This document shows positions 1 to 64,000 of a DNA stretch of 64,000 nucleotides, one piece after another. The number at the start of each line of letters is the position of its first letter. Position 1 is the first letter of the stretch. Source of the DNA: Candidatus Thorarchaeota archaeon (GTDB lineage: Archaea; Asgardarchaeota; Thorarchaeia; Thorarchaeales; Thorarchaeaceae); assembly GCA_020348985.1 (NCBI GenBank), contig CP070761.1, positions 1,273,747 to 1,337,746 on the forward strand. Direction: 5' to 3'. The position numbers were made by a program, and so were the translations under genes. The notes under the pieces were generated by a model. That model was not told the DNA's origin. It did no database searches and was given only the letters and a program-made list of their open reading frames with translations.

Positions 1-1354
1 CCGACTTTGCTAGACTCCGTCCTAGGCTTCGAAAGAGTGCAAGAGCTTCCGATTCGATTGGATTAAGCGGAGTTACGGCCTGCTTCCCTGCTGCACTGTA
101 AGGAACTTGTGTTGAAGAAAGGTTCACGAAAAGCAGGACCGAATTTGATGATGTCAGTCCGTACCTCGTCCAATTGACTTTGCGAAGCACCTTGGTGAAT
201 ACGTCATCACTTGCGTCATATAGCAGGGGCACTCGGTTAGCAAACCTGAACAGATTGGGGACATCTGTCGCACCTTTGTCGTCGGTTGTCGCTATCACTC
301 CTTCCAATACAAACGGAATCCCTTGCCATTCGAAGGGGCCTCGTTTGCCAAAACGAGCTTCTGATACATCGAATGTGCTAATCACAGAAGTCAGAAATGC
401 ACTCTTCCCTATTGGTCTGAGACAGCTTGTAACGGGGCTTCCAAATCCGTCGAATTTCCGGAGTTTTGTACTAAGATGGGCGAGGTCGTGTCTTGAAAGC
501 GATGTGACTGGTAGTGTAGGACTGATGGAGACAAATCGCAGAAATCTATCAGCCAAACGAGGGCCAACTTGCTGGAAAGCTCTGATCAAGAAATCGCGAA
601 GTTTCAGGCCAGCAAATTGGCTTACGAGTCGGCGAAGCAGCTCAACGTCAGCTGCCCTCGGATGTGGTTTTGCCAACACTGGAACTGGAGGAATTTCAGC
701 AGCCCAACCACCCATTGTTATTGGATCTTTCCCCGGCATTCTAAAATCAATTGCTGCGTGAGGAGTAGAGACTGTAGTCAGTTTCAAGTACTGGATGATT
801 CTTTCTGAGGCCCTGGCAAAATTACCTTTCAAATCGATTGTCACAGTCGTACCGACTTCTTCTCGCTCGCGGCTTCTCCTTGAAACGACTATTGGTGAGT
901 TTTCTTCAATATCAATGAAGATTCTGAACTCGGTCCCGATTGAAGTGTTAGTGCGTGTGTGTACTGTCACTGGTGTGTCTGTGGTGATTTGACCGTATAG
1001 GACAGCCATTGTGACCCCGAGACCAAAGGTTCCACGATTCTCTCGAGAACCATACTTGCTACCATAGAGGACACGACCGAATGCTTCAGGTACATTATCA
1101 AGAGGAATTCCTAAGCCGTTATCTGAAACCGTTAGGGAAATCGTGTCTACGCTTATGCACTCTAGTCGGACCAAAATCTTCGGAAGTCGAAGTGCATCCT
1201 CACAGGAATCTAGACTGTTTTCAACAAGCTCTCTGACAGAGGTGTACGCAGCTTGTGTTGGATTGCCAAAGCCTGCCATGTGGCGGTTCCTGTAGAAGAA
1301 CTCTGCAGGTGAAAGACTGCTGAACTCTGGCTTGTCAGAGGCTGCTTGGGTCAT
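1..1354 (-). CDS. top6B: DNA topoisomerase VI subunit B (3' end runs off the window; absent from the ORF track)
   Basis: Manual translation from ATG 1354: MTQAASDKPEFSSLSPAEFFYRNRHMAGFGNP...RELVENSLDSCE (GHKL N-box). Transducer motif STQVPYSAAGKQ lies near the window start, in the same frame. Confidence 0.92.
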   Translation of the reverse strand, partial: MTQAASDKPEFSSLSPAEFFYRNRHMAGFGNPTQAAYTSVRELVENSLDSCEDALRLPKILVRLECISVDTISLTVSDNGLGIPLDNVPEAFGRVLYGSKYGSRENRGTFGLGVTMAVLYGQITTDTPVTVHTRTNTSIGTEFRIFIDIEENSPIVVSRRSREREEVGTTVTIDLKGNFARASERIIQYLKLTTVSTPHAAIDFRMPGKDPITMGGWAAEIPPVPVLAKPHPRAADVELLRRLVSQFAGLKLRDFLIRAFQQVGPRLADRFLRFVSISPTLPVTSLSRHDLAHLSTKLRKFDGFGSPVTSCLRPIGKSAFLTSVISTFDVSEARFGKRGPFEWQGIPFVLEGVIATTDDKGATDVPNLFRFANRVPLLYDASDDVFTKVLRKVNWTRYGLTSSNSVLLFVNLSSTQVPYSAAGKQAVTPLNPIESEALALFRSLGRSLAKS

Positions 1355-1416
1355 GCTGTTCGGCTAGCTTTAGATGTTATTGCATTATTAGAGGAGGTAT
1401 TACAATTGAGTTTGTT

Positions 1417-1983
1417 TCAGAGTGCTGATTCTTCCCATAGCTCAGAATGATATCGATGCAAGTCTCTACGCATCTTTTCAAGCCTGGCGTAGACGGCACT
1501 ATGTGGTGCACCGCCAATGAGCATTTGGACTGCCCTATGAGCGAACTCCAGTCCCGGATCAACTCCGATGATTGACACTGTGCGGCCATAGACAGAGATC
1601 TTCGTCTCTGTGGTTTCCTCAATTACCCTTCTCGTTCTGCCATTCTCTCCTATGATTCTACCTGCCACACGTTTCAGCTGATTTGCGGATGATCCGACGC
1701 TCTCTCTAAGTGAAATGATGATTAGTCTAGCATCATCATCCATTAGGGACATAGCGTTCTTCGGGCTAAAACCGCGGGCCATCGCTCGGATAATGTCTCT
1801 GGCCTTCCATGCTAGGACAGGGTCCTCGGTTTCCTGAGGACTTGAGATTGTGACAACACCCTCACGATTGATTTCGATCTTGGTATTCGTAAGCTTCTCA
1901 ACTCTTTTTCTTACACGACCATTCCGCCCAACAATAACTCCTATCCGTTCTTCTGGAACTCTAATGGTTTCGTGATACAGCAT
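1417..1983 (-). CDS. KH-domain pre-rRNA processing protein Dim2/Pno1 (Krr1 family)
   Basis: Two KH motifs (IGVIVGRNG, GRIIGENG), ARGFSP, GAPHSAVY; adjacent to rio1. Confidence 0.9.
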   Translation of the reverse strand: MLYHETIRVPEERIGVIVGRNGRVRKRVEKLTNTKIEINREGVVTISSPQETEDPVLAWKARDIIRAMARGFSPKNAMSLMDDDARLIIISLRESVGSSANQLKRVAGRIIGENGRTRRVIEETTETKISVYGRTVSIIGVDPGLEFAHRAVQMLIGGAPHSAVYARLEKMRRDLHRYHSELWEESAL

Positions 1984-1987
1984 ACGA

Positions 1988-2779
1988 TTACTCACTCTCA
2001 CAAAGAGACAGAATGTGTTTTGTGATTACTTCTGGGTCTTCCGTTTCTACATCTAGCTTCTGGAAATACTGAGTGATGTTTTGAATATCACGGAATAGGT
2101 ACCTTTTGGCATTGTCATGTCCTGTGAGCACTGCCTGTGATACATCTATGAAGACTGGGCCATCATGCCAGAGGATATTGAATTCACTCAAATCTGCATG
2201 AACTAGGCCTGCCTTAGTGAATGAATTCTCAATCATTTCGATGATTTCATTGAAGATGTCAACTGGAGAAGGTATCTTTATGTTGCGTATCAAGGGAGCT
2301 GGTAGTCCAGTCTGATGGTCACCGATAAACTCCATAACTAGGACGTTCCGTTCAATGTCTATTGGCGCTGGAACCTTTACTGATGCTTCATGATAACGCT
2401 TGAGATTCTTGTATTCTTTGAGTGCCCATTTTGGAATGAGAGTTCTGCTCTTCCTTCGTACATTCCTGAATCTGGGGTCGCCTACGATATACTCAAACAT
2501 GAAGTCGGTTTCGGCTGTCGACATTCTGTATATCTTGACAGCTACTGAGTTTCCTTCAACATCTTCCCCTCGATATACGTTGGCTTCCTTCCCTGTGCTA
2601 ATGGCGCCATGAAGTGCTTTGATAGTTCCGCGGTTGAGAAGCTTGTATAGAATCTTCAGAGTAGGTGGATCTATGACTCCTTCGACGACCTTGAATTCAT
2701 CATCATCTCTTCGTCGTTTTGTCTTACGGCGGTCTAGCTCCGAGTCAATCTGCCTTCTCTTCTTCTCTACTTTATCCAT
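1988..2779 (-). CDS. rio1: RIO1 atypical serine kinase
   Basis: ISTGKEANVY, AVKIY, LVHADLSEFNIL, IDVSQAV. Confidence 0.95.
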   Translation of the reverse strand: MDKVEKKRRQIDSELDRRKTKRRRDDDEFKVVEGVIDPPTLKILYKLLNRGTIKALHGAISTGKEANVYRGEDVEGNSVAVKIYRMSTAETDFMFEYIVGDPRFRNVRRKSRTLIPKWALKEYKNLKRYHEASVKVPAPIDIERNVLVMEFIGDHQTGLPAPLIRNIKIPSPVDIFNEIIEMIENSFTKAGLVHADLSEFNILWHDGPVFIDVSQAVLTGHDNAKRYLFRDIQNITQYFQKLDVETEDPEVITKHILSLCESE

Positions 2780-2858
2780 TGTAGGCGCTCACACCTAGTG
2801 GTAGGGGCATTTCAGCCTATTCGTGAATGGGAATGAAAGAACAAAAACCCTAGCACAT

Positions 2859-3194
2859 CTAGAACATCTTCAATAGCCCACGCTTCTGAAGCCAATCAAT
2901 CTCGTTGCCGCGGTATCTGTGAACTACGTCGCATTTCTCATCAGACTGGAAGTCCCAAGGAACAATTACGACTGTGTCACCAACTCTCATCCAGACTCTC
3001 TTCTTCATCCTGCCTGGAATCCGTCCCACTCTTATGTTTCCGTCCTCACACCTGACTCTGACTCGGTCGAAACCAAGCATCTGAATGATGATTCCGAACA
3101 TCTCACCATCATTGCGTCTCGGTGTTCTAACTCTGACTAGCTCTTCTTCTGTGGGCGGGGGACCTCTATGACGTCCCTTTCCTCTTCGAACCAA
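2859..3194 (-). CDS. eif1a: Translation initiation factor aIF-1A
   Basis: RVRCEDG..R.GRIPGRMKKRVW..GD.V...PWDFQ; TTG start after a GGAGGA RBS. Confidence 0.93.
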   Translation of the reverse strand: MVRRGKGRHRGPPPTEEELVRVRTPRRNDGEMFGIIIQMLGFDRVRVRCEDGNIRVGRIPGRMKKRVWMRVGDTVVIVPWDFQSDEKCDVVHRYRGNEIDWLQKRGLLKMF

Positions 3195-3318
3195 AATGAT
3201 CCTCCATTCAAGAATAAGACCTGGGATTAGGGAGGCCTTCCCGCGAGAAGCAAGAGTGCGCATTTAAGCGTACCGACCGCACACACATTCCAAGACCCTA
3301 AGACAATTCAAAACTACT

Positions 3319-4413
3319 CTACTCCGCGGCAGAGTTCTCGTACGGCAAGGGAAGAACAGTCTCATCATCTAGAACCAAGACCCCAATCTGTGACCCTGCT
3401 TCTATGTTGGGTGAAAGACGTGAGTCCTCTATCTCGGCCATCACATACGTCTCCGAATCCATAATCTGGGCAGGCTTTCCGTAGCCACGTGACACAACCA
3501 TATACTCTCGCCTAGCTGAAGCGGGTTTGAGGAACTCGATCGTTCGCCACTTTGCACTCTTAACAGTCACTGTAAATCGGCTGTTGTCTATCAAGTCGTA
3601 ACATGTCAAGCCGCCTTTGCCCATGGCCATGACCTGACATGCGTTTCCCTCAACAGTGATGAAATCACCCACTCTGAAGTGAGGCAACCTCACCAAGACT
3701 GTTATCCTGAATTTATCCTTTCCACCCTTTTCCTGACCCGTTAGCTTGTAGTTCTCTTTCCTCTCCGCCAAGAACCTTGATTGTAGTTCATCTGCGATCC
3801 TCTTTGTCAAATGCTCGGAACCAACCCAGAAGTCGATACCGAATTTGACTCTACTTGATCCGCTGACAAATGCACGATTATCCTTTCCGTATTCAGCGAT
3901 TGTGAGTTCTTCGACAATCGCAACTATCTCCTCCTCCTCTGATTCCGAGAGCGGTCTGGAATCGGCACGAATTTGGAGAATCGCTTCATAGTAGCCACCG
4001 CTCATCATTGAGCACGTAGTGCACGTCTCGTAGCTAAATCGTACTTCTACTGGGTGGTTCTCTGTGTGTGGAGCAAGGGATTCGTGAGACCTACCCTTTG
4101 CAGTAACAATGATGTGAGAAACTCGGTCCAGCCGATTCTCTTCTTCAAAAGTGATTGCGACATCACCGAAGAAGCGCTTCAGACTAAGGTCTAGACCAAT
4201 CTCAATCTGCTTGTTGACAACATCATCGCCATGAGCTTCGCTGAAATCAATCGTCCTCCAGCCTCCGGGCACTTTCACGGACCCACACTTCTTGCAGGTG
4301 ACAATAGCAAGAGGGGACTCAACCTGTACCAGAAGATGCTCCTTATTGTAGCAGCTGGCACATAGTCCGTCTATGGTAGATTCTTCACCGCAAAGGTAAC
4401 ACGGAGCTGGCAA
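3319..4413 (-). CDS. nmd3: NMD3-family large-subunit export/maturation protein
   Basis: Four CxxC pairs, GYYEAILQIR, YKLTGQ..G..K.R.TVLVR. Confidence 0.88.
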   Translation of the reverse strand: MPAPCYLCGEESTIDGLCASCYNKEHLLVQVESPLAIVTCKKCGSVKVPGGWRTIDFSEAHGDDVVNKQIEIGLDLSLKRFFGDVAITFEEENRLDRVSHIIVTAKGRSHESLAPHTENHPVEVRFSYETCTTCSMMSGGYYEAILQIRADSRPLSESEEEEIVAIVEELTIAEYGKDNRAFVSGSSRVKFGIDFWVGSEHLTKRIADELQSRFLAERKENYKLTGQEKGGKDKFRITVLVRLPHFRVGDFITVEGNACQVMAMGKGGLTCYDLIDNSRFTVTVKSAKWRTIEFLKPASARREYMVVSRGYGKPAQIMDSETYVMAEIEDSRLSPNIEAGSQIGVLVLDDETVLPLPYENSAAE

Positions 4414-4484
4414 GGTAATTCAACTACCCAAAATCGTGGAGTTCGTACTTAAAACCGCGCTAATGGTACCGAATCTGATGGCAG

Positions 4485-4784
4485 TCAAAGGCGTACCCAT
4501 TGAGCATGGGGATGTCCTTCAATGTAGATCACTGCGTTCTTGTGTACATACCCTGCATCAATCGCGGACTCTACTGAATCCTTCCCGACCATGTTTACTA
4601 TTGTTGCCTTCTCAAGGTGGGGGAGACATTGCTTGAAGTCAACAAGATCCCCACCATAGAATTCTTTACTGACGCTGAACTTCACTTCGCCTTTCACGAG
4701 GGTCTTACCGAGAAGGCTCTCATCACAAAGAGCAACTAGGTAATGTTCGTGAGTTTCACGAACTCGCATATACACCGAAGGCAA
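4485..4784 (-). CDS. DUF424 family protein
   Basis: LVALCD..LLGK, FYGG, ATIVNMVG, G.PHAQ; usual neighbour of aIF-2beta. Confidence 0.85.
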   Translation of the reverse strand: MPSVYMRVRETHEHYLVALCDESLLGKTLVKGEVKFSVSKEFYGGDLVDFKQCLPHLEKATIVNMVGKDSVESAIDAGYVHKNAVIYIEGHPHAQWVRL

Positions 4785-4801
4785 GATATGTGGACCCCCC
4801 A

Positions 4802-5215
4802 TCATACAGGCCTGATCGCAGTTCTAGCACCACAGGCTGAGCAGTTCAGGTAGTACTGGTTCTTCTCTTTCATCATACTTGTGTCGGGTCTTGTGCAAAC
4901 AGGACATATCACATAGGCATTGATGTAGCGATTGAGAACCTCCTCTACCACCTCTGGTCCAAACTTCCCCTGAAAGACTGCAGTGCTACCCTCGAAGTTT
5001 CCTGCTGTGGCAAGCTGGCCTGAGACGTACTTCATTACTTCTTTGCCTGGCCGATTGAGAACTGTGATGATTTCCTGGAAGTTTTGCCAGATGGTTCTGT
5101 TTCCTTGGACCATAAGCTGGACCTCGGGAACTTGGAATCTCTCACCGGATCTCTTGAATGCGTCCTCAGGAATTTGGGATCGTGCCCTGTCTAGAAGGCT
5201 CTCATAGTCGTCCAT
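4802..5215 (-). CDS. eif2b: Translation initiation factor aIF-2 beta
   Basis: YESLLDRA, RFQVP, GNRT, YVICPVC..PDT...CSACGA zinc ribbon. Confidence 0.95.
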   Translation of the reverse strand: MDDYESLLDRARSQIPEDAFKRSGERFQVPEVQLMVQGNRTIWQNFQEIITVLNRPGKEVMKYVSGQLATAGNFEGSTAVFQGKFGPEVVEEVLNRYINAYVICPVCTRPDTSMMKEKNQYYLNCSACGARTAIRPV

Positions 5216-5266
5216 ATTGGAGTCTCTAAACAATCTGCTATTGAAGCTTCTGCTTGGGTAGTAGTA

Positions 5267-5974
5267 CTATTTCATAGCAATGACATACTTCCCAAGCTCT
5301 ATCTCTATTATCTTCTCTTGGTCTTGTAGGTCCAAGACCTTCATCTGGATGTCAGTCTTTGAATGTCCCCTGCCCTCGAAGAATTCGATGATTTCTTGAA
5401 TCTTGACGCCTGCAGGCCCCATCTGTTCAACGAACTGGACTATCTGTTTTGAGAAGGTACCCGAAAGCGAAACCGAGTCGGTCAAAGGCGGAGTAGCCTC
5501 ATCAATAGTTGCCTGGACGTCGCCTTCAGTTTTAGCTGGAGAATCTCCAGGCTCGACTTCCAAAGGAGTGGAGATTCCTGCCAAAGTCAGGACAGCTCTG
5601 TAGCGTTCCAGGTGATGAAGAGTAATGAAGTTCGGATCCGTCACATTTCGTACAATCTCGGGATCGATGTGAACCTCTCCTTGGTATTCCCGGACCTTCC
5701 CTACAACCATGACGAGTGAATTGGGTTCAACTGAAGCTAGGATGTCTGCATCCTCGCGCCAAGCCTTTGCACGTATAGTCTCAGTTCCATCATCGATTGT
5801 GATGCTTGAGTATTCGCCAGCTCTTGCATAGTGCTGGACAACAAACCCCACAAGCACTACGCGTCTAAGCTCAACTCCTAATGGAGAAATGACGTGAGGT
5901 CCGTTTTCCCTGCTGAACTTGCCCTTGATCACGTCCTCAACCGACGCTCGGACTCCAGTCATTCTTTCCATCAT
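5267..5974 (-). CDS. RPA32/RPA2-like OB-fold ssDNA-binding subunit with C-terminal winged helix
   Basis: ITIDDGTETIRAKAW and VVGKVREYQGE OB motif, low-complexity linker, C-terminal wH. Confidence 0.8.
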   Translation of the reverse strand: MMERMTGVRASVEDVIKGKFSRENGPHVISPLGVELRRVVLVGFVVQHYARAGEYSSITIDDGTETIRAKAWREDADILASVEPNSLVMVVGKVREYQGEVHIDPEIVRNVTDPNFITLHHLERYRAVLTLAGISTPLEVEPGDSPAKTEGDVQATIDEATPPLTDSVSLSGTFSKQIVQFVEQMGPAGVKIQEIIEFFEGRGHSKTDIQMKVLDLQDQEKIIEIELGKYVIAMK

Positions 5975-6105
5975 GTGAAATCCTCCTTGAACATTCACTC
6001 TCGTTCAAGGGTATATATCATACTTCGATACAAGTCGAACAGCCTCCTTCCGGCATATTACATTTGCTTTCCCTGGGTTTGATTATGAAGAAATAACACT
6101 TCAAG

Positions 6106-7140
6106 CTAGAAGAAATCGCTGAGAGAGCTTTGTCGAGAATCCCCACGCGTCTTCTGAGTCACGTCTTTGAGCTTTTCCATTGTCCGGTCGACACGTTCGC
6201 GACTGAAGTCGTGATTCACACAGAGAATTCTATGTAGTTCATCAATGTCAGGATCACTCCATATGGGGGGATCTACTTCAGCTGGTGGCGGATTCAAGAA
6301 TATGTCCCGAACCTCCTGATATGGGAACTGAATATCAATGCCCTTCTCAGTTTGGACTTGCTCGATTGTGCCATGGACCCTGATCAGTTTGAGAGCGGTC
6401 TTGGGACCAATCCCTGGTATCTTATCATTATAATCGGTGCCTATCAAAATCGCTATGTCGACGAGCTGCTCTCTTGTGACTTCAAGCAGTCTAAGGTTGA
6501 GATCTAACTCGATAATCTCCGGGTGAATTGTTTTGAAAGTCTTCGAACGCGAAACCCTTCTTCTTCCGGAGATTGAAAGATTGCGCACCATTCTGGGACA
6601 GTTGTAAAGCAATGAATCGCTGTCTTGGCTTGCGCTGGCCCAGACAATCCGCTCCCTTGCCATCTGTGCAGCCAGAGCCACTCCCTCTGATGGCGCCTGA
6701 ATTGCTGGAATACCTAGTGCAGTGAGTAATTCCTTGCTTTCGATGACGATTTCTTCTGTCAGTCTAGAACTGGTTTGTGCGGCGCTTCTGGCATCTTCAA
6801 TTCGTCCCTCTTCCAGAGCCTTCTCCCACTTCTTGTGCTCCTCTTCGCTAACCCCACGTCGTCGCTCAATCTCAGTTGCCTTGAGCTTGGGCGATTCTCC
6901 GTCGAAAACGTATACTGGCTTAATACCTTTCTCTAACAGATGGGCATTTCGATAGAAGAGACCACTTAGATGGCTTGTGACCCGCTTTTGGCTATCCATC
7001 AAGGGGGTCCCATCGGGTTGGTGGATTGTTGAAAGGAATTGATATAGAGTGTTGAATGCATCGACTGCAATTTTCCGGCCAGACAATTCCTCTAGAGATG
7101 TTGCATTTGCAGTCATTATGGCACCGAGCTTCGAGTCCAA
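6106..7140 (-). CDS. fen: Flap endonuclease 1 (several conserved residues substituted)
   Basis: IAVDAFNTLYQFL, VFDG, APSEG, SQD.D, IGTDYN, GIGPKTA and C-terminal PIP box QSSLSDFF; TTG start 6 nt after GGAGGTG. Confidence 0.92.
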   Translation of the reverse strand: MDSKLGAIMTANATSLEELSGRKIAVDAFNTLYQFLSTIHQPDGTPLMDSQKRVTSHLSGLFYRNAHLLEKGIKPVYVFDGESPKLKATEIERRRGVSEEEHKKWEKALEEGRIEDARSAAQTSSRLTEEIVIESKELLTALGIPAIQAPSEGVALAAQMARERIVWASASQDSDSLLYNCPRMVRNLSISGRRRVSRSKTFKTIHPEIIELDLNLRLLEVTREQLVDIAILIGTDYNDKIPGIGPKTALKLIRVHGTIEQVQTEKGIDIQFPYQEVRDIFLNPPPAEVDPPIWSDPDIDELHRILCVNHDFSRERVDRTMEKLKDVTQKTRGDSRQSSLSDFF

Positions 7141-7327
7141 GCCACGCACCTCCAATGAGCGCTTGCTGAAGGTCTTGAATATTAGATAAATCAGTTGAAT
7201 CCTAAAATGCGAATTCTGCCACTTCTGGCGGATTCTGAGCATTTTCTGCAAGGTCGCCTTCGACAGCTTTATAACAATCCGTCAAGGGGGCCTCCAAAGC
7301 CTCAATGAAAATGGTCTTGGTGATATC

Positions 7328-7504
7328 GTGTCAACAATGAGAGCTATAAGATGCACTTCGTGTCATGGTTCTGTTTCGCCAAAGGAGGACAGTGTGAAGC
7401 TGAAGTGCCCATCATGCGGCGAGTTCACAATTTGGCGATGTGAGTCGTGCAGAAGATTCTCTAACAGGTACAAGTGTCCAAATTGCGGCTTTGAGGGGCC
7501 GTAG
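7328..7504 (+). CDS. Small zinc-ribbon protein (DUF1610/HVO_2753 family); below the ORF track cutoff
   Basis: MSTMRAIRCTSCHGSVSPKEDSVKLKCPSCGEFTIWRCESCRRFSNRYKCPNCGFEGP; four CxxC and terminal GFEGP; usual position upstream of EF-1beta. Confidence 0.92.
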   Translation: MSTMRAIRCTSCHGSVSPKEDSVKLKCPSCGEFTIWRCESCRRFSNRYKCPNCGFEGP

Positions 7505-7524
7505 TACAGGGAGAGGGATAGAGA

Positions 7525-7791
7525 ATGGCAAGAGTCGTCATAACGCTGAAAATCATGCCTGAAGACATTGACGTAGATATCATGGATCTTCTCGAGAGAG
7601 TGAAGCAATCAGTACCAGAAGGCACGGATGTTAGAGCAAACGAGATTGTACCTGTGGCATTCGGTCTCAAGGCTATCAGAATGAACGTAGCCAGAGAGGA
7701 AGCAATGGGTGGCACTGATGACATTGAAGCAGCAATCAGTGCTCTCGACGGTGTCAGCCAAGTTGAGGTAGAAATGGTCTCTAGGATGTAG
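7525..7791 (+). CDS. ef1b: Elongation factor 1-beta
   Basis: KIMPE, PVAFGLKA, GGTDDIE. Confidence 0.95.
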   Translation: MARVVITLKIMPEDIDVDIMDLLERVKQSVPEGTDVRANEIVPVAFGLKAIRMNVAREEAMGGTDDIEAAISALDGVSQVEVEMVSRM

Positions 7792-7945
7792 TATTCCGCA
7801 TTCATTGTGGCTTATTACGCGCCACATGAGAAAGAGAGATAGAGATATCCTTATAGACCAATGACTGAAGCTGATAAGTGAGAAGGGTTGGACCTCTCCT
7901 GTCAGCAGACAGTCACGTTTGTGACCTGGAGGATGCTTTTAGGCT

Positions 7946-10138
7946 TTGACCGAAATCGTACTCAAAGTTGCAGAAGCCGAACACAGAGATATCGGACGAT
8001 TCATTGTACGGATAGATGCAATGTCCATGGAGAAACTCGGTGTCAGAACAGGCGATATTATACAAATCAAGGGGAAGAGACTCACAGCAGCTATTGCCTG
8101 GCCGGCGTATCAAGGTGATAAGGGTCGTGAGATCATTCGAATGGATGGCAGGATTAGAAGAAATGCCGGAGTAAGCCTAAGTGAAAAGGTGATGGTCTCG
8201 AGAGCAAACGAAGATCCTGCGCGAAACATCACATTGGCTCCGACATCCGTTCCAATTCGTCCAGAGCCCAGGTTCGAGGAATTCGTCAAGCGGAAGCTTC
8301 TCAATTGCCCGGTTACAACGCAGGATACTGTATTCATTCCAATACTTGGACGAGCAATCCCATTCAAGGTAACTTCTGTCAAACCTGGTGGCACGGTTGT
8401 TGTGCAGCATTCAACAATTCTCACAATAACTGAGAAGCCTACAGGAGATGTTATAGGCGCGGCTCAGGTCACCTATGAGGAGATTGGAGGGCTTTCTGAG
8501 GAGATACAGAGAATCCGAGAGATGGTTGAGCTTCCAATGCGCCATCCTGAAATCTTCAAGCGGCTTGGAATTGATCCCCCACGCGGGCTGATTCTACATG
8601 GTCCTCCAGGAACTGGAAAGACTTTGATGGCAAAGGCCGTCGCAAACGAATCTGAAGCCAACTTCATCCACATCAACGGTCCGGAGATCATGTCGAAGTT
8701 CTACGGAGAATCGGAGCAGAAGCTTAGGAAGATTTTCGAAGATGCCGAGGAGAATGCCCCCAGCATAATCTTCATCGACGAGTTAGATGCTATAGCGCCC
8801 AAAAGGGAAGACGTTCAAGGTGAGGTCGAACGCAGAGTCGTTGCGCAGCTTTTGGCAACCATGGATGGCCTGAAGGCTAGGGGACAGGTCATAGTTATCG
8901 GGGCAACGAATAGGGTGAATGCGCTCGATCCAGCGCTACGACGCCCTGGCAGATTCGACCGAGAGATTGAGATTGGAGTCCCTGACGAGATAGGCAGATT
9001 GGAAGTGCTCCATATTCATTCTCGAGGAATGCCCCTGACCGCTGAAGGCGAAGGAGAGGTGGATCTCCAGAAACTAGCGAAGATAACTCACGGTTTTGTC
9101 GGAGCTGACTTGAATGCATTGTGTAGAGAAGCTGCAATGAAGGCATTGCGGAGGTATCTTCCGAAGATTGACCTAGAAGAAGAAGAGATTCCTCAAGAAG
9201 TCTTAGAACAGCTTGAGGTCAACAATACCGACTTCTTGGAGGCTCTAAGAGAAATTCAGCCTTCTGCAATTCGTGAGGTCTTCCTTGAGATTCCTGATGT
9301 TAGGTGGAGCGACATAGGCGGCTTGGATGAGGCCAAGCAAGAGCTGATAGAAGTTGTAGAGTGGCCTCTGAAGAAGCCCGAATCATTCAAACGACTTGGA
9401 ATCAGCCCACCAAAAGGTGTACTCATTTTCGGACCACCAGGTTGTGGCAAGACCCTTTTAGCCCGAGCCGTCGCTACTGAGAGTGAGGCCAATTTCATAA
9501 GCGTCAAAGGTCCGGAGCTTCTCTCAAAATGGGTAGGAGAAAGTGAGAGAGCAATTCGTGAGGTCTTCCGTAAAGCTAGGACTGCAGCACCAGCGATGAT
9601 ATTCTTTGATGAAATAGATGCAATCGCGCCAGTGCGTGGAAGGAGTGCTGGTGATAGCCAAGTTACCGAGAGAGTAATCAGTCAGCTACTGACTGAGATG
9701 GACGGGCTGGAATCGATGAAGGACGTGGTAGTCTTGGCCGCGACAAACCGTCCAGAGCTACTAGACAGAGCATTGCTCAGAAGCGGCAGATTTGACCGCT
9801 TTGTGTACGTCAACCCACCAGATGCAAAGAGCAGAAAACAGATCTTTGACATATACACTGCGGATATGCCTCTGGAACCAGATGTCGATTTGGATGCAAT
9901 GGTGGCAGAAACTGAGTATTATGTAGGAGGCGACATCGAAGGGCTTTGTAGAGAAGCAGGAATGTTGTCTCTTCGAGAGAATCTTGAGGCTGAATCCGTT
10001 GCAATGAGACACTTCATGGCGGCCAAGAAGTCGATACATCCATCAGTAACCAAGGAAATGCTAACTCGCTACAAGAGAATGAATGAGGAGCTTCGTAGAA
10101 CAGAAGAGTTAATCGCAGGTCCTCCTGGATTCATCTAA
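7946..10138 (+). CDS. cdc48: CDC48/VCP AAA+ ATPase
   Basis: N-domain plus two AAA modules ([31 protein letters not shown]). Confidence 0.97.
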
Positions 10139-10141
10139 TCA

Positions 10142-10420
10142 TTGGACAGTGATACAAAATTGTCACCGTGGAGTGCTTTACCCCTGAGAAGCCTGATTGT
10201 GAGCATAGTAAGAAAGCGTCGCGGAGTGATTCTTGACGACGAACTGAAGAGAGCTCTCAAGAAGGAGCTGGGAACGGACCCAAGCGAGGGTGAACTGAAT
10301 CGTGCACTCATGCAGCTTGAGATCAATGGCCTTGTCCATGTGAGCCAAATCACAAAGACAAAACGACGTATTGAAGTAATAGAGGAAGGAACCGAATTCC
10401 TCGCAGTTGATGAGGATTAG
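10142..10420 (+). CDS. Small winged-helix protein coupled to cdc48
   Basis: ELNRALMQLEINGLVHV wH pattern; starts 3 nt after the cdc48 stop. Confidence 0.7.
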   Translation: MDSDTKLSPWSALPLRSLIVSIVRKRRGVILDDELKRALKKELGTDPSEGELNRALMQLEINGLVHVSQITKTKRRIEVIEEGTEFLAVDED

Positions 10421-10446
10421 GACTTGCTGAACTCGAGTGGGCTACG

Positions 10447-10920
10447 ATGGGAAAGAGAGTACTTGCAGCCGGCAAATTTGATATTCTCCACTTGGGACAC
10501 ATCGCTTACCTGCAACAGGCAAAGGAACTTTCAGGCCCTCACGGCGAGCTAGTTGTTATCATCGCTCTAGACAAGACGATTGAGAGAGAAAGGGGGGCGC
10601 CCCCAGTCTTTCCCGAAGAACAGAGAAGGAAGATAGTAGAGTCACTCAAGTTCGTCGACAAGGCAATCCTAGGATATGACACCAACGATCATAGGGAGAT
10701 AGTGCTGGACATCAGGCCAGACATCATTGCTCTTGGATACGACCAGGTCACAGACACCAGAGCTCTTGAGAAGAGTTTCGCAGAGCGAGGACTTACTACA
10801 AGAATCGTCAGATTGGAGAAGGGTGATGCAGGGGGCCTTTGTTCATCAACACTGATCAGAAGTAGAATAATCAGTTACTATTCAGAGAATGGCAGAGCAC
10901 GTGACACTTCAGATCACTAG
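10447..10920 (+). CDS. ribL: FAD synthase / cytidylyltransferase family
   Basis: GKFDILHLGH (HxGH), RPDIIALGYDQ, SST.IR. Confidence 0.8.
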   Translation: MGKRVLAAGKFDILHLGHIAYLQQAKELSGPHGELVVIIALDKTIERERGAPPVFPEEQRRKIVESLKFVDKAILGYDTNDHREIVLDIRPDIIALGYDQVTDTRALEKSFAERGLTTRIVRLEKGDAGGLCSSTLIRSRIISYYSENGRARDTSDH

Positions 10921-12255
10921 TTCTCCTCTTGATTCGGCCTTTCTACGGATCTTTGCGCGACGCTCCCTCCGTTCAAACTCGCGCTTCCAGATCTGATGGG
11001 CTATTCCTGTTAGGAAAGTCAGGAACGCAAGTCCCATCAGTGTCCACCAACCGAACGGGAAGTGAGTCAGAAAATCAGGTAGTGGACCATTGATGAAATA
11101 CGGCCAATTGCAAGCTACTCCAAAGGCATATAGAAACCCGACAACTGTTATCTGTTTCAGGTATCCTATTGCCTGCTCATCATCCTTGTAGAATATGACC
11201 ATGGGCCCAAGCCAGAAGAGGTACCAGGGCATCACCCATGAGAAGACAAACAGGATTCCTGGTAGCATGTATACATAGAAAGGCACTAGAACCTTCAGCT
11301 TCCGAAGCCCTCTTGCTTCTCTCAATTCGCTGGTTTTGGGGAAGTAGAGTGGAATCGTATATGCCATGAATGCTAGATAGATGACCAATGGAATCAATGC
11401 AGGAGGCCACATGTATGACACAGTAATGCCTGTTGGATCTGGGGTCTCTAGAAAGAGGCCGGGATATAGCGGATTCACTATTGTCCTTCCCGAGTATTCG
11501 GCAGAGTTGAGGAAGTGTCTCAACAGCGAACCAAAGTCGGCGCCCAAGAATGTAAACGGAATGACAGTGAGTAGTGTTGAGGCAAGAAACCAGAGAATCG
11601 ATATGGGTGCCTCAATGAAGAGAAGCGGAAGAGCCACCACAGAGTATACCTTAGTCTGAATGGAGAGACCCAGAGCTACCATTGCTTTGCCCATCTGACC
11701 CTCATTCATCAAGACAAGGGCCATCAAAAACAGACAGTCAACAATAGGTTCAAGCTTTCCTCCACCTGCAGACATAATGAGGCCGTAGATGAAGTATCCC
11801 GCGAAGAATAGTCTTGCCCAGCGGACATTGTAGATCTTCTCACGGAGAAGCACGGCAATTAGGACCAGGTTTAGATTGAAGACCAGCACCAGTATCAGGT
11901 TTAACCATAGATGTTGCAGCCCGTGCGCCCCCGGGAACAAGGCCGTGGCGATTGCAAAGAAGAATAGGCCGAATACTGGGTACTCGTACGTAATATTCCC
12001 CAGATACTCGGGAAGGGTGTGATCTGATTCATTACTAGCCCATTCGCCCCCCATCGCTGTCGCAAGCTCGTGGTCTGTCATGTTATAGACGTTGAATCCG
12101 TAGATCCAGAACGCTTCACCATACATCTCGTTTCTATTGCGATCCCTTTGGACGACAAAGAATTCAGCAACTGGGATAGCGATCAAGGAGATGACAAGGC
12201 TCAGGATCAAGTACTTCCTGAACTCGTATATCTTGAACGAGATGCCGCTGAGCAT
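10909..12255 (-). CDS. Polytopic membrane protein, GT-C-like (GT87/DUF2029-like) glycosyltransferase
   Basis: Many TM helices, lumenal YEYP motif, GLSIQTK, PWYLFW. Confidence 0.55.
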   Translation of the reverse strand: MLSGISFKIYEFRKYLILSLVISLIAIPVAEFFVVQRDRNRNEMYGEAFWIYGFNVYNMTDHELATAMGGEWASNESDHTLPEYLGNITYEYPVFGLFFFAIATALFPGAHGLQHLWLNLILVLVFNLNLVLIAVLLREKIYNVRWARLFFAGYFIYGLIMSAGGGKLEPIVDCLFLMALVLMNEGQMGKAMVALGLSIQTKVYSVVALPLLFIEAPISILWFLASTLLTVIPFTFLGADFGSLLRHFLNSAEYSGRTIVNPLYPGLFLETPDPTGITVSYMWPPALIPLVIYLAFMAYTIPLYFPKTSELREARGLRKLKVLVPFYVYMLPGILFVFSWVMPWYLFWLGPMVIFYKDDEQAIGYLKQITVVGFLYAFGVACNWPYFINGPLPDFLTHFPFGWWTLMGLAFLTFLTGIAHQIWKREFERRERRAKIRRKAESRGELVI

Positions 12256-12354
12256 TCTTCCTTGCCATCCATCAATGCCAATTGAGGTGATTCGTAGTCT
12301 TCGAGTTCACTGCAGTAATTAACCTTCTGCCACCATTTGGGCCGCCGTTGCTGG

Positions 12355-14325
12355 TCATCTGAGATATGTCGGGCAGGGCCAATTGTCACACTCAAGACAG
12401 TTAGTGCATCTTTCTGGATCTACAGAGATTGCCCCCTTCTCCAGAGTGAGTGCGCCATTCTCACATTGAGGCACACATGATCCGCATGCTTGACAGAACA
12501 GTGCTCGCTTTAGTGCTCGCTCAATCTGACTAGCAGTTGTACTAATAGTATCATCCTTCTCGCCACGGACAGTTAGGGAGCCAGAGCTGAAAAGAGAAAT
12601 GGAATTACCATTCGTTGTAACACGAAGTGCGCCCATCTCTTCCGACACCTTCATATCGCCAAAAATCGGCATGAGCATTGCCGCTCTGTCTATGTTAATC
12701 CCCGAGTCGAACTGACCTTCAAGACTAAAGCCTGAAGAAACGCATGGGGATACACCCTTCACAACTGTCAGTTTCAGATCTTCTTCTGGAGCTCTTCGAA
12801 TGACCCCGATATCAAGACCAAGTCGGTTGATTACGTCCATCTGCCCTTTTGGTAGCCTCTTCCACCTCCAGAAACCTAGTCCAATCCACTCTTCAGGATA
12901 ACCGTAACGCCTCCTCCATTCTTGGAGTGTATCATACCATTTGTCGTAGAGCTTGGGATGCGTGATCCTAAGGCTGTTTAGCTCAGCAAGCGGAGATGAG
13001 GGGCACAGGTAGCAGCCTATTCGATGATATCCCTGATTGTAGAGTGGGTTGAATTCCGCACCTTCGCGAAAGGTATAGAGCCAGACTTCCAATGCGTTCC
13101 AGTTCTGGATTGGATTCGCAGAGACCTGTCCTGGAACCCACGGATTATGCGATACTCGGGGCTCAATCGAACGTTGGAAAGACTCCAGCTTCCTTTGCCC
13201 CATGAAGCTGAGTACTTTGCCTCCCAACTCTTCTGCAATAGATGTTGCTGCTGGGCCCAATTTCAGTACCTTGCAACACCAACGGAAGTCTCTGGCCGGT
13301 GGACCAAAAGTGTCGATGGAGTCCCAGAATGCATCACCGGCTTTCTCTCCGAGCACTTTGACATTGCGTTCCTCCGCAAATCTCCTAACATATACGATTG
13401 TCTCGGGGAGTTCGATTCCTGTATCTATGAAAAAGATACTGGGACTGAATCCCAATGATTTCTCAACAAGCAGATAGGTCACGAGCGAGTCTTTTCCGCC
13501 GCTGAAGCCTACAACCACTGAGGAATCTTCGTGATTCACAGTCCTTCTAATGAAAGCCATTGCCTCATCCTCGATCCTGTCTAGGTCTTCAGAATTGGCG
13601 TCGACCACAGTATCCCATGTGCTTTCCTTGGCGGTTGTCTTGGATGAGGCGGGATCTGAAACCTCTCTAATCTTGACTGCGAACCCCTTTTCGCTTGCCT
13701 CCATCTGCTTGCCGCTCATTCTGGCTTTTCCGACGGCTATGACGCTTCCTTCAGAATTCTTAACCCAAACTTCATCGTCCACTTCGACATTCGAATCGAA
13801 GTCTGCGACTCCAGGTAGCATCAAGTTTGCTCCATCCTTCAAGTACTTGAGTACTTCATCATGGCATAGAATCCATTTTCTGCTGCTGACCTCACCTATT
13901 CTTCTGCCGCCTTCTAGTGTAGGAACGAATGTGTAATGAGATTCTGGTATTTCGAATCTTAGTCGACCAAGAATGTGACCATCAACTATGATCTCATACA
14001 TCGCATCAATTGCTGAGACCTTGTTCAAGACTATCGGCTTCGTGGACGGAAGTAAATGGATGCCCACTCCTTGACCAAATTGCCTGTCCAAAGTGTTGAT
14101 TGCATGACTCAAGTGTCCATCCATAGCCGGGAACGGATCTCCCGGAGGAGATATCTCCACTTTTCTTGACTTGGTATCACATACAGAGCATTCGTTCTCG
14201 GAGATCCTCGGTAGATTGCATGTATCACACCAGTGGAGTCGAATCCTTCCAAGATACGGGGCATGGCCTCTTCTGAAACGTCTACGTCCTCGTTGTTTCT
14301 TTGCCAGCTGAACCAATCCTCGCAA
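12355..14325 (-). CDS. PAPS-reductase-family protein with PUA and C-terminal ferredoxin domains
   Basis: FSGGKDS, RWCCKVLK, RIGCYLCP, PUA GANLMLPGV, CQACGSCVPQC/CTNCLEC. Confidence 0.85.
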   Translation of the reverse strand: MRGLVQLAKKQRGRRRFRRGHAPYLGRIRLHWCDTCNLPRISENECSVCDTKSRKVEISPPGDPFPAMDGHLSHAINTLDRQFGQGVGIHLLPSTKPIVLNKVSAIDAMYEIIVDGHILGRLRFEIPESHYTFVPTLEGGRRIGEVSSRKWILCHDEVLKYLKDGANLMLPGVADFDSNVEVDDEVWVKNSEGSVIAVGKARMSGKQMEASEKGFAVKIREVSDPASSKTTAKESTWDTVVDANSEDLDRIEDEAMAFIRRTVNHEDSSVVVGFSGGKDSLVTYLLVEKSLGFSPSIFFIDTGIELPETIVYVRRFAEERNVKVLGEKAGDAFWDSIDTFGPPARDFRWCCKVLKLGPAATSIAEELGGKVLSFMGQRKLESFQRSIEPRVSHNPWVPGQVSANPIQNWNALEVWLYTFREGAEFNPLYNQGYHRIGCYLCPSSPLAELNSLRITHPKLYDKWYDTLQEWRRRYGYPEEWIGLGFWRWKRLPKGQMDVINRLGLDIGVIRRAPEEDLKLTVVKGVSPCVSSGFSLEGQFDSGINIDRAAMLMPIFGDMKVSEEMGALRVTTNGNSISLFSSGSLTVRGEKDDTISTTASQIERALKRALFCQACGSCVPQCENGALTLEKGAISVDPERCTNCLECDNWPCPTYLR

Positions 14326-14344
14326 AGCCCTGTGTCATCATTTC

Positions 14345-16147
14345 CTAGGCTAGTCCAAGTCGCTCTAGCCGTTCCTTTGTTGGGCGCCCTTCGGCATCCC
14401 AGCCACGCAGTCTGTAGTATTCCGGCAGCATTTCGTCAATCAACACAACACGATTTCTAGTTCCGCCCTCGGGAAGCGGGGTATTGAATCTGGGAGGCAG
14501 CTTGTCTTCACTACCATCAATACCTTCACGCAAGTTGAACATCCGCTCTAGATTCCAGATGCGTTCTCCTATTGCGAGCAGACTATGTCCATCAATTGGG
14601 ATTCCTGTACAAGCAGAAACAAACTCTGCATAGTCATCGACTGTGAAGGCGAAGTTTGTGAACCTGCATAGGACGAAAGCGTCCATTGCAGCTGAGAGAT
14701 TTTGATAGAGAATCACCAAGTCTGCTTTGCCTTCAGGTCTGTCTCTGTCAACCCGAACTGGAACCCCCAGTATCTCAGGACCGATTAGGTACGATCGCAG
14801 GTGACATCCTCCACGATTTGATGTGGCATATCCGAGTGCATGTCCCTGGGCGCCACGTGGATCATAAGCGGGAATCTCGAGACCCTTTACCTGCATAGCC
14901 AAATCTGGTGCACCATGTTTTTCTGCCAGTGTGCGAGAGCCTTCGCCAAGTTCAGCGCCCAATCCTCTCGCGTGGCCCATGTCATCAATCAACTCCAGTA
15001 GTCCTTCGGTATTTCCAAACTCGAGGGACGCATCCATCTTCCCGCGTTGAACTAGTTCCATTGCACAACCAATCGTACTGCCAACAGAGATTGTGTCCAT
15101 CCCAAGGAGATTGCAATGGTGATTTGCCATCGCTATCCATTCAAGGTCATTAATGCCACATTGTGGACCGAGGGCCCATATGGTTTCATATTCAGGTCCA
15201 CCAACCTCCTCTCCGTAGGTTTTGCTAATGCGTCCGCAACCTATCGGACATCCAAAGCAGCGATAAGTACGCACAGAAAGTCGTTCCAAGAGCTTCTCTC
15301 CCGAGACTCCTTCGGCATCGTTGAAGGTCCCTTCTTGGAAATTGTGAGTGGGCAACATTCCGTATTCGTTGGCAAGATTGACCAGTACTGGTGTGCCATA
15401 TACTGGTAGGGATTTGTCTGTAACGGGGTTTTTCTTTATTAGCCTGCGTGCCCTCTTCACTGCGAGGTCAAGCTGCTCCTCATCCTTGACAGCAACCTTG
15501 CCCGTTCCCTTTACAACTAGGGCTTTGAGGTTCTTTGAGCCCATGACAGCACCAACACCGCCTCGACCATAGGCGCGGTGTTTGTCTGTCATAATGGATG
15601 CAAGTTTAACCAAGTTTTCTCCAGCCGGTCCTATGCATGCAACATGTGCCTTTGCATCAGTTTCCTCAATCAGCTTATCAGTGGAGACTTCAACATTCTC
15701 CCCCCAAACCTTGCCCGCTTCACGAATTTCCACTTCATCGTCATCTATCCATAGATAGACGGGTTCTTCGGATCTTCCCTCGAAAACAATTGCCGCGTAT
15801 CCAGCCCGTCGGATGTATGCACCAATATGGCCGCCCACATTAGAATCAAAGACAGTGCCAGTCAGAGGTGACTTTGTTACAACCACTGAGCGCCCTGCTG
15901 TAGGAACGGAAGTTGCTGTGACTGGACCGACCGCAAAAATCAACAAGTTATCAGGTGAGAGAGGATCCACTCCGGGCGGTAGATTATCGTAGAGTGTCTT
16001 GACACCAATTCCTCGACCTCCCAGATACTTTGCTATCATATCCTTATCGAGAGGCTCCCTCTTGATTGTGCCATTGGTAAGTGATACGTGAAGGACAATT
16101 GCTTCATCATAAGGCTGGGGTGTTTTTGATTCCGACATGACTGACAC
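14345..16147 (-). CDS. aor: Aldehyde:ferredoxin oxidoreductase (W/Mo-pterin)
   Basis: YLGGRG, KSPLTG, GRGGVGAVMGSKNLKA, CFGCPIGC, EYET, DTIS, RGGCH. Confidence 0.93.
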   Translation of the reverse strand: MSVMSESKTPQPYDEAIVLHVSLTNGTIKREPLDKDMIAKYLGGRGIGVKTLYDNLPPGVDPLSPDNLLIFAVGPVTATSVPTAGRSVVVTKSPLTGTVFDSNVGGHIGAYIRRAGYAAIVFEGRSEEPVYLWIDDDEVEIREAGKVWGENVEVSTDKLIEETDAKAHVACIGPAGENLVKLASIMTDKHRAYGRGGVGAVMGSKNLKALVVKGTGKVAVKDEEQLDLAVKRARRLIKKNPVTDKSLPVYGTPVLVNLANEYGMLPTHNFQEGTFNDAEGVSGEKLLERLSVRTYRCFGCPIGCGRISKTYGEEVGGPEYETIWALGPQCGINDLEWIAMANHHCNLLGMDTISVGSTIGCAMELVQRGKMDASLEFGNTEGLLELIDDMGHARGLGAELGEGSRTLAEKHGAPDLAMQVKGLEIPAYDPRGAQGHALGYATSNRGGCHLRSYLIGPEILGVPVRVDRDRPEGKADLVILYQNLSAAMDAFVLCRFTNFAFTVDDYAEFVSACTGIPIDGHSLLAIGERIWNLERMFNLREGIDGSEDKLPPRFNTPLPEGGTRNRVVLIDEMLPEYYRLRGWDAEGRPTKERLERLGLA

Positions 16148-16149
16148 TC

Positions 16150-16980
16150 CTAGTCATTGAATATGTTTTCGTCTCGATCAGGGCACACAAGACATCGTTG
16201 CTTGTACCAAAGATAGACATCCTTTGGCTGTTTGTCTAGGCTGGCCGCTCTACTCGGGCATATCCAGCATGGGCGATCTGGTTGCATCCATGAATCACTG
16301 TATTGAGCCCATCTGAAGTCCTCAATGATCGCAACACCGGCGCTGGTCCCTATTCGGTCCGCGCCCGCATCTATCACTCTGAGCGCGTCTTTGAAAGTAC
16401 GAATTCCTCCTGCCGCCTTCACACCCATGTCCTTCCCAACGGTCTCACGCATGAGTCTGACATCATGTGGATTGGCCCCCATGGGCCCAAATCCTGTTGA
16501 GGTCTTAACAAAGTGGGCTCCAGCCTCTTTCGAGAGAATACATCCCTGGACTTTCTGTTCGTCTATCAGTAGGCCTGTTTCGAGAATCACCTTGACGTGA
16601 GCATCGCCTGAGGCTACTACTACAGCTTCAATGTCTGAACGGACCAAATCGTCGTTTCCATCACGGAGTGCGCCTACATTCACAACCATGTCAATCTCGC
16701 GGGCGCCTCTTCGAACAGCTTCCTTAGCCTCAAGTGCCTTTACCTCTGTGATCGATGCTCCTAGTGGGAAGCCTACAACACAACAAACCAATACATCAGA
16801 ATCCTGCAATAGCTTCGCAGCCTGTTCTACATATACACTATTGATGCATACCGTAGCAAATTCGTAGGAGAGAGCTTCCTCACAGAGCTCATCGATTTTG
16901 CCTGGTTTGGTGTCAGCCTTCAACCGTGTGTGATCAATCATTTTGGCCAGTTTCTCTGCTGTAAGATCCATGGCGTACAC
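16150..16980 (-). CDS. deoC: Deoxyribose-phosphate aldolase with C-terminal CxxC...CxxC extension
   Basis: IDHT.L, VGFPLG, EIDMV, KVILET, FVKTSTGF, VKAAGGIR, RIGTS. Confidence 0.93.
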   Translation of the reverse strand: MYAMDLTAEKLAKMIDHTRLKADTKPGKIDELCEEALSYEFATVCINSVYVEQAAKLLQDSDVLVCCVVGFPLGASITEVKALEAKEAVRRGAREIDMVVNVGALRDGNDDLVRSDIEAVVVASGDAHVKVILETGLLIDEQKVQGCILSKEAGAHFVKTSTGFGPMGANPHDVRLMRETVGKDMGVKAAGGIRTFKDALRVIDAGADRIGTSAGVAIIEDFRWAQYSDSWMQPDRPCWICPSRAASLDKQPKDVYLWYKQRCLVCPDRDENIFND

Positions 16981-17043
16981 TCCGAAGGAGTGTTGCCTCT
17001 CTCTACTCTATTAACCTCTTCGCATTGGTCAATAAGGGAGAGA

Positions 17044-17379
17044 TTACCTGCCCCCAAGATAGGCCCGGATGTCGTCCAAGACCTCCTTCTGGAGCCGGAC
17101 TACATCATGAATCTCAATCTCTTCGCTCTCTCTGACCTCCGAGTTGAGCTGAACAACGGACCCAACACCTGCAATCTTCTCGAAGTCTATTGGAAACTCT
17201 ACTTCGGCACCCTTGACTATAAGCTCCGAGCGAGTGGGGTTCAGTGAGATTCTGATGCTTCTCACTATTCCGATTCTTCTAGCCCTGCTGTCAAGGACTT
17301 CCTTTCCGAGCAACCTTCCAGGCATGCTCAGTTCATAAAGCTCAGCCTCGACGCTGGCCATTGGCTCTATAGTAGTCAT
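17044..17379 (-). CDS. PRC-barrel domain protein
   Basis: LLGKEVLDSRARRIGIV.....I..VGSVV PRC pattern plus C-terminal helix. Confidence 0.7.
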   Translation of the reverse strand: MTTIEPMASVEAELYELSMPGRLLGKEVLDSRARRIGIVRSIRISLNPTRSELIVKGAEVEFPIDFEKIAGVGSVVQLNSEVRESEEIEIHDVVRLQKEVLDDIRAYLGGR

Positions 17380-17485
17380 GAAATCTCGGCTCCTTGTCCT
17401 GTCATCATGTTGTAGGGGAGCATTATTATCAGTGAGTATTATGAAGGTGTGTAGAGAGCTGCTATACAACCAAGAGGAAAGCGTA

Positions 17486-19762
17486 GTGACTGGTCGCTTC
17501 ATTGAGATGGCCTTCATCCGAAAGGACAGTATTGAACACAGACTCTACCAAGTAAATCTGGGAGAAATCGCAGCCAAGAAGAGTACCATGGTAATCTTGA
17601 GTACTGGTCTTGGAAAGACCGTGATTGCAGCTATTGTTGCGGCACGTACACTGACTGATTACTCTGAGTCGAAAATACTGTTTCTGGCACCATCTAGGCC
17701 ACTTGTTGATCAGCAAGCTCGCTTCCTAAGAAGAGTGTTGGATATCGGAGAGGATAAGGTAGCTTGTCTAACTGGTCAGGACTCTCCCGAATCTAGGAGA
17801 GAAATCTGGGATGGGTCGCAAGTCGTTGTAATGACTCCTCAGGCTCTTCAGAATGATCTTGTGCAGAGAAGTTACGGTCTTGAAGATGTGTCGCTGATTG
17901 TGTACGATGAGGCCCACCGTGGTGTTGGTAACTACGCTTACACATTCATTGCCGAACTCTATCGGAAACAGGGGAAGAACAGACTGTCATTGGGCTTGAC
18001 AGCATCTCCAGGTCACAAAGCGGAGCAGATCAAGACTGTTTGCGAGAACCTCGGCCTAATTCATGTAGAGACAAGAAATGAGCAGAGTCCAGATGTCCGC
18101 GATTATATCGTGTCAATCGAAACCAGTCTGCGATTCATCAATCTTCCACCTGAAGTTGAGGTCTTGAGAGACATTCTGTACTCGTTATTGGATGACTATA
18201 CGTCACCTGTGAAGAAACATGGATTCCGCTTGCCGTCAGGACGTCGTTTGACTCGAAAAGAGATATTGAAGACACAAGGAGAGGTTCGGAAAGAGATAGG
18301 GTCCTATACACAGCCACCTCGCCATCTGTATCTAGTTATGCGAAATCTCACTGCTGCTCTTCGAATTGTACATCTTCTCGAGTTTGTCGGCACACAAGGC
18401 GTAGCGCCTACTTTGAGGTACATTCAGGGCATGTATGAGGAGATCCGAAACAAGAAGAGCTCTAAAGGCGTTAAGGATCTGATTTCGAGATCTGAATTCA
18501 GGCAATTCGAGAACTTGTTGGAAGCTTTGATTGCCAAGGGGATACGCCATCCCAAGGCCGATACTATACTTGAGATTGTCAGTGAGCAGCTTTCAGTGGA
18601 CCTCGATTCTAGGATACTCGTCTTTACACGCTTTCGTGATACTGCCATGGAAGTAGTTGATGTGTTAGAGAGTCTGGAGGAGGTTAGAGCAAGTCGCTTT
18701 GTTGGCCAAAGCACTAGAGGTTCAGACAAAGGATTCTCGCAGAAGAAACAGGTGGAAATACTGGAAGGATTCAGGAACAACGAGTTCAATGTCCTAGTGG
18801 CGACACAAGTCGGTGAGGAGGGTCTCGACATCCCTGAATGTAATCTGGTTGTGTTCTACGATTGTGTGCCCTCAATAGTTCCCTACATTCAACGTAGAGG
18901 TAGAACTGGCCGTAGGTTTCCCGGTCGAGTTGTTATGTTCATTGCTAGAGATACACATGACGAATTCTATCATTGGAGTGTGATTAGTAAGTTGAAGAAA
19001 GTCCCTGACGCAGTTGACGAGGCAGAAGATGACTCGGACGTTGATCAGACAAGTCTGGAAGAGTTCGGGGAAAGTGATCAGGAGACTCCAGCATTGACCC
19101 CTCGGGCAGCGTCACGGGAGTCTCGTATCAAGATGATTGTTGACTCAAGAGAGTTGCCGACTGCCGTGCCACGGGAACTGACCAGACTCGACGTGGAGTT
19201 GTCTGGAGAAAGCCTCGAAATAGGCGATTACATAATCTCACAGGATGTTGCAGTGGAGAGAAAGGAATCAGGCGACTTCATACAGTCTCTTATTGATGGA
19301 CGACTGTTTGTCCAACTGAGCGCCTTGCGGTCTGCATATAACCGACCAGTGTTGATCATTGAGGGAGAGCAGCTAGTGGGCCTGCGGGCAATCAACCCAG
19401 CCTCAATCTACGGAGCCTTGGCAACAATAGCCATCAGGATTCAAGTCCCCATTCTATGGACCAGGAACTCGGAAGAGACCGCCAATGTTCTCTACAGATT
19501 AGCCCATCTGGAGCAGGTAGGAGCACAGAAGGCACCCCGTACGCGTTCTGGAGTGACAAAAGGATCGGATGCCGAAACACTAGAGTACATCCTCTCAGGT
19601 TTCCCGGGAGTTGATACAGTCACATCTCGAGCTATGCTATCCGAGTTTGATACACTCGAACGGGTATTCTCTGCTTCGGAAAAGGAGCTAAGGTCTGTAA
19701 AAGGTGTGGGACCGAAGATCGCTGGTAGAATTCGTCGTTTGCTAACGGCGTCTTATTCGTAG
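17486..19762 (+). CDS. hef: Hef (FANCM-like) helicase-XPF nuclease
   Basis: TGLGKT, DEAH, TAS, QRRGRTGR; nuclease IVDSRE, GDY, ERK; HhH GVGPK; PIP-like QTSLEEF in the linker. Confidence 0.95.
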   Translation: MTGRFIEMAFIRKDSIEHRLYQVNLGEIAAKKSTMVILSTGLGKTVIAAIVAARTLTDYSESKILFLAPSRPLVDQQARFLRRVLDIGEDKVACLTGQDSPESRREIWDGSQVVVMTPQALQNDLVQRSYGLEDVSLIVYDEAHRGVGNYAYTFIAELYRKQGKNRLSLGLTASPGHKAEQIKTVCENLGLIHVETRNEQSPDVRDYIVSIETSLRFINLPPEVEVLRDILYSLLDDYTSPVKKHGFRLPSGRRLTRKEILKTQGEVRKEIGSYTQPPRHLYLVMRNLTAALRIVHLLEFVGTQGVAPTLRYIQGMYEEIRNKKSSKGVKDLISRSEFRQFENLLEALIAKGIRHPKADTILEIVSEQLSVDLDSRILVFTRFRDTAMEVVDVLESLEEVRASRFVGQSTRGSDKGFSQKKQVEILEGFRNNEFNVLVATQVGEEGLDIPECNLVVFYDCVPSIVPYIQRRGRTGRRFPGRVVMFIARDTHDEFYHWSVISKLKKVPDAVDEAEDDSDVDQTSLEEFGESDQETPALTPRAASRESRIKMIVDSRELPTAVPRELTRLDVELSGESLEIGDYIISQDVAVERKESGDFIQSLIDGRLFVQLSALRSAYNRPVLIIEGEQLVGLRAINPASIYGALATIAIRIQVPILWTRNSEETANVLYRLAHLEQVGAQKAPRTRSGVTKGSDAETLEYILSGFPGVDTVTSRAMLSEFDTLERVFSASEKELRSVKGVGPKIAGRIRRLLTASYS

Positions 19763-19792
19763 AATTCGGTGTTAATCGCATTCGGTCAGAGC

Positions 19793-20488
19793 TCAGTAGA
19801 CCTCTGGATTGTCTCCCTTGCCATCGCGAAAGGCCTTTCGGAACTTGTAGAAGAGTTCACGGGATAGGTCACAGTACTGCTCGAAATCGACATCATCTAG
19901 GGAAATGACGCTCAGCAATCGCTGGAGTGTAAGATAGACATCAGGATCTATTTCGGGAGTGCCTCTTAGTGCACGTTTGGCACGAACTCGGCCCTTCCTC
20001 CAAAGTCTGTCTTGCTCTGCAAATTGCTTCGCAAGCTCTCGCATTGAAGAGTCATCTGGAATATCGAATCCAATCTCTCGCATAGTGCCAACTAGGTCCA
20101 GGGCCCTTTCAATTTCGAAGGGAACTCGGTCAGGAAGCTTTTCCAGACTGCCCGTTGCTATGAAGACGGTTTCCGCTGTTGCTCGCCACATCTTCGTCAT
20201 GATGTGAGAGTCCCCGTTACCAGCAGGAGTGTAGCCGTCCTGTCGTATTAGGCCGCTTCTCTCTAACTCTTTCAGATGGTACCTCACTGTCTGTGGTTTT
20301 ACTTCCTTGTCAGGATCATGTTTCTGCAGAAAGTCGCCGAGCTCCGATGTTGACATCGATCTCGCTCTCAGCGCATGAAGAATCTGCCTTCTACTCTCAT
20401 CATTGAGAGCGCGAATCGCGGCGGTTACCTCGTCTTCGTCGGTCAGAATCTGAATCGCGTCCATTGTGGGACCACCCAACTCAATCAT
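19793..20488 (-). CDS. ArsR-family HTH transcriptional regulator
   Basis: ALNDESRRQIL..L....MSTSEL, TVRYHLKELERSGLI. Confidence 0.8.
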   Translation of the reverse strand: MIELGGPTMDAIQILTDEDEVTAAIRALNDESRRQILHALRARSMSTSELGDFLQKHDPDKEVKPQTVRYHLKELERSGLIRQDGYTPAGNGDSHIMTKMWRATAETVFIATGSLEKLPDRVPFEIERALDLVGTMREIGFDIPDDSSMRELAKQFAEQDRLWRKGRVRAKRALRGTPEIDPDVYLTLQRLLSVISLDDVDFEQYCDLSRELFYKFRKAFRDGKGDNPEVY

Positions 20489-20604
20489 GTTGTTGTTCGC
20501 ATCCTAATATTTTGAGACATATCAATAGATGGCAAAGGGCATAGAATTCGAATCATTCCGTTTGTTCCCATTTTCACTCTGAAACTAGAAATGACCCTAG
20601 AGGT

Positions 20605-20826
20605 CTACGCCGGGATGTACACATGTTGTCGCATGTCCTGTAGACATGGAACTCTCTTCACAAGTTTCAGCTTGAGCAGCTTTCTCAAAGCGTATCGCAC
20701 CGTTCGAGGAGCAAAAGAAACCTTGTCTAGGAGTTGTTTTGGGGTTGTACCCTTGTTCCCGTTTGATCTCAAGAGATCTAGTACTATTGATTGGCTCTTT
20801 GTGAGCTTAACATCCATCGTTTCCAT
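20605..20826 (-). CDS. Small MarR-like winged-helix protein (paralog 1)
   Basis: TPKQLL..VSFAPRTVRYALRKL, DMRQ..Y; GGTGA RBS. Confidence 0.85.
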   Translation of the reverse strand: METMDVKLTKSQSIVLDLLRSNGNKGTTPKQLLDKVSFAPRTVRYALRKLLKLKLVKRVPCLQDMRQHVYIPA

Positions 20827-20837
20827 TTCATATCACC

Positions 20838-21083
20838 TCATGCTGGCATGTAGATGAACTGCCGCATGTCCTGCAAACAAGGTACGCGCTTGATCAGTTT
20901 CTTCTTCAGCAGTTTTCTAAGTGCGTACCGAACCGTTCTGGGTGCGAATGAGACTTCGTCCAGCAGCTGCTTTGGAGTAACGCCATCTTGACCACTACTC
21001 CTGAGAATATCTAGGACAATCAGCTGACTCTTTGTGAGCTTCAAGTCCTTTAACTCTGCAGCCAGTTCTTCGTCGGACATCAT
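20838..21083 (-). CDS. Small MarR-like winged-helix protein (paralog 2)
   Basis: 54/66 identical to its neighbour over the core; GGTGA RBS before ATG 21083. Confidence 0.85.
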   Translation of the reverse strand: MMSDEELAAELKDLKLTKSQLIVLDILRSSGQDGVTPKQLLDEVSFAPRTVRYALRKLLKKKLIKRVPCLQDMRQFIYMPA

Positions 21084-21113
21084 CTTGTTGTTCACCATTA
21101 AATTGTCAGAAGT

Positions 21114-21157
21114 ACGCACAACCCACGCCGGTTGTGCGTCACACCATTATTGTGACG
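21114..21157. promoter_or_regulatory. Two overlapping inverted repeats upstream of the tandem HTH genes
   Basis: ACGCACAACC-N6-GGTTGTGCGT (21114-21139) and CGTCACA-N7-TGTGACG (21137-21157); minus-strand TATA-like ATTAATAA at about 21165-21172. Confidence 0.55.
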
Positions 21158-21337
21158 TCAACCCTTATTAATCTATCGCAGTACTGTTCACGTTATCGCG
21201 GTCTCTAACCGCGCCATTTTTTCTGCATAATTGGCACATAATCATGCCTGGCGTCCTTGGGACATTGTCTTACGCTAGAGACTTGGTGAATCTGGCAAAC
21301 TCTATATTGAAGTAAGCATCTGAGTGGTTGACAAAGC

Positions 21338-22621
21338 ATGAAGAAGGCAGCCTTGCTCGCCGCTGGTGATTCAACTCGGATGCTGCCACTTTCGGCGAAC
21401 ACTCCCAAGCATCTCCTCCCAGTAGCAGGCAAACCACTCATATTCCATACATTGGAGAGTCTCCGAGGTGCAGGTATTCGGGAGATCCTTGTGATCAATG
21501 GATATCGTGGTGAGGTTCTTCGAGAGACTATTGATAGTCATGATTGGAGCCCGATGGTAATTTCTTACGTTCAGCAGGAAGAACGAAAGGGGACTGCCCA
21601 CGCGGCCGCACTGGCAGAAGATTTTGCAGGGGATGATTCATTCCTTCTCATATATGGAGATGTTATCTCTGGTCCATTCACCTTCGAGGGAATAATCGAT
21701 CGTCATCGTCGTGGAGGCTTCTCATTAACAATCTCAGTGTTTCCTGTTGACAATCCTAGCGATTATGGAGTAGTGAAGGTGGAAGAAGGAGAAGTCACAG
21801 ACTTGATTGAGAAACCTTCGCCCGGGCAAGAAGTCGGGAATCTTGTTAATGCAGGAGTTTTTTGTGCTGAAGCTAGTCTTTGGGATGCAATTGAGAAGAC
21901 CAAGATGTCATCTAGAGGGGAATATGAAATCACAGACTCCTTCCTCAAGATTGTTGAAAGCGAGAAAGTAGGGGCGTTCCAGATCCAAGACTGGTGGGTT
22001 GATGTTGGAAAGCCTTGGGATCTTCTCGAAGTGAACAAAAACCTCATCGATGGACAGAAACGTAACATAGAAGGGGAAGTGGAAGAAGGAGCACAGCTGA
22101 GGGGTAATGTGGTCGTTGAGGAAGGAGCAACTGTACGGAGCGGAGCGTACGCATTGGGCCCAGTCTATGTTAGTGAAGGAGCGGTCGTTGGTCCAAACTG
22201 CTTTCTAAGACCACATACATTTCTCTCAAAGAATGTGAAGATTGGCAATGGTGTTGAGGTGAAGAACTCCATTGTGATGGATGGATCAAGTATCGGTCAT
22301 CTTTCGTATGTCGGCGATTCAGTCATTGGACGCAAGGTGAATTTCGGAGCGGGAACCACTACCGCAAATCTCAGACACGATGACCACACCATTTGGGTGA
22401 CTGTGAAAGGCAAGCGGGAGAACTCAGGCCGCAGAAAGCTTGGCGCTATTGTAGGCGATGATGTAAAATTGGGGATAGGCACCTTGCTCTCACCCGGCGT
22501 GATTGTGCATAATGGGGCCCAGACTGGCATGGGTGTCATTGTGGAGAAAGATATCGAGGCCAATAAGCTGGTTTTGGCCGTTCAGAAGACAAGATCCTTT
22601 AACATGGACACTGGCGAATGA
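21338..22621 (+). CDS. glmU: Bifunctional sugar-1-phosphate nucleotidylyltransferase/acetyltransferase (archaeal GlmU-like)
   Basis: LAAG..TRMLP, PKHLLPV, IEKP, hexapeptide repeats, HLSYVGDS, GRRKLGA. Confidence 0.88.
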   Translation: MKKAALLAAGDSTRMLPLSANTPKHLLPVAGKPLIFHTLESLRGAGIREILVINGYRGEVLRETIDSHDWSPMVISYVQQEERKGTAHAAALAEDFAGDDSFLLIYGDVISGPFTFEGIIDRHRRGGFSLTISVFPVDNPSDYGVVKVEEGEVTDLIEKPSPGQEVGNLVNAGVFCAEASLWDAIEKTKMSSRGEYEITDSFLKIVESEKVGAFQIQDWWVDVGKPWDLLEVNKNLIDGQKRNIEGEVEEGAQLRGNVVVEEGATVRSGAYALGPVYVSEGAVVGPNCFLRPHTFLSKNVKIGNGVEVKNSIVMDGSSIGHLSYVGDSVIGRKVNFGAGTTTANLRHDDHTIWVTVKGKRENSGRRKLGAIVGDDVKLGIGTLLSPGVIVHNGAQTGMGVIVEKDIEANKLVLAVQKTRSFNMDTGE

Positions 22622-22631
22622 GGCCAACCAC

Positions 22632-24158
22632 GTGAGTCCAGCGACCCTTCTCGAGTACAATACTTGTGTGAAGGATGTTAGAGATGTTGACGTACTCTTC
22701 GGCTATTGCTATCCCTCGACTTACAGAGCCGGGATGACAGGTCTGGCCACGCATCTCTTCTACAGCATTCTAAATTCGAGAGAGGATACCTCATGCGAGC
22801 GGTATTTCCGATTCGACGCTCTTTCAGCCAGCAAGTCTGTGGATTCTGGACGACCGCTTAAGGATAACCACATTTTGGGCTTCTCGTTGACCTATGAGGA
22901 GGATGTCCTAAACGCGATTCAGATGCTGGATCTCGGAGCAGTCCCTGTCATCGCCGCCGAACGGGCTAATGATGACCCATTGGTGATCTTTGGAGGTCCT
23001 GCAGCAAGCGCGAACCCAGAACCGTACGTTGACTTCACCGATGCGTTTGTCATAGGAGAAGGAGATTTGGTTATTCATGAGATTATTGAAGCTGTTCGAA
23101 ATTCCAGCTCAAGGAATAGTGCGCTCAGTCTCCTTGGAGAAATCGATGGTGTCTACGTGCCTAGTCTGATTCCAACTCAAGTGGACAGACTTGTCGTTGA
23201 TGACCTTGATTCATTGCATCATCCAACTTCACAAATCATTCCGGATGTGCCTGAGGGATCTCCTCTCGAACCGGTCTTCGGAAAATCATTGCTCGTTGAG
23301 GTTGCCAGGGGTTGTGGTCATTCTTGTGGATTCTGTCTCGTTGGACACGTCTGCAGACCAAGGAGGGTAAGGTCTCTCGAAGTTCTACAGAAGATAATTG
23401 AAAGAGGTGTCTCAGACACGCCCATCAGAAGAGTGTCTCTAATTGCGTCATCTCTTGGAGACAAGGATCGCCTTGAGGATCTTGCTGATTGGATTGTAGG
23501 TCAGGATCTGGGTCTATCTGTTCCATCGTTGAGAGCAGACTCGGTGACGGAGAACCTTTTGAAGTCACTGGTGACTAGCGGACAAAGGACATTGACAATT
23601 GCACCTGAAACTGGCTCACAAGAACTGAGAAAGATGATTGGAAAAGGGTTGGATGACAGTGCAATTGAAAATGCAGTCAGTTTAGCGGCAGAAACTGGAT
23701 ACAAGGCTGTGAAGCTGTATTTCATTATCGGGCTTCCAAAGGAGACAGATGAGCATGTTGAGTCAATTGTGAGAATGGTGAAGAGACTGGCGGATCTTTC
23801 CGGGCTGCGTATAACTGCAAGTGTGAATCCATACATTCCCAAAGCTCATACCAGATGGGAGAGGGAAGCTCAACCGCCGATTGATTCTCTGAGAAAGAAA
23901 CTGAGAATTATCAAAGCAGGTCTCAGGAACGTGCCCAAAGTACGATTAGAGCATCTAGATTTGCGCAATTCGCGCATTCAGGCCGCACTTTCTGTAGGGG
24001 ATCGTTCCCTCGGACGTGTAATCAGACTTGCTTCAGAGTATGGCGGGCTTTCGGGGTGGAGGAGAGGTGAAAAGGAAACAGGAATTCCGCTGTTTTCTGT
24101 AGCTAGTGATAGCGAGCGACTGAAAGGAGACCTACCGTGGTCCTTCATCAGAATCTAG
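22632..24158 (+). CDS. Radical SAM protein with B12-binding-like N-terminus
   Basis: YPSTYRAGM, GGP...NPEP, RGCGHSCGFC (CxxxCxxC), TIAPETGS, IPKAHT; start uncertain. Confidence 0.85.
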   Translation: MSPATLLEYNTCVKDVRDVDVLFGYCYPSTYRAGMTGLATHLFYSILNSREDTSCERYFRFDALSASKSVDSGRPLKDNHILGFSLTYEEDVLNAIQMLDLGAVPVIAAERANDDPLVIFGGPAASANPEPYVDFTDAFVIGEGDLVIHEIIEAVRNSSSRNSALSLLGEIDGVYVPSLIPTQVDRLVVDDLDSLHHPTSQIIPDVPEGSPLEPVFGKSLLVEVARGCGHSCGFCLVGHVCRPRRVRSLEVLQKIIERGVSDTPIRRVSLIASSLGDKDRLEDLADWIVGQDLGLSVPSLRADSVTENLLKSLVTSGQRTLTIAPETGSQELRKMIGKGLDDSAIENAVSLAAETGYKAVKLYFIIGLPKETDEHVESIVRMVKRLADLSGLRITASVNPYIPKAHTRWEREAQPPIDSLRKKLRIIKAGLRNVPKVRLEHLDLRNSRIQAALSVGDRSLGRVIRLASEYGGLSGWRRGEKETGIPLFSVASDSERLKGDLPWSFIRI

Positions 24159-24254
24159 GTTGGCCATCAGCCCTAAGATTATAAGCGGTATTTTCGGACA
24201 TATCATTGTGTAAGGCCTAGACTAGCTTCGGCAATGTCGGTTTGGTGTGAATCG

Positions 24255-24593
24255 ATGTCCGATGACGAGTTCAGGGAGGACTTTCCCGCTCTATCCGAAG
24301 AAATAGAGACTGGAGGAACACAGAAGCACAGAATTGATGGAGTCCGCGTTATGTCCGAAGACGAACCTGAGCCTGCTGTGGTTCATTTCACTCCTGGTGT
24401 CATCGACTACATTCGAAGATGTGACACTAGCGAACAAGCCATTGAGATAGTTGAGTATTTGCTCAAGCGAGGAGAACTCAGCCAAAAAGAAGCCAATGCC
24501 ATTAAGGTTCAGCTGAGATCAGACGGTATCAGAAGCTTCGGCGCAAAAAAGGAAAGAGATCATTATCTGCACCATGGTCTAGATTCAGACTAG
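24255..24593 (+). CDS. DUF2095 family protein
   Basis: FP.L..E, P.VIDYIRRCDT.E.A.EI..YL, GIRSFG.KKE...Y. Confidence 0.8.
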   Translation: MSDDEFREDFPALSEEIETGGTQKHRIDGVRVMSEDEPEPAVVHFTPGVIDYIRRCDTSEQAIEIVEYLLKRGELSQKEANAIKVQLRSDGIRSFGAKKERDHYLHHGLDSD

Positions 24594-24632
24594 AATCTCC
24601 ATCGGGACAGACACTTTTCGGAATTTCTATGA

Positions 24633-24709
24633 GTTCATATGATGTGCCCGTCCACATAGTATTGATACTCATGCAAAAAGAGTCGATGATGGGAATCGTT
24701 ACTGAGAAC
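24633..24709 (+). ncRNA. Candidate box C/D sRNA
   Basis: GTTC/GAAC terminal stem, C ATGATGT 24639, D' TTGA 24662, C' ATGATGG 24686, D CTGA 24702; intergenic; target not established. Confidence 0.4.
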
Positions 24710-25109
24710 CACATGCTCGATTGTGCCGGGTTGTAATAAGCATGTGAACTGACTCGATGACAAGAAGGGGGGGTAGAATGGGAGAATCACGGAATGACTA
24801 AAGATACGCCGAAGTAGGTAGAGAAATCTCGGGTAGCCTTTCAAGCTGCGACATGATGGATTGGCAGTCTTCGTGTAGATCATTTGCCTCGATTCACTAC
24901 GCCCGCGAAAACCGCAGAGATTGGTTTGAAAAACATCAGTCTAATGTAGATGTGGCCTGAGAGCTCGTTGATTTCGTGGAGAGCTGGATCAGGCAACTAC
25001 GTGGGGGCATACTGAGGAAATCGAGTGCTGCCAATGTACATTTCTCTAGTCCGACAAGACAAACTGGGAAGCTTCTCTAGCCAATGTCATGACTGAAAGG
25101 TTTCTAGAA

Positions 25110-26522
25110 TCATCTTGGCTTGTAGGCACCACGATCTTTTGCCCATGAGATCGTTGATGGATCACATCTCTTCAGTTCTCTGTCAGGAAAGTCGCTAAGC
25201 AGATTCCATCCAATATCCAGGGTCTGTTCAAATGAACGGTCCTCATACTCGCCCTGATTAATGAACTCTCCCTCGAACTTGTCTGCAAACTTCAAGTACT
25301 TCTGATCACGTTCTGTAAGAGCTTCTGATCCGACCACAGCCACCAGATCTCTAAGATCTCGCCCTTCCGAATAAGCATAATAGAGCTGTGCTTGGACCTC
25401 TTTGTGATCGAATCGTGTCATTCCCTCTCCAATTCCTTCCTTCATAAGACGACTGAGCGAAGGACCTGGATCAATTGGCGGGTAGATACCCCTTCTGTGA
25501 AGCCCTCTGCCAACGATCATCTGTCCCTCTGTAATGTAGCCAGACAAGTCAGGAATTGGATGAGTCATATCATCCTGCGGCATTGAAAGAATAGGCATCT
25601 GAGTGATGGTACCCCTTCTGCCATGGATTCTTCCCGCCCGCTCATAGATAAGACTGAGGTCTGTATAGAGATAACCAGGATATCCACGTCTGCCAGGCAC
25701 CTCCGATCTTGCTGCACTAATCTCGCGGAGTGCTTCTGCATAGTTTGTCATATCAGTGAGGATGACCAGGACGTGCATCTCCGATTCGTACGCAAGATAT
25801 TCAGCCGCAGTAAGTGCTGCCCTTGGGGTGATGATTCGTTCAATGGCGGGATCATTTGCTAGATTCAGGAACAGTGCAGTGTGTTCTAGGGCTCCAGTTT
25901 CTTCAAACGAATTCATGAAGTACTGAGCTTCTGTTGCAGTGATACCCATTGCTGCGAATACGATTGCGAAGTCACCCTCCTCACCAGGAATCTTTGCTTG
26001 ACGTACAATCTGTGCAGCAATCCTGTTGTGGGGCAAACCGGAACCAGAGAATATCGGAAGCTTCTGTCCTCGGACAAGAGTGTTGAGACCGTCAATCACT
26101 GAGAGGCCGGTTTGAATTGGCTGCCGCGGATACTGTCTGGCATACGGATTGATGGGAGACCCATAGATATCCCAATGATCCTCAGCGGTCAGCGGGGGGC
26201 CTTTATCGAGTGGTTGTCCAGAGCCGTCAAGTACTCTCCCCAGGATTTCTGTCGACACAGGGAGCTTTAGGGTTTCTCCAGTGAATCGGACCGCAGTAAG
26301 GTCTGTGTCAAGTCCACGGGTGCCTTCAAAAACCTGAATGACTGCCCTGCCTCGTCCCGTTTCCAGAACGGTACCTGTCATCAACTCACCAGATGGTGCT
26401 CGTATCTTGACGACCTCGTTGTATGATACGTTGTGTGTGTTCTCAACAATGAGTAGTGGACCACTCACATCACTGACGGTTCGGTAGACGATTGACGATT
26501 CTTTGCTCATCTTTTGGACCAC
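25110..26522 (-). CDS. atpB: A/V-type ATP synthase subunit B
   Basis: [41 protein letters not shown]. Confidence 0.97.
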
Positions 26523-26601
26523 CCAGATCTCTATGTCTGTCCCGTTTTCCGCACGTTAGACCCCCCTGTTAAAAGAGTTGCGAACTGTTGCACGTCCGCT
26601 A

Positions 26602-27138
26602 TCATATCCAAGGGGTCACACTGAAGAAGAAGAGAACTGGAGTAAGCATCAGCGCACGGACAATCAGAGAATGCCCCTTCGATTTGAGCTCGTTTGATGA
26701 AGGAACGAAGTATAGAATCGACCCTGCTAGAAGCCCAATTGCCACGGTTAGGTTGCCGAGGGTTATCAGCACATGGATCAGCGTTGAATCTGAAAGACCA
26801 ACTAGACTGATCCAAGAGTTTCTTGCGCTTGAAGGTGATGGTATCTCCACTCCCGCAATAGCAGCGAACATGTTTGTAATGTAGGGTCCAAAGAAGAAGA
26901 TGAAAACTCCAATGCCGACAAGCGTTTTTGCAAGGCCATCAAAGACACCAGTCACGAAAATCATGAACCCGAGTAGTACAAAAATCAGGTAACCGCGAAT
27001 CGTCAATGCAAGGAAGACGTTCACGATATTTTGCATAGCCTCAAGCCAGAACGGCGGCTGGACTTCTTCGAATGGCAACTGGAGGAGTTGTGCCCACTGC
27101 ATTGAACCAAAGAGGGCAATCACATGATTGAGTTTCAA
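26602..27138 (-). CDS. Membrane protein with two TM-hairpin units (TrbC/VirB2-pilin-like, tentative)
   Basis: Four hydrophobic segments arranged as two similar hairpins. Confidence 0.6.
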   Translation of the reverse strand: MKLNHVIALFGSMQWAQLLQLPFEEVQPPFWLEAMQNIVNVFLALTIRGYLIFVLLGFMIFVTGVFDGLAKTLVGIGVFIFFFGPYITNMFAAIAGVEIPSPSSARNSWISLVGLSDSTLIHVLITLGNLTVAIGLLAGSILYFVPSSNELKSKGHSLIVRALMLTPVLFFFSVTPWI

Positions 27139-27147
27139 TCATCCAAT

Positions 27148-27720
27148 TTAACCGCCCCTCATCTCAAGCTCCCTTCTCAGCAGTTCGAAGTCAGACTTCA
27201 TGACATCCAGGATGCGTGGAAACCTCATGGCTGCTGCTGGATGGTAAGTCATGAAGAAAGTATGGTTGTTCGTTTCGTGTAATTCGCCATGACACTCTGA
27301 GAGCTTCATATTACCTGCCAGAGATTTGATTGCCACTCCGCCTAACAGGACTATCATAGTTGGGTCTATGAGGTTAAGCTGGCGATAGAGATAAGGCAGG
27401 CATGCGTTGATTTCTGACGCCCTTGGAGCTCGGTTCCTAGGAGGTCTTGACTTCAGTATTGAAGTGATGAAGACCTCGTCTCTGTCCAAACCTACATCCT
27501 TGAGCAACGAAGCCAGAAGCTCTCCTGACTTGCCAACAAATGGCCGCCCCGTCTCATCTTCCTTTGCACCTGGGGCCTCTCCCACGAGAACTACTCTTGC
27601 GTTTACAGGACCTTCGCCGGGGACCGCGTTGAGTCTTGTTCTAGACAACGGGCATTTGGTGCATGCGTGAATTTCGCGATTAAGAGATTCAAGTAGATCT
27701 TCTAGAGTCATTTCGTACAC
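27148..27720 (-). CDS. udg: Family 4 uracil-DNA glycosylase
   Basis: CTKC.L, GEAPG..ED..GRPFVG, TYHPAA. Confidence 0.93.
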   Translation of the reverse strand: MYEMTLEDLLESLNREIHACTKCPLSRTRLNAVPGEGPVNARVVLVGEAPGAKEDETGRPFVGKSGELLASLLKDVGLDRDEVFITSILKSRPPRNRAPRASEINACLPYLYRQLNLIDPTMIVLLGGVAIKSLAGNMKLSECHGELHETNNHTFFMTYHPAAAMRFPRILDVMKSDFELLRRELEMRGG

Positions 27721-27773
27721 TATTCACTCGTACGAGGCCATAAGCACAACGATTTGATATGTTTCAGAGTGAT

Positions 27774-29597
27774 CTATTGTACCACGCCAGGTGTCATAAC
27801 ACTGGACCCATCTGGCTCAGCAGACAGAGACTGGAACTCTCGTGCCATCTTCTTTTCGATTGCATCCATTGTCTTCTCGTATGAGTCCCATGGCGTGATC
27901 TTCATTCGCGCTATGTTGTCAAGAACGCTAAACTCCAGGATCCTTCTAACACCTACACCCGTCTCGACCGCCTTTGACATTTGCTTGGCGAAGTTCACAA
28001 TTATCTTTAGCATTCGATAGGTTTTGCCGACAGGACAGAAAGTGTCAATCTCGTGGAGTGCACTTTGTGTCAGAAAGTCCTCCTTTATCATCCGAGCAGC
28101 TTCAAGGATGGCCCTCTCAGATTCAGGTAGCGCATCAGGACCAACTAGCTGAACTATCTCTCTCAGTTCTTGGTCCTTCTGCAGGAGTGCCATAGCTTCT
28201 GTAACGAGTTCTGGCCAGTCTTCGCCCAGGTGCTCTCGATGCCATCTCTCGAGGGTTTGATGATATAACGAGTAACTTGTCAACGTGTTGATTGCCGGGA
28301 AGAAACGGCGCGCAGCAAGGTCCTTGTCAAGCGCCCAGAATACCTTGACAATCCTAAGAGTTGCTTGGGTCACTGGCTCTGAAAAGTCACCACCTGGAGG
28401 CGAGACTGCTCCGCAGAGCGTGATAGAACCAAGTCTCTCCTCAGAAGCCAGTGTCTTGACTCGCCCTCCGCGTTCATAGAACTGGGCTAGTCTTGAACCA
28501 AGATAAGCTGGATATCCTTCCTCGGAAGGCAATTGGCCAAGTCGGCCTGAAATCTCACGCAGAGCTTCAGCCCATCTTGATGTCGAATCGGCCATGAGGG
28601 CAACGTCAAAGCCCTGGTCCCTGAAGTATTCAGCAATTGTGACAGCTACATAGATTGAGGCTTCGCGAGCTGCTACAGGCATGTTCGACGTGTTCGCGAT
28701 CAGGACTGTCCGTTCCATCAGCGGGCGACCGCTCTTGGGGTCCTTTAGGTCAGGCCACTCTTCTAGGGCCTCAGTCATCTCGTTGCCCCTTTCTCCACAT
28801 CCAACGTATACGACAACTTGTGCATCTGCCCATTTCGCGAACTGATGAAGTGTCACAGTCTTGCCGGTACCAAAGCCTCCTGGGATTGCACCAGTTCCTC
28901 CCTTTGCCTGCGGCATGAAGGTGTCGATGACTCTTTGTCCTGTCACCAAGGGGGTATCCATTCCTACACGGTCTTTGAAAGGACGCCCTACACGGACCGG
29001 AGTTCTCTGCATCATTCTGACTTCATGAACGTCACCGTGATCATCTTTGACTTTGCAGATTGTCTCAACTACTGTGTAGTCACCCTTTGAAACTATCTCA
29101 ACAATCTCTCCTTTAACGCCTGCTGGGACAAGGATCCTCGAAGTGATGATGCCTGTTTCAGGGATCTCCCCAAGAATGTCGCCTGCTTCAACTCTGTCAC
29201 CTGCTTTCACACTGGGAGTGAATTTCCACTTTTTCTCCTTGTCAAGCCCCTCAACAGTCAGGCCCCTCGTGATGAAATCGCCAGACAACTCACGTAGATC
29301 AGGAAGTGGTCTCTGGATACCATCATAGATTGAACCAAGCAGACCAGGTCCAAGCTCTACTGAGAGTGTGTCACCAGTAGCCACGACAGGCTCGCCTGGT
29401 GCTAGACCTGATGTTTCTTCATAGACCTGCACCGTGCAGGATTTCTCGGCAACTTCGATTACCTCTCCAATGAGCTGCTCATGTCCAACGCGGACAACCT
29501 CATACATCCTTACGGACGGTAGACCGCCACACTTCACAACAGGTCCTGAGATACTCTGGATTCTTCCTGTTTCTTCTGTCATCTGTGATTTCTCCAT
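27774..29597 (-). CDS. atpA: A/V-type ATP synthase subunit A
   Basis: [34 protein letters not shown]; no intein. Confidence 0.97.
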
Positions 29598-29608
29598 CTT
29601 CTTAGGGT

Positions 29609-29932
29609 CTAGATAGTGATGTCGATACCAACTGCCCTTCGTATTAGCTCCTTGAGAATTGTCTCGTAGGCACCTGTGGTTCCACGTCGGTCTGGGATCA
29701 GAAGAATAACGGGCACAGGTGCCTCTGAGAGCTCCATGATCGTGTCTTCTACCTCTTTGGCGAAAGGTTCAGTGATTAGAATGAGACCAATCCCGGGATC
29801 TCTGAAATACTCAAGCAGAAAGGACCGTGTTTCCTCGGGGGACTCTGGGACCGAGCATTCTTGAACTCCCACCATACGAAATCCCGTGACTGTGTCCCTG
29901 TCACCAATCGCGGCAATCTTTTCGCTTGTCAT
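29609..29932 (-). CDS. atpF: A/V-type ATP synthase subunit F
   Basis: IGDRDTVTGFRMVG, LIRRAVGIDI. Confidence 0.92.
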   Translation of the reverse strand: MTSEKIAAIGDRDTVTGFRMVGVQECSVPESPEETRSFLLEYFRDPGIGLILITEPFAKEVEDTIMELSEAPVPVILLIPDRRGTTGAYETILKELIRRAVGIDITI

Positions 29933-30084
29933 ATAGGAGTCCCCATTGAGGTCAGGTTTCGCTCTGGGGAGAAACGGTCCACTAAAAAGCGTTTTCGAAT
30001 CGCCCAGAATAGTCTAGCCGAGAAATCCGTGCAACAGGCATTAGGCCCGTCGAGCTTGGTAGTGTGTAATAAGAGTGTGAAGGA

Positions 30085-30579
30085 CTAGGCGCAGAACTGG
30101 GTGATGATTTCTTCTTCTTCCACTAGGTTCCAGCAGTAGAGACATTTCAGAGTTATCGGCTGTCGTGACACCACCTCATACTTTGCTCGAATCGGTTCGC
30201 GTTCCTTGTTGGTGACACATCTCAGATTCGTACATTGTACAACGTCTGAAATTGTGTCTGGGAGTTCTACTCTTGTCTTGTCAACCACAATATAGTCTTC
30301 AATGAGGTTTATCGTGGCTTCAGGAGCCACCAATGCAATCCTTGCCACTTCAGAGGCTTTGAGGATTCTATCTTCAATCTTCACTATGTCCTTGTGTCCT
30401 ACTCGCGATGAGCTAATGTTCATGGCGAGAGTCACTATGTTACCTTCTTGTCCAGTGATTCCCAAAATCTGTAGAACATCCAATGCGTGCCCTGCGCGAA
30501 TATGGTCAATCACAGTGCCGTCTTTAATCTTGACGATCCGAATCTTGCTCGTAGCGTCTTTCTCCTGCATTTCTTTCAC
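30085..30579 (-). CDS. pyrI: Aspartate carbamoyltransferase regulatory subunit
   Basis: IKDGTVIDHI, KDIVKIE, CTNLRCVT...CLYC. Confidence 0.95.
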   Translation of the reverse strand: MKEMQEKDATSKIRIVKIKDGTVIDHIRAGHALDVLQILGITGQEGNIVTLAMNISSSRVGHKDIVKIEDRILKASEVARIALVAPEATINLIEDYIVVDKTRVELPDTISDVVQCTNLRCVTNKEREPIRAKYEVVSRQPITLKCLYCWNLVEEEEIITQFCA

Positions 30580-30730
30580 TCGGCTGTGAGTTGAAAGATG
30601 ACCACTCGATTTAGCCCTTACTATGAAGCGCGTCAGCTCACATGGCTAAATCTGTGGAAACGAATCTGATTGTAGGAGAAGCTTGATATGGATAACTTTC
30701 AGAGGGCTCGGCAGAGATTGGTGAAGAGTT

Positions 30731-32074
30731 TTGGTTCTTGAAGGACTCGGCAAATCCTTGCACTCGGCTTTGAAGAGACTCTTTGGTGCGAGTGTAATCG
30801 ATGAAGAGCTTGTGAAGGAGCTAGTAAAGGACATTCAAAGAGCGCTCTTGGTTGCTGATGTTGACGTCAATCTCGTGATGGCGATCACTGAGCGTGTTCA
30901 AGAGCAATCTCTAGATGAGACGCTGCCGAGGGGTGTTTCTCGCAGGGAGCATATTGTCAAGGTGGTCTGGGACACACTTGCGTACTTCCTAGGAGAGAAG
31001 ACAGTTCCACTGACAATCAATCCGGGACAGCCCAATCTAGTAATGTTGGTAGGAATCCAAGGCTCCGGAAAGACAACCACTGTCGGCAAACTCGCAAGGT
31101 ACTATCAGAAGCGAGGAATTAAGGCTGGAGTCATATGTGCTGACAACTTCCGTCCGGGAGCCTACAGTCAGCTGAAACAGCTCGCTGAGAGGTCTAATGT
31201 ACCATTCTTTGGTGATGAAGATGAGAAGGACGCTGTTAAGCTCGCAAAGAAAGGCTTCAAGGATATGCGGGAGAGAGGAATAGAGCTAATTCTCCTTGAC
31301 ACTTCTGGTCGACATCGTGAGGAAGTAGGGCTGATCAAGGAGATGCGGGATATTGCAAAGGCGGTAAAACCACACGAGATTATTCTGGTAGTTGATGGCA
31401 CCCTGGGCCAACAAGCCGGAGCTCAAGCAAGTGCATTCAACAGGGCTACCGATGTTGGGTCCATAATCGTCACAAAGCTGGATGGCAGCGCAAAAGGTGG
31501 TGGAGCGCTCTCAGCAGTTGCCGCAACTCAAGCCCCAATCAAATTCATCGGTACTGGTGAGGGGTTAGACGCAATAGAACCATTCAATCCGACCAAGTTC
31601 GCCGGCAGACTACTAGGAATGTCAGACATCAGGGGCCTAATTGACAAAGTAAGAGAAGCTCAGATTGAGATTGATGACGATGCGGCTCGTCGCTTAATGA
31701 AAGGTCAATTTACGTTGACCGACATGATGGCCCAATTGAAACAGCTCAAGAAGATGGGGCCAATTGGAAAGGTCATGGAAATGCTTGGGCTACAGTACAA
31801 ATTGCCTGATGACATGGCCGAAATCCAAGAGGAGAATTTGAAGCGCTTCGAAGTCATCATGAATTCAATGACAAGATCAGAGCTAGATAACCCCAAGATA
31901 ATCAAATCGTCCAGAATCAAGCGTATAGCTTCTGGGTCAGGTACCTCTGTCAGAGACGTTCGAGACCTTCTGAAGCAGCATGAACAGATGAAGCGAATGA
32001 TGAAGCAGTTCGGCAAGTCCAGAAGACGTGGCAGGGGAGGCATACCGGGAATCCCCGGGTTGCCGGGAATGTGA
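30731..32074 (+). CDS. srp54: Signal recognition particle 54 kDa protein
   Basis: GIQGSGKTT, DTSGR, TKLD, Met-rich M domain. Confidence 0.97.
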   Translation: MVLEGLGKSLHSALKRLFGASVIDEELVKELVKDIQRALLVADVDVNLVMAITERVQEQSLDETLPRGVSRREHIVKVVWDTLAYFLGEKTVPLTINPGQPNLVMLVGIQGSGKTTTVGKLARYYQKRGIKAGVICADNFRPGAYSQLKQLAERSNVPFFGDEDEKDAVKLAKKGFKDMRERGIELILLDTSGRHREEVGLIKEMRDIAKAVKPHEIILVVDGTLGQQAGAQASAFNRATDVGSIIVTKLDGSAKGGGALSAVAATQAPIKFIGTGEGLDAIEPFNPTKFAGRLLGMSDIRGLIDKVREAQIEIDDDAARRLMKGQFTLTDMMAQLKQLKKMGPIGKVMEMLGLQYKLPDDMAEIQEENLKRFEVIMNSMTRSELDNPKIIKSSRIKRIASGSGTSVRDVRDLLKQHEQMKRMMKQFGKSRRRGRGGIPGIPGLPGM

Positions 32075-32101
32075 GTTCTCACTCTAGTGTGAGGAGAAGA
32101 C

Positions 32102-32689
32102 ATGACAATCAGACGCTTTCTCGTCTGCTTCAATGACTTTTCAATTGATGAGGCGCATGTGAAGTCCGGAAGAAACCTGCCCAATGTGGTGGTATCATGT
32201 CGGTGCGTGAATGTAGGGCTCTTCCTGTCGGGCGATATGAGGCGGGATGTGGAAGTCAGCATAGCAGCAGGGTCGCCCTCTGGCATGACTGTCTTCTCCT
32301 TCCCCGGTAGAACGCTAAGACGTGTGTCTCCTGACGAGCGATCAATATCCTTCTTTTTGTGGAAAGCAAACATGATAGCAGAAAACCTCCGTCATGGCGA
32401 AGAGTCTGTACTTCCTAATGGAATCATAGTCCGTAAATCAGACCTAGAAACGTTGATGGCACAATGGAATCCAGAGAAAGTCTATCTTTCCACAAGAGAT
32501 GATTCAAAGGTCGTGAAATCCGGGAAGATCCATCACTATGGCCTTTTCATCTACGATCAGGGAGGTTGGGGCCTATCTGAAGTACCCGTCCTAAAGCAAG
32601 CTGTGAAGCTTCATGGTTCACATTCTCCCGAACGCTTCATTCTTGAAGTGAATCTGGATGCGGATTATGCTCGCAAAGAACCGGTGTAG
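32102..32689 (+). CDS. TrmY-like SPOUT protein (divergent C-terminus)
   Basis: CRCVN.GLFLS..MRRDV, PDERS; follows srp54 as trmY often does. Confidence 0.7.
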   Translation: MTIRRFLVCFNDFSIDEAHVKSGRNLPNVVVSCRCVNVGLFLSGDMRRDVEVSIAAGSPSGMTVFSFPGRTLRRVSPDERSISFFLWKANMIAENLRHGEESVLPNGIIVRKSDLETLMAQWNPEKVYLSTRDDSKVVKSGKIHHYGLFIYDQGGWGLSEVPVLKQAVKLHGSHSPERFILEVNLDADYARKEPV

Positions 32690-32756
32690 ATTGACAAGGT
32701 TCATAATGACTTCAATCGAGAAGAAAGTGACACTAACATCTCTAGAGTGAATCCAC

Positions 32757-33932
32757 TTGCCGACCAACGTTTCTCCCGAGTTTGACAGGCAAAGACAAGT
32801 CTATGAAGATACTGAAGATATGGCACAGAGGATAGTAGAGCTTGAGAAGCTACTTTCTCTTGCGCCCAGACATAAGGGTGCTGAGAGAATGGTTGGGGAC
32901 TATAGAAAGAAGCTCGCTGTGCTCAAGGCCAAATTGGAAAAGAAAGAGGAACAAGAACGCGCGCGGCGCAGGGGCGGTTCCGAAGAAGGTGTCATCAGAA
33001 AAGAAGGCGCAGGACAAATCTGCCTCGTCGGAGTGACGAACAGCGGCAAATCATCTTTGATAAACGCCGTTACAAATGCGGACTTCGCTGTGGGAGAATA
33101 TCCGTTTACCACGACCATTCCTACACCTGCGATGATGACGCTTGAAGATATTAACATACAACTAGTCGAGCTCCCAGGCATCTTTGAAGGAAGCCATGAA
33201 GCAGGCATAGGAAGACAGGCGCTTTCAGTGGCGCGGAATACTGATTGCATAGCAATCATTGTCGATCTTTCCAAAGACATAGAATCACAAATGTCAGTCA
33301 TCCTTTCAGAACTTGACGCAGCACGAATTCGTCTTAATCGTGAGAAGACTGCTGTCAGAATAGAAAGAGTCGGTCTAGGCGGATTGCAGGTGTTTGGAAT
33401 ACAGAACTTCGAGGGGAGTAAGGAAGAGGTCCTTGAATACTTGAAGGCTCGGAAGGTTAGCAATATCATTGTTCGATTCCAGAAACCTGCCACATTTCAA
33501 CAGCTTGCAGATGCTATGGACGCCAGTGTTGCGTACGTGCGGGCAATGATTGTTGCAACGAAAGGCGATACGAATGGGTCAATGGAAAGGTTCGAGGAAC
33601 TAGAATCTAGATACGGTGGCCGGTTTGACATAGTTCCCACATCAGTGGCACGAAACGAGAATCTTGACGGGATGAGTTGGGCCCTGTACAATCATCTAGA
33701 CATCCTTAGGGTCTACACGAAGATTCCTGGGAAGAAGAAAGAGGACAGGCCTATTGTCTTGCCTGAAGGTTCTATCGTAGAAGACGCTGCCAGCAAAGTG
33801 CACAAGGAGCTGTTTGTGGAAAGATTTCGTGCGGCCGTCATACTTCGCAAGGATGACAAGATCAAGCGAAGACAGGTTGGGCTTAACTACCCGTTGCAGG
33901 ACGGCGATGTTCTGCAGCTGATGACCAGATAG
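32757..33932 (+). CDS. DRG/OBG-family GTPase with TGS domain
   Basis: MPTN, P.HKG.E, GVTNSGKS, YPFTT, TKGD, RVYTK, L.DGDV. Confidence 0.9.
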   Translation: MPTNVSPEFDRQRQVYEDTEDMAQRIVELEKLLSLAPRHKGAERMVGDYRKKLAVLKAKLEKKEEQERARRRGGSEEGVIRKEGAGQICLVGVTNSGKSSLINAVTNADFAVGEYPFTTTIPTPAMMTLEDINIQLVELPGIFEGSHEAGIGRQALSVARNTDCIAIIVDLSKDIESQMSVILSELDAARIRLNREKTAVRIERVGLGGLQVFGIQNFEGSKEEVLEYLKARKVSNIIVRFQKPATFQQLADAMDASVAYVRAMIVATKGDTNGSMERFEELESRYGGRFDIVPTSVARNENLDGMSWALYNHLDILRVYTKIPGKKKEDRPIVLPEGSIVEDAASKVHKELFVERFRAAVILRKDDKIKRRQVGLNYPLQDGDVLQLMTR

Positions 33933-33964
33933 TTGGTTAATGTGACGCAGTTGAGGTGTCCTAA

Positions 33965-34702
33965 ATGACTGAGTTCCCGAATCTATCTGTCATTTTGGTG
34001 GAACCGGAGAGCCCCGGCAATATTGGATTCACTGCGAGAGTTCTTGCGAATTTCGGTGTCTCTGACCTGAGAATTGTTGGTAAGGATCTCAGGCATGAAC
34101 AGCAAGCTCAGATGTTCTCGGCAAATGCTAAGAACATTCTAGATAGTGCTCTCATTTTCTCGGACCTCAAGACTGCCCTTAACGGTATCGAAATGGCATG
34201 GGCAGCCACTGCAAGAACAGGCAGAAATCACAGTGTAACTAGAGCTGCAGTGCCCCTGGGTGAGCTTCCTGATCCAGCATCACGGGAAGGAAGGGTTGCC
34301 CTTGTCTTTGGCCGGGAATCTGCAGGTCTGACAAATGACGAGATAGAATGTTGCGACCTCATACTTACAATTCCAACCTCAGGGAGCTATAGGAGCATGA
34401 ACTTGAGTCATGCAGTTGCAGTCGTCTTGTATAGTCTGTTTGAAAGATACGCTCCGGAAGAGCCACGGACTCCTACAGAGCCGAGAGCGGCCACTTTCGA
34501 GGAGCGGGAGCAGGCCATAACCTTCTTCGACGAGCTTGTTGACCAGGCAAGAATAAGGGACTTTAGAAGACCGATTGCAAAGCAGGTTTTCCGTAATCTT
34601 GTGGGACGCGCGTATGTCACTGGACGTGAGATTACGACCCTTACCGGCACTATAAGGAAGATAAAGGAGCTAGTTGAAGAGCAGGAACGTGAGCAGGACT
34701 AG
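33965..34702 (+). CDS. trmJ: tRNA 2'-O-methyltransferase, TrmJ family
   Basis: LVEP..PGNIG..AR...NFG, FGRES.GLTN.E, SMNLSHAV. Confidence 0.9.
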   Translation: MTEFPNLSVILVEPESPGNIGFTARVLANFGVSDLRIVGKDLRHEQQAQMFSANAKNILDSALIFSDLKTALNGIEMAWAATARTGRNHSVTRAAVPLGELPDPASREGRVALVFGRESAGLTNDEIECCDLILTIPTSGSYRSMNLSHAVAVVLYSLFERYAPEEPRTPTEPRAATFEEREQAITFFDELVDQARIRDFRRPIAKQVFRNLVGRAYVTGREITTLTGTIRKIKELVEEQEREQD

Positions 34703-35238
34703 GATCCGTACCCCAGCTTGCGTTTCAACTCGGGATCAATCTTGTCGAAGACAACCTTGCAAGGAGTCGGCATTTTTGGGGCCGCCTTCTTCAGAGCCCT
34801 TTGCGCCTCAGCGATGTGCTGTCTGTTGCATCGGATTGTAATTAGAGCTTGATTCGGCTTCACTCTTGCCGCCACACCAATGACCTTGCCCCACGCCTTT
34901 CTCATACCATCCTGCACTCTGTCTGCACCTGCGCCAGAGATCATCTTGTTCTCACGCAGATAGTGATATGGCTTGACACGAATCCTCAGATGGTAGTTTC
35001 GACGTCCTACCGTCTTCGTCATATGCCTGTTAGAGGCTATTCGAGCGGCCTCCAGGGCTTGATGACGGATTTGACATCTCTCAAGACCAACCAACGACAG
35101 CTGAACCTCGAAGTCTCCTCCAGCAGCACCCATGTCAAAGCTGACAATTCTGCTGGCTGGCTGACGGTGTATGTACTTCTTTCTGACAAAAGGAGGTCGG
35201 TCTGCTAATCTGTAGCAGTGTCCTGGACGCTTTCCCAT
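34699..35238 (-). CDS. rpl10e: Ribosomal protein uL16 (L10e)
   Basis: RPGHCYR, ALEAARI, RENKMISGAGADR..DGMR. Confidence 0.97.
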   Translation of the reverse strand: MGKRPGHCYRLADRPPFVRKKYIHRQPASRIVSFDMGAAGGDFEVQLSLVGLERCQIRHQALEAARIASNRHMTKTVGRRNYHLRIRVKPYHYLRENKMISGAGADRVQDGMRKAWGKVIGVAARVKPNQALITIRCNRQHIAEAQRALKKAAPKMPTPCKVVFDKIDPELKRKLGYGS

Positions 35239-35393
35239 GATTATTCCGCCTGAGAATCCTAGATAGTCTGAACTGACCAGATTCATTCGAGAGCCCCGGG
35301 CTTTGAATAAAAGGATTATGGCCTAGCCTGACTTTCTAGACAGCCTGATGCTCTGTATCAGGGTACATGAACATGCATGCAGTGCTTCTCAGG

Positions 35394-36320
35394 CTATGCG
35401 ATTCCTGAGAGAACTAGCAGCGGAAAGATAATTGTGGCATCTCCAATGACAGTCTCGTAGTTCGCCTCAGTCTGAACCTTCTGCCATGAAACTCCTTCCT
35501 CTAGTGGAGCCCCCCCAAGGCTTCCTCCCTCGGGTCTGTCCATCGTTATCTGGACTGCCAAATCCAGACCGCCGCGCAAGATTGTGCTCCCCATTGTGAA
35601 ATGCTTTGTGAGACCTCCGCCCAGCATGAGGGCACCTGTCAGAGTAGTCTCATTGACTATATCACCTAGGATTCGCATATCCTTGACAAAGTCCAGAGAG
35701 ATATTGCGAGAGGTACTGTATGTATAGAGATGGAACCCTAACATAGAGTCCATCATTCCTGGAGAGAAAATCGGGACGTCCATGATGGAAGCCTGCTTCA
35801 AGATTGAAAGCTCATCAGATAGGGTTGAGCCCAGCTCTCTCAAGAACTCACTGGGTGCAAAGGAGGCCATTTGCTCGTCGGGAAGGTCGTCAAGGAACTC
35901 ATAGATTCTCTTCTCAAAGACCTCGAAGTCTTTCTCGCTTACGAAAATGTCTGCGATTCGGCCCATGCCTTGATTCCTCAATTCATGATCGTCCATGTTC
36001 TCTGGTACTCTATGATGTGCGCCGCCATATGCCTCAACGAGATCATGGACAATGTTGGCCCCGCTAGTCACAATTGCATCAATGTAGCCTCTATGAACTA
36101 GATCAGATATAGTGGTTCGAAGTCCTCCGGGAACCATTGGGCCTGAAATTGAGAGAAACGTGAAACATTTGGGATCTTCAAATATTCTGCGCACAATGTT
36201 TGCAGCCCTTCCAAGCCTCCCAGCTCCGAGAACTCCTACACCATTCATTGCCTTAACGAAATCTTGGACAGTCATGGGGCTGCTTGGCACAAAATGCTTT
36301 ACGCGGTCCATTATCGCCAC
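35394..36320 (-). CDS. dys: Deoxyhypusine synthase
   Basis: SGANIVHD, GRIADIF, GGGLTKH, GSLGGA..EEGVSW.K, GDATIIFP. Confidence 0.9.
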   Translation of the reverse strand: MAIMDRVKHFVPSSPMTVQDFVKAMNGVGVLGAGRLGRAANIVRRIFEDPKCFTFLSISGPMVPGGLRTTISDLVHRGYIDAIVTSGANIVHDLVEAYGGAHHRVPENMDDHELRNQGMGRIADIFVSEKDFEVFEKRIYEFLDDLPDEQMASFAPSEFLRELGSTLSDELSILKQASIMDVPIFSPGMMDSMLGFHLYTYSTSRNISLDFVKDMRILGDIVNETTLTGALMLGGGLTKHFTMGSTILRGGLDLAVQITMDRPEGGSLGGAPLEEGVSWQKVQTEANYETVIGDATIIFPLLVLSGIA

Positions 36321-36368
36321 ATGCGACAGGCCTTGTGCATGCGAGATAAGTCATTCCATAGTGAAAAG

Positions 36369-36418
36369 TTGACGCGGGACCGAATCGGTTCCGGGAGGGC
36401 TTGACTCGGCCCGCGTAA
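36369..36418 (+). other. GC-rich three-way-junction RNA-like element
   Basis: ACGCGGG/CCCGCGT outer stem enclosing ACCG-AAT-CGGT and CCGGG-N9-CTCGG; the G-U pair favours the + strand. Confidence 0.45.
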
Positions 36419-36577
36419 TTCAGAATGAATCGAATCAATGTAGGTGTCAATTATGTTGAGGCTTTCTGGTGTTTGAGATCGCTCTCCTAGGATAATCTCG
36501 TTGTGGAGACTTATCCGAAAGTAATGACCAAGCAGTGTAGAGATAGGCTTAAACGGGTCATTCGTGGCGACATTCTC

Positions 36578-37201
36578 ATGCAACAAGCCCCAGTGATGAT
36601 GTACTACATCGTTTTTGGACTAGGACTACTGGTTCAATTCGTTTGGATAGTCATTGGAAGAGGGGCACGCAACTCGTACTTGAGGTCCGTCACTCACTTC
36701 AGTAGACCAAGCTCCACGTTAGGCAGATTCTATACTTGGAGAATTAGTAGGGTATATCATGTCTTGCTGGAGGGGATTGCACTTGACTTGGGCATTCTGG
36801 CTGCAATGGTTGTACTTGTTTTTCCCTCAGTCAGCCTAGTTGAGATCATAGACACATTACCAATACTGGCTCTTGTGCTAGTCCTGACATTCATGAGTGC
36901 CGTTCAGGAGGCGAATCGTATTAGAGCAGTCCTGCGCGCTGAACAACATCTTCTGAGAGACATTAGCTCTGACACGGACAAAGTAGGCAGAGTCGAATTG
37001 ATTGTCGAAAGTCTTCTCTCTCAAGGCAAAATGGCTGATGGAAGTGTCTGGATGGCTCTCTTTAACATTTCACTCGTACAGAATCCAATAGGTTATGCTG
37101 TTCGGGACGTCCTTATGGAGAAGCGGAGTGAGTTTCCTCGAGCTCGCGGACCAGGAAAAGAGCCGTCAGTCAGTCCTGATAATGGCCCAGGAATCACCTA
37201 G
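36578..37201 (+). CDS. Hypothetical membrane protein
   Basis: Long ORF with about 3 hydrophobic segments; start uncertain. Confidence 0.7.
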   Translation: MQQAPVMMYYIVFGLGLLVQFVWIVIGRGARNSYLRSVTHFSRPSSTLGRFYTWRISRVYHVLLEGIALDLGILAAMVVLVFPSVSLVEIIDTLPILALVLVLTFMSAVQEANRIRAVLRAEQHLLRDISSDTDKVGRVELIVESLLSQGKMADGSVWMALFNISLVQNPIGYAVRDVLMEKRSEFPRARGPGKEPSVSPDNGPGIT

Positions 37202-37286
37202 CACATTTCTTCTAGGATTCATTCAGTTATACTTATATGAAGACCCAAGGGCGTCAACCAGAATCCACTGGATTGAGGGACTCCTA

Positions 37287-37571
37287 GTGTCAAAGAAAGA
37301 TGTCTTGAAAGGCCGAAAGGGCGTTGTGACAAGCTATCGCAGAGGCAAGCATCTGCAGAATCCAAACCAGGTCCTCCTAATCTTTGAGGATATCGAGTCT
37401 AGGGCAGAGGCTGCAACACTAGTCGGCAGGAAGGTCAGATGGACGTCTGCTGAAGGTCGCGAGTTCTTGGGCAAAGTGCTTGGAGTCCATGGCAACAGTG
37501 GCGTTGTAAGAGCCAAGTTCAGAACAAACCTGCCGGGTCAGGCTATTGGAACTCCTGTCGTGCTTCAGTGA
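37287..37571 (+). CDS. rpl35ae: Ribosomal protein eL33 (L35Ae)
   Basis: SYRRGKH.Q.PNQ, HGNSGVVRAKF..NLPGQAIG; GTG start. Confidence 0.95.
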   Translation: MSKKDVLKGRKGVVTSYRRGKHLQNPNQVLLIFEDIESRAEAATLVGRKVRWTSAEGREFLGKVLGVHGNSGVVRAKFRTNLPGQAIGTPVVLQ

Positions 37572-37612
37572 TACCTTCATCACTTTTATCAGAAGACTCC
37601 AGCTATTTCAGA

Positions 37613-37686
37613 TGGCTCCAATGATGTTTTTTGGCTATCTGAGGGCAAAGCGCCCAGCGACGAGTCATAGTTAGACTGAGGAGCCA
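37613..37686 (+). ncRNA. Box C/D 2'-O-methylation guide sRNA with two LSU rRNA guides
   Basis: 7-bp terminal stem TGGCTCC/GGAGCCA; C ATGATGT 37621; guide TTTTTGGCTAT; D' CTGA 37639; hairpin GGGC-AAAGC-GCCC; degenerate C' GCGACGA; guide GTCATAGTTAGA; D CTGA 37676; TATA-like CTTTTATC about 25 nt upstream. Confidence 0.88.
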
Positions 37687-37724
37687 CCTCCCGAACAGCC
37701 TCAAATCATGGATAGATTGCTGAA

Positions 37725-38321
37725 ATGATCGAGTTGGTTGCCTATCTACTTGTTTACTTCGGGGCCGGTTTTATGCTGAAGCTAGGAGATGACCTACTCG
37801 ATGAGCTTGATCGACCGGATCTTGCGTGGTATCCATTGGCCGTGTCAGGAATTTTCTTCGGTATACTGATGACAACATCAGAATGGGACCTTGTACTCCT
37901 GACCGCGATTATCATAGGCGTTCTGGCGTCAGGTAAGGTCAACAGAGCTCAGTTTCTGATTGGATTCGCATTTATCGGGTTGGTCTTTGTTCTTAGATTC
38001 ATTATCACAGACTGGACGTTAGTAGTGACCAGTTGGCTTGATTGGATGGCTCTTCTAGTATCACTGTTTCTTGCAGCTGTTCTCGACGAACTGGGAAATG
38101 ACTGGACAAATCCTGAGCTTAACCCAACAGCGTACCTGTTCTTCAAGTATCGATTTAGTCTCAAGTGCTCCGTTCTTCTGCTTGCTATCTTCTGGCCCGC
38201 ATTCCTCTTAGCTGCAATAGGACTGTGGTCATTTGACCTTGGTTATGAAACAACAGGTTGGACTTTAAGAGTCAAAGTCAAGATAGAGCTTGATAGGCAA
38301 GACTACAGCAAACGTCCATGA
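37725..38321 (+). CDS. Hypothetical polytopic membrane protein
   Basis: About 6 TM segments; acidic motifs KLGDD..DE and LDELGND; FDLGYE. Confidence 0.75.
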   Translation: MIELVAYLLVYFGAGFMLKLGDDLLDELDRPDLAWYPLAVSGIFFGILMTTSEWDLVLLTAIIIGVLASGKVNRAQFLIGFAFIGLVFVLRFIITDWTLVVTSWLDWMALLVSLFLAAVLDELGNDWTNPELNPTAYLFFKYRFSLKCSVLLLAIFWPAFLLAAIGLWSFDLGYETTGWTLRVKVKIELDRQDYSKRP

Positions 38322-39285
38322 ATACAGGTTTGAGCCCCTTCTCTCGTGCGAAGTCCACTCCTTCTTGACTGATAAGAGCAATTCCGTTTGCCCCCGATCT
38401 GATTGCGTACATGTCAGATTCGACCTTGTGCGGGCCCAGGGGTCTGGCACATCCTAAGAGCAGTGGAACCTTCGGAATTCCGAGCCGTGCGATGGTAATG
38501 ACTCGACCTATATCAATTGGTGCAGGAGGAGTAATGTCTTCCATCGATGTCTTTCTGACAGGACTCAGGGCTATTATGACAACAGCAGTTGGAGACATCC
38601 GGGATACAATATCCAGGGCCTCAACTTCTCCGCAAAGACGACCATGGTCCAGACCCACAAGAATGTGTGGAACTGTTGGCACTTGAGCCGAATGCAGAAT
38701 CTCAAGAGATTGCTCCATTTGCCGTGGTCCGTCGCTGATATGGTAGACCTCCCTCGACACGCGTTCATCGCCAATTACGTCCAACATGGCGGCATCAACC
38801 CCTGCATTTGCGAGGATTCTTGCCGTTTGCACATCAACAAGACCAGTGTGCACGACCACCTGAAGGCCAATGTCTTCCTTGACAATTCTTATTGCCTCTG
38901 CAAATCTGCGGAGAGGTACATGACCCCTTGAATCTGAACCCCCGCTGATTAGAACACCCTCTCCACCTGCACTTGCTATCTCCTGACATCTTTGAACTAG
39001 TGACTCTGGCGTGACCAAGGGTTCCATGCCCTTCAGCAACCGGCCTCCACAGTGCTCACAATTCAGGGAGCATGATTCACCTGTCACGCTGATTGATATG
39101 AAGTTCAGCGAACTACGCTGCTTGTGATCTCGGATGCTATATGGATAGGCTGTAGGACTGTAACAAAGAAGCTCGCTTCCAAATGATTCACGTCTAGCTC
39201 TGAATCCGTCTTCCATCCATTGGTCTAGGTCCTCCAACTTCGAATGAATGATCTGATGACCGTCTGAAAGGATGTCGAAGCTCAA
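38278..39285 (-). CDS. Radical SAM protein, LipS1-type (archaeal lipoyl synthase component)
   Basis: SVTG..CSLNCEHC, LISGG, GCARP and C-terminal CC motif, as described for Thermococcus LipS1. Confidence 0.75.
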   Translation of the reverse strand: MSFDILSDGHQIIHSKLEDLDQWMEDGFRARRESFGSELLCYSPTAYPYSIRDHKQRSSLNFISISVTGESCSLNCEHCGGRLLKGMEPLVTPESLVQRCQEIASAGGEGVLISGGSDSRGHVPLRRFAEAIRIVKEDIGLQVVVHTGLVDVQTARILANAGVDAAMLDVIGDERVSREVYHISDGPRQMEQSLEILHSAQVPTVPHILVGLDHGRLCGEVEALDIVSRMSPTAVVIIALSPVRKTSMEDITPPAPIDIGRVITIARLGIPKVPLLLGCARPLGPHKVESDMYAIRSGANGIALISQEGVDFAREKGLKPVFMDVCCSLAYQALS

Positions 39286-39417
39286 TTTACTGCCTCTGTG
39301 CCCAAACGGAGGACAGGGGCTATTAGCCTTATGATAGAGAAAAGCGACTCGGCCTGTTCTGACAATCCATAAATAGTAGACCATTCAGCAATAGAATCGA
39401 ATGAGGTCTGACTGGGA

Positions 39418-40161
39418 ATGAAAGCTGCAAAGAAAATCTTCGAGAGCGCCCTAGAAGAGGGCAGGACCTTTGTCCTCGAACATGAGGCAAAGGACATCAT
39501 GAAGAGCTATGACATACCGATTCCAAAGTATGAAACTGCAGCAAGCCCAGATGAAGCGGCAGAAAAGTCAAAGAAGATTGGATTTCCAGTTGTCCTGAAG
39601 ATTCTCTCCAAAGATATCCTCCACAAATCTGATGCAGGTGGGGTCAAGCTCAATCTCAAGAATGAAGACGAGGTCAAGACTGCTTTCAGCGAAATCATGG
39701 AAAATGCCAAGGGCTACGGAAAAGAGAAAGGAATAGACGTAGATCTCAGCCGTGGTGTCTTTATCACAGAATTCGTGGAAATGGGTACTGAAGTCATAGT
39801 AGGAGTGACCAAGGACGCACAGTTTGGTCACGCGCTGATGTTTGGACTGGGAGGAATATTTGTAGAGGTACTAAAGGATGTGACATTCAGGCTCATCCCC
39901 TTACGAGAGATAGATGCAAGAGAGATGGTCAGTGAAATCAAGGCTGCTAAGATTCTGGAAGGTGTTCGTGGAGAAAATCCTCGAGACGTTGAAGCTCTGA
40001 TCGATGTCATAATGAAGGTCTCTAAGATGGTTGAGGAGAATCCTGACATCATTGAGCTTGACTGTAACCCGACTTTCATCTACGAAAAAGGTAAAGGCGC
40101 TCTTGTTGTTGATGCTAGGATTCTGATAGAAGGTGAAGATACAGCACAGTCTAGTCACTGA
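39418..40161 (+). CDS. acdB: ADP-forming acyl-CoA synthetase beta subunit (ATP-grasp)
   Basis: GFPVVLKI.S.DI.HKSD.GGV, FGLGGIFVEVLKDV.FR, ELDCNP, VDARI. Confidence 0.92.
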   Translation: MKAAKKIFESALEEGRTFVLEHEAKDIMKSYDIPIPKYETAASPDEAAEKSKKIGFPVVLKILSKDILHKSDAGGVKLNLKNEDEVKTAFSEIMENAKGYGKEKGIDVDLSRGVFITEFVEMGTEVIVGVTKDAQFGHALMFGLGGIFVEVLKDVTFRLIPLREIDAREMVSEIKAAKILEGVRGENPRDVEALIDVIMKVSKMVEENPDIIELDCNPTFIYEKGKGALVVDARILIEGEDTAQSSH

Positions 40162-41344
40162 GTAGTTCGTTCATTGCTATTAGGCCACTCTTGATGTCAG
40201 GGTCGCTCATGCCTTCAGTCTCGGATGTTGCAGCTGATAGTAGAAGCAGCAATGAGATGAGTCGAGGAACAAGTCTTGAGTAGCGGAGAAGGAAATCTCT
40301 GTTACCAGTTGAGTCAACTATGAGAGATTCGAGTCTTCTGGATATCAAACCGAGACGCTCATCAACGCCTTCTGCCGGGTTCATACGTCTGAAGAGAGCG
40401 AGAACAGAGGCCTCATCCTGTAGGTTGCCCGCAGAGATTCCCATAGATTCGAGCTGCTCCAACGCTTCTGATGTCAGTGGTGTGTAGTGTTCTTCTTCTA
40501 CTCTATCAAGTCCTTGTTTCGCCGCTTGGAGCTGGACTAGGAACCGAAGCGAGTTGGTCAAAACCATTCGAAAAGAACCTGGAACCGTTGCAACCAACTT
40601 TGATAGAGCTTCCCCATTTACTCGTTCCAGGCGAGCAGCTAGTGAGGATTCCAATAGACTCTCAAAACCAGGTGAGAAAGCCACTTCGGCAATCTGTGGA
40701 AGACGAGTGTTCGTGGCGAATCTTCTGATCGCAATCAACGCCTTGTAGTCTGAGGGGGGTATGTAGAAGAGAAGAATCCGAACTATGTCGTATGCTGACT
40801 CGAAATCACCCTCGGTAGTGGAATTCCGTCCTTGATTTCTGCAGAGCAATCCGCTCACTAGTGCCCAGGCTGCGACCACGATTTCGCAGAGCTGGGCAAT
40901 CTCTTCGGAACTGCCGGCCTGCTGATCCTCCAAGAATTGAGATAGCCGTTCAACTCCTGCCGAAATGCGGCTGAGTGTATCCCCCCCAACTTGAACATTC
41001 GAGAGTGAAAGGATGAATTCTCTTGGATCGTGAGAGGCAGGTCTAATCGCAAAGGAAGGATTCTCTCTTGTCATTGTCCACCACTTGGTGGTTGACGCGA
41101 AGTAATCCAGAATGTCTATTGCAGTTGTGAGATCATTGAGGTCAGCGGCTGTTCTAGAGTCAAGAAAAGCCATCATTTTGGTAAGAAGACTTACAAAACG
41201 GGATAGATGAGCGGCTAATGGCTGTCCAGCATAGATGTGATCGGAATAACGGCCAATGACTGTCTCTGCTTGCCTTCCAGCGTCCTCACTAATCTGTGTC
41301 TGGATGAGTCCTCGGTAGACATCTATCGGCTTTCTGGACAACAC
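40151..41344 (-). CDS. Hypothetical all-alpha protein with four ~95-aa repeats
   Basis: Long ORF with GGAGA-type RBS; repeated helix-loop-D-helix pattern (see findings). Confidence 0.75.
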   Translation of the reverse strand: MLSRKPIDVYRGLIQTQISEDAGRQAETVIGRYSDHIYAGQPLAAHLSRFVSLLTKMMAFLDSRTAADLNDLTTAIDILDYFASTTKWWTMTRENPSFAIRPASHDPREFILSLSNVQVGGDTLSRISAGVERLSQFLEDQQAGSSEEIAQLCEIVVAAWALVSGLLCRNQGRNSTTEGDFESAYDIVRILLFYIPPSDYKALIAIRRFATNTRLPQIAEVAFSPGFESLLESSLAARLERVNGEALSKLVATVPGSFRMVLTNSLRFLVQLQAAKQGLDRVEEEHYTPLTSEALEQLESMGISAGNLQDEASVLALFRRMNPAEGVDERLGLISRRLESLIVDSTGNRDFLLRYSRLVPRLISLLLLLSAATSETEGMSDPDIKSGLIAMNELLSD

Positions 41345-41458
41345 CTGTCTCTCCTACATGACTGATCCCGCATTGCATAATGCCTGGTTGGTTCTTGCAG
41401 GATGGTCTTTTAGAACTGACAATATAAACCAGTGTCACACCGTTTCTACAAGGGTGCC

Positions 41459-42226
41459 TCAGCTTCCAAAACGCCGAGACCTTCGTTCGTAGGAACGCAG
41501 GGCACGCCAAATGTCAATCCTTCTGACTGCAGGCCAATAAATCTGGGCAAAGTAGAGTTCAGAGTATGCAGACTGCCAGAGGAGAAAGCCCGAGAGGCGC
41601 TCTTCGCCAGATGTTCGAATGATGAGATCTGGATCAGGAGTACCATTAGTGTATAGATGTCGTTCGATTATCTGCTCATCTATCTGTTTAGGGTTTAATT
41701 GCCCGTTTGACACTTTTTGTCCTATCGCACGAACTGCATCTACAAGTTCGGTTCTTCCTGAATACCCGATTGCCACATTTAGGATGTGCTCTTCATAGCC
41801 TCCAGTCTCAGCCTCTGCAGCAGCAATTGCTTCTTGTACGTCCTTTGGGAGCAAGTCCACTCTTCCAATAGCCCTTATTCTCACTCTGTGTCGGTGGACG
41901 TCAGGATTGTCAACAACTTCAGAGAACTTCTCTTTGGCGATCCCCATGATTTCCCGCACTTCATCTTCGTTTCGCTGAAAGTTCTCAATGGAGAAAGCGT
42001 AGAGAGTGCACACCTTAACGCCGGCCTCCCAGAGTATACGGAGGACTTCCATGACCTTCTGTGCGCCCCTATGGTGCCCAAACCACGGCGAGTCAGCACC
42101 GTGCTCGCGAGCGTAACGTCGGTTCCCATCAAGTACAAGTCCAACATGTCGCGGGGCATTGTCTTTGTTCAGTTGCCTGAAGAGCCACCACTCGTATAAC
42201 CTGTACACAGGTCCAGCGAAGTTCAA
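41459..42226 (-). CDS. uppS: cis-prenyltransferase (polyprenyl diphosphate synthase)
   Basis: LDGNRRYA, YAFSIENF.R, RTSGEERLSGFLLWQ, RRFG. Confidence 0.95.
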   Translation of the reverse strand: MNFAGPVYRLYEWWLFRQLNKDNAPRHVGLVLDGNRRYAREHGADSPWFGHHRGAQKVMEVLRILWEAGVKVCTLYAFSIENFQRNEDEVREIMGIAKEKFSEVVDNPDVHRHRVRIRAIGRVDLLPKDVQEAIAAAEAETGGYEEHILNVAIGYSGRTELVDAVRAIGQKVSNGQLNPKQIDEQIIERHLYTNGTPDPDLIIRTSGEERLSGFLLWQSAYSELYFAQIYWPAVRRIDIWRALRSYERRSRRFGS

Positions 42227-42309
42227 TCTCTCACACGTTCTCCTATATCATCGTCTACTTGGTTTGACATTTAGGCTTGCTGAATGATGGACAACTGAAC
42301 GGTACAAGA

Positions 42310-42681
42310 CTAGATCAGTTTCGCTATCTTATCAGCAGCGCGTTTCATGTCCAAGAATATGAGTCCAAGCTTTGCATTGGCCGTTGTTGACACGGTGATA
42401 CAGGCATTCATTCCTGCCTGTACAACGATTAGCCAACCGTCGGCGCCCTTTACATTCACCTGCTCAAGGTTCCCTTTGCCGAGCTCTATAGCTGCCTTCT
42501 CTCCAAGAGTCAACATGGCCGCAGTCATCGCAGCGACCTTTGCTTCATCGACATCTGTCGGCAGGGCAGATACAATTGGAAGTCCCTCAACGCTGACTAT
42601 TGCAGCGGCCTCAATCTCAGGTATACTTCCCTGGAGTTCGTTCAGAACGCCTTCAAGTGTGTCTCCACGGGTCTCGGACAT
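42310..42681 (-). CDS. Roadblock/LC7 (MglB-like) protein
   Basis: IEAAAIVSVEGLPIVS, VAAMTAAML.LG, AKLGLI. Confidence 0.92.
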   Translation of the reverse strand: MSETRGDTLEGVLNELQGSIPEIEAAAIVSVEGLPIVSALPTDVDEAKVAAMTAAMLTLGEKAAIELGKGNLEQVNVKGADGWLIVVQAGMNACITVSTTANAKLGLIFLDMKRAADKIAKLI

Positions 42682-42691
42682 CAGGCCTCAC

Positions 42692-43255
42692 CTACTTGTA
42701 CATTCTTTTTAGGATTACCTCTCGCGCTATGGCTTGAAAGGCTCGTTTTACTCCCACACCTTGAACAGCTATTGTCTCATAAATGGGAACATTGCCTCCA
42801 AGGCCGAGAAGATCTAGCATTTCATCGCGCGACATCCTGTTAGGCAAGTCACGCTTGTTGAGCATGACCACGATTGGAATCTCTCGCCCAAGGGCGTCAC
42901 CCAAAAAGAGCTTGAGCTCCTCAAAGCTTTCGGTATTCTCTTCTCGCTGATCTGGAGAGGAATCTGCAACGAAGAGAATCCCGTCAGTTCCCTGAAGCAC
43001 TACTTTCCTCTGGTGCCTGTGCCTCTTCTGACCAGCTACTGTGAAGACATCAAAGAGCACTCGACCCCCGGCGCTCATTGGAACATAGTCAAAGAACAGC
43101 GTACGGTTGGTTTCGTCCTCGATAGCCGTGAATTCTCCTTTCTGTAGTCCCTCAACCTTTCCGTACAGCCAGCGGAGTGCAGTGGTCTTGCCGCCTAATG
43201 AGGGTCCGTAGAAGACTAGCTTCAGATGGATTCGTCCCTTGTCATCTTTCCTCAA
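42692..43255 (-). CDS. MglA-type small GTPase
   Basis: KLVFYGPSLGGKTT, RTLFFD, TVAGQ, ILFVADS, NKRD. Confidence 0.92.
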   Translation of the reverse strand: MRKDDKGRIHLKLVFYGPSLGGKTTALRWLYGKVEGLQKGEFTAIEDETNRTLFFDYVPMSAGGRVLFDVFTVAGQKRHRHQRKVVLQGTDGILFVADSSPDQREENTESFEELKLFLGDALGREIPIVVMLNKRDLPNRMSRDEMLDLLGLGGNVPIYETIAVQGVGVKRAFQAIAREVILKRMYK

Positions 43256-43384
43256 TACTGCACCTCATTGTGTCGTTGCTGTTCGAATTCATTACGGAAT
43301 GAGCCAAAACCTAGGCTCCACTCCCGGAGGCAAGCAGTTTAGGATTTCAGTCCAATAAAAGCCTTTGTGGAATGGGAAGTGTGT

Positions 43385-43612
43385 TCAGAGGTCTGAGACG
43401 GCTGCGGCGCAAGTTCTCTTAATGAGAAAGACTAGGTGGATTCTCAGAGAGAGCATCTTTTGGGCAGCGCCTCGAACAATCGGTCTCTTGCTGTTGATCC
43501 TCAGTTCCATTCTGTAGTGATCAAGTGATCTTTGTCTCGCAAGCATTGCCTCAGTGTCGTTGAAGCTCTCTGTATCGCCAGTGCTTGATCGCAAGTAGAC
43601 CACATTGGTCAT
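43385..43612 (-). CDS. Possible small hypothetical protein
   Basis: 75-aa ORF divergent from the microprotein operon; no recognisable motif. Confidence 0.3.
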   Translation of the reverse strand: MTNVVYLRSSTGDTESFNDTEAMLARQRSLDHYRMELRINSKRPIVRGAAQKMLSLRIHLVFLIKRTCAAAVSDL

Positions 43613-43663
43613 GAATCTTATGGAAGTGTTTGTAAATTACGTTAAGAGTTAAGCTTGAATTAA

Positions 43664-43728
43664 AAACAAAAAATATTTAAGATGTCAGATGTAATACTAT
43701 TAGCATGCGAGGGAGGAAACTTCGCATG
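43664..43728 (+). promoter_or_regulatory. BRE/TATA promoter and 5' hairpin of the microprotein operon
   Basis: A-rich run then TATTTAAG (43674-43681); stem CATGCGAGG/CTTCGCATG (43704-43728) starts about 23 nt downstream. Confidence 0.6.
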
Positions 43729-43744
43729 AAGAGAAGGTGTTTGC

Positions 43745-43852
43745 GTGACAAACTCGGAAGAAAAACTAACCTCCCGATGGAAGGAGATGAATAGGCGTCT
43801 CAAGACGAGTGAGAGCCTATACTTGGACTTCAAGGAAGGAGGTGAGCAGTAG
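43745..43852 (+). CDS. Microprotein A (35 aa) MTNSEEKLTSRWKEMNRRLKTSESLYLDFKEGGEQ
   Basis: GAAGGTG RBS; stop overlaps the next GTG (TAGTG). Confidence 0.5.
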   Translation: MTNSEEKLTSRWKEMNRRLKTSESLYLDFKEGGEQ

Positions 43853-43962
43853 TGGCTCTAGCCAAGGACGCTAAGGAAGCGTCAAACGAGAAGATGAAGA
43901 AAGTGGCCAAGGTTCAGTCGACCGAGGCTCTAGCAAATGCATACCTGTACAAAAGAAGGTAG
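43852..43962 (+). CDS. Microprotein B (36 aa) MALAKDAKEASNEKMKKVAKVQSTEALANAYLYKRR
   Basis: GGAGGTG 7 nt upstream of GTG; similar to microprotein C. Confidence 0.7.
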   Translation: MALAKDAKEASNEKMKKVAKVQSTEALANAYLYKRR

Positions 43963-43980
43963 TAACGGAGGTGCATAAAA

Positions 43981-44076
43981 CTGGCAATTGCAAAGAACAA
44001 GAAGATAAAGCGACGCAATGCCAACCGTAGAGAAATCTCTACGAGGGCCATTGCTGACGCTTATTTCCGAAATTGA
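43981..44076 (+). CDS. Microprotein C (31 aa, CTG start) MAIAKNKKIKRRNANRREISTRAIADAYFRN
   Basis: GGAGGTG 7 nt upstream of CTG; shares MA(L/I)AK...ST.A(L/I)A.AY with B. Confidence 0.65.
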   Translation: MAIAKNKKIKRRNANRREISTRAIADAYFRN

Positions 44077-44092
44077 TCATAGGTAGATCAGG

Positions 44093-44221
44093 ATGGCTAA
44101 CATAGGCACAATGATTTCAGAGAACCTTGCCAATCAAAGGAGCCCTGAGCAAGGCAAGAATCATCAAGTTTTCTTCGACAAGTGTGCTCGTGTTGGCGAC
44201 AATATGAGCACACCCTTCTGA
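44093..44221 (+). CDS. Possible microprotein D (42 aa)
   Basis: ATG 16 nt after the stop of C, weak AGGT RBS; no similarity to B or C. Confidence 0.25.
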   Translation: MANIGTMISENLANQRSPEQGKNHQVFFDKCARVGDNMSTPF

Positions 44222-44725
44222 CATCTACACAGAGCTTGTTTTCGTCAAGGTGTCAACCTTGATTCTCATTCTTGTCTTCGTAACGCCTGGTGCTAGAGGG
44301 GTCAACAACAGTTGACTTAATTCTGCTTGGGAGAGAAAAAGCATACGAGATTTGCTGGAAGACTTTTCCAAAGGCATAGAACCTAACTTCATTCTGTAGT
44401 TCATCTCGGGCCTATTCTTGGGAAGAACTGTAAGGACGAATATCTGGATCAGTGCTCCGAAGTGATTGGCAACAGGCATCCTCACACCCACTGTCTTGAT
44501 TGCAATCTCATACCTCATGGGCTACTAGAGTGAGAGAAAATGAAACTGGGACATCCAAGTACATGATTAGAACTGCTGCCTAGTTTAGCCACCTTCACAT
44601 TGACCAGAGTTATTATGATTAACATACCCGGATTCAAATCACTAATGGAATATACAAAATATCAAACGAATAATGAAAAACCTTAAGTTGCGCTTGAGCA
44701 GCGCACTTCAGAGTCAAGGGCAGAG

Positions 44726-44809
44726 ATGAAGACAAAGCCCAAATCTGGACCAAGAGGCCAAAGAATCACTGAAGACATTTACGTCTTACTCAACAGTTCT
44801 TTCCGATAG
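44726..44809 (+). CDS. Possible microprotein E (27 aa) MKTKPKSGPRGQRITEDIYVLLNSSFR
   Basis: Preceded by BRE/TATA-like GAAAAACCTTAAG and a TGCGCT-N5-AGCGCA palindrome. Confidence 0.4.
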   Translation: MKTKPKSGPRGQRITEDIYVLLNSSFR

Positions 44810-44959
44810 CTGTGTTCTTTACATCAAACATTAACAGCGGAGGAATTTCATGAATCCAAGGTACAATAATGCTGATTGTTTCTTAAGCCGCGATTCATGA
44901 GAAGGCCTGATTGCTTGTCCAGTCTCGTGAATTCATAGTTTCCGAGAGGCAGATTACAC

Positions 44960-46762
44960 ATGTTGGAGAAAGAAGTGAGAAACCAAAGAATAAGATTGTA
45001 CACGCTAGCAGCGTTGGTCGGAGTAATATCTGGTGTGACAGCCATTGCTTTCAGAGGACTCATTTTGGTTGTGAGCCTAGTTTTCGTATCTCTGCCTGTG
45101 TATCTTGGATCCTGGGGGTGGCTTATCGCGCCAGCTATTGGTGGACTTCTAGTGTCAATAATTGTGAAACGATTCGCACACGAGGCAAAGGGACATGGGG
45201 TTCCCGAACTCATCGATGCCTATGCACTTCGTGGAGGAATGATACGGGCCAGGGTTCCTCTTTTGAAGAGTCTAGCCTCAGCCATCTGCATAGGATCTGG
45301 TGGATCCTGTGGACGGGAGGGGCCCATAGCACAGATTGGTGGTGGTGCGGGCTCTGCTCTAGCCAGTTTCCTTGGACTTAATCGCAGGATGACAAAGACA
45401 CTTCTTGTATGCGGAACAGCGTCAGGGATTGCAGCAACCTTCAACGCCCCACTAGGAGGAGCCCTCTTTGGGATTGAAATTGTGGCTGGAGGAATCGCAG
45501 GGTTCCCTATAGTTCCTATAATCTTGTCCTCCGTGATCGCAACTGCACTGGCCGATGCCGTTCTTGGTACACAGCCATCATTTCAGGCGCCTTTGTTCTA
45601 TCTTGACAATTACATGGAGCTGGCATTCTATTTGACATTGGGCCTGATTCTTGGGATAATGAGTGTTCTTTGGTCACGGGGTTTCTACCAAATAGAAGAT
45701 ATATTGGAGAGAATGAAGGGCTCGAAACATGCGCTCACTGCTTTTGGTGGACTTCTGGTTGGCGCATTGGCACTGTTGGCTCTCAACATTGAGGCCGCAT
45801 TCGGATACACAGGGGTCATGAAACCAGGAGAACCATACTTCCCAGCTATCATGGGGGTAGGGTATGCCTTTGTGGATGCCACTTTGCTTGGACTGGTCGG
45901 AGTCAGTGTTCTTGTTATGTTTGGTCTACTGAAGTTCTTTGCCACATCAATCACTCTAGGCTCTGGAGGGTCTGGAGGCGTCTTCGCGCCGACACTCTTC
46001 ATAGGTGCGGCATTTGGAGGAGCGTTTGGTCTTGTCATAAACATTGCATTCCCAGAAATCGTTTCTCAGCCAATGGCTTATGCCTTGGTGGGTATGGCAG
46101 CTCTGTTTGCAGGTTCGGGCAGGGCTCCAATAACATGCATCGTGATGCTCATGGAAATGACAAACGACTACTCACTGATACTTCCACTCATGGCTGCAGT
46201 CTCTATGTCGTATCTTGTTTCTTCTTCAATTGAGGTTGAGAGTATCTACACTTTGAAACTGGCTCGTAGAGGCATCGACATCAAACGAAGTCAATACGTG
46301 GGGGCTTTGAGGGAAGTGAAGGCATCTCAAGTGATGACTGCTAGCCCCACAATTCTGAAACCTGACATGACAGTTCCGCAAGTTCTGAGAATAGTGGATG
46401 ATACCCATCATACCAAGTTTCCTGTAGTAGATTCTGACAACAAGATAGTTGGCACATTGATCACAGAGAACTTATTCGGTGGGCCTGAGGGAGGCTGCCC
46501 GGAGTGTCTAGTGCGGGACTTGATGAACGTAGAGGTTCTGATAGTCAGTTCTGAAGCTACAATGGACAGCGTTCTACACGGGATGCTAGAACGAGACGAA
46601 GGGCATGCTGTTGTGGTCGATCCTTTGAAACCAGAGAGGATGATAGGTTTTCTGACGAAGGCCGATGTTCTCAGTGCCTATGAGCTAGCCATTCTAAGGC
46701 TGAGGGAGGACGGAGAAGATGTTCATGAGATTGATCCACTGGACATGATTGCTTTCAGATAG
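44960..46762 (+). CDS. ClC chloride channel/antiporter with C-terminal CBS pair
   Basis: GHGVP, GREGP, FNAPLGG..F..E, GVFAP, ESIY; CBS domains. Confidence 0.93.
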   Translation: MLEKEVRNQRIRLYTLAALVGVISGVTAIAFRGLILVVSLVFVSLPVYLGSWGWLIAPAIGGLLVSIIVKRFAHEAKGHGVPELIDAYALRGGMIRARVPLLKSLASAICIGSGGSCGREGPIAQIGGGAGSALASFLGLNRRMTKTLLVCGTASGIAATFNAPLGGALFGIEIVAGGIAGFPIVPIILSSVIATALADAVLGTQPSFQAPLFYLDNYMELAFYLTLGLILGIMSVLWSRGFYQIEDILERMKGSKHALTAFGGLLVGALALLALNIEAAFGYTGVMKPGEPYFPAIMGVGYAFVDATLLGLVGVSVLVMFGLLKFFATSITLGSGGSGGVFAPTLFIGAAFGGAFGLVINIAFPEIVSQPMAYALVGMAALFAGSGRAPITCIVMLMEMTNDYSLILPLMAAVSMSYLVSSSIEVESIYTLKLARRGIDIKRSQYVGALREVKASQVMTASPTILKPDMTVPQVLRIVDDTHHTKFPVVDSDNKIVGTLITENLFGGPEGGCPECLVRDLMNVEVLIVSSEATMDSVLHGMLERDEGHAVVVDPLKPERMIGFLTKADVLSAYELAILRLREDGEDVHEIDPLDMIAFR

Positions 46763-46880
46763 ATCTCCTGACGAAGACTAGGAAAGTGGGTTCTGGTGGG
46801 AGTCTGAATGATTACTGGTGTTGCATCTGCATCCATGACCAGATTCAATAGCGTATCCGAGTTAACCATAGTGAACCAGA

Positions 46881-47114
46881 TTGCAGGTATTGGCATATGT
46901 ACACACTGACAAAAAGGATTCTAGATGGAAACCCCGGAACTACAATCATGTAAAGGGACTGATTTCCAGCTATTTGGTCAATGTCGATTCTTCAGAGAGG
47001 ACCGGAGAGGTGTTTTTCTTCGATACGAGAGAGAACCTCGATGCCTTCAAAAACTCCAAACTGGGGAAGAGCATTGGAAAAGCTTTGGAGCTTGTTCAGC
47101 TCGAATTCGAGTGA
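46881..47114 (+). CDS. Small dimeric alpha-beta-barrel-like (YdhR-like) protein, tentative
   Basis: VKGLISSY...GEVFFFDTRENLDAF..S pattern. Confidence 0.45.
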   Translation: MQVLAYVHTDKKDSRWKPRNYNHVKGLISSYLVNVDSSERTGEVFFFDTRENLDAFKNSKLGKSIGKALELVQLEFE

Positions 47115-47180
47115 TTGGTATTTTTGCGAAACTGAGAACCCACTATGGGCTAGTTACTACGGATGGAAGTTTTAGTCTGT

Positions 47181-47654
47181 CTACACTCTTTCAAGCTCAG
47201 CCAGTGCAGACTTGAGATCTTCTTCGTCAAGCTCATCCTTGGTTGGCGCAGTTGGTTCTACTGCTAGGAATTTGTTGAGCTCATCAGCTAGCTGCACGCC
47301 CTGCTTCTTCATGACAAGTCGGATGAGACCGATGTTTACCTCAGGACCGGAAACGACACAGAGGACTCCCTTTCCACAGGCTGATGCGAAGATCTTACCT
47401 TCCGAAAACTCTGATGTGACAATCTCAAGTTCACCGATCTGAAGGTTCTTCCCCTGCTCTTCACTCGCACAGAAGACCGCGCTTGCGATTGCACCTATGG
47501 AATCCACGTCCACGGGGTAGTATGAGAGCTTGCTCACGTTGGCAATTGTAAGTCCGGTTTTGTCAACCAGTATGACCTTTGAGATTCCCTTGTCTTGACG
47601 GATTATCTCTGTTAGGATTCTGTCGAAAGCTTTTGGATCGCTCATTGATTCCAC
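47181..47654 (-). CDS. Roadblock/LC7 protein with acidic C-terminal tail
   Basis: VILVDKTGLTIA, IGAIASAVF, VNIGLIR; tail ELDEEDLKSALAELE. Confidence 0.88.
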   Translation of the reverse strand: MESMSDPKAFDRILTEIIRQDKGISKVILVDKTGLTIANVSKLSYYPVDVDSIGAIASAVFCASEEQGKNLQIGELEIVTSEFSEGKIFASACGKGVLCVVSGPEVNIGLIRLVMKKQGVQLADELNKFLAVEPTAPTKDELDEEDLKSALAELERV

Positions 47655-47655
47655 C

Positions 47656-47949
47656 TCATTTCTTGAGGACCACCAGTATTAGTCCTTCACCTGGTTCAGG
47701 TGCGATGTTAATCTCGCCCTTTTCAGTGTCGAGAGTAAGGAACGAGAGCTTGCCCTCGTCTAGTTCGTCGACAGCATCAAGGGCTTTGCCTACAAGCGAC
47801 GTTATGATTGCAGCGACGTTCTCGGTTGTATCTGGGTCCAAGTCACTGCTCAGAGGTAGTCCTTCCATGGTAGTGACAACCACGCCACGGACGCCCTCCT
47901 GGGATTTTAGCTGTGCAATGACTGTATCAAGTTTCTCTTGACTTATCAA
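47656..47949 (-). CDS. Roadblock/LC7 protein
   Basis: GVRGVVVTTMEGLPLSS, VAAIITSL, LILVVLK; TTG start inferred. Confidence 0.88.
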   Translation of the reverse strand: MISQEKLDTVIAQLKSQEGVRGVVVTTMEGLPLSSDLDPDTTENVAAIITSLVGKALDAVDELDEGKLSFLTLDTEKGEINIAPEPGEGLILVVLKK

Positions 47950-48048
47950 TATCTGGAAGCCCCACTGCATCAATTGTGCATTTCGTAGTCTGTACCCCAA
48001 TCTTGGGTATTTCAGACTTGTGGTTACGTGTACCGTCTTGAGTGCGTG

Positions 48049-48087
48049 TTTTGCGCAAAATGATATAACCTTGTATTACTTTGCGCA
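48049..48087. promoter_or_regulatory. TTTGCGCA sites flanking the TATA box of the roadblock operon
   Basis: Perfect palindrome TTTTGCGCAAAA 48049-48060, minus-strand TTATAT at about 48063-48068, second TTTGCGCA at 48080-48087. Confidence 0.5.
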
Positions 48088-48096
48088 CTACTTCCG

Positions 48097-48134
48097 AAAT
48101 AAAAAGATGTGACGAGGCTTGCTGTCCTCGTCAC
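48097..48134 (-). terminator. Hairpin plus T-tract terminator after the Sec23/24-like gene
   Basis: 9-bp GTGACGAGG/CCTCGTCAC stem followed on the minus strand by CTTTTTATTT. Confidence 0.7.
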
Positions 48135-48142
48135 CTAAACCT

Positions 48143-49714
48143 CTAATCCTCCTCCTCTTCGAAGAGTTCCTTGGAAGCTTTTCTCATTTGTTTGAGCTGA
48201 GCAGTAGACATCTGATCTGCCATTGCTGAAGGTGCACCCGCTGACGCAGCCATCTCCATCTCTTCGAGCCGCTCCATACTCTCCTCTTCTGAGGCAAGAA
48301 CTTCGTCAGCCCTGTCAAGAGATTTTGCTACTGGCTTAGGAGCGCCTTTTGCTGTCTTCTTGAGCGCAGCTCTAAAACTAGAGATTCGTTCCTTGCCCTT
48401 CTTTGTGTCACCACGAAGCGATTCTTCACCCGCCTTTTGAGCGACAAATGTGGCGCCAACGGTTGGGTCAAGTGTTTCTACAATCTCTTCTTCCTTCTTC
48501 GCCACCTTGAGCTTCTTTGTCACCGCTCTGACTCGTCGAGCTCCTTCTGCATCTGTGTACTCGACTTGAACTTGGATGGGAACTTCAGGGGTTTCAATCT
48601 TGCCGTCTGGCTCGACCTCGAAGTAGAGTTCGTGGTCTTCACCAACTACGCCAATCCTTCCTTCGGCCTTCTCTTTGAGCTCCTCAACAACCGCTCTTGA
48701 TACACCAGATGCATCCTTGACTTTCATTCCAGGCGGGGTGACCAATCGGACCTCCACATCACGTCCAAGCAGACTTGCACCAGCCAGCTCTGACAGACTT
48801 CTATCAAGCTCGTTGGGCTGGACATAGTACATCTGCCCACCGGTTGCCTCTGGCAATAGACCTAGAGTCCTTAGCTCCATGCCTGACCCAGAAGCGATTC
48901 CAACGACATCAAGCGAAGTACCAATCTTGCGGTACATGCCACCCATCTTCTCGTAGTATTCATTGGCGGGCGTCACCTGATATCCTTCAAGAGCTCCGAT
49001 TCCTTCATTGGCAAGACCGTCGGTGAGTAATACAACTCTGTCTACATTTCTGTGCTTGGCAACCACATAGCCCATGGCTACTGCCGGTCCAAGTGCAGTT
49101 CCACCTTGATCTCGAAGTGCCTGAACGTGCTTCTTCAGCTTTGCAGCGTTGGGTCCAACGTTGACCATCTTTACTCTGTCCAAGAGCTTCTTGGTGGCAT
49201 CCAAGATTTGGTCCAGACTCGGATAGGTCTCGCGAGGAAGCTCGAATCCCTCTCCTGTTTCCATGTTCCGTGCGACTACTCCGCTTTCAAACTCGATAAG
49301 TCCGAATAGCGTATCAGGCGAATTCGCAGCCAGACTATCGATTGATGTGCTGAGGCTTCTCTTGACGGCCGCCAGATTGGCTCCTGCCATCGAGCCAGAA
49401 ACATCAATTAGAGCAAGAAATGCTCTTCCTGCCGCAGATTCTATACCCGTAGTCTCATCTATGGTCTCAGGTGGGGGAGTGATTTCAAAATCGGCCTCGT
49501 CTCCAGCCACAACAACCTCACCTTCGATTACATTGAGGGTGCCACAGAAAGTGCAATTGAAATGCTTGCCGACTTTGGGGTCTTCCTTTATCTCTTCTAC
49601 ACTGAGGAGAAAGCCATTGCATTTGTGGCATGCTATAGGCTTGCCCACAATCTTTGTCGTTTCGCGCGCAAGATCTCCAAATTCAACACGCACGACATAT
49701 GGTATATCGCTCAT
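48143..49714 (-). CDS. Sec23/Sec24-like protein (zinc finger, vWA trunk, beta-sandwich)
   Basis: PIACHKCNGFL...FNCTFCGTLN finger; LIDVSGSM, GGTALGPA, LLTDGLANEG, ATGG; IQVQVEYT..G.RRVR. Confidence 0.82.
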   Translation of the reverse strand: MSDIPYVVRVEFGDLARETTKIVGKPIACHKCNGFLLSVEEIKEDPKVGKHFNCTFCGTLNVIEGEVVVAGDEADFEITPPPETIDETTGIESAAGRAFLALIDVSGSMAGANLAAVKRSLSTSIDSLAANSPDTLFGLIEFESGVVARNMETGEGFELPRETYPSLDQILDATKKLLDRVKMVNVGPNAAKLKKHVQALRDQGGTALGPAVAMGYVVAKHRNVDRVVLLTDGLANEGIGALEGYQVTPANEYYEKMGGMYRKIGTSLDVVGIASGSGMELRTLGLLPEATGGQMYYVQPNELDRSLSELAGASLLGRDVEVRLVTPPGMKVKDASGVSRAVVEELKEKAEGRIGVVGEDHELYFEVEPDGKIETPEVPIQVQVEYTDAEGARRVRAVTKKLKVAKKEEEIVETLDPTVGATFVAQKAGEESLRGDTKKGKERISSFRAALKKTAKGAPKPVAKSLDRADEVLASEEESMERLEEMEMAASAGAPSAMADQMSTAQLKQMRKASKELFEEEED

Positions 49715-49810
49715 GACTCGTTTCGACTCTGGAAACGCATCAGAGCTGGTTCTCAGCATTTGGATCAATCCTCGAGTTGTGAGCGACACTCAACTACAAG
49801 AGCTTTCCGT

Positions 49811-49892
49811 GTCTCAGCCTCCTTCTCCGGATTCGCCACAGTCTTTGCACAAGCGGGGTCATCATCCCGCAATCCAGATTCATCACTGAAAC
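49811..49892 (-). ncRNA. Structured RNA element with C/D-like and K-loop motifs in the Sec23/24-like leader
   Basis: GTGATGA...CTGA closure, TCTGGATT/AATCCGGA stem, GCGGG-ATGATGAC-CCCGC hairpin. Confidence 0.5.
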
Positions 49893-50086
49893 TAGAGAGG
49901 TCACCATGCATGCCAAAGGAGCAGGGACTCCAATGGAGTGATTCATCTCTAAGTAGTGGATTGGAATTGGTACTTCCGTGCATACTATATTGGTATTGGG
50001 AGAAAGGATGACTGGGCGGCTGATTGGAATCTCGTTGCGGAATTGTGTTCTTTACAAATCACAATTGTGGGTGTGGGGTACACATC

Positions 50087-50449
50087 TTAAGGCCACAGCC
50101 ATACAGTGTCGAAGAAGGTCACGTTCCGGAGGTAGCTCTCTGAAGTCACCGTTCCTCTCACCACAACAATAGAATACAACCATGAAAATGTCAATCTCTC
50201 ATCAGAGAACATTAGACTGCCTGTTCCATCTGACAAGGTGGCAATGTAAGTACCACCCATCTGCTCCTGAAGGACTTGAGTAATGTTTCCTTTGACTGTG
50301 ACAGCAGTACCAATTGCAATAGTTCCATCGTTGATGTCGGAGATACTGGTTAGCTGGCCGATGCCATCATGCCACGCGACTACTGCTGCCGCCGAAACAA
50401 TTGAGACTAGCGAAAGAAGTGATACTACAAGTAGAATCCGTCTCCTCAA
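50087..50449 (-). CDS. Secreted or anchored OB-fold protein
   Basis: RRR plus hydrophobic N-terminus; VTVKG.I, LSDGTGSL, VVVRGTV. Confidence 0.7.
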   Translation of the reverse strand: MRRRILLVVSLLSLVSIVSAAAVVAWHDGIGQLTSISDINDGTIAIGTAVTVKGNITQVLQEQMGGTYIATLSDGTGSLMFSDERLTFSWLYSIVVVRGTVTSESYLRNVTFFDTVWLWP

Positions 50450-50747
50450 GCCAATCCTCCTCTGAACAACAATGCTCCTTGATTGTGTTAAGGTTTGTGA
50501 CAGTATAGGTTCTGTACTCGTAAACTGGTTGTTCAGAGCTTCTGTTCAGTTGAACTCTATGTCACAACATAGGCAATAATGACCTCTCCAGAAGGTATAC
50601 GGCCTCCTCGCCATTTGCGGTTTTAAGTAAATCGCATTCGGAGCGGTTCATCTAATCAAAAAGAATAAACCGATTGTCACAACGCGTAAGATTTAAACTG
50701 GAGAGCAGTCTGAGCAACTAAGAGAGCCTGTAAGGAGAGTTGTTGGA

Positions 50748-51116
50748 ATGGTTGACAAGGCCAAGATTGAGAGTATTGTTGCAGATACGATGGCAGCAAA
50801 TGCTGACATTGAAGGGGTTGTTGTCTGTGATTCAAAGGCCAAGGTGATCTTTGGGCACACTGTGATGGCAGGTGTTAAGCACTCAGAAGTTGCGGATTTG
50901 GCAGTCAAGATTGCCACCAACTCCTCTGGGCTAGCTGGAAAGCTTGACAAGGGTGGACTTAACGAGGTCAGCATCGCTTCAGAGAAAGGCTTCATAATTG
51001 TACTCGGCGATGTGAAGATGGTTCTTGCAGGCATAGCAGGGGAGGGCGCTAGAGAATCTCTAGGGCTACTGAGAATGGCCCTCAGGCGTGCCCTCAGAGC
51101 GATGGTCGCTGACTAG
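50748..51116 (+). CDS. Roadblock/profilin-fold protein
   Basis: IEGVVVCDSK, LDKGGLNEVSI, SLGLLRM; AGGAG RBS and TTTAAA promoter upstream. Confidence 0.8.
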   Translation: MVDKAKIESIVADTMAANADIEGVVVCDSKAKVIFGHTVMAGVKHSEVADLAVKIATNSSGLAGKLDKGGLNEVSIASEKGFIIVLGDVKMVLAGIAGEGARESLGLLRMALRRALRAMVAD

Positions 51117-51317
51117 AATCAAAGCGCGCTGTTAGGGGTATCTTTTTCTGTGCATATAGTGTAGACCGCGCAACCGTGAGATGTATATCCAGATATACTG
51201 GCAGTATTACGGGTGTGTTACCAACCGCTAAGATGGGATATATTCCCTTGATAATCGGGGTAGACACGCCAAAAGGCATGCGAAAACGACACTCATAACA
51301 CCGGAAGGGAACGGATC

Positions 51318-54300
51318 TTGGTCTTCATTGACAAGCTTGTTTGCAAAGGCTTCAAGTCATTTGGCCGAGAGACCGTTACTATAAGATTGAACCCCGGTTT
51401 CACTTGCATTGTTGGCCCGAATGGTTCCGGAAAATCAAACGTTGTCGATGCAGTGTTGTTCGTCCTAGGCCAGTTAAGCGCCAAAACACTTCGAGCAAAC
51501 GTGTTCTCTGATCTCTTGTACTCTCCGCCGAAGCCTGATATGCCCCCAAGGGCCAAAGCCGCCTCTGTGGAGCTTCATTTCAACAACACCGATAGAAAGC
51601 TCCAGATAGAAGCAGACAAGGTCGTAATTGAAAGGGAGCTGGACGAATCAGGAAAGTCTGTTTGTAGGATAAACGGCAAGACAGTCACAAGAACCCAAGT
51701 CTTGGAGGTTCTTGGCAGCATCGGCGTCGATCCTAATGGGTACAATCTCGTGCTTCAGGGAGAGATAGCACAGATTGTCAAGGTAAGCCCAAATGACAGA
51801 AGGAAGCTCATCGAAGAAATCGCAGGGATATCTGCATATGATGAGCAAAAGGAGCGCGCCATGAAGAAACTTGCAGAGAGCGAGGCCAATCTTGGCAAAG
51901 TAGACATGCAGCTTCAGGAACGACGACGACAACTTGAGAGGCTAGAGCTCGAGAGAACCGATGCGCTACGCTACAATAGCATTCAAGACCAAATCAGGCA
52001 AATCAAGATTGACAATACTGCATGGAATCTAATCAAACAGAAACGACGAATAGAGGCAATCGATCATACTCTTCAACAGCGTGCCGTTGAGGCAGAGAAT
52101 CTGCAAAATCAGACCAAAGAGATCGAGAAGGGGATACTAGAAAGCGAGGCAGAGATAGAGGACATTGACGCTGAAGTCGATAGAATTGCCGGTGCAGATG
52201 CAAAGCTTGTTTCTGAGCAATACGGTCTAGTATCAGCTGCTCAGGACCATGCCGCCGCTGACCTCGATCGTGCAAAGAGTGAGTTCGATAGAACTTGGCA
52301 AGAACGTGAGAGCCTTGAGGGAGAGCTAAGGTCCGTAAAGGATGAGATAGAGCAATCAGAACAACAGATAGAGGAACAGGAAAAGAAGCTCTCTAGATTG
52401 GATGTTGAGATTGAGGAGACCTCTAAGGAGGTTGCTAGATTGGAGTCCAGACTGGAGAATGAACAGTCTTCGCTTCTCGAAGCAACTCACAGACTTCAGG
52501 ACCTCAACAAACAGATGGCTGCTTTGGATGAAGGAGTGTCAGAGGTACGGTCAGCCCTCAAGTCCGACAGGCGCGAACTTGGCCTTGTATACGAAGAACT
52601 CCAAGATACTGAGGAAGGATTGAGAAAGACGTTAGCCGAGCTTGAGGAGCTAGATGATATCTATCCTGCCAAGAGGACCAAGCTCGAGGAGGCAGAGGAA
52701 ACAGAGAAAGCTAAGCGCGCCGAGCTATATGACATTGAGGAGCGTCTAAAGACTGTTGATGCAGAAGTAAGAGAATCATCAAAAGTAGTTGGCTCGGCAC
52801 GGGATGAGCTCATTAGATTGGAGGCCCGGAAAGAGGCACTCCGGGAAGCCGAGGAGGCATTTCTGAAGAGGAGACGGGCCATTGCGAAAGTGCTGGAATT
52901 GAGGGATTCTGGAACAGTTGCAGGCATTTTGGGCACTGTAGCAGAACTTGGTACGATAAACCCGGATTATGCAGTGGCTTTAGAAGTTGCGGCCGGAAAC
53001 AGGCTTTCTCACATTGTTGTGGAAGATGAACACGTAGCAACTGAATGTGTAAACACTCTCAAGCGAGAACGGGTCGGTCGATCTTCTTTCATTCCTCTGA
53101 GTAAGATAAAGACACGCGCTCCCGGAAAGCCAGTCAAGGAAGAGGGTGTTGTCGGCTACGCACTGGACCTTGTGAGTTTCGATTCCAAAGTGCGGCCTGC
53201 TTTCGAGTTTGTATTCACAGACACTGTTGTGACTGAAGACTTTGAATCCGCAAAGCGGCTTGGGTTTAAAGGCAGAAGAGCAGTTTCGCTTGATGGAGAT
53301 CTTGTCGAAAGATCCGGATTAATCACCGGGGGACATTATCAGAGAGTAGCTACAGGGTTGTCGTTGCAGGAAGAGGATAGAAGTCCTGATGTAGCAGAGC
53401 GATTGGGCGGACTTGAGGAGATACTGGAATCTCTCAAGACTCAACAAGAAGACCTTAGAAAGCAGAAATCGGTTCTTGATCGCGAGCTTCAGGACCTTTC
53501 GAAGAAGAACTACAGAGACAGAATGGACCTCGAGAGGATTGAGGAGAGCCTTGAAGAAAAGAAAACCAGGGTCGTCACCCTGGAAGAGAAGCTTGAAAGT
53601 TCGAAAGCGTTGACGAAAGCACTTGAACAGCAAATATCGGAACTCCAGGAACGTGATACGGAATTAACGGCTCATCGAGAGGACGTACGCTCCAGACGAG
53701 ACGGCGTCAATGAAACTCTTGTCAAGTCTGATGTAGCGAACATCACTCAAGAGGGCAAAGATCTGAAGGAAATCCTTGAACACTATAAGCGTGAGAGAGA
53801 GACTCTTCTCGGTGAGATTACTGGATTGAGAGTTGGCTTGGATGAACGACTGAGACCCCGCATGGACGACTTGGATGGTCGGCTCAAGAAATTCAACGAT
53901 TTGCTGCCGACATTGGAGAAAGATGTCAAAGATCTCGAAGGCAGGCTAGCGGAGAAACAGAAACAGTTCGAGGATTTGAAACTCGAAAGGGAACGGATTG
54001 ACGGAGCAGTCAAAGACAAACGTGTCTACCAGTTGGAATTGAAGGAGAAACTCCGGAATCTAAGACTCGAACTCGAGGAGACAAGAGAAAATCAGACCAA
54101 CAATGAGAAGGCTGTCTATAGGCTCACAAGCGAGAGAGGGCGATTGGAGACAGACTCCGTAGCATTGTTTGCTGAACTGGATTCATTCTGTGAGGCGCAG
54201 GAAGAAGTCAGCAAGAGAGAGCAAAAGGAGGAGCCTACTCGTAGAGAAATTGACAACATGGATGAGAAGATTCTCGAGCTACAAAGAGAGCTTGAAGCGA

Positions 54301-54908
54301 TGGGACTTGTCAACCTGAAATCAATTGCTGATTACGAAATAGAGCGTGAGAAGTACGACGAAATAGTGGACAAGAAGAGGCGATTAGAAGACGAACACAA
54401 GGAGATTCTTGCATTCATGGAAGAAATTGAGGCTGAGAAAACGCGTAAGTTCCTGCAAGTATACAACGACATTGCAGACAACTTCTCGTCTGTCTTTGCG
54501 AAGCTATCCCCCGGAGGTGAAGCCAGCCTTATGCTTGAGAATCCGGAACATCCTTTGATGGGAGGCATAACGGTGCGGTCAAAGCCTCGCGGCAAGGATC
54601 TGGTCACGCTGGATGCAATGAGCGGCGGCGAGAAAACACTGACCGGCCTCGCACTGATCTTTGCTATCCAATTATACAGTCCGGCCAGCTTCTACGTATT
54701 CGATGAGATTGACGCCGCGCTAGATGATGTCAATGCCCACAACGTAGCTCTGTTGATCTCTGAAATGGCGAAATCGTCACAATTCGTAGTTGTGTCTTTG
54801 AGAGATACAACAGTTAGAAAGGCAGACTTGCTGATTGGCGTATCTAACCAAGATGGAATTTCAAGAATCGTTTCCGTGGACCTAGAGGAGGTGGGAGCTA
54901 CCGCATGA
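51318..54908 (+). CDS. smc: Chromosome segregation protein SMC
   Basis: GFKSF, GPNGSGKSN, hinge GR..FIPL and G.ITGG, MSGGEK, FDEIDAALD. Confidence 0.97.
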   Translation: MVFIDKLVCKGFKSFGRETVTIRLNPGFTCIVGPNGSGKSNVVDAVLFVLGQLSAKTLRANVFSDLLYSPPKPDMPPRAKAASVELHFNNTDRKLQIEADKVVIERELDESGKSVCRINGKTVTRTQVLEVLGSIGVDPNGYNLVLQGEIAQIVKVSPNDRRKLIEEIAGISAYDEQKERAMKKLAESEANLGKVDMQLQERRRQLERLELERTDALRYNSIQDQIRQIKIDNTAWNLIKQKRRIEAIDHTLQQRAVEAENLQNQTKEIEKGILESEAEIEDIDAEVDRIAGADAKLVSEQYGLVSAAQDHAAADLDRAKSEFDRTWQERESLEGELRSVKDEIEQSEQQIEEQEKKLSRLDVEIEETSKEVARLESRLENEQSSLLEATHRLQDLNKQMAALDEGVSEVRSALKSDRRELGLVYEELQDTEEGLRKTLAELEELDDIYPAKRTKLEEAEETEKAKRAELYDIEERLKTVDAEVRESSKVVGSARDELIRLEARKEALREAEEAFLKRRRAIAKVLELRDSGTVAGILGTVAELGTINPDYAVALEVAAGNRLSHIVVEDEHVATECVNTLKRERVGRSSFIPLSKIKTRAPGKPVKEEGVVGYALDLVSFDSKVRPAFEFVFTDTVVTEDFESAKRLGFKGRRAVSLDGDLVERSGLITGGHYQRVATGLSLQEEDRSPDVAERLGGLEEILESLKTQQEDLRKQKSVLDRELQDLSKKNYRDRMDLERIEESLEEKKTRVVTLEEKLESSKALTKALEQQISELQERDTELTAHREDVRSRRDGVNETLVKSDVANITQEGKDLKEILEHYKRERETLLGEITGLRVGLDERLRPRMDDLDGRLKKFNDLLPTLEKDVKDLEGRLAEKQKQFEDLKLERERIDGAVKDKRVYQLELKEKLRNLRLELEETRENQTNNEKAVYRLTSERGRLETDSVALFAELDSFCEAQEEVSKREQKEEPTRREIDNMDEKILELQRELEAMGLVNLKSIADYEIEREKYDEIVDKKRRLEDEHKEILAFMEEIEAEKTRKFLQVYNDIADNFSSVFAKLSPGGEASLMLENPEHPLMGGITVRSKPRGKDLVTLDAMSGGEKTLTGLALIFAIQLYSPASFYVFDEIDAALDDVNAHNVALLISEMAKSSQFVVVSLRDTTVRKADLLIGVSNQDGISRIVSVDLEEVGATA

Positions 54909-55621
54909 GTGATGAAGAAGGCTCGCCTTTCTGGGCAGGACCTCCATATATTCTCCTGACTGATGTTCTTCAACTTGACAAGGTGAAACCATGGAATGTC
55001 GATGTTGGGAAGCTTGTCGCAGGCTTCCTTCGTGAAATGAGACGGCTGGGAGACATTGATTTCAGAATATCGGGAAATGCACTCTATTCCGCCTCAGTGA
55101 TTTTCATGAAAAAGACAAGGGAACTTGTCGAGCTGGGTCTATTACCCCCTGAGGAAGATGATGAGGACGAGGAACTAGAGATTCCTCTGATTAGGCCTCC
55201 CTTTAGAGTCACGAATCAACGCGTAACGCTTCAAGAACTACTAATCGCAATGGACAGAGTGTTGAGCAAGGGTGTAAGAAGACGTTCACCACCCACGAAA
55301 AGGAGACTAAGAGGTAGAGCGGACCCGTTGGCCTTCAAGATGGATTCTGCGAGAGCCAACGTTGAGGAGAATATTGCTCAGGTATACGGAGACCTTTGTG
55401 AGATAATGGAGATTGATGAAGTTGTCAAGTTTGTAGATATTCTTGTGAATAACAGCAGGATTGAGATTGTTAGAGTGCTCTTTGCACTCCTTCATCTTTT
55501 CGCACGCTCCTACATCGATATATGGATGGATGAGAGTGAGGAGATCTGGGTACAGCTTCTAAGCCCTCCACCGGAAGAAGATTCTGAAGAAGTCATAGAG
55601 CAGCAGGTCAGCCAGAGGTGA
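54905..55621 (+). CDS. scpA: Kleisin ScpA
   Basis: PWNVDV, DFRISG, VTLQEL, LFALLHL; ATGA overlap with smc. Confidence 0.88.
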   Translation: MSDEEGSPFWAGPPYILLTDVLQLDKVKPWNVDVGKLVAGFLREMRRLGDIDFRISGNALYSASVIFMKKTRELVELGLLPPEEDDEDEELEIPLIRPPFRVTNQRVTLQELLIAMDRVLSKGVRRRSPPTKRRLRGRADPLAFKMDSARANVEENIAQVYGDLCEIMEIDEVVKFVDILVNNSRIEIVRVLFALLHLFARSYIDIWMDESEEIWVQLLSPPPEEDSEEVIEQQVSQR

Positions 55622-56181
55622 TTCCTGTGGAAGAAGACTTGGTCACTTTGGAGGCGGCATTATATGTCTCAGGTAGGCCCCTAACGATTGAGGAGCTAGC
55701 CGCGCTAATCGGAAAAGGGCAGTCTTCGACCAAGAAAATGCTTGAGGAGCTTGGTTTTGAGTATCGGAAGCGTGGCGGAGCACTCGAGGTGGTCGAGCTG
55801 CCGAGAGAAAGATATGTACTGCAACTTGTCCCGGAACTCACACCTCGTGTGAGCCGACTAATCCCCGGAGGTCTTCTGTCCTTTGCAACCCTTCAAACAT
55901 TGGTATACGTTGCCTTGAAACAGCCGATTCTCCAATCAGATGTAGTGGCCCAGCGAGGAACACATTGCTACGACCACATAAAGGAGCTAATGGAGAAGAA
56001 GTTCGTAGTAGCGACACCAGAAGGAAGGAGCAAGCTTCTTAGAACAACTCCACTCTTCGCAGATTACTTTGGACTCGACCCTGATATGGTTAAGATGAAG
56101 GCTCAGCTCAAGTTCAAGATGCGAAGAATGGTTGAAGATCAACAGATGACTGAAGAGCCTTCAAGTCCTGATATGCTCTAG
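55618..56181 (+). CDS. scpB: Kite protein ScpB
   Basis: LEAALYVSG.PL, TL..VA.KQPI, RG, TT..F..YFGL; GTGA overlap with scpA. Confidence 0.93.
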   Translation: MIPVEEDLVTLEAALYVSGRPLTIEELAALIGKGQSSTKKMLEELGFEYRKRGGALEVVELPRERYVLQLVPELTPRVSRLIPGGLLSFATLQTLVYVALKQPILQSDVVAQRGTHCYDHIKELMEKKFVVATPEGRSKLLRTTPLFADYFGLDPDMVKMKAQLKFKMRRMVEDQQMTEEPSSPDML

Positions 56182-57191
56182 CAGACTCTTGGAATCGGCT
56201 CCCCGTAGGGCACCTGGATTATCTTTCGTCCACCCACTGCAGTCTTCATCACAACTCGTGTCTTACCCTCTCGGAGTTTCCCAATGACTTTCGCATCCCT
56301 GGTTTGTGGGGCTCTTCCGAGAGCAGCAAGGATACCCTTGGTTGAGGATGGATCAACAGCCATCAAAGCAGTACCCTCACAGCTCATATGAAGTGGATTC
56401 AAACCGAGGATTTCGCATAGTGAATTCACAGCTTTACGTACTGGAATGAGATTCTCGTCTATCTCCATTTCGAGTCCTGACTTTGAGGCGATCTCGTTCA
56501 GTGCGACAGCAGTTCCACCACGAGTAGGATCCTTCATTGCATGGACGCCACCAACATCAAGACACTCCTTGATTGGACTCCATAGAGGGGCAACGTCACT
56601 AACAAGGTCTGTCTTGAACTTCAGACCCTCCCGATGGGCGAGAAGCGCTGTGCCGTGGTCTCCTATTGGACCAGTTATGATCACATCGTCCCCTGCTTTG
56701 GCACCGCCATCTGTGATGGGTTCATCGAGATAACAGATGCCGATACCAGTTGTGGACATTATGAGCCCATCGAGTGTGCCCTTTGGCATGACTTTCGTAT
56801 CACCCGCGATCATTGCCACTCCCAAAGGCTCTATGATTTCATTGAGAGACGTCAGAACTTTCTTCAGTTCCGCTATCTCAAATCCCTCTTCAACTATCAC
56901 TGTGTTTGTCATAGCAAGTGGTTTTGCGCCCATTACAGCAAGATCATTGATTGTTCCGCAGGCTGCGAGAGTTCCAAGATCACCACCTGGGAAGAATACG
57001 GGATGTATTGTGTGCGCATCTGTGCATACTAGCAAATCTATGTCTTCAGTCTGGATAGTGGCGCCATCGTCCATCTCTTCGAGACCTATGGTACCAATCT
57101 TCTTTCGACCAAATGAGGGGATTATGACTCCCTCAAGCAGACGCTGCATTACTCTTCCACCAGCACCATGTGCCGATTCAATCTGGGTCAT
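56178..57191 (-). CDS. hypE: Hydrogenase maturation protein HypE
   Basis: HGAGG, FFPGGD.G, GDTKV, DPTRGG, C-terminal PRVC. Confidence 0.95.
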   Translation of the reverse strand: MTQIESAHGAGGRVMQRLLEGVIIPSFGRKKIGTIGLEEMDDGATIQTEDIDLLVCTDAHTIHPVFFPGGDLGTLAACGTINDLAVMGAKPLAMTNTVIVEEGFEIAELKKVLTSLNEIIEPLGVAMIAGDTKVMPKGTLDGLIMSTTGIGICYLDEPITDGGAKAGDDVIITGPIGDHGTALLAHREGLKFKTDLVSDVAPLWSPIKECLDVGGVHAMKDPTRGGTAVALNEIASKSGLEMEIDENLIPVRKAVNSLCEILGLNPLHMSCEGTALMAVDPSSTKGILAALGRAPQTRDAKVIGKLREGKTRVVMKTAVGGRKIIQVPYGEPIPRVC

Positions 57192-57342
57192 TGAGATTCC
57201 TCCGACAACCTGAGAGCAGGACAATCATCTATCTTTATGAACGAGGCGGTGACCAATAGTCCAATGCTGCCGGTAGCCACGAAGCAACATTTAAAACAAC
57301 ACTTCGGAGTGCGTCAGTGACCCTTACTAGAGGTAGTCAGAA

Positions 57343-57720
57343 ATGGGCGTATGGCATCGACGTTCTGGACGAATATCCACAGGAGCTAGACGGAAGCGTT
57401 TCATGAGCAAGAGAAAGCATGAGATGGGCAGAACTCCGACAGAGACCCTGATGGGAGAACCTAAGCGTAGAATAATCGATAGTAGGGGAATAAGGAAGAA
57501 AACGCCCGCATTGGCCTTGATACAGGTCAACGTTACGGATCCGAAGAAGAACGAAACCGTCAGGGCAGAGCTCGAGGATGTTGAAGAAAACTCTGCGAAC
57601 ATGGACTACCAGCGCCGAAAGGTCATTACAAGAGGAACAATAATCAGGACCTCAAAGGGCAGAGCTCGAGTCACAAGCAGACCAGGTCAAGATGGTATTC
57701 TGAACGCCGTTTTAATTTGA
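57343..57720 (+). CDS. rps8e: Ribosomal protein eS8
   Basis: KRKHEMGR, ITRGTII, VTSRPGQDG..NAVL. Confidence 0.96.
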   Translation: MGVWHRRSGRISTGARRKRFMSKRKHEMGRTPTETLMGEPKRRIIDSRGIRKKTPALALIQVNVTDPKKNETVRAELEDVEENSANMDYQRRKVITRGTIIRTSKGRARVTSRPGQDGILNAVLI

Positions 57721-58107
57721 TTGTCCGGGAGCAATCTCGACCTCAATGTTGGTTATTACAAAATCCTTGCCGCCAGTTATGTCGGTGGCACTGCTTCCAC
57801 ATTCAGAGCATTTCATCGGAGAGAACATAGCAATCTGTGGAGCTATTTCTGTATCCACCTTCGTCTCACCCTCATGTCCACACTTTTGACATTTAACTCT
57901 CCCCTGAACTGTGGTTATGTTCAGACTTGCCCCCTCCATAATTGTGTCTCTGCTAGCAATCTCAAAGTTGAATTCAAGCTGTTCTGGTACAAGGAAAGTG
58001 AACTCGCCAACCTCAACATTGACCGCTGTGATTCTCTTCACTCTATGGCCTTTGGCCCCCTCAAGGGCTGCTTCGACGATTGAACAAGCGGCTGAGAACT
58101 CGTGCAT
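57712..58107 (-). CDS. hypA: Hydrogenase nickel metallochaperone HypA
   Basis: MHEFS, CQKC...CSEC, GGKDF. Confidence 0.93.
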   Translation of the reverse strand: MHEFSAACSIVEAALEGAKGHRVKRITAVNVEVGEFTFLVPEQLEFNFEIASRDTIMEGASLNITTVQGRVKCQKCGHEGETKVDTEIAPQIAMFSPMKCSECGSSATDITGGKDFVITNIEVEIAPGQSN

Positions 58108-58242
58108 GAGACACCGTCCTATGCGGCCAACAATAGCCGCTGTTAAGTTGTTTTTGTTCTGTCCGCCTTCTTTAAGACCACTTATTAGAAAGAGTTGGGT
58201 CTGGCACTGTGGCCAACCACAGGGATTCCGGGAGGTAGCGTA

Positions 58243-58872
58243 GTGTCAAAGTCTTCGAAGAGAAGTGGAAAGAAAACAGTGAGCAAGGCAGCGAAAGCTT
58301 CTTCGAAGAAACCTAAGAAAACATCAGCGATGACCACCAAGAAGGCAGACACCAAGGCCAAGGAACCAGCAAAGAAGCCAAGCAAACCGAAGAAAGCAAC
58401 TCCCAAGAAGCCCAAGAAGAAGAAGGTCGCTAAGAAGAGTACACAAATGAAGGTGGCGAAGAAGAAAACCCCTCCGAAGAAAAAGGCGGCCAAGAAAGAG
58501 GTAAGCGAAATTGATGACTTGTTGGTTGAGCTGCAGAGTGATGATGAGCAGGTCGTATTAGGAGCGGTAGATAGACTCGGAGAAGTTGATGATCCCAATG
58601 CAACAGGCCACCTGATAGCCTGTCTGAGGGACACAAGACATATTGTTAGACTCTATGCAGCAGTTCAGCTCGGTGAACGACAAGACCAGAAAGCTGTGGA
58701 TTCGTTGATTGAGGCTCTAGGTGACAGCTCACTTTTCGTGAGACAGACAGTTGCAGGGGCATTGGAGAACATCGGTAGTAAGAAAGCTCTCAAGGCTATC
58801 GAAAAAGCTGAGAGTGAGGGACTCTTGCTTGACGAACTTCCAGAAGGGATTCGACTGCGTCAGCGCCCTTGA
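58243..58872 (+). CDS. Histone-H1-like Lys/Ala/Pro-rich N-terminus fused to HEAT repeats
   Basis: About 85-aa K/A/P/S-rich tract; three PBS-HEAT repeats (VRLYAAVQLG, VRQTVAGALENIG); GGAGGT RBS. Confidence 0.82.
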   Translation: MSKSSKRSGKKTVSKAAKASSKKPKKTSAMTTKKADTKAKEPAKKPSKPKKATPKKPKKKKVAKKSTQMKVAKKKTPPKKKAAKKEVSEIDDLLVELQSDDEQVVLGAVDRLGEVDDPNATGHLIACLRDTRHIVRLYAAVQLGERQDQKAVDSLIEALGDSSLFVRQTVAGALENIGSKKALKAIEKAESEGLLLDELPEGIRLRQRP

Positions 58873-58948
58873 GAGCTGTATGTGCAACAACTGCTTATAT
58901 TGCAGGCTGCGTTCAGCAAACTACCAATCGCTGGAGACTGGACATAGT

Positions 58949-59479
58949 ATGGGCGATGAAATCGGAGAGGTCGAAGCCGCCATTAAGGATCTTGACTTGG
59001 ATTACATGCGTGGATTGGTTTCTGAGGATGAGTATCAGCTGAGAATGGCTCAGCTTAGATCGAAGCTTGAAGCGGTTGGTGGCAAAGTCGAGGTTTTGTC
59101 CTCAGTGGCGGATTCGTCGAGCACAGCGGGTGGGGAGACCATCGCTGGACAGCCTTCCAAGGCCGCAATGACTGACCCAGTCACAGCCGTCAAGAACGTG
59201 ATTCACGCCTTTCGGAGAATTCCGATTGAAAGAATCTCCCAAGAGTCTGGAGTCAATGCGCCGTATGTAGCGAAAATTCTTAGTGATCTATTGGATGGTC
59301 GCGAACTCTCTGGTCATGTTGATCATGACGCCGGGGATTTCATCCTTGGAACTGGCACGGGTCCAGCACCAAAGTCGATTTCGGCCTGTCCATACTGCAA
59401 AAATGAACAGAAACGCGTTGCAGTCAGAGGTGAGACTGTTACATGCGGCGTGTGCAAGGAATCGTTTATTGTCACCTAA
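58949..59479 (+). CDS. SHOCT-like + PCI-like winged helix + zinc ribbon protein
   Basis: GLVSEDEY; RIPIERIS.....V..IL..LL....LSGHVD; CPYC...CGVC. Confidence 0.7.
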   Translation: MGDEIGEVEAAIKDLDLDYMRGLVSEDEYQLRMAQLRSKLEAVGGKVEVLSSVADSSSTAGGETIAGQPSKAAMTDPVTAVKNVIHAFRRIPIERISQESGVNAPYVAKILSDLLDGRELSGHVDHDAGDFILGTGTGPAPKSISACPYCKNEQKRVAVRGETVTCGVCKESFIVT

Positions 59480-59553
59480 TACAGACCGATTATCAAGAGA
59501 TATATCGAAGTGAGCTACCTTTTGGTGCCAAGATAGGCATGGTGGTTCTTTAG

Positions 59554-60813
59554 GTGGACCTTCTCAAGGCATGTCTCAATCATGATGGGGCCGCAGCTTC
59601 GGAAACAGTTGCAGAAATGGTAGCCAATGCTCAGCCATCGGCAACATGGGCGGTCTTGATGCATGCGGCTGCTTGGAATGAACAACGCGAGTTTGATACT
59701 CCACATTCCACAATTCTCACGTTCTCCATACATCGAATGATTGAGGACTTAGGTCAAAATGCAAGAATCCTGAATGGTGAAACTGGATCAGGACTGAATG
59801 CACTGCCAAGGAAATTCAGGGAATCACTTCAGTCAACTCTAATCGAACGTTTGGCATACCATTTGGCCGACGTGGATCACTGGGTAACAGAAGCAGGTCC
59901 CAGATATGACATTGATATTCCAATGGACTCTCTGGACAATGCACTTGGACGGTACACTGGCGCTATAAGAGAACGGAGACAGATTCGAGCTGCAGAATCG
60001 GCGCTCAGGCTCGCTTCGAGGGAGAATCCGATCAGACTTCTGCGCTCGACGGCATCCATGGCAGCAGAAGAGCCGGACAAACTCGGTCATGCCTTCATAA
60101 TGCCTCTTTCTCTGCTCTTGGAACTTCCTCAGTCTCGGTTTACTCGTCCTATTCAGGCATCCATATGGCATCTTACGGAGTACCTGGTGAGGAAGATTCC
60201 TCGCAAACGAGAGAAAGAATTCGTCGTAGATGAGAGAATGGACCAGATGGCTGAACCAACAGACCTTTCGGCACACAAAGTCCATTTCATGAACTCAATA
60301 GTGCAGTATGGCATCCTAGGTCACAATGGGATATTCGCTCACAGGATTGCAGAAGCAGCGGAACAGGGAATCGTGAATAGCAGCACAGTTGAGTGGCTGC
60401 TGAGCATGCTGAAACGCAATATAGGTGAAAAGAGAAGTCAGAAGCAATTGGATGCAAGGAAACTCTCAGTGAGCGAGAACGGAACTGATTGGAAAGAGAT
60501 ACCGAGCAGAATCGATTTGCCACATTCTGATGACGTCCGGGAATGGCTTGATGTTTCGGAGTATTGGGGTGCAATGATGAACCTGGAGTCGAATGTCTTT
60601 GAGCAATTGGTCCCTAGCATTGATGAATCAGAGTGGCCTGTGATCCGTGCAGCCCAGTACGCAATGGCGTCTATTAACGGCGAGCCAAGAGCCTCTCATG
60701 TTATGCTTTTCACCCATGCTGCGTGGTCGTTGGCAGACAAGGGACTGGTGCCACAATCACTTGCTGCATTGCAGGTCCACAGAATGCTTAGACAGTATCT
60801 CGAGAGGCGATGA
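59554..60813 (+). CDS. Helical protein with four His motifs (questin-oxidase-like, tentative)
   Basis: PHSTI, GHAFI, GHNGI and SHVML motifs. Confidence 0.65.
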   Translation: MDLLKACLNHDGAAASETVAEMVANAQPSATWAVLMHAAAWNEQREFDTPHSTILTFSIHRMIEDLGQNARILNGETGSGLNALPRKFRESLQSTLIERLAYHLADVDHWVTEAGPRYDIDIPMDSLDNALGRYTGAIRERRQIRAAESALRLASRENPIRLLRSTASMAAEEPDKLGHAFIMPLSLLLELPQSRFTRPIQASIWHLTEYLVRKIPRKREKEFVVDERMDQMAEPTDLSAHKVHFMNSIVQYGILGHNGIFAHRIAEAAEQGIVNSSTVEWLLSMLKRNIGEKRSQKQLDARKLSVSENGTDWKEIPSRIDLPHSDDVREWLDVSEYWGAMMNLESNVFEQLVPSIDESEWPVIRAAQYAMASINGEPRASHVMLFTHAAWSLADKGLVPQSLAALQVHRMLRQYLERR

Positions 60814-60814
60814 C

Positions 60815-61360
60815 TTACTCGAACTTCTCGTACCTCAGCACGTTTTCATCCTGTGAAATGAATCGGAATAAGCCAGATGCAGCCACAGTATTCTTGCAGT
60901 CTTCAGGTGAAACATGGTCTATAAGGAAGACAAGCTTTCCGGAAGGCTTCAGGACCCTGTGCATCTCTGCGATCAACTCCTCCTTGTCTGGCACCCATGT
61001 ATAGACATCGATAAGAAGAGTGAAATCAAGATGCTCGTTTGGTAGGCCAGTCTCTAAACCAGATAGAATGGTCTCTACGTTCGTAATTCCAGTTTTCTTC
61101 GTTCTTTTACGAACTCGTTCAAGGGCCAAAGGATGGATATCCAAAGCATAGACAGTCCCGCCTTCGCCCACAAGCTCGGCCACCGGCATTGTGTAGCTTC
61201 CTATTCCACATCCGTAGTCCAAGACTCTGTGTCCTTCTTTGATTCCAAGATTCTTAGCAAACTCCTGAGGCTTCCTGAAACGTTCACGAGCTCGCAGGTA
61301 CAGTGCCATTATTCTGTAGCTTGTGTTTGACATTGTTCGTTGCTCTGTGTGTGTGGTCAT
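60815..61360 (-). CDS. Class I SAM-dependent methyltransferase
   Basis: VLDYGCGIG, VYALDI, RVLKPSG. Confidence 0.9.
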   Translation of the reverse strand: MTTHTEQRTMSNTSYRIMALYLRARERFRKPQEFAKNLGIKEGHRVLDYGCGIGSYTMPVAELVGEGGTVYALDIHPLALERVRKRTKKTGITNVETILSGLETGLPNEHLDFTLLIDVYTWVPDKEELIAEMHRVLKPSGKLVFLIDHVSPEDCKNTVAASGLFRFISQDENVLRYEKFE

Positions 61361-61375
61361 GATCTAGTCACCTAT

Positions 61376-61442
61376 ACTTCAGAATGTAAAGTATTTAAAC
61401 TTCCAAGAGTGAAGCAATGAAGGAACTTCAGTCAAGTGAAGT
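61376..61442. promoter_or_regulatory. Three imperfect inverted repeats in the divergent promoter (putative HxlR operators)
   Basis: ACTTCagaatGTAAAGT, ACTTCcaagaGTGAAGC, ACTTCagtcaaGTGAAGT around TTTAAA (61394-61399). Confidence 0.6.
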
Positions 61443-61457
61443 AATGGGTGACAGCTC

Positions 61458-61847
61458 TTGGCTCAATCAAATCAACAGGAAGAATTCGACGTTCGCTATT
61501 GCAGACATGATCAGACAATCCTTTGCGATGACAGATGCTTCTACCGCAGGATACTGGCAGTTATTGGTAAGAAGTATACTCTGAACATACTCCGGATTCT
61601 GGTCCGAGTCGAATCGGCCAGGTTCAGTACACTCGCCAAGGGAGTTGGTGGCAGTCCCAAGACTCTTACAGATCGGCTCAACGAGTTGGTAGACCTTGGT
61701 ATTCTGAATAGAGAGGCCTATGCAGAGATTCCCCCGAGGGTTGAGTATTCCCTGAATGATATGGGAAGAGACCTTGCACCCGTTCTAGATGCCATCAGAG
61801 ATTGGACGTTGAAATGGTGGTCTCACCATATGCCCCCACAAGGATAG
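61458..61847 (+). CDS. HxlR-family transcriptional regulator
   Basis: IGKKYTL.IL, RFS.L, SPKTLT.RL.EL, PPRVEYSL; three N-terminal Cys. Confidence 0.92.
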   Translation: MAQSNQQEEFDVRYCRHDQTILCDDRCFYRRILAVIGKKYTLNILRILVRVESARFSTLAKGVGGSPKTLTDRLNELVDLGILNREAYAEIPPRVEYSLNDMGRDLAPVLDAIRDWTLKWWSHHMPPQG

Positions 61848-61873
61848 GTAGTACTGAAGCTGAGATGCAGATA

Positions 61874-63433
61874 CTACTTGTCACCCTTTCTATAGGACTC
61901 GGCCAACAGGTCAGGTATGTATCGCGTTTCTATTTCTGACCCTTCCAGGATGTCACTAATCTGGATAGTACAGAATGGACATTCAGTAGTAATCATAGAG
62001 GCGCCAGTTGCCTCGATGTACTCTCTCTTGGTAGTTGCTATCTTCTGAGAAAGTTCACGCTTCCCGGCGCGAACTCCACCTCCAGCACCACAACAACGAT
62101 TCCTGTATGGATCCTCAATATACTCTACACCAGGAATCATCTTCAGAAGCTCTACAGGTTGGTCAACAACGCCCTGACCTCTACCAAGATGGCATGGTTC
62201 ATGGTAGGTGATTTTGAGCTTTATCTCACCTTTTGGCAGAACCAGGTTCTCCTTGCCTATGACATCAAGCATGTATTCTGCTAGGTCATGCACCTTGAAC
62301 TTGGGCGGCTCTCCACGCTTTTCAGTAATGACTGGACGGTGATCCTCGCGAAGTGTCTTTCCACAGCCAGCACATGCTACGACCACAGTATCGAAACCAT
62401 GTTTATCCATAGCATTCTCGAATATCTCGGTAACTCTTTCGACTGCAGCATGAGCCGTGTGCAAATCACCTGTTCTGAAAGCAGGACTAGCACAACACCA
62501 TTGCTCCTTTGGTACTATAACATCGACGCCATTGCGGTTCAAAACCTCGATGAGCGCCTTCCCAGTGTTCTGCATTCTGTAGTCAATCAAACACCCGGTG
62601 AAGAAGCCAACTCGTCCACGGGAATTCTCGACCGTGAATTCCTCGGTCTCTAATGCCTTCAGCAGTGGTGCGTCCTTCTCAGGAACTGCTCTCCCGGTGG
62701 CATTTATCTGGTCGATAAAGCCTTGTTGCCCCTCGGCCAATGGATAGCCAGCCTCAACAGCCTTCGCACGTAGAAGCTCAACTGCCAGTGCTGGGACATC
62801 GATTTTCTTCGGGCAGATGTCAGTGCACATCTTACACGTCGTACAGCTGTAGACCGATTCGTCTATTGCCATCCCTACACGGTCTTCGACGTCTCTCGGG
62901 TCGAGTTCCAGACGGGCAATCTGTCTGATAATCATTGGTCCAGGATACTCCCAGGTTTCATGGACAATCGGGCAGTTGGACAGACACGCGGCACATTCAA
63001 TGCACTTGCGAATCTCACGAACCTTCTCTATTTCCTCAGCATGAATGATTTCGGGTCTCTCAGGCTTCTTGTCACGCGCAACATAGGGCCGGATTCGTCG
63101 AATCCGATACTCGGTCTGAGCCATATCGACCACAAGGTCTTTGATAATTGGCATCTTATCCAATGGTTCTAGAACTAGTGACTCCTCTGGATCTACCTTG
63201 GTTCGGCAGGCTATTCTTGCGGTTCCGTTCACCTTCACTGCACAAGACCCGCATTGACCACCTCGGCACTCCCATCGGAAAGCAAGACTGGAATCAAACT
63301 TGTCTTGAACATAGAGTAAGGCGTCTAATACTGTCATTCCTACTTCGTATTCAACTTCAAAGTCTTGGAGGTATGGAGCATCGTCGTTGTCAGGGTTGTA
63401 TCGCTGCACACTTGTTTTGATTGTCTCAGCCAT
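61874..63433 (-). CDS. tfrB: Thiol:fumarate reductase Fe-S subunit (SdhB-like fused to CCG domains)
   Basis: CRGGQCGSC, CIECAAC, CTTCKMC, GCLID, CCAS, HEPCHL, CCGAGGG, CPFC. Confidence 0.85.
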   Translation of the reverse strand: MAETIKTSVQRYNPDNDDAPYLQDFEVEYEVGMTVLDALLYVQDKFDSSLAFRWECRGGQCGSCAVKVNGTARIACRTKVDPEESLVLEPLDKMPIIKDLVVDMAQTEYRIRRIRPYVARDKKPERPEIIHAEEIEKVREIRKCIECAACLSNCPIVHETWEYPGPMIIRQIARLELDPRDVEDRVGMAIDESVYSCTTCKMCTDICPKKIDVPALAVELLRAKAVEAGYPLAEGQQGFIDQINATGRAVPEKDAPLLKALETEEFTVENSRGRVGFFTGCLIDYRMQNTGKALIEVLNRNGVDVIVPKEQWCCASPAFRTGDLHTAHAAVERVTEIFENAMDKHGFDTVVVACAGCGKTLREDHRPVITEKRGEPPKFKVHDLAEYMLDVIGKENLVLPKGEIKLKITYHEPCHLGRGQGVVDQPVELLKMIPGVEYIEDPYRNRCCGAGGGVRAGKRELSQKIATTKREYIEATGASMITTECPFCTIQISDILEGSEIETRYIPDLLAESYRKGDK

Positions 63434-63445
63434 CTTCTTGCCTCC

Positions 63446-64000
63446 TCATGGCGGGGTAATCTTTGTAATGATGAGCTCCTGTTTCGTCAATTCCATGTCC
63501 CCATTCGCTCCTTTGCGAACCACGATGTTATAGTAGCCGTCATCTTCCGGGTCTGCATCCACTCTATAGTGTGCGCCTCTGCTCCCCTTTCTGATTAGAG
63601 CAGCCTCAGCTACCATTCGAGCTGTAGTGACCATGTGACCGAATTCAATTGCCTGATGCCAGCCAGGGTTGAATCGCTTCTCAGCAACGTCTACCTTGAT
63701 CTTAGGGACTACTTCATTCTCGATACGTCTGAGTTCCTTGACAGCAAAGGCCATCTCTTCTTCCTTACGGAATATCTGCACTTTAGTCCACATTAGATCG
63801 GTGAGCTCCTTTCTGGCGTCTGCTGGTGAGATTCCTTTCTCACGCTTCAACATAGCTTCTAGTTTCAGGAATTCTTTCATTGCTTTTTCTTTTGGCAGTC
63901 CAGTCATTTCATGCTCCTTGGCAAATTTCGCTGCACTCTCTCCAGACAATGCGCCAAATACCTGAGTATCTGCCAACGCGTTCCCACCCAGCCTATTGCC
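63446..64000 (-). CDS. tfrA: Fumarate reductase flavoprotein subunit, C-terminal part (5' end outside the window)
   Basis: GNRLGGNALADTQVFG at the window edge; R..SRGAHYR.D. Confidence 0.85.
   Translation of the reverse strand, partial: GNRLGGNALADTQVFGALSGESAAKFAKEHEMTGLPKEKAMKEFLKLEAMLKREKGISPADARKELTDLMWTKVQIFRKEEEMAFAVKELRRIENEVVPKIKVDVAEKRFNPGWHQAIEFGHMVTTARMVAEAALIRKGSRGAHYRVDADPEDDGYYNIVVRKGANGDMELTKQELIITKITPP

Follow-up and report, generated by a model that had tools for sequence, protein, structure and literature searches.

A Thorarchaeota box C/D sRNA with a D guide predicted to act on helix 69 of 23S rRNA

The locus, its host genome and its conservation

The window (the whole stretch of DNA that was analysed, 64,000 nucleotides of a Candidatus Thorarchaeota genome) contains at positions 37613-37686 of its + strand a real box C/D sRNA of 74 nt with a dual-guide layout, hereafter the Thor sRNA. 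The RNA had no earlier annotation and belongs to an already known kind of sRNA. It lies 41 nt 3' of the stop codon of the gene for ribosomal protein eL33 (L35Ae; 37293-37571, + strand, start approximate; Pfam PF01247, E 1.4e-20) and 38 nt 5' of the start codon of a 198-aa membrane-protein ORF without Pfam family, which starts at 37725. The eL33 ORF is listed with a start at 37095, and its residues 75-155 make up the Pfam match. A reading made from the sequence alone (the sequence-only reading) had placed the RNA after a ribosomal protein gene, and the Pfam match names that gene as eL33.

All parts of the sRNA lie on the + strand. The 5' half of the terminal stem, TGGCTCC (37613-37619), forms 7 bp with the 3' half, GGAGCCA (37680-37686), a pairing that is seen in the sequence, in the fold and in covariation. 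Box C (37621-37627) reads AUGAUGU, against the consensus RUGAUGA, and is followed by the 11-nt D' guide TTTTTGGCTAT (RNA UUUUUGGCUAU; 37628-37638), whose N+5 nucleotide is G37634, and by box D', CUGA (37639-37642). An internal hairpin supported by fold and covariation, GGGC-aaagc-GCCC (37643-37655), stands between D' and C'. Box C', GCGACGA (37657-37663), then leads into the 12-nt D guide GTCATAGTTAGA (RNA GUCAUAGUUAGA; 37664-37675; N+5 is T37671) and box D, CUGA (37676-37679). A TATA-like box, TTTTATC (37584-37590), is located 29 nt 5' of the sRNA, just past the eL33 gene. The sequence-only reading had listed a TATA-like box, a 7-bp stem, the boxes C, D', C' and D, and a hairpin, and each of these elements is found in the sequence where it had put them.

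The features expected of an archaeal C/D sRNA are present throughout. Specifically, the RNA has a RUGAUGA-type box C, a CUGA box D, a terminal stem and internal D' and C' boxes; its guide spacers of 11 nt (C to D') and 12 nt (C' to D) lie within the archaeal range of 10-12 nt; and an rRNA-complementary guide places a Watson-Crick pair at N+5 on the 23S rRNA of a same-genus genome. Box C' departs from the consensus at both U positions, both of which are C, and it retains the G-A and the G of the kink motif. The terminal stem and the internal hairpin both appear in the minimum-free-energy fold (z = -2.15). A strict regular expression for the full layout found one site in the 3.16-Mb genome, namely the sRNA itself, and none in the reversed-genome control. 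Crude scans of the genome, strict as well as relaxed, gave no second canonical dual-guide C/D sRNA, and a search for further C/D sRNAs that combined a C box, a stem and a 9-nt rRNA match returned 11 candidates in the genome and 6 in its reversed control, which amounts to noise.

The host MAG consists of 132 pieces joined by N runs and is 86% complete. No rRNA was found in it by a search for 23S with RF02540 and for conserved rRNA strings, and its stable-RNA complement is very incomplete, comprising only 21 tRNAs (ARAGORN) and no rRNA. The MAG does encode the L7Ae, Nop5 and fibrillarin machinery: fibrillarin (PF01269, 296 bits) and Nop5 (PF01798, 226 bits) are adjacent genes, and two genes belong to the L7Ae family (PF01248, 95 and 72 bits). 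The Asgard origin that had been surmised from the sequence was borne out by an ESCRT-II/Vps25 protein above the Pfam cut-off, which occurs in 0 of 14 control genomes, and by near-identical sRNA loci in public Candidatus Thorarchaeota genomes. A search of the genome for profilin gave no match, and the control was likewise silent.

The sRNA is strongly conserved within the family. BLAST recovered it in 14 same-family genomes, and a covariance model built on 15 family copies detected it in 25 of the 26 sampled genomes of family f1 and in the single genome of the sister family f2, with E values of 1e-14 to 1e-27. For statistics on guides and boxes, 48 distinct homologous copies were collected. The 15-genome alignment shows compensatory double changes in 6 of 11 stem pairs, a number reached in none of 500 shuffles, and 91% pairing for the real stems against ~45% for slid controls. 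These double changes fall at three of the seven pairs of the terminal stem, in which 94% of cells are paired, and at three of the four pairs of the internal hairpin; the extra hairpin that had been read from the sequence is thus present in the fold and covaries.

Boxes and both guide cores form invariant columns in the same alignment. In box C, the core T, G and A (positions 10-12 of the window's row) are invariant and the last box position alone varies; in box C', G47, A48 and G50 are invariant. The homologues use GCGACGA, AGGACGA, AUGAUGA or AUGACGA as box C'. Box D' is CUGA in most of them and degenerate in several genera (CCGA, CGAA, CUUA, CCUA, CGUUA), and box D is nearly invariant, with CCGA or CAGA in a few homologues.

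The internal hairpin has a narrower distribution than the RNA as a whole. It is found in the copies of the Thor family, in Heimdall-type copies and in those of family f7, and is missing from the copies of sister family f2, Bathyarchaeia and Sulfolobales. Typical archaeal sRNAs are ~50 nt long and carry a K-loop (PMC6009581). Because the sister-family copy lacks the hairpin, it is read as an insertion, which would turn the usual archaeal C'/D' K-loop into a closed K-turn. The f7 copy (genome G030, locus L197, ~1440-1520) is a helix 69 sRNA with a 5-bp internal hairpin, CTCCA-aaact-TGGAG, and its D guide, UCAAAGUUAC, has one mismatch against helix 69 of its own genome (UAACUCUGA).

The order eL33, sRNA, membrane gene is retained in nearly all family copies checked. 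One f1 locus, L065, is an exception to the linkage, with no eL33 match, and the eL33-sRNA linkage is present in families f2 and f18 too. Outside the Thor group, shared synteny was rejected as a criterion of orthology, since the linkage is missing in the Heimdall, Bathyarchaeia, Sulfolobales and Thermoproteales copies. A TTTAT motif starts 29 nt 5' of the stem in 34 of the 48 distinct homologues, and because it keeps this distance, the TTTTATC box is probably the sRNA's own promoter. The stretch between the sRNA and the 198-aa gene (37687-37724) contains neither a TATA-like box nor a T-run. Since this gap is devoid of a TATA-like box and the two stay neighbours throughout the family, the membrane gene may also be driven by the sRNA promoter, with the sRNA being cut from its leader.

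Further observations concern the upstream side of the locus. A perfect 6-bp hairpin, AGTGAT-accttc-ATCACT (37568-37585), spans the eL33 stop codon and reaches the T-rich TATA-like box; it resembles a terminator for eL33, and homologous loci show no evident counterpart. A few Thorarchaeota genomes have an insertion of ~630-660 nt that separates eL33 from the sRNA (L101, 6466-7103; L046, 873-1501; L102, 6050-6710), and the sRNA of L101 is not visibly preceded by the usual TTTTATC box.

Guides and their ribosomal RNA sites

Helix 69 is an element of an intersubunit bridge and of the decoding site. Because the MAG contains no assembled rRNA, pairing was checked on the 23S of a same-genus genome (L031) and on about a dozen 23S genes of the family. 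The same-genus helix 69 reads CUAACUAUGAG (family 23S helix 69: CUAACUAUGAGUC), and the family form can be written GGGAC-UAACUAUGA-GUCUC, as against the eukaryote-type GAG-UAACUAUGA-CUC. Positions 2-11 of the D guide pair without interruption with CUAACUAUGA in the same-genus 23S, forming 10 Watson-Crick bp. Helix 69 is the top D-guide site in 23S and 16S, and ~0.005 such matches are expected by chance in 4.7 kb; a weaker second site in the same 23S, at L031 2304, offers 8 Watson-Crick and 2 G-U pairs. The sequence-only reading had proposed a 12-nt complement to UAACUAUGACUC. Its target adenosine stands, and the length has to be corrected to 10 bp, because the family helix 69 (CUAACUAUGAGUC) differs from the eukaryote-type stretch.

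The N+5 nucleotide of the D guide, T37671, lies opposite the second A in the UAAC of the helix 69 loop. This A, nucleotide 2044 of L031, is the equivalent of E. coli A1913 and of yeast Am2256, a correspondence that follows from the identity of yeast psi2258 with E. coli 1915 (PMC2794176); in yeast, Am2256 sits in the helix 69 loop and is guided by snR63 (PMC2794176). The same-genus pairing thereby agrees with the earlier proposal of a dual-guide C/D sRNA whose D guide addresses the A1913/Am2256 equivalent. Guide positions 3-11 are paired in 48 of 48 homologues, and UCAUAGUUA is invariant in the 15 genomes. At position 2 the guide carries G if the rRNA nucleotide before UAAC is C (Thor L031, Heimdall-type L040), and C if that nucleotide is G (L196 with L024 of family f8, Sac-sR113 and the SNORD46 consensus). 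That this position tracks each organism's own rRNA is good evidence that the pairing of D guide and rRNA is functional, and the D guide should direct 2'-O-methylation of the A1913 equivalent. Helices 68, 69 and 71 are hot spots of archaeal methylation (PMC4644070).

The D' guide finds its best rRNA site at UAGCCAAA (GUAGCCAAA; same-genus 23S, 2061-2072), where it forms 8 Watson-Crick bp and one G-U pair. The distance from the D target to this downstream site is 21 nt, and ~0.0015 in-register 8-mers would be expected within 100 nt. The N+5 nucleotide, G37634, pairs with the C of UAGCC, C2065 of L031 and the equivalent of E. coli C1934, which computes to yeast C2277 and adjoins m5C2278; this is the site to which the sequence-only reading had assigned the D' guide, and the best match in the same-genus 23S falls on it. 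GGCUA of the D' guide is invariant in the 15 genomes. Among the 48 homologues, positions 2-6 are paired in at least 47, position 8 in 34 and position 9 in 10, so that good conservation of the pairing is confined to positions 2-7 and the usual duplex measures 7 bp (range 4-10). As an alternative D' target, tRNA was considered and rejected: only tRNA-Phe has UAGCCA, 6 nt in its D loop, which is weaker than the 23S site. Double guides often address nearby sites, and a chaperone role has been proposed for closely spaced ones (PMC6009581). Because the duplex is short and box D' is degenerate in several lineages, methylation of the C1934 equivalent by the D' guide is plausible but uncertain, and a role in tethering or folding would account for the pairing equally well.

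The 23S genes of these organisms have features of their own. In a 1.4-Mb single-contig Asgard genome of family f3 (G026), the 23S gene (L022, ~3545-3580) carries a ~29-nt insertion, CGGGAAATCTCAACGATTTCTCGAGAGACA, between UCUUAA and GGUAGCC in the linker of helix 69 and helix 70, which the same-genus genome G037 (L021) does not have and which may represent either a small intron of the rRNA or a micro-expansion. The Thor-family 23S genes (L031-L040) measure ~3.08 to 3.87 kb against an archaeal model of 2,987 positions, and the longer copies exceed the model by ~350 to 880 nt, possibly owing to expansion segments or introns.

Equivalent guides in other archaea and in eukaryotes

Beyond the two families in which it scores strongly, the covariance model gave weaker matches of ~22-37 bits in further Asgard families, which have in common the D guide (N)UCAUAGUUA(NN)-CUGA and differ in their D' guides. 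The Heimdall-type D' guide, CAAGGCAUUG, matches AAUGCCUUGU in the organism's own 23S and points to G1940, and in families f8, f17 and f18 the D' guide ..CCGGCAAG.. points to G1945. A scan of one genome per species (~186,000 species) for a pattern of C box, D' and A1913 guide followed by box D returned 109 loci. Of these, 43 are Asgard, of Thor and Heimdall type, and 15 belong to other archaea, 12 of which have a convincing full C/D layout; the remaining 51 are bacterial, a number to be set beside ~50 expected by chance, and most of them have no C' box or terminal stem that can be recognised. The 12 non-Asgard copies with the convincing layout come from Bathyarchaeia, Desulfurococcales, Sulfolobales HS-7, Metallosphaera and Thermoproteales, and their D' guides point to A1938 (Bathyarchaeia, Thermoproteales) or to G1945 (Desulfurococcales). 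The scan is not exhaustive, as it did not return S. acidocaldarius, whose published Sac-sR113 fits the pattern.

Two catalogued crenarchaeal RNAs are particularly close in design. Sac-sR113 is a box C/D sRNA of the crenarchaeal thermophile Sulfolobus acidocaldarius (Dennis et al. 2015, BMC Genomics 16:632, PMC4644070, Additional file 1). Its D guide, CUCAGAGUUACU followed by CUGA, addresses the helix 69 loop in the same register as the Thor sRNA, with N+5 at the A1913 equivalent, and its host has the helix 69 variant UAACUCUGA. Unlike the Thor sRNA, it is ~50 nt long, has no internal hairpin and carries an unrelated D' guide, CAUAAAAUAG. IHOsR91 of Ignicoccus hospitalis (PMC4644070) resembles the Thor sRNA in combining a D guide on A1913, AUCAGAGUUACG, with a D' guide on helix 70-71; it differs in that its D' guide, UAACUCGGCAAGC, points to G1945 (the yeast Gm2288 site) and not to C1934, and in having no independent internal hairpin. 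Compared with the Iho-sR91 type, the Thor sRNA has the D guide on A1913 and does not have the D' guide on G1945 (CCUUGCCGG...); its D' target is UAGCCAA(A), in which C1934 lies 11 nt upstream of G1945.

The same division of labour recurs in the sRNAs of Heimdallarchaeum type and of Bathyarchaeia/Desulfurococcales type (L092, L170, L096, L131, L166, L178, L188 and L196). They possess the A1913 D guide of the Thor sRNA, and their D' guides always land within the 12 nt of helix 70-71 that lie downstream. The precise D' target differs: Heimdall copies point to G1940, those of Bathyarchaeia and Thermoproteales to A1938, and those of Desulfurococcales and f8 to G1945, as against C1934 in Thor. The genomic context differs as well. 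Judging from these comparisons, the Thor sRNA is part of a widespread set in Asgard archaea and Thermoproteota in which the predicted D guide is fixed on A1913 and the D' landing site varies by lineage. The lineage-specific twists of the Thor sRNA within this set are its closed internal K-turn and the move of its D' guide to C1934.

Eukaryotes possess guides for some of the same nucleotides. SNORD46 and snR63 guide 2'-O-methylation at the helix 69 adenosine that is the predicted target of the Thor sRNA, likewise N+5 from box D, and the 10-nt core of the Thor D guide, GUCAUAGUUA, is identical to the Rfam consensus of SNORD46; the SNORD46 guide given in the sequence-only reading, GUCAUAGUUACACUGA, agrees with that consensus. 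The two RNAs differ in length (SNORD46 ~100 nt, Thor sRNA 74 nt) and at guide position 2, which is C in SNORD46 and G in Thor, each following its own rRNA, and no homology is demonstrable beyond guide and boxes. The D' side has a eukaryotic parallel in human SNORD15A (Krogh et al. 2016, PMC5027482), a double guide for A3764 and G3771 in helix 70-71, of which G3771 is yeast G2288. The A1938 and G1945 sites of other archaea are the yeast Am2281 and Gm2288 sites, both of which are guided by SNORD15A in human (PMC5027482). In contrast to the Thor sRNA, SNORD15A does not target helix 69; the archaeal helix 69 sRNAs reach its helix 70-71 region through their D' guides. The Thor D' site itself (C1934, yeast C2277) was not found among eukaryotic Nm sites, and position 3760 is not mentioned in the main text of PMC5027482.

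Searches with RNA family models did not extend this likeness. Rfam at the gathering threshold gave no match anywhere in the window. In a permissive Infernal scan of 501 nt, SNORD46 (RF00218) reached 16.1 bits (E 1.2) against a gathering score of 40, and snR63 gave no match at E up to 10; a search with these two models had been suggested as a check of the proposed link, and it does not put the RNA into SNORD46 or snR63. The permissive Rfam scan also gave a sub-threshold match to SNORD83 (27.9 against 35 bits), which was set aside, as were minus-strand matches to SNORD42 and SNORD65 (E 2-10), which are chance-like and lie on a strand without a 5' C box.

Proposed action and rival readings

Taken together, the data very probably describe a box C/D sRNA with a D guide on the A1913 equivalent and a weaker D' guide, belonging to a widespread archaeal set. 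The RNA would be transcribed from its own TATA box just 3' of the eL33 gene, whereupon box C/D with the terminal stem and box C'/D' with the internal hairpin would form kink motifs, each bound by L7Ae, with Nop5 and fibrillarin joining the RNA next. The D guide would then pair with the helix 69 loop (CUAACUAUGA, 10 bp), and fibrillarin would be expected to 2'-O-methylate the second A of UAAC, which faces position 5 of the guide. The D' guide would pair over 7-8 bp with UAGCCAA(A) at the junction of helix 69 and helix 71, 21 nt downstream, and this pairing could either methylate the C1934 equivalent or merely hold or fold the nascent rRNA stretch.

The sRNA could effectively be a single-guide RNA, in which D methylates A1913 and D' has lost that activity, its GGCUAU core serving for transient pairing with adjoining rRNA, as a tether or folding aid, or for the geometry of the RNP, a view that we consider quite possible, if not quite an even bet. 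The usual D' duplex of 7 bp (4-10), with pairing that drops past position 8, speaks for it, as do genera in which box D' is degenerate and the D guide and box D are intact, the chaperone role proposed for closely spaced double guides (PMC6009581), and a D' target that shifts between C1934, A1938, G1940 and G1945 by lineage around a fixed D target, which fits selection on binding of the region. Against these points stand the invariance of GGCUA in 15 genomes, the pairing of positions 2-6 around N+5 in at least 47 of 48 copies, and the window copy itself, with its 8 Watson-Crick bp plus G-U and a canonical CUGA; furthermore, a short duplex may suffice in a mesophile if the other guide holds the rRNA 21 nt away. 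The position of the RNA raises a rather different thought, namely that it is an L7Ae-binding kink-turn in the 3' UTR of eL33 or in the 5' leader of the 198-aa gene, regulating those mRNAs and guiding no methylation. It does sit 41 nt past one stop codon and 38 nt ahead of the next start codon in a three-gene order conserved family-wide, and L7Ae is reported on kink-turns of mRNAs (PMC5539422). Such regulation, however, would need neither a 10-nt guide that is invariant in 48 copies and in exact N+5 register on helix 69 nor a guide that co-varies with rRNA, and the RNA is surrounded by unrelated genes in Heimdall, Bathyarchaeia and Sulfolobales, which makes this account highly improbable.

The relation to SNORD46 and snR63 can be read at several levels. 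The functional correspondence is real, as it comprises the same nucleotide, the same register and a 10-nt core. A stronger version holds that the Thor sRNA is a direct orthologue of SNORD46/snR63, from a gene lineage that eukaryotes inherited from an Asgard ancestor. Target nucleotide, register and the core GUCAUAGUUA are common to both, the guide occurs in several Asgard classes and in Thermoproteota and could therefore predate eukaryotes, the internal D'-C' stem is reminiscent of the longer snoRNAs of eukaryotes, and among the sub-threshold Rfam matches the best are to models of eukaryotic snoRNAs. The model scores nevertheless stay far from the threshold (SNORD46 16.1 bits against 40, E 1.2; snR63 unmatched), and everything that the sequences have in common is imposed by the boxes and the conserved target and hence cannot tell descent from convergence. 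Moreover, the guide is not confined to Asgard archaea, the Thor and Heimdall copies already differ in genomic context, and target sites of archaeal sRNAs are reported to be generally not conserved between groups, implying guide turnover (PMC6009581). We regard direct orthology as unlikely. The sequence-only reading had gone further and proposed a specifically Asgard counterpart of the eukaryotic snoRNA; this idea is not supported, because the same guide is present in Sulfolobus-type archaea and Bathyarchaeia, and more fully in Bathyarchaeia, Desulfurococcales, Sulfolobales, Metallosphaera and Thermoproteales as well as in the published sR113 and sR91. Such scatter outside Asgard archaea is what that reading had itself named as contrary evidence, and it speaks against a link to eukaryotes peculiar to Asgard archaea.

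A broader reading treats the helix 69 guide as an ancient anchor of Asgard archaea, Thermoproteota and eukaryotes: A1913 would have been guided since before eukaryogenesis, SNORD46/snR63 would have descended from that guide, and D' would have 'walked' along helix 70-71. If this were true, C1934, A1938, G1940 and G1945 would be the stops of the D' guide, two of them being eukaryotic SNORD15/snR13/snR75 sites, and the internal K-turn of Thor and Heimdall would represent a step towards the longer eukaryotic snoRNA layout. The scenario strikes us as improbable; the sequence data are compatible with an old guide that eukaryotes inherited and cannot show it.

The favoured reading, a member of a widespread archaeal set with its D guide on A1913, has consequences of its own. 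Box C/D guides are poorly annotated in Asgard archaea, and the sRNA at 37613-37686 is a clear and strongly conserved example. Its A1913 guide does not identify Asgard archaea as the group from which a particular snoRNA came. Instead, the occurrence of guides for this nucleotide in Asgard archaea, Bathyarchaeia, Sulfolobales, Desulfurococcales and eukaryotes would place A1913 among the few precise archaeal sites that are conserved so far apart, and for the ribosomes of Thorarchaeota it yields a testable prediction, namely Am at the A1913 equivalent of helix 69.

Follow-up and report, generated by a model that had tools for sequence, protein, structure and literature searches.

An MglA-type GTPase and four roadblock genes in Thorarchaeota: the probable local version of an old Asgard-wide switch, with a Sec23/24-like gene as neighbour

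In a 9-kb locus of Candidatus Thorarchaeota, genes for a small GTPase, four roadblock proteins and a Sec23/24-like protein lie close together, an assembly that raises the question of whether a GTPase, its regulators and a coat-like effector operate here as one module. An earlier note on this DNA had proposed exactly that. All six genes are present in the window (the whole stretch of 64,000 nucleotides that was analysed), and the note's gene positions and family assignments were borne out: an MglA-type GTPase with the intrinsic arginine and TxxGQ, roadblocks, and a Sec23/24-like protein. The roadblock genes are named here RblA, RblB, RblC and RblD. This account rests on observed homologies and motifs, on the order of the genes in different lineages and on conserved elements that resemble promoters and terminators. 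The best explanation, and one held with good confidence, is that the locus is the form taken in Thorarchaeota by an old switch found across Asgard archaea, next to which the Sec23/24-like gene sits as a neighbour by inherited gene order. No RNA genes were detected when the window was scanned in full with Rfam and for tRNAs, and NCBIfam provided no informative names. The features are as follows.

42310-42681, minus strand: RblA, a long roadblock/LC7 protein of 123 aa (Pfam Robl_LC7, E 1e-16, 60.7 bits)
42692-43255, minus strand: MglA-type small GTPase of 187 aa; its TTG start follows a GAGGTG ribosome-binding site
43256-47180, no strand: insertion in the RblB-MglA spacer, 3925 nt, with a 1.7-kb ORF-poor stretch, a ClC gene and a 77-aa ORF
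43355-43370, minus strand: BRE/TATA-like element CCACAAAGGCTTTTAT, ∼100 nt upstream of the MglA start
44960-46762, plus strand: ClC chloride channel with CBS domains, 600 aa (Pfam Voltage_CLC, 5e-93, and CBS)
47181-47654, minus strand: RblB, an MglB-like long roadblock (Robl_LC7, 36.9 bits, and MAPKK1_Int)
47656-48000, minus strand: RblC, a short LC7/LAMTOR5-like roadblock (Robl_LC7, 8e-18, 64.5 bits; LAMTOR5, 7e-7)
48008-48023, minus strand: BRE/TATA-like element CCACAAGTCTGAAATA, with a TGCGCAAA motif upstream of it
48097-48134, minus strand: terminator-like 9-bp GC-rich hairpin and T-run, directly after the Sec23/24-like stop codon
48143-49789, minus strand: Sec23/24-like protein (Pfam Sec23_trunk, Sec23_BS, vWA)
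50087-50449, minus strand: ORF of 120 aa, outside the module, with an N-terminal membrane helix and a weak OB-fold match
50748-51116, plus strand: RblD, the fourth and more divergent roadblock, in divergent orientation, with smc-scpA next on the same strand

The GTPase is closer by sequence to MglA than to Arf, Rab or Ras: a phmmer search of the PDB returned MglA as best match (E 1e-38) and Arf4 as best eukaryotic match (4e-12). Pfam, which contains no MglA model, reports Arf/Ras for this protein; other Arf-Pfam matches occur elsewhere in the genome, and the GTPase beside the Sec23/24-like gene is MglA-type. The stretches ETxRTLFFD and TVxGQ, here RTLFFD and TVAGQ (residues 72-76), align with MglA, and R51, aligned with the MglA switch I arginine, is found without exception in 14 orthologues from 12 families. 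Also invariant across families are the P-loop GKTT, R51-T52, T72xAGQ76 (T72, G75 and Q76) and N133KxD. Identity amounts to 86-99% within Thorarchaeia and 57-68% in other Asgard families, and an orthologue is present in 247 of 400 phylum genomes. One criterion for the MglA family is coupling to a roadblock/MglB gene within four genes (Wuichet and Sogaard-Andersen, PMC4316618); here RblA follows the GTPase gene at a distance of 10 nt, and RblB is next upstream in the family consensus. An AF3 model of a Thorarchaeota MglA-MglB pair has been reported (PMC13408092).

Roadblock genes number about 12 in this 3.16-Mb genome (11 Pfam matches plus RblD), and four of them within 9 kb, against ∼0.03 expected, is clustering beyond chance. 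RblA, whose closest solved structure is the Thorarchaeota SMTZ1-45 roadblock 7f8m (E 8e-25), is encoded downstream of MglA in 70 of 72 Thorarchaeota loci and in most other Asgard families, and at a distance of 10 nt it is probably co-transcribed with the GTPase gene. RblB is the roadblock for which an acidic tail had been reported, and it does end in an acidic C-terminal helix: the roadblock core is followed by a flexible linker and then by this conserved MglB-type helix (consensus EELKAALxELEKV), found in RblB only among the four. Its AF2 model (pLDDT 72) displays an alpha-beta-alpha core, a low-confidence linker and a helix at 144-155. Across families RblB retains 58-74% identity and 54 invariant columns; all 12 members match both Robl_LC7 and MAPKK1_Int (LAMTOR3), and the profile finds MglB on top (1.7e-6) and LAMTOR2 at 2e-3. 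Fold searching was tried as a means of choosing between an MglB-like and a LAMTOR2-like identity and gave no separation, as LAMTOR2, MK-D1 Roadblock3 and MglB were matched about equally.

RblC probably starts at ATG 47970 (104 aa), inside the longest ORF. Its nearest solved structures are Asgard 7f8f (1e-24) and the dynein light chain roadblock (5e-13), and the LAMTOR5 model is matched by 11 of 13 family members. RblD alone scores E 0.005 and 17.1 bits against Robl_LC7, under the Pfam cut-off of 23. Its family is firmly roadblock: 12 of 12 orthologues match Robl_LC7 (up to E 6.5e-13), the family profile finds the solved roadblock 9jq8 at 1.5e-23 and hhalign relates RblD to RblB profiles with 95% probability. 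The RblA and RblD families match the generic roadblock family only.

The Sec23/24-like protein, which probably starts at ATG 49759 within the longest ORF, is laid out as beta-barrel strands, Zn ribbon, vWA trunk, beta-sandwich and helical domain, with zinc finger, trunk, sandwich and helical domain in the same order as in Sec23 and Sec24. Its profile matches yeast Sec24 at 3e-20, and its AF2 model (pLDDT 87) retrieves Sec24a/Sec23 in Foldseek with E 1e-29 and TM ∼0.7, and the ArnAB complex 8s05 with 6e-16. The gelsolin-like domain of Sec23 bears the arginine that activates Sar1. This domain is absent here, the model being all helical beyond residue 430 and ending at 548, and the protein therefore has no Sar1 GAP arginine. 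A complete MIDAS (D129xS131xS133, T231, D257) and the zinc-ribbon cysteines C54, C57, C79 and C82 show no variation in 23 sequences drawn from 11 Asgard families (among them f1, f2, f13, f14, f16, f19, f21-f23 and f30; families are cited by number, f1 being Thorarchaeota and f16 Jordarchaeia); yeast Sec24 has lost the aligned aspartate of the MIDAS. The invariant MIDAS is a specific handle for seeking the real ligand. The genome contains one copy and no Sec23/Sec24 paralogue pair, and most class genomes likewise have a single gene. It was found in 79 of 87 class genomes and in 147 of 400 phylum genomes, among which its family distribution differs from that of MglA.

Comparison across Asgard separates the two halves of the proposed module. 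The unit RblD <> RblC-RblB-MglA-RblA is kept across Asgard families, including Jord-, Odin- and Baldrarchaeota; RblC and RblB accompany each other in 54 of 54 informative Thorarchaeota loci, and RblD adjoins RblC in f1, f2, f6, f14, f16 and f33. The cassette occurs without the Sec23/24-like gene in f2, f4, f6, f9, f11, f14, f15, f16 and f33, and in named Jord-, Odin- and Baldrarchaeota MAGs. Only the main Thorarchaeota family has the Sec23/24-like gene in the gap between RblD and RblC (51 of the 54 informative loci); there the whole 20-kb region is collinear, unrelated genes included, and the radical SAM and acetyl-CoA synthetase-like neighbours are equally so. The gene is unlinked in the sister family, in one Thorarchaeota genome and in the Jordarchaeia and f14 genomes that have both genes; in genome G203 the cassette is at 1.97 Mb and the Sec23/24-like gene at 2.83 Mb. 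Genome G082 has suffered a deletion in place, leaving the last ∼25 codons and the terminator with the cassette intact, and G079 is devoid of the gene; the MglA of both is still 93-97% identical. A quick tree of the Sec23/24-like protein follows taxonomy and the sister family is unlinked, which favours, with the tree not decisive, insertion of the gene into the RblD-RblC interval in the ancestor of the main Thorarchaeota family. Long branches lead to the three unlinked or duplicate copies, which could mean that the constraint on the gene changes once it leaves the locus. Outside Thorarchaeota, clustering over 14 lineages disclosed only ABC ATPases and generic small GTPases as conserved Sec23/24-like neighbours.

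Signals between the genes point in the same direction. The CCACAAAGGCTTTTAT element, aligned in almost all Thorarchaeota loci although the flanks vary, is likely the MglA-RblA promoter, and CCACAAGTCTGAAATA, 8-23 nt upstream of the RblC TTG and kept in loci with and without the Sec23/24-like gene (G005, G082, G079), is likely that of RblC-RblB. An equivalent of the hairpin and T-run is found in relatives, and persists in G082 after deletion of the gene body, which indicates that the Sec23/24-like gene is a separate transcription unit; read-through into RblC-RblB may occur. In relatives the Sec23/24-like promoter region carries a TTAATA-type box and a GGAG site, without the CCACAA(A)G word; here this conserved region is replaced by inserted DNA. 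CCACAA(A)G, common to the RblC and MglA promoters, was considered as a mark of a shared regulator and rejected: with 53 occurrences in the genome it is not a general promoter feature, and as this count is not clearly above chance, co-regulation of RblC and MglA is not claimed. The GTPase-roadblock half of the earlier proposal emerges far stronger than its author assumed, the cassette being kept in many Asgard families. The coat-like effector half, for which conserved linkage had been named as the test, fails: the adjacency is confined to one Thorarchaeota family, the gene has moved or been deleted without change to the cassette, and the signals are those of a separate unit.

The 3.9-kb interruption noticed earlier is real and specific to this genome. 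The RblB-MglA spacer has a median of only 245 nt in 65 Thorarchaeota loci, reaches up to 3.8 kb with unrelated cargo elsewhere and is a recurrent insertion site. The insertion, its 1.7-kb ORF-poor stretch included, is not repeated elsewhere in the genome and resembles none of the spacers of relatives apart from the promoter element, which is on its MglA side. The ClC channel is outside the module: orthologues 50-70% identical reside on other contigs in relatives, and the gene has moved into the spacer. The 120-aa ORF, with a homologue in none of the related loci, is likewise specific to this genome; in relatives only 160-270 nt separate RblD from the Sec23/24-like gene.

Against the reading of inherited gene order stands the original idea, that Thorarchaeota MglA, hetero-roadblock regulator and Sec23/24-like protein form one module, a primitive GTPase-coat pairing in which the last would be a nucleotide-state-dependent effector or membrane platform. 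The adjacency in 51 of 54 informative loci extends over ∼16 genera, the gene is near-universal and single-copy in the class (79/87 genomes), the fold is truly Sec23/24-like, and roadblock or small-GTPase neighbours of the gene occur independently in f19, f21, f22 and f13. Such a pairing is nevertheless improbable in the face of unlinked genes in the sister family and in every other examined Asgard family with both, a terminator of its own and downstream units with their own promoter-like elements, a cassette unchanged by loss of the gene in G082 and G079, the missing gelsolin domain, seat of the Sar1 GAP arginine in Sec23, and a GTPase that is not of Arf/Sar type; small-GTPase neighbours are at chance level with 30-70 such genes per genome. 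Moreover, Asgard Sec23-like proteins, for which absence of the gelsolin domain has been published, are reported to bind an Asgard Arf only weakly and independently of nucleotide (PMC11914678). A version restricted to Thorarchaeota, in which the MIDAS-bearing protein was recruited as a nucleotide-state-dependent partner of the MglA/four-roadblock switch, is a long shot. The ∼94% retention at the Thorarchaeota site is compatible with such a tie, and weak hints come from f19, with a roadblock gene 210 nt upstream of the Sec23/24-like gene on the same strand, and from f21, with a roadblock-domain gene at a distance of 1.1 kb (by rough estimate, ∼3 of 14 lineages with a nearby roadblock against ∼0.6 expected). 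Possible binding sites for a protein recruited in this way include MglA-GTP itself and the acidic helix at the C-terminus of RblB. If true, a prokaryote would here combine a small-GTPase platform with an ancestor of the COPII inner coat.

A different role for the Sec23/24-like protein, possible and still on the unlikely side, is that of a metal-dependent ArnAB-like signalling or adaptor scaffold independent of the GTPase switch, the MIDAS site of which would bind an acidic or phosphorylated ligand; this would be compatible with the best explanation. ArnAB has been described as an archaeal counterpart of the Sec23/24 core that takes part in regulating the archaellum in a phosphorylation-dependent manner (PMC12852372). 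The invariant MIDAS and four zinc-ribbon cysteines and the Foldseek match to 8s05 speak for it; Sec24/Sec23 is much closer in sequence and fold than ArnB (E 1e-29 against 6e-16), and the immediate neighbourhood showed no gene for an FHA-domain partner, a kinase or a phosphatase. Little credence is given to the suggestion that the cassette serves mainly chromosome segregation or cell division, via RblD and the SMC-ScpA condensin, rather than membrane or polarity signalling. The pair smc-scpA does follow RblD on the same strand in Thorarchaeota, f2, f14 and Jordarchaeia, but the intervening 100-350 nt leave room for a separate smc promoter, an SMC gene went undetected around RblD in the stretches fetched from f6 and f33, and the gene order may be plain ancestry. 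We know of no interaction between roadblock proteins and condensin.

If the locus is indeed an Asgard-wide switch with an inherited neighbour, GAP/GEF action, dimer composition and cellular role can be inferred by analogy. By homology with bacterial MglA-MglB, a roadblock dimer would dock on the switch regions of MglA-GTP and position the GTPase's own R51 and Q76, so controlling hydrolysis; the dimer might consist of RblB alone or of RblB with RblC, encoded just upstream. The conserved C-terminal helix of RblB may give added allosteric control, as in MglB, and RblA and RblD probably supply additional platform or adaptor subunits, much as MglC or the LAMTOR pairs in Ragulator do. As judged from the intergenic elements, the transcription units would be three, RblC-RblB, MglA-RblA (perhaps with the cis-prenyltransferase gene) and RblD (perhaps with smc-scpA), with the Sec23/24-like gene as a fourth, monocistronic one, its location reflecting inherited gene order. 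The ClC gene and other DNA would later have been inserted between RblB and the MglA promoter, breaking no unit.

The component families, Thorarchaeota MglA-MglB pairs and gelsolin-less Sec23-like proteins are already published; no description of the five-gene cassette was found in the literature searched. MglA with four roadblock paralogues, some LAMTOR3- or LAMTOR5-like, is a deeply conserved and informative unit, and a testable candidate for the origin of multi-roadblock GTPase platforms such as MglB/MglC and Ragulator. Gene neighbourhood is among the few guides to the function of Asgard 'eukaryote-signature' proteins. Here it also calls for caution: despite the GTPase-plus-coat look, the position of the Thorarchaeota Sec23/24-like gene, probably transcribed separately and there only in Thorarchaeota, is no evidence of a primitive vesicle coat or proto-COPII.

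Among the closest known systems is the polarity switch MglA-MglB(-MglC) of Myxococcus xanthus and Thermus thermophilus (PDB 3t12, 6izw, 6h5b, 7ct3). Shared with it are a single-domain GTPase that carries an intrinsic arginine in switch I, a TxxGQ motif instead of DxxGQ and the catalytic glutamine, a roadblock gene that immediately precedes that of the GTPase, as in the mglB-mglA order, the linker and C-terminal helix of that upstream roadblock, RblB, and additional roadblock paralogues reminiscent of MglC. In contrast to the one or two bacterial roadblocks, four distinct paralogues are present; the cassette is archaeal and pan-Asgard, lies beside smc-scpA and a cis-prenyltransferase gene, displays no RomR/RomX/RomY-type partners and does not imply gliding or type IV pilus machinery. 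Ragulator (LAMTOR2-5)/Rag offers the parallel of several different roadblock subunits that might pair up beneath a small GTPase; members of the RblB family match the LAMTOR3 model (12/12) and those of the RblC family the LAMTOR5 model (11/13), and LAMTOR2 is among the top RblB fold matches, but no better than MglB. Unlike Rag, the GTPase is single-domain and MglA-type, without a C-terminal roadblock domain or a Rag-like heterodimer, and no LAMTOR1-like scaffold was identified. The Sec23/24-like protein resembles COPII Sec23/Sec24-Sar1 (PDB 1m2o, 1m2v, 5vng) in domain order, TM ∼0.7 and the Sec24 profile match of 3e-20, and differs in the absence of gelsolin, a single gene, a complete MIDAS and an MglA-type rather than Sar/Arf neighbour. 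From Sulfolobus ArnA-ArnB (PDB 8s05), phosphorylation-driven and with zinc finger and FHA on the separate chain ArnA, it departs by its fused Zn ribbon and by a neighbourhood in which no FHA or kinase partner was seen; the two have in common a vWA domain with complete MIDAS, a beta-sandwich, a helical domain and a zinc-finger element, and each is an archaeal protein with the core architecture of Sec23/24.

The window covers positions 1,273,747–1,337,746 of a single-contig genome of 3.16 Mb, and every gene that the earlier note had called at the locus was recovered by ORF listing and Pfam:

42310–42681, minus strand: RblA, roadblock
42692–43255, minus strand: small GTPase, MglA-type
43256–47180: interruption of 3925 nt, with a ClC/CBS channel gene on the plus strand within it
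43256–44959: 1.7-kb part of the insertion that lacks long ORFs; ORFs of 35, 36 and 42 aa in the ORF list
46881–47114, plus strand: 77-aa ORF of the inserted DNA, located between ClC and RblB
47181–47654, minus strand: RblB, roadblock with a C-terminal helix
47656–48000, minus strand: RblC, roadblock
48143–49789, minus strand: Sec23/24-like gene, 548 aa
50748–51116, plus strand: RblD, roadblock, with smc and scpA next
50748–55621: RblD-smc-scpA stretch, also found in the extracted loci L076, L077, L087, L088, L094 and L051

Genome-wide, roadblock genes comprise 11 Pfam matches plus RblD, and the occurrence of four within 9 kb, where approximately 0.03 would be expected, is far above chance. Arf-Pfam GTPase matches number approximately 29, and the Sec23/24-like gene is the only one of its kind in the genome. 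Two paralogues of the MglA-type GTPase, 39% and 53% identical to it, are located at C1:36646–39069 and C1:2556151–2556690 (contig coordinates); a 315-aa roadblock-domain protein is encoded 1.7 kb from the first. A further GTPase gene (C1:2511602) and a roadblock gene (C1:2511132) form a divergent pair.

The solved structures nearest to the GTPase are MglA of M. xanthus and T. thermophilus (E 1e-38, versus 4e-12 for Arf4). Its ETNRTLFFD and TVAGQ motifs align with ETDRTLFFD and TVPGQ of MglA, and the P-loop, R51-T52, TxAGQ and NKxD do not vary among MglA orthologues of 12 Asgard families. By sequence, the protein is of the MglA type. RblB is the MglB-like member among the four roadblocks, with MglB as the top match of its profile (1.7e-6) and LAMTOR2 weaker. 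In a fold search LAMTOR2, MK-D1 Roadblock3 and MglB match it equally well, and the Pfam LAMTOR3 model is passed by 12/12 members of the RblB family, which are 58–74% identical between families. The C-terminus of RblB consists of a variable linker followed by a conserved helix (consensus EELKAALxELEKV) that is present in the AF2 model too (pLDDT 72). RblC is a short LC7/LAMTOR5-like roadblock, and RblA a long one whose closest solved structure is a roadblock of Thorarchaeota SMTZ1-45. RblD scores weakly against Pfam as a single sequence and is a true roadblock by profile comparison.

An MglA orthologue (E ≤ 1e-45; such orthologues are 57–68% identical) is present in 247 of the 400 genomes of the phylum. 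Around it the order RblC-RblB-MglA-RblA recurs in twenty loci, often with RblD divergent, and with smc-scpA at one end and a cis-prenyltransferase gene at the opposite end. The arrangement is shared by named Jord-, Odin- and Baldrarchaeota MAGs. This recurrence of the cassette in 13 further Asgard families strongly supports, and extends, the GTPase–roadblock link proposed in the earlier note.

In four families (the main Thorarchaeota family f1, its sister family f2, f14 and the Jordarchaeia family f16), smc and scpA lie 3′ of RblD on the same strand with gaps of 100–350 nt, an arrangement that could reflect co-transcription or merely old synteny. The UPPS-type cis-prenyltransferase gene (41459–42226) follows RblA in f1, f2, f4, f6, f14 and most cassette loci, is 2 kb off in f16 and lies on the opposite strand in f33; this association reaches as deep as the linkage of the roadblocks does.

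The earlier note had also proposed the Sec23/24-like protein as a coat-like effector of the same module, and had named conserved linkage as a test. Inside the class Thorarchaeia the gene was found in 79 of 87 genomes, and the order RblD, divergent from Sec23/24-RblC-RblB-MglA-RblA-UPPS-hyp397, is kept in twenty 20-kb loci from approximately 17 genera. A second, larger set of loci from species representatives yielded the Sec23/24-like gene in 51 of the 54 loci with enough upstream sequence, RblC and RblB in 54/54, and RblA in 70 of 72. Unrelated flanking genes (radical SAM, acetyl-CoA synthetase-like, smc, scpA) are equally collinear in these loci, and synteny within the family therefore says little on function. 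In G001, a genome of the sister family, and in G005 the cassette is intact from the divergent RblD through RblC-RblB-MglA-RblA to UPPS, and the Sec23/24-like gene is on another contig. G082 represents a clean in-place deletion, with the final ∼25 codons and the terminator hairpin as sole remnants, and in G079 (estimated completeness 98%) the gene was found nowhere in the genome. MglA identity is still 86–97% in all four. Beyond the class, the Sec23/24-like gene is present in 147 of the 400 genomes of the phylum and in none of the twenty MglA loci of the 13 further families. Many Asgard families have the GTPase without it, and where genomes outside the Thorarchaeota contain both, cassette and gene are unlinked, as in G203 (1.97 and 2.83 Mb). 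Families f22 and f23 have the Sec23/24-like gene and few or no genomes at the MglA threshold, a shortfall that may be simple divergence.

By the measure of linkage the effector proposal is not supported: the gene is unlinked outside the Thorarchaeota, in f2 and in G005, and is lost in G082 and G079. The sole comparative hint in its favour comes from roadblock neighbours of the Sec23/24-like gene, which occur in 3 of ∼14 lineages versus roughly 0.6 expected by our own rough estimate, a mild excess. In f19 the gene for a roadblock with a helical extension precedes it by 210 nt in the same orientation, and in f21 a 500-aa roadblock-domain protein is encoded 1.1 kb away. GTPase neighbours (Rab-like, 0.8 kb upstream in one f22 genus and 4 kb away in f13) are at chance level, because those genomes carry many GTPase genes. 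A functional tie to the cassette specific to the Thorarchaeota is improbable. The tree of the Sec23/24-like protein mirrors taxonomy, with f2 as sister of the Thorarchaeota family, and the simplest history is one relocation of the gene into the cassette in the ancestor of that family. Copies outside the cassette (L033 of G005, L048 of G001 and L049, a second copy in G081) sit on long branches of 0.8–1.9 substitutions per site, versus a median of 0.2.

Transcription signals were also surveyed. A 9-bp GC-rich hairpin with a T-run (48134–48097) lies immediately 3′ of the Sec23/24-like stop codon and occurs in relatives too. Downstream of it are the motif TGCGCAAA, which is strongly conserved, and the BRE/TATA-like element CCACAAGTCTGAAATA (48023–48008), both kept also in genomes devoid of the Sec23/24-like gene; given the position of this element, RblC likely starts at ATG 47970. 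A second conserved element, CCACAAAGGCTTTTAT (43370–43355), precedes the MglA start by ∼100 nt and is followed by a GAGGTG ribosome-binding site. From the hairpin and T-run and the two elements, four transcription units are predicted: Sec23/24-like by itself; RblC-RblB; MglA-RblA, which may extend into downstream genes; and RblD, which may include smc-scpA.

In Thorarchaeota, DNA has repeatedly been inserted into the spacer between RblB and the MglA promoter, with cargo that differs between lineages (L099, L125, L131, L158, L169, L050, L031). The median length of this spacer in 65 Thorarchaeota loci is 245 nt, reaching 1–3.8 kb in several genomes with unrelated cargo, such as a TetR-like regulator accompanied by a methyltransferase, and surface or membrane proteins. 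The TetR-like regulator recurs in L099, L125 and L131, as does a gene resembling Zn-ribbon methyltransferases. In G010, of the same genus, a 1-kb spacer holds an opposite-strand Rab-like small GTPase split in two ORFs (L031:7237–7749), which may be a frameshift or pseudogene. The cargo in the window, all upstream of the MglA promoter element, comprises the ClC gene, whose orthologues sit elsewhere in relatives, the 77-aa ORF and the 1.7-kb ORF-poor stretch, in which no RNA family, repeat or similarity in relatives was found. A second genome-specific insertion of ∼800 nt, with a 120-aa membrane/OB ORF (50087–50449), separates RblD from the Sec23/24-like gene. Within 49760–50747 this insert takes the place of the conserved Sec23/24-like promoter and ribosome-binding region, and the first Met codon of relatives is ATC here.

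The AF2 model of the Sec23/24-like protein (pLDDT 87) matches Sec24a and Sec23 (E 1e-29, TM ∼0.7), and the family profile matches yeast Sec24 at 3e-20. The protein lacks a gelsolin domain, in agreement with published work on Asgard Sec23-like proteins (PMC11914678). A comparison of 23 sequences from 11 Asgard families shows no variation at the four cysteines of the zinc ribbon or at the residues of a complete MIDAS (DxSxS, T, D). Yeast Sec24 has another residue where the MIDAS aspartate aligns. In Foldseek the model also matches ArnAB (8s05), an archaeal regulator that is driven by phosphorylation and shares this core architecture.

The literature searched yielded no account of the five-gene cassette. 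Three roadblock/longin and two small-GTPase families are among the Asgard core genes of Liu et al. (preprint 10.1101/2020.10.19.343400), and the operon described there differs from the cassette of the window. According to Tran et al. 2024, the GTPase genes of MK-D1 generally do not share an operon with roadblock genes. A Thorarchaeota MglA-MglB pair has been modelled (PMC13408092), and MglA systems are known in which two MglB genes are coupled to the GTPase gene (Wuichet and Sogaard-Andersen, PMC4316618).

Follow-up and report, generated by a model that had tools for sequence, protein, structure and literature searches.

Tandem genes for small cationic peptides have been described in Firmicutes, where leaderless multi-peptide operons (aureocin A70 aurABCD, enterocin L50A/B, and psm-alpha) encode paralogous helical peptides of 20-45 residues that are amphipathic or hydrophobic, act on membranes, and come with dedicated transporters and immunity genes. 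Regulatory microproteins that act in trans, such as sP26 and sP36 of Methanosarcina mazei and MciZ and SpoVM of Bacillus, are the products of separately regulated genes of <50 codons and bind a larger partner. Type II toxin-antitoxin systems are encoded in small operons that exist in multiple copies, have a patchy distribution and repeat or palindromic operators, and frequently decay, and the DNA-binding helices of bZIP proteins carry an N-terminal basic region and a C-terminal leucine zipper on one continuous helix. Here, we describe an operon of an Asgard archaeon, and the wider set of microprotein modules to which it belongs, that resembles each of these systems in part. With the leaderless operons, the modules share the tandem arrangement of paralogous, cationic, helical peptides of this size range that lack leaders, but the peptides are hydrophilic, no exporter or immunity gene is present, the partners that we call A and D are non-homologous, and there is no sequence similarity. 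Like the trans-acting microproteins, the modules consist of short genes (fewer than 50 codons) under separate regulation; those microproteins, however, are single-copy single genes with known partners, whereas here, two to four co-transcribed peptides are encoded in multiple copies. The likeness to type II toxin-antitoxin operons extends to copy number, patchiness, operators, and decay, yet protein size is lower by a factor of two to three, no toxin or antitoxin domain is recognisable, and one class of modules is stably syntenic across genera. In common with bZIP helices, an N-terminal Lys/Arg-rich segment and a C-terminal helix-packing segment lie on one predicted helix, and paralogues are made as pairs. 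Unlike in bZIP proteins, the packing segment measures only ~13 residues rather than four or more leucine heptads, there is no N-x7-R/K signature, no Pfam bZIP match, and no homology, and DNA binding is hypothetical here.

The operon was found in a 64,000-nucleotide stretch of a Candidatus Thorarchaeota archaeon genome (hereafter “the window”; positions are counted from its first letter). An apparently empty gap of 560 bp, with a small-GTPase gene on one side and a ClC/CBS channel gene on the other, contains a compact plus-strand unit of four tiny back-to-back open reading frames, A to D (Table 1). The promoter, the four frames, the GGAGGTG sites, and the TAGTG overlap listed in the initial annotation are all found as described, and its view that the operon is real and unannotated holds: the exact sequences of A, B, and D are missing from a collection of 15 billion proteins. 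Within TAGTG, the stop of A overlaps the start of B, and from the end of B onward, the sequence reads TAG-TAA, then GGAGGTG, and then C. GGAGGTG lies 7 nt ahead of the starts of both B and C and is the exact complement of the 3′ end of the genome’s own 16S rRNA, GGATCACCTCCT; the B start has GGAGGTGA 6-7 nt upstream, the A start has AGGTG 6 nt upstream, and the GGAGGTG of C is also present in G016 (a relative introduced below), L023, and L025. The frame of C is open from a TAA at 43963 and contains no ATG, GTG, or TTG; because its first codon is CTG, C is absent from the listing of frames with usual starts. Its orthologues start with ATG (G016) or TTG (“g8” genomes, of a third genus). The unusual start of C is the one omission from the initial description.

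Table 1. Features of the microprotein operon and its flanking genes in the window.
Feature	Position	Strand	Remarks
Small-GTPase gene	42692-43255	-	
Archaeal promoter	43660-43703	+	A-rich BRE-like stretch, TATA box, repeat GATGTcAGATGT
TATA-like box	43671-43681	+	AAATATTTAAG
5′-leader hairpin	43704-43728	+	CATGCGAGG...CTTCGCATG; dG -14 kcal/mol, z -6.3
Gene A	43745-43852	+	35 aa, GTG start, net charge 0
Gene B, “long” family member	43852-43962	+	36 aa, GTG start, net charge +5
Shine-Dalgarno-like GGAGGTG of C	43967-43973	+	complementary to own 16S 3′ end
Gene C, “short” family member	43981-44076	+	31 aa, CTG first codon, net charge +8
Gene D remnant, third gene of family	44093-44221	+	42 aa, ATG start, behind AGGTAGATC
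Terminator-like hairpin	44182-44213	+	GTGTGCTC...GAGCACAC; 14 bp, dG -22.7 kcal/mol, z -5.7
T-tract after terminator-like hairpin	44236-44245	+	terminator-like region spans 44182-44245
ClC/CBS channel gene	44960-46762	+	

We found that A, B, and C are protein-coding genes under purifying selection. A DNA search that covered 40 relatives returned a single match, G016, from the same taxonomic family and a different genus, with 71% nucleotide identity to the window over 403 nt. G016 has all four open reading frames in the unchanged order A-B-C-D, and all indels within A, B, and C are multiples of 3. A profile search with A located the same four-gene unit, again in the order A-B-C-D, in four g8 genomes. 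This variant, which we refer to as “class 1” after its promoter, is rare, occurring in 6 of the 86 genomes of the family across three genera (best E values for A of 1.6e-20 to 7.8e-8), and gene A is confined to it. When we followed up the frame conservation proposed as a check in the initial annotation, A, B, and C were retained in the five other genomes, with dN/dS values (Nei-Gojobori, four orthologues) of 0.22-0.47 for A, 0.13-0.29 for B, and 0.15-0.29 for C. Substitutions are in excess at third codon positions (for B, 7, 6, and 17 differences by position), and antisense open reading frames are not conserved. We consider it very likely that the genes, and the family described below, are real.

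That the region might instead be non-coding, either a noncoding RNA or the wreck of one longer gene, is a reading to which we give almost no credence, even though strong RNA hairpins lie at both ends, C has no canonical start, D is broken, and at ten loci, the long, short, and D genes lie in a single frame broken by nothing but TAA and TAG. Next to the selection data, stops and starts fall at the same places across genera and paralogues, and long-short junctions are in frame in only 12 of 30 cases, which equals the chance expectation. Among the stop codons, TAG is used most often, and a search for a suppressor tRNA found none. An Rfam scan of positions 41000-47000 gave nothing beyond a chance SNORD82 match (E 0.89), and a tRNA scan of the window gave none.

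Transcription signals frame the operon on both sides. The GATGTcAGATGT repeat sits between the TATA box and a predicted transcription start at ~43700-43704, as estimated from the TATA spacing. The promoter is near-identical across the five orthologous class-1 loci of three genera, and its motif occurs once in this genome, with no other gene having it. The leader hairpin, whose stability is matched by none of 200 shuffles, is present as GCGA...TCGC in each orthologue with differing inner pairs; a formal test for covariation, which had only five sequences to draw on, gave a weak signal. The terminal hairpin is intact in the window although D, which overlaps it, is frameshifted. A candidate “lock” pairing between the 5′ and 3′ RNA elements was rejected, as shuffles equalled it in the five class-1 loci.

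Gene D, by comparison, is a frameshifted remnant in the window, i.e., a decayed component rather than a different architecture. Relative to G016, it has a 2-nt length difference immediately before the conserved C-terminal end. Whereas all four D orthologues end in DVLALEAT or EVLALEAT, the window copy runs in a shifted frame to ...NMSTPF and has lost the (E/D)VLxxEAT motif; an alternative frame at 44127-44207 terminates in SVLVLATI. The dN/dS of the window copy against its orthologues is about 0.9-1.4. The suggestion of a working fourth gene is not supported, given the frameshift.

B and C belong to a peptide family that is new to the databases and confined to a single taxonomic family within the Thor-group Asgard archaea. 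Its consensus reads MA[LI]AK, followed by 10-16 residues that are mostly Lys, Arg, Asn, or Thr, and then by [ST][ST]xA[IL]xxAYx[YF]RR. We defined members by a length of 28-38 aa, an N-terminal MA[LI][AT][KT], and a C-terminal [ST][ST]xA[IL]xxAYx[YF][RK]R directly before the stop. B and C have the length and both terminal motifs, with C departing in its CTG start and in its C terminus, which reads FRN where the family has [YF]RR. A first profile, built from B, C, and their G016 counterparts, matched B at E 8e-14, C at E 6.6e-15, and 75 of the 86 genomes of the taxonomic family; over the family profiles, B scored E 1e-9 to 8e-14. Within that taxonomic family, the broader profile A4 (39 sequences) had matches in 70 of 76 genomes and in each of the 16 genera; outside it, the profile matched none of 224 genomes from 29 other families of the same phylum. 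The proposal that B and C are paralogues in a peptide family whose conserved ends flank a variable basic middle is also borne out. A, which had been supposed to belong with them, is not detectably related: hhalign gives a probability of 0.05%, and there is no profile-profile similarity. Among 1.84 billion cluster representatives, 64 matched the family, every one of them unnamed, and a literature search on Asgard microproteins found nothing.

The family is maintained by selection, multi-copy, and variable in copy number. A4 gave ~465 matches in total, with a maximum of 14 per genome. Open frames are tightly distributed at 31-42 aa with the stop directly after RR, and the codons of MALAK vary synonymously, which shows that the N terminus is conserved at the protein level. 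The genome of the window has nine members, arranged as three pairs and three singles. Within one genus, the count is 9 in G000, 1 in G001, and 11 in G002, and the family is missing from some near-complete genomes (G004) and also from G082 and G084. Sequence variation includes the replacement of the conserved Ser/Thr by Cys-Cys in one genus and the usual presence of Pro or Gly in the basic middle of “short” members.

The modules at other loci have a common anatomy. Family members nearly always occur as a pair of basic paralogues, a “long” one of 35-37 aa ahead of a “short” one of 29-31 aa, and a third gene comes next. Long-short spacers measured 7-25 nt in all 30 pairs examined at other loci, those of class 1 being 18-25 nt with a full GGAGGTG, and the B-C pair fits this tandem arrangement, with long before short on the same strand and a spacer of 18 nt. 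The third gene, D, encodes ~38-42 aa behind AGGTAGATC, with a variable, hydrophilic body and a C terminus of (E/D)VL[ALM][LW]EAT across the family, the motif that the window copy lacks. D is present after all 22 long-short pairs examined, decayed copies excepted, and its EAT codons differ at synonymous sites, which indicates conservation at the level of the protein. The terminal hairpin consists of the E-V-L codons of D plus 7-9 nt past the stop and is followed by the T-tract, and both hairpin and T-tract are present in the window. Across 28 modules, the hairpin covaries: pairing holds in 82.7% of its cells but reaches 51.5% at most in controls with a slid partner, and the 17 double-change cells were matched by none of 500 shuffles. 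Compared with this usual module, the window has the same pair order, terminal hairpin, family restriction, and absence of annotation, and differs by its extra first gene A, its own promoter and 5′ hairpin, the CTG start of C, and the frameshifted D.

The modules are organised into at least three promoter/operator classes that recur across genera. In class 1, that of the window, the TATA box is followed by GATGTnAGATGTAATA, the GCGA...TCGC leader hairpin, and gene A. Class 2 has TAGTCACA-N3-TGTGACT (core GTCACA-N3-TGTGAC), then TGTGACCC, then GTGGCTCCGC, also written GTGG[CT]TCCG, and then TATA. In class 3, GGTTTG-N6-CAAACC abuts the TATA box. Class-3 modules have the same flanking genes in at least five genera, being convergent to a conserved UbiE-type class I methyltransferase and divergent to a protein of 249-265 aa with weak winged-HTH matches (E 0.002-0.02, below the Pfam cut-offs). 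In this genome, the operator motifs occur essentially at modules only, with the exception of the class-2 promoter, which also stands ahead of a gene for a 422-aa bactofilin-domain protein (Pfam E 8.4e-12).

This common promoter bears on the possibility that the microproteins target, in trans, some larger protein or assembly (for example, a bactofilin cytoskeleton or neighbouring transcription regulators) and not nucleic acid. The shared class-2 promoter is the only hint of a partner. The divergent winged-HTH candidate of class 3 and the comparable size of known regulatory microproteins count in the same direction. A common promoter, however, shows co-regulation and not interaction, and at the window, the class-1 promoter is unshared and no regulator or cytoskeletal gene is a neighbour; we consider this reading unlikely.

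The genes next door had suggested a different partner. The operon is separated from the MglA/Arf-like GTPase gene by 400 bp and from the ClC gene by 740 bp, and the initial annotation had raised the idea that its peptides modulate the GTPase, the roadblock proteins, or the ClC channel. In G016, the GTPase gene and a pair of roadblock genes form an uninterrupted cluster; the operon is on a different contig, where it immediately follows a class-3 module and faces the methyltransferase gene convergently. In G001, which belongs to the genus of the window, about 1 kb of other sequence occupies the gap, and the operon is not there. In the g8 genomes, it adjoins TPR, DUF1028, or nitroreductase genes. 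The operon, together with the ClC gene, thus lies in a lineage-specific insertion of 3.9 kb into a GTPase-roadblock cluster; flanking repeats and mobile-element signatures were sought around it, and none was found. As G016 and G001 both keep the cluster without the operon in it, the conserved adjacency that marks an MglA/roadblock (MglB-type) module is missing, and this removes the basis for a GTPase-modulating role. The roughly 460 other copies of the family have unrelated neighbours as well. The broken synteny largely refutes a role in GTPase or ClC modulation, which we regard as scarcely credible.

Neighbouring genes also speak to whether the peptides could be precursors of modified or secreted products, whether RiPPs, signalling peptides, or leaderless bacteriocins. 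Consistent with such a role are the tandem arrangement of small paralogues, their variable middle between conserved ends, the conserved Ser/Thr, the Cys-Cys of one genus, and the class I methyltransferase convergent to class-3 modules. The initial annotation had itself remarked that no modifying enzyme is adjacent, and Pfam scans of the neighbours in the window and at ~25 other loci agree, with no modifying enzyme consistently adjacent. The enzymes that define RiPP loci (YcaO, radical SAM, LanB/C/M, P450, or peptidase, usually with an exporter) were not found in consistent association at these ~25 loci, and the same holds for lanthipeptide, protease, and ABC-exporter genes. The adjacent methyltransferase belongs to a larger conserved block, and this adjacency is missing from the window. 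The peptides contain no signal or leader sequence and no hydrophobic segment, and their GRAVY values, -0.8 to -1.45, are unlike those of membrane-active leaderless bacteriocins or phenol-soluble modulins, for which an adjacent exporter would also be expected and is not seen. The suggestion of signalling or modified-peptide precursors made for this locus hence finds neither enzyme, exporter, nor signal sequence, and we judge it highly improbable.

The peptides are strongly hydrophilic and predicted to be helical. All have GRAVY values of -0.6 to -1.45; B (-0.77) and C (-1.06) have low hydrophobic moments, and AlphaFold2 models B as a single helix over residues 2-35 (pLDDT 76). The description “basic microproteins” applies to B (+5) and C (+8) and not to A or D: since A has a net charge of 0 (pI 6.2), only the B/C pair is basic, and D ranges from -4 to +1. 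For a natural in-frame long-short-D read-through, AlphaFold2 gave no confident compact fold (pLDDT 61, pTM 0.25).

Homology searches gave no support for any function. Pfam and NCBIfam returned no match to A, B, C, or D at E values up to 10, an ESM Atlas search with B gave no usable match, and a PDB profile search gave nothing significant (best E 0.8-2.9). The top non-significant PDB matches were basic N-terminal tails of nucleic-acid-binding proteins (Pop7, eS1, and H3). The H3 tail scored 14.8 bits against the N-terminal half, where 5000 composition-matched shuffles reached at most 10.2; as the PDB-wide E value is 2.7, we regard this apparent resemblance as a curiosity and not as evidence.

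Databases hold some proteins of 69-90 aa that look like fusions of “short” and D. These carry Q exactly where the loci have TAG; their source is ENA contigs of 1.1-1.6 kb, and at a near-identical locus TAG is present. A TAG=Q code was probably used in calling these genes, and Pfam and NCBIfam matched none of the proteins. Programmed read-through of TAG was considered as a candidate and rejected, given that TAG is the commonest stop and that no CUA suppressor tRNA was found; it is further disfavoured by AGGTAGATC, the source of the in-frame look, which is kept out of frame in both the window and G016.

The distribution of the modules raises a further alternative, in which they are toxin-antitoxin-like, selfish, or accessory elements whose basic peptides would be harmful and whose A or D would counteract them. 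Copy number is high and very variable even within a genus, every module brings a promoter of its own, whose operators are repeats or palindromes, and decayed or partial copies are common (lone “short” genes and, in the window, the CTG start and the D frameshift). Class 1 is patchy and has a different location in each genus. Neither a toxin nor an antitoxin fold is present, however: Pfam and NCBIfam matched none of the type II folds (RelE, MazF, VapC, and HicA; RHH, HTH, AbrB, and Phd), and the hydrophilicity of the peptides means that they are not type-I-like membrane toxins. The insertion in the window is free of mobile-element signatures and flanking repeats, and an IMG/VR scan with the class-3 “short” motif found no match. 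Moreover, the constant flanks of class 3 in at least five genera suggest vertical inheritance, which argues against a selfish element. We hold this alternative to be decidedly unlikely, while noting that the variable copy number and the absences (G004) are less expected of a core nucleic-acid-binding factor than of an accessory or selfish module.

The explanation that we prefer combines a gene-level part with a mechanism. At the level of the genes, the operon is self-contained, with its own promoter, 5′ hairpin, Shine-Dalgarno-coupled cistrons, and hairpin/T-tract terminator, and encodes three working microproteins (A, B, and C) plus a decayed fourth (D). Taken as a whole, this explanation is tentative, and we rate it a little below an even chance. 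As to mechanism, our best guess, made with low confidence, is that co-translated hydrophilic helices assemble into a small hetero-oligomer that binds a nucleic acid or protein partner. The helices would pack through a conserved C-terminal small-residue/aromatic face, A-[IL]-x-x-A-Y-x-[YF], in which A, I/L, A, Y, and Y/F occupy positions i, i+1, i+4, i+5, and i+7; small-residue/aromatic surfaces are of the kind that packs helix on helix. The packed helices would then form a small hetero-oligomer of co-translated peptides, with RNA or DNA as the likeliest polyanionic partner bound by their Lys/Arg-rich N-terminal halves. Different regulators would switch on different paralogous modules. The copy in the window is partly decayed and is losing parts, with the CTG start of C and the frameshift of D. 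We favour a hetero-oligomeric polyanion binder on account of the C-terminal face, the tightly coupled translation of the paralogues, and the Lys/Arg-rich arm. D is not consistently acidic, which makes a simple charge-neutralising partner doubtful. The full mechanism, with hetero-oligomer, polyanion-binding arms, and a different regulator per module, is possible but more doubtful than not.

A more specific version, which we deem very unlikely, is that long/short heterodimers are minimal DNA readers, each a basic region joined to a dimerisation helix, that autoregulate via their own promoter repeats. Their targets would be GATGTnAGATGT in the window class, GTCACA-N3-TGTGAC in class 2, and GGTTTG-N6-CAAACC in class 3. 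If true, such peptides of 30-36 residues would be the smallest known sequence-specific DNA-binding proteins, and an invention of Thor-group Asgard archaea. Still more speculative is the thought that the N-terminal halves, which resemble the H3 tail (MA.xK..RK..PRK.[LI][AS]T.A), might act as tail mimics, either decoys or substrates.

Interest in Asgard archaea comes from their standing as the closest prokaryotic relatives of eukaryotes, and their annotated gene sets omit genes shorter than ~40 codons. For the operon described here, a tempting but unsupported connection with the adjacent eukaryote-like genes for a GTPase and roadblock proteins has been removed. Beyond this locus, the data show that a selection-maintained, multi-copy set of microproteins, complete with promoters, operators, and terminators, can go unannotated in almost all genomes of a Thorarchaeal family. 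With members that are short enough for synthesis, the family is a concrete and cheap target for small-protein proteomics and peptide biochemistry.

In ten loci (L019, L020, L022, L024, L025, L028, L033-L035 and L002), the long and short microprotein genes and the third gene of the module, D, were found to share a single reading frame of 103-117 codons. Only a TAA and a TAG interrupt this frame; after each of these stops come two codons and then an ATG. The summed length of short and D in these loci is almost constant (69-73 codons), despite a highly variable D body. The shared frame and constant length may be the relic of one ancestral open reading frame, or may reflect a spacing constraint. 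Short and D are also joined, into predicted proteins of 69-90 aa, in public metagenome gene calls (P0004, P0023, P0030, P0036, P0038, P0046, P0050 and P0055), with a Q where the TAG stop sits and, in two of them, another Q after the ...EAT ending of D. The likely origin of these joined calls is gene prediction on very short contigs with a TAG=Q code.

Within the peptides, the short protein of one genus (g8) carries Cys-Cys (KKICC[RE]AIA) instead of the conserved Ser-Thr ahead of the C-terminal helix, where the Thr-to-Cys change requires two nucleotide substitutions. In its N-terminal half, the family is similar to the histone H3 tail (MA.xK..RK..PRK.[LI][AS]T.A): positions 1-24 of the family profile A4 scored 14.8 bits against H3 residues 1-25, compared with a maximum of 10.2 among 5000 composition-matched shuffles. 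PDB-wide, the H3 tail match had an E-value of 2.7, and the N-termini of Pop7 and eS1 scored similarly.

Table. Positions of the loci and features discussed.
Feature	Locus	Position	Strand	Remarks
3.9-kb block	window	43256-47180		operon, two unassigned minus-strand ORFs, ClC/CBS channel gene, 96-aa ORF
ORF in block	window	43385-43612	-	
ORF in block	window	44225-44518	-	
Cys-Cys short protein (g8)	L023	1501-1596		
Cys-Cys short protein (g8)	L025	1633-1728		
Cys-Cys short protein (g8)	L051			
Bactofilin-domain gene, 422 aa	L053	197-1541 (G000:C1:2787096-2788440)		Pfam E 8.4e-12
Two copies of a lone short gene with its class-2 promoter	L054	2719-4499 (G000:C1:572218-573998)		roughly 85% identical
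Two head-to-tail modules, class 3 then class 1	L002	1357-2585 (G016:C35)		
Equivalent gap in G001	L043	2681-3193		Ras/Rab-like pieces

The class-2 promoter/operator of this genome (G000) is common to the bactofilin-domain gene, to which an unrelated class I methyltransferase gene is convergent, and three microprotein loci. At L054, the two class-2/short copies directly flank a gene for an S41 C-terminal-processing peptidase, with an MFS transporter gene downstream. Because the orthologues of this peptidase in G007 are without such flanks, the arrangement is particular to G000, and has the look of a duplication that surrounds a gene gained by acquisition.

In the window, the 3.9-kb block splits a roadblock-roadblock-GTPase-roadblock cluster that is uninterrupted in G016 (L044), a genome from another genus of the family; neither flanking repeats nor an integrase were seen at the block. 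The equivalent gap in G001, of the same genus as the window, contains pieces of a Ras/Rab-like small-GTPase gene spread across two frames (GEGDVGKST..., then ...LLAFDL...), which looks like a frameshifted pseudogene.

At L002 of G016, the class 3 module has an extra upstream family-like ORF. Since the two modules there lie head to tail, are each closed by a near-identical terminator hairpin and are adjoined by a methyltransferase gene, this locus suggests that class 1, the class of the window operon, originated there by tandem duplication.
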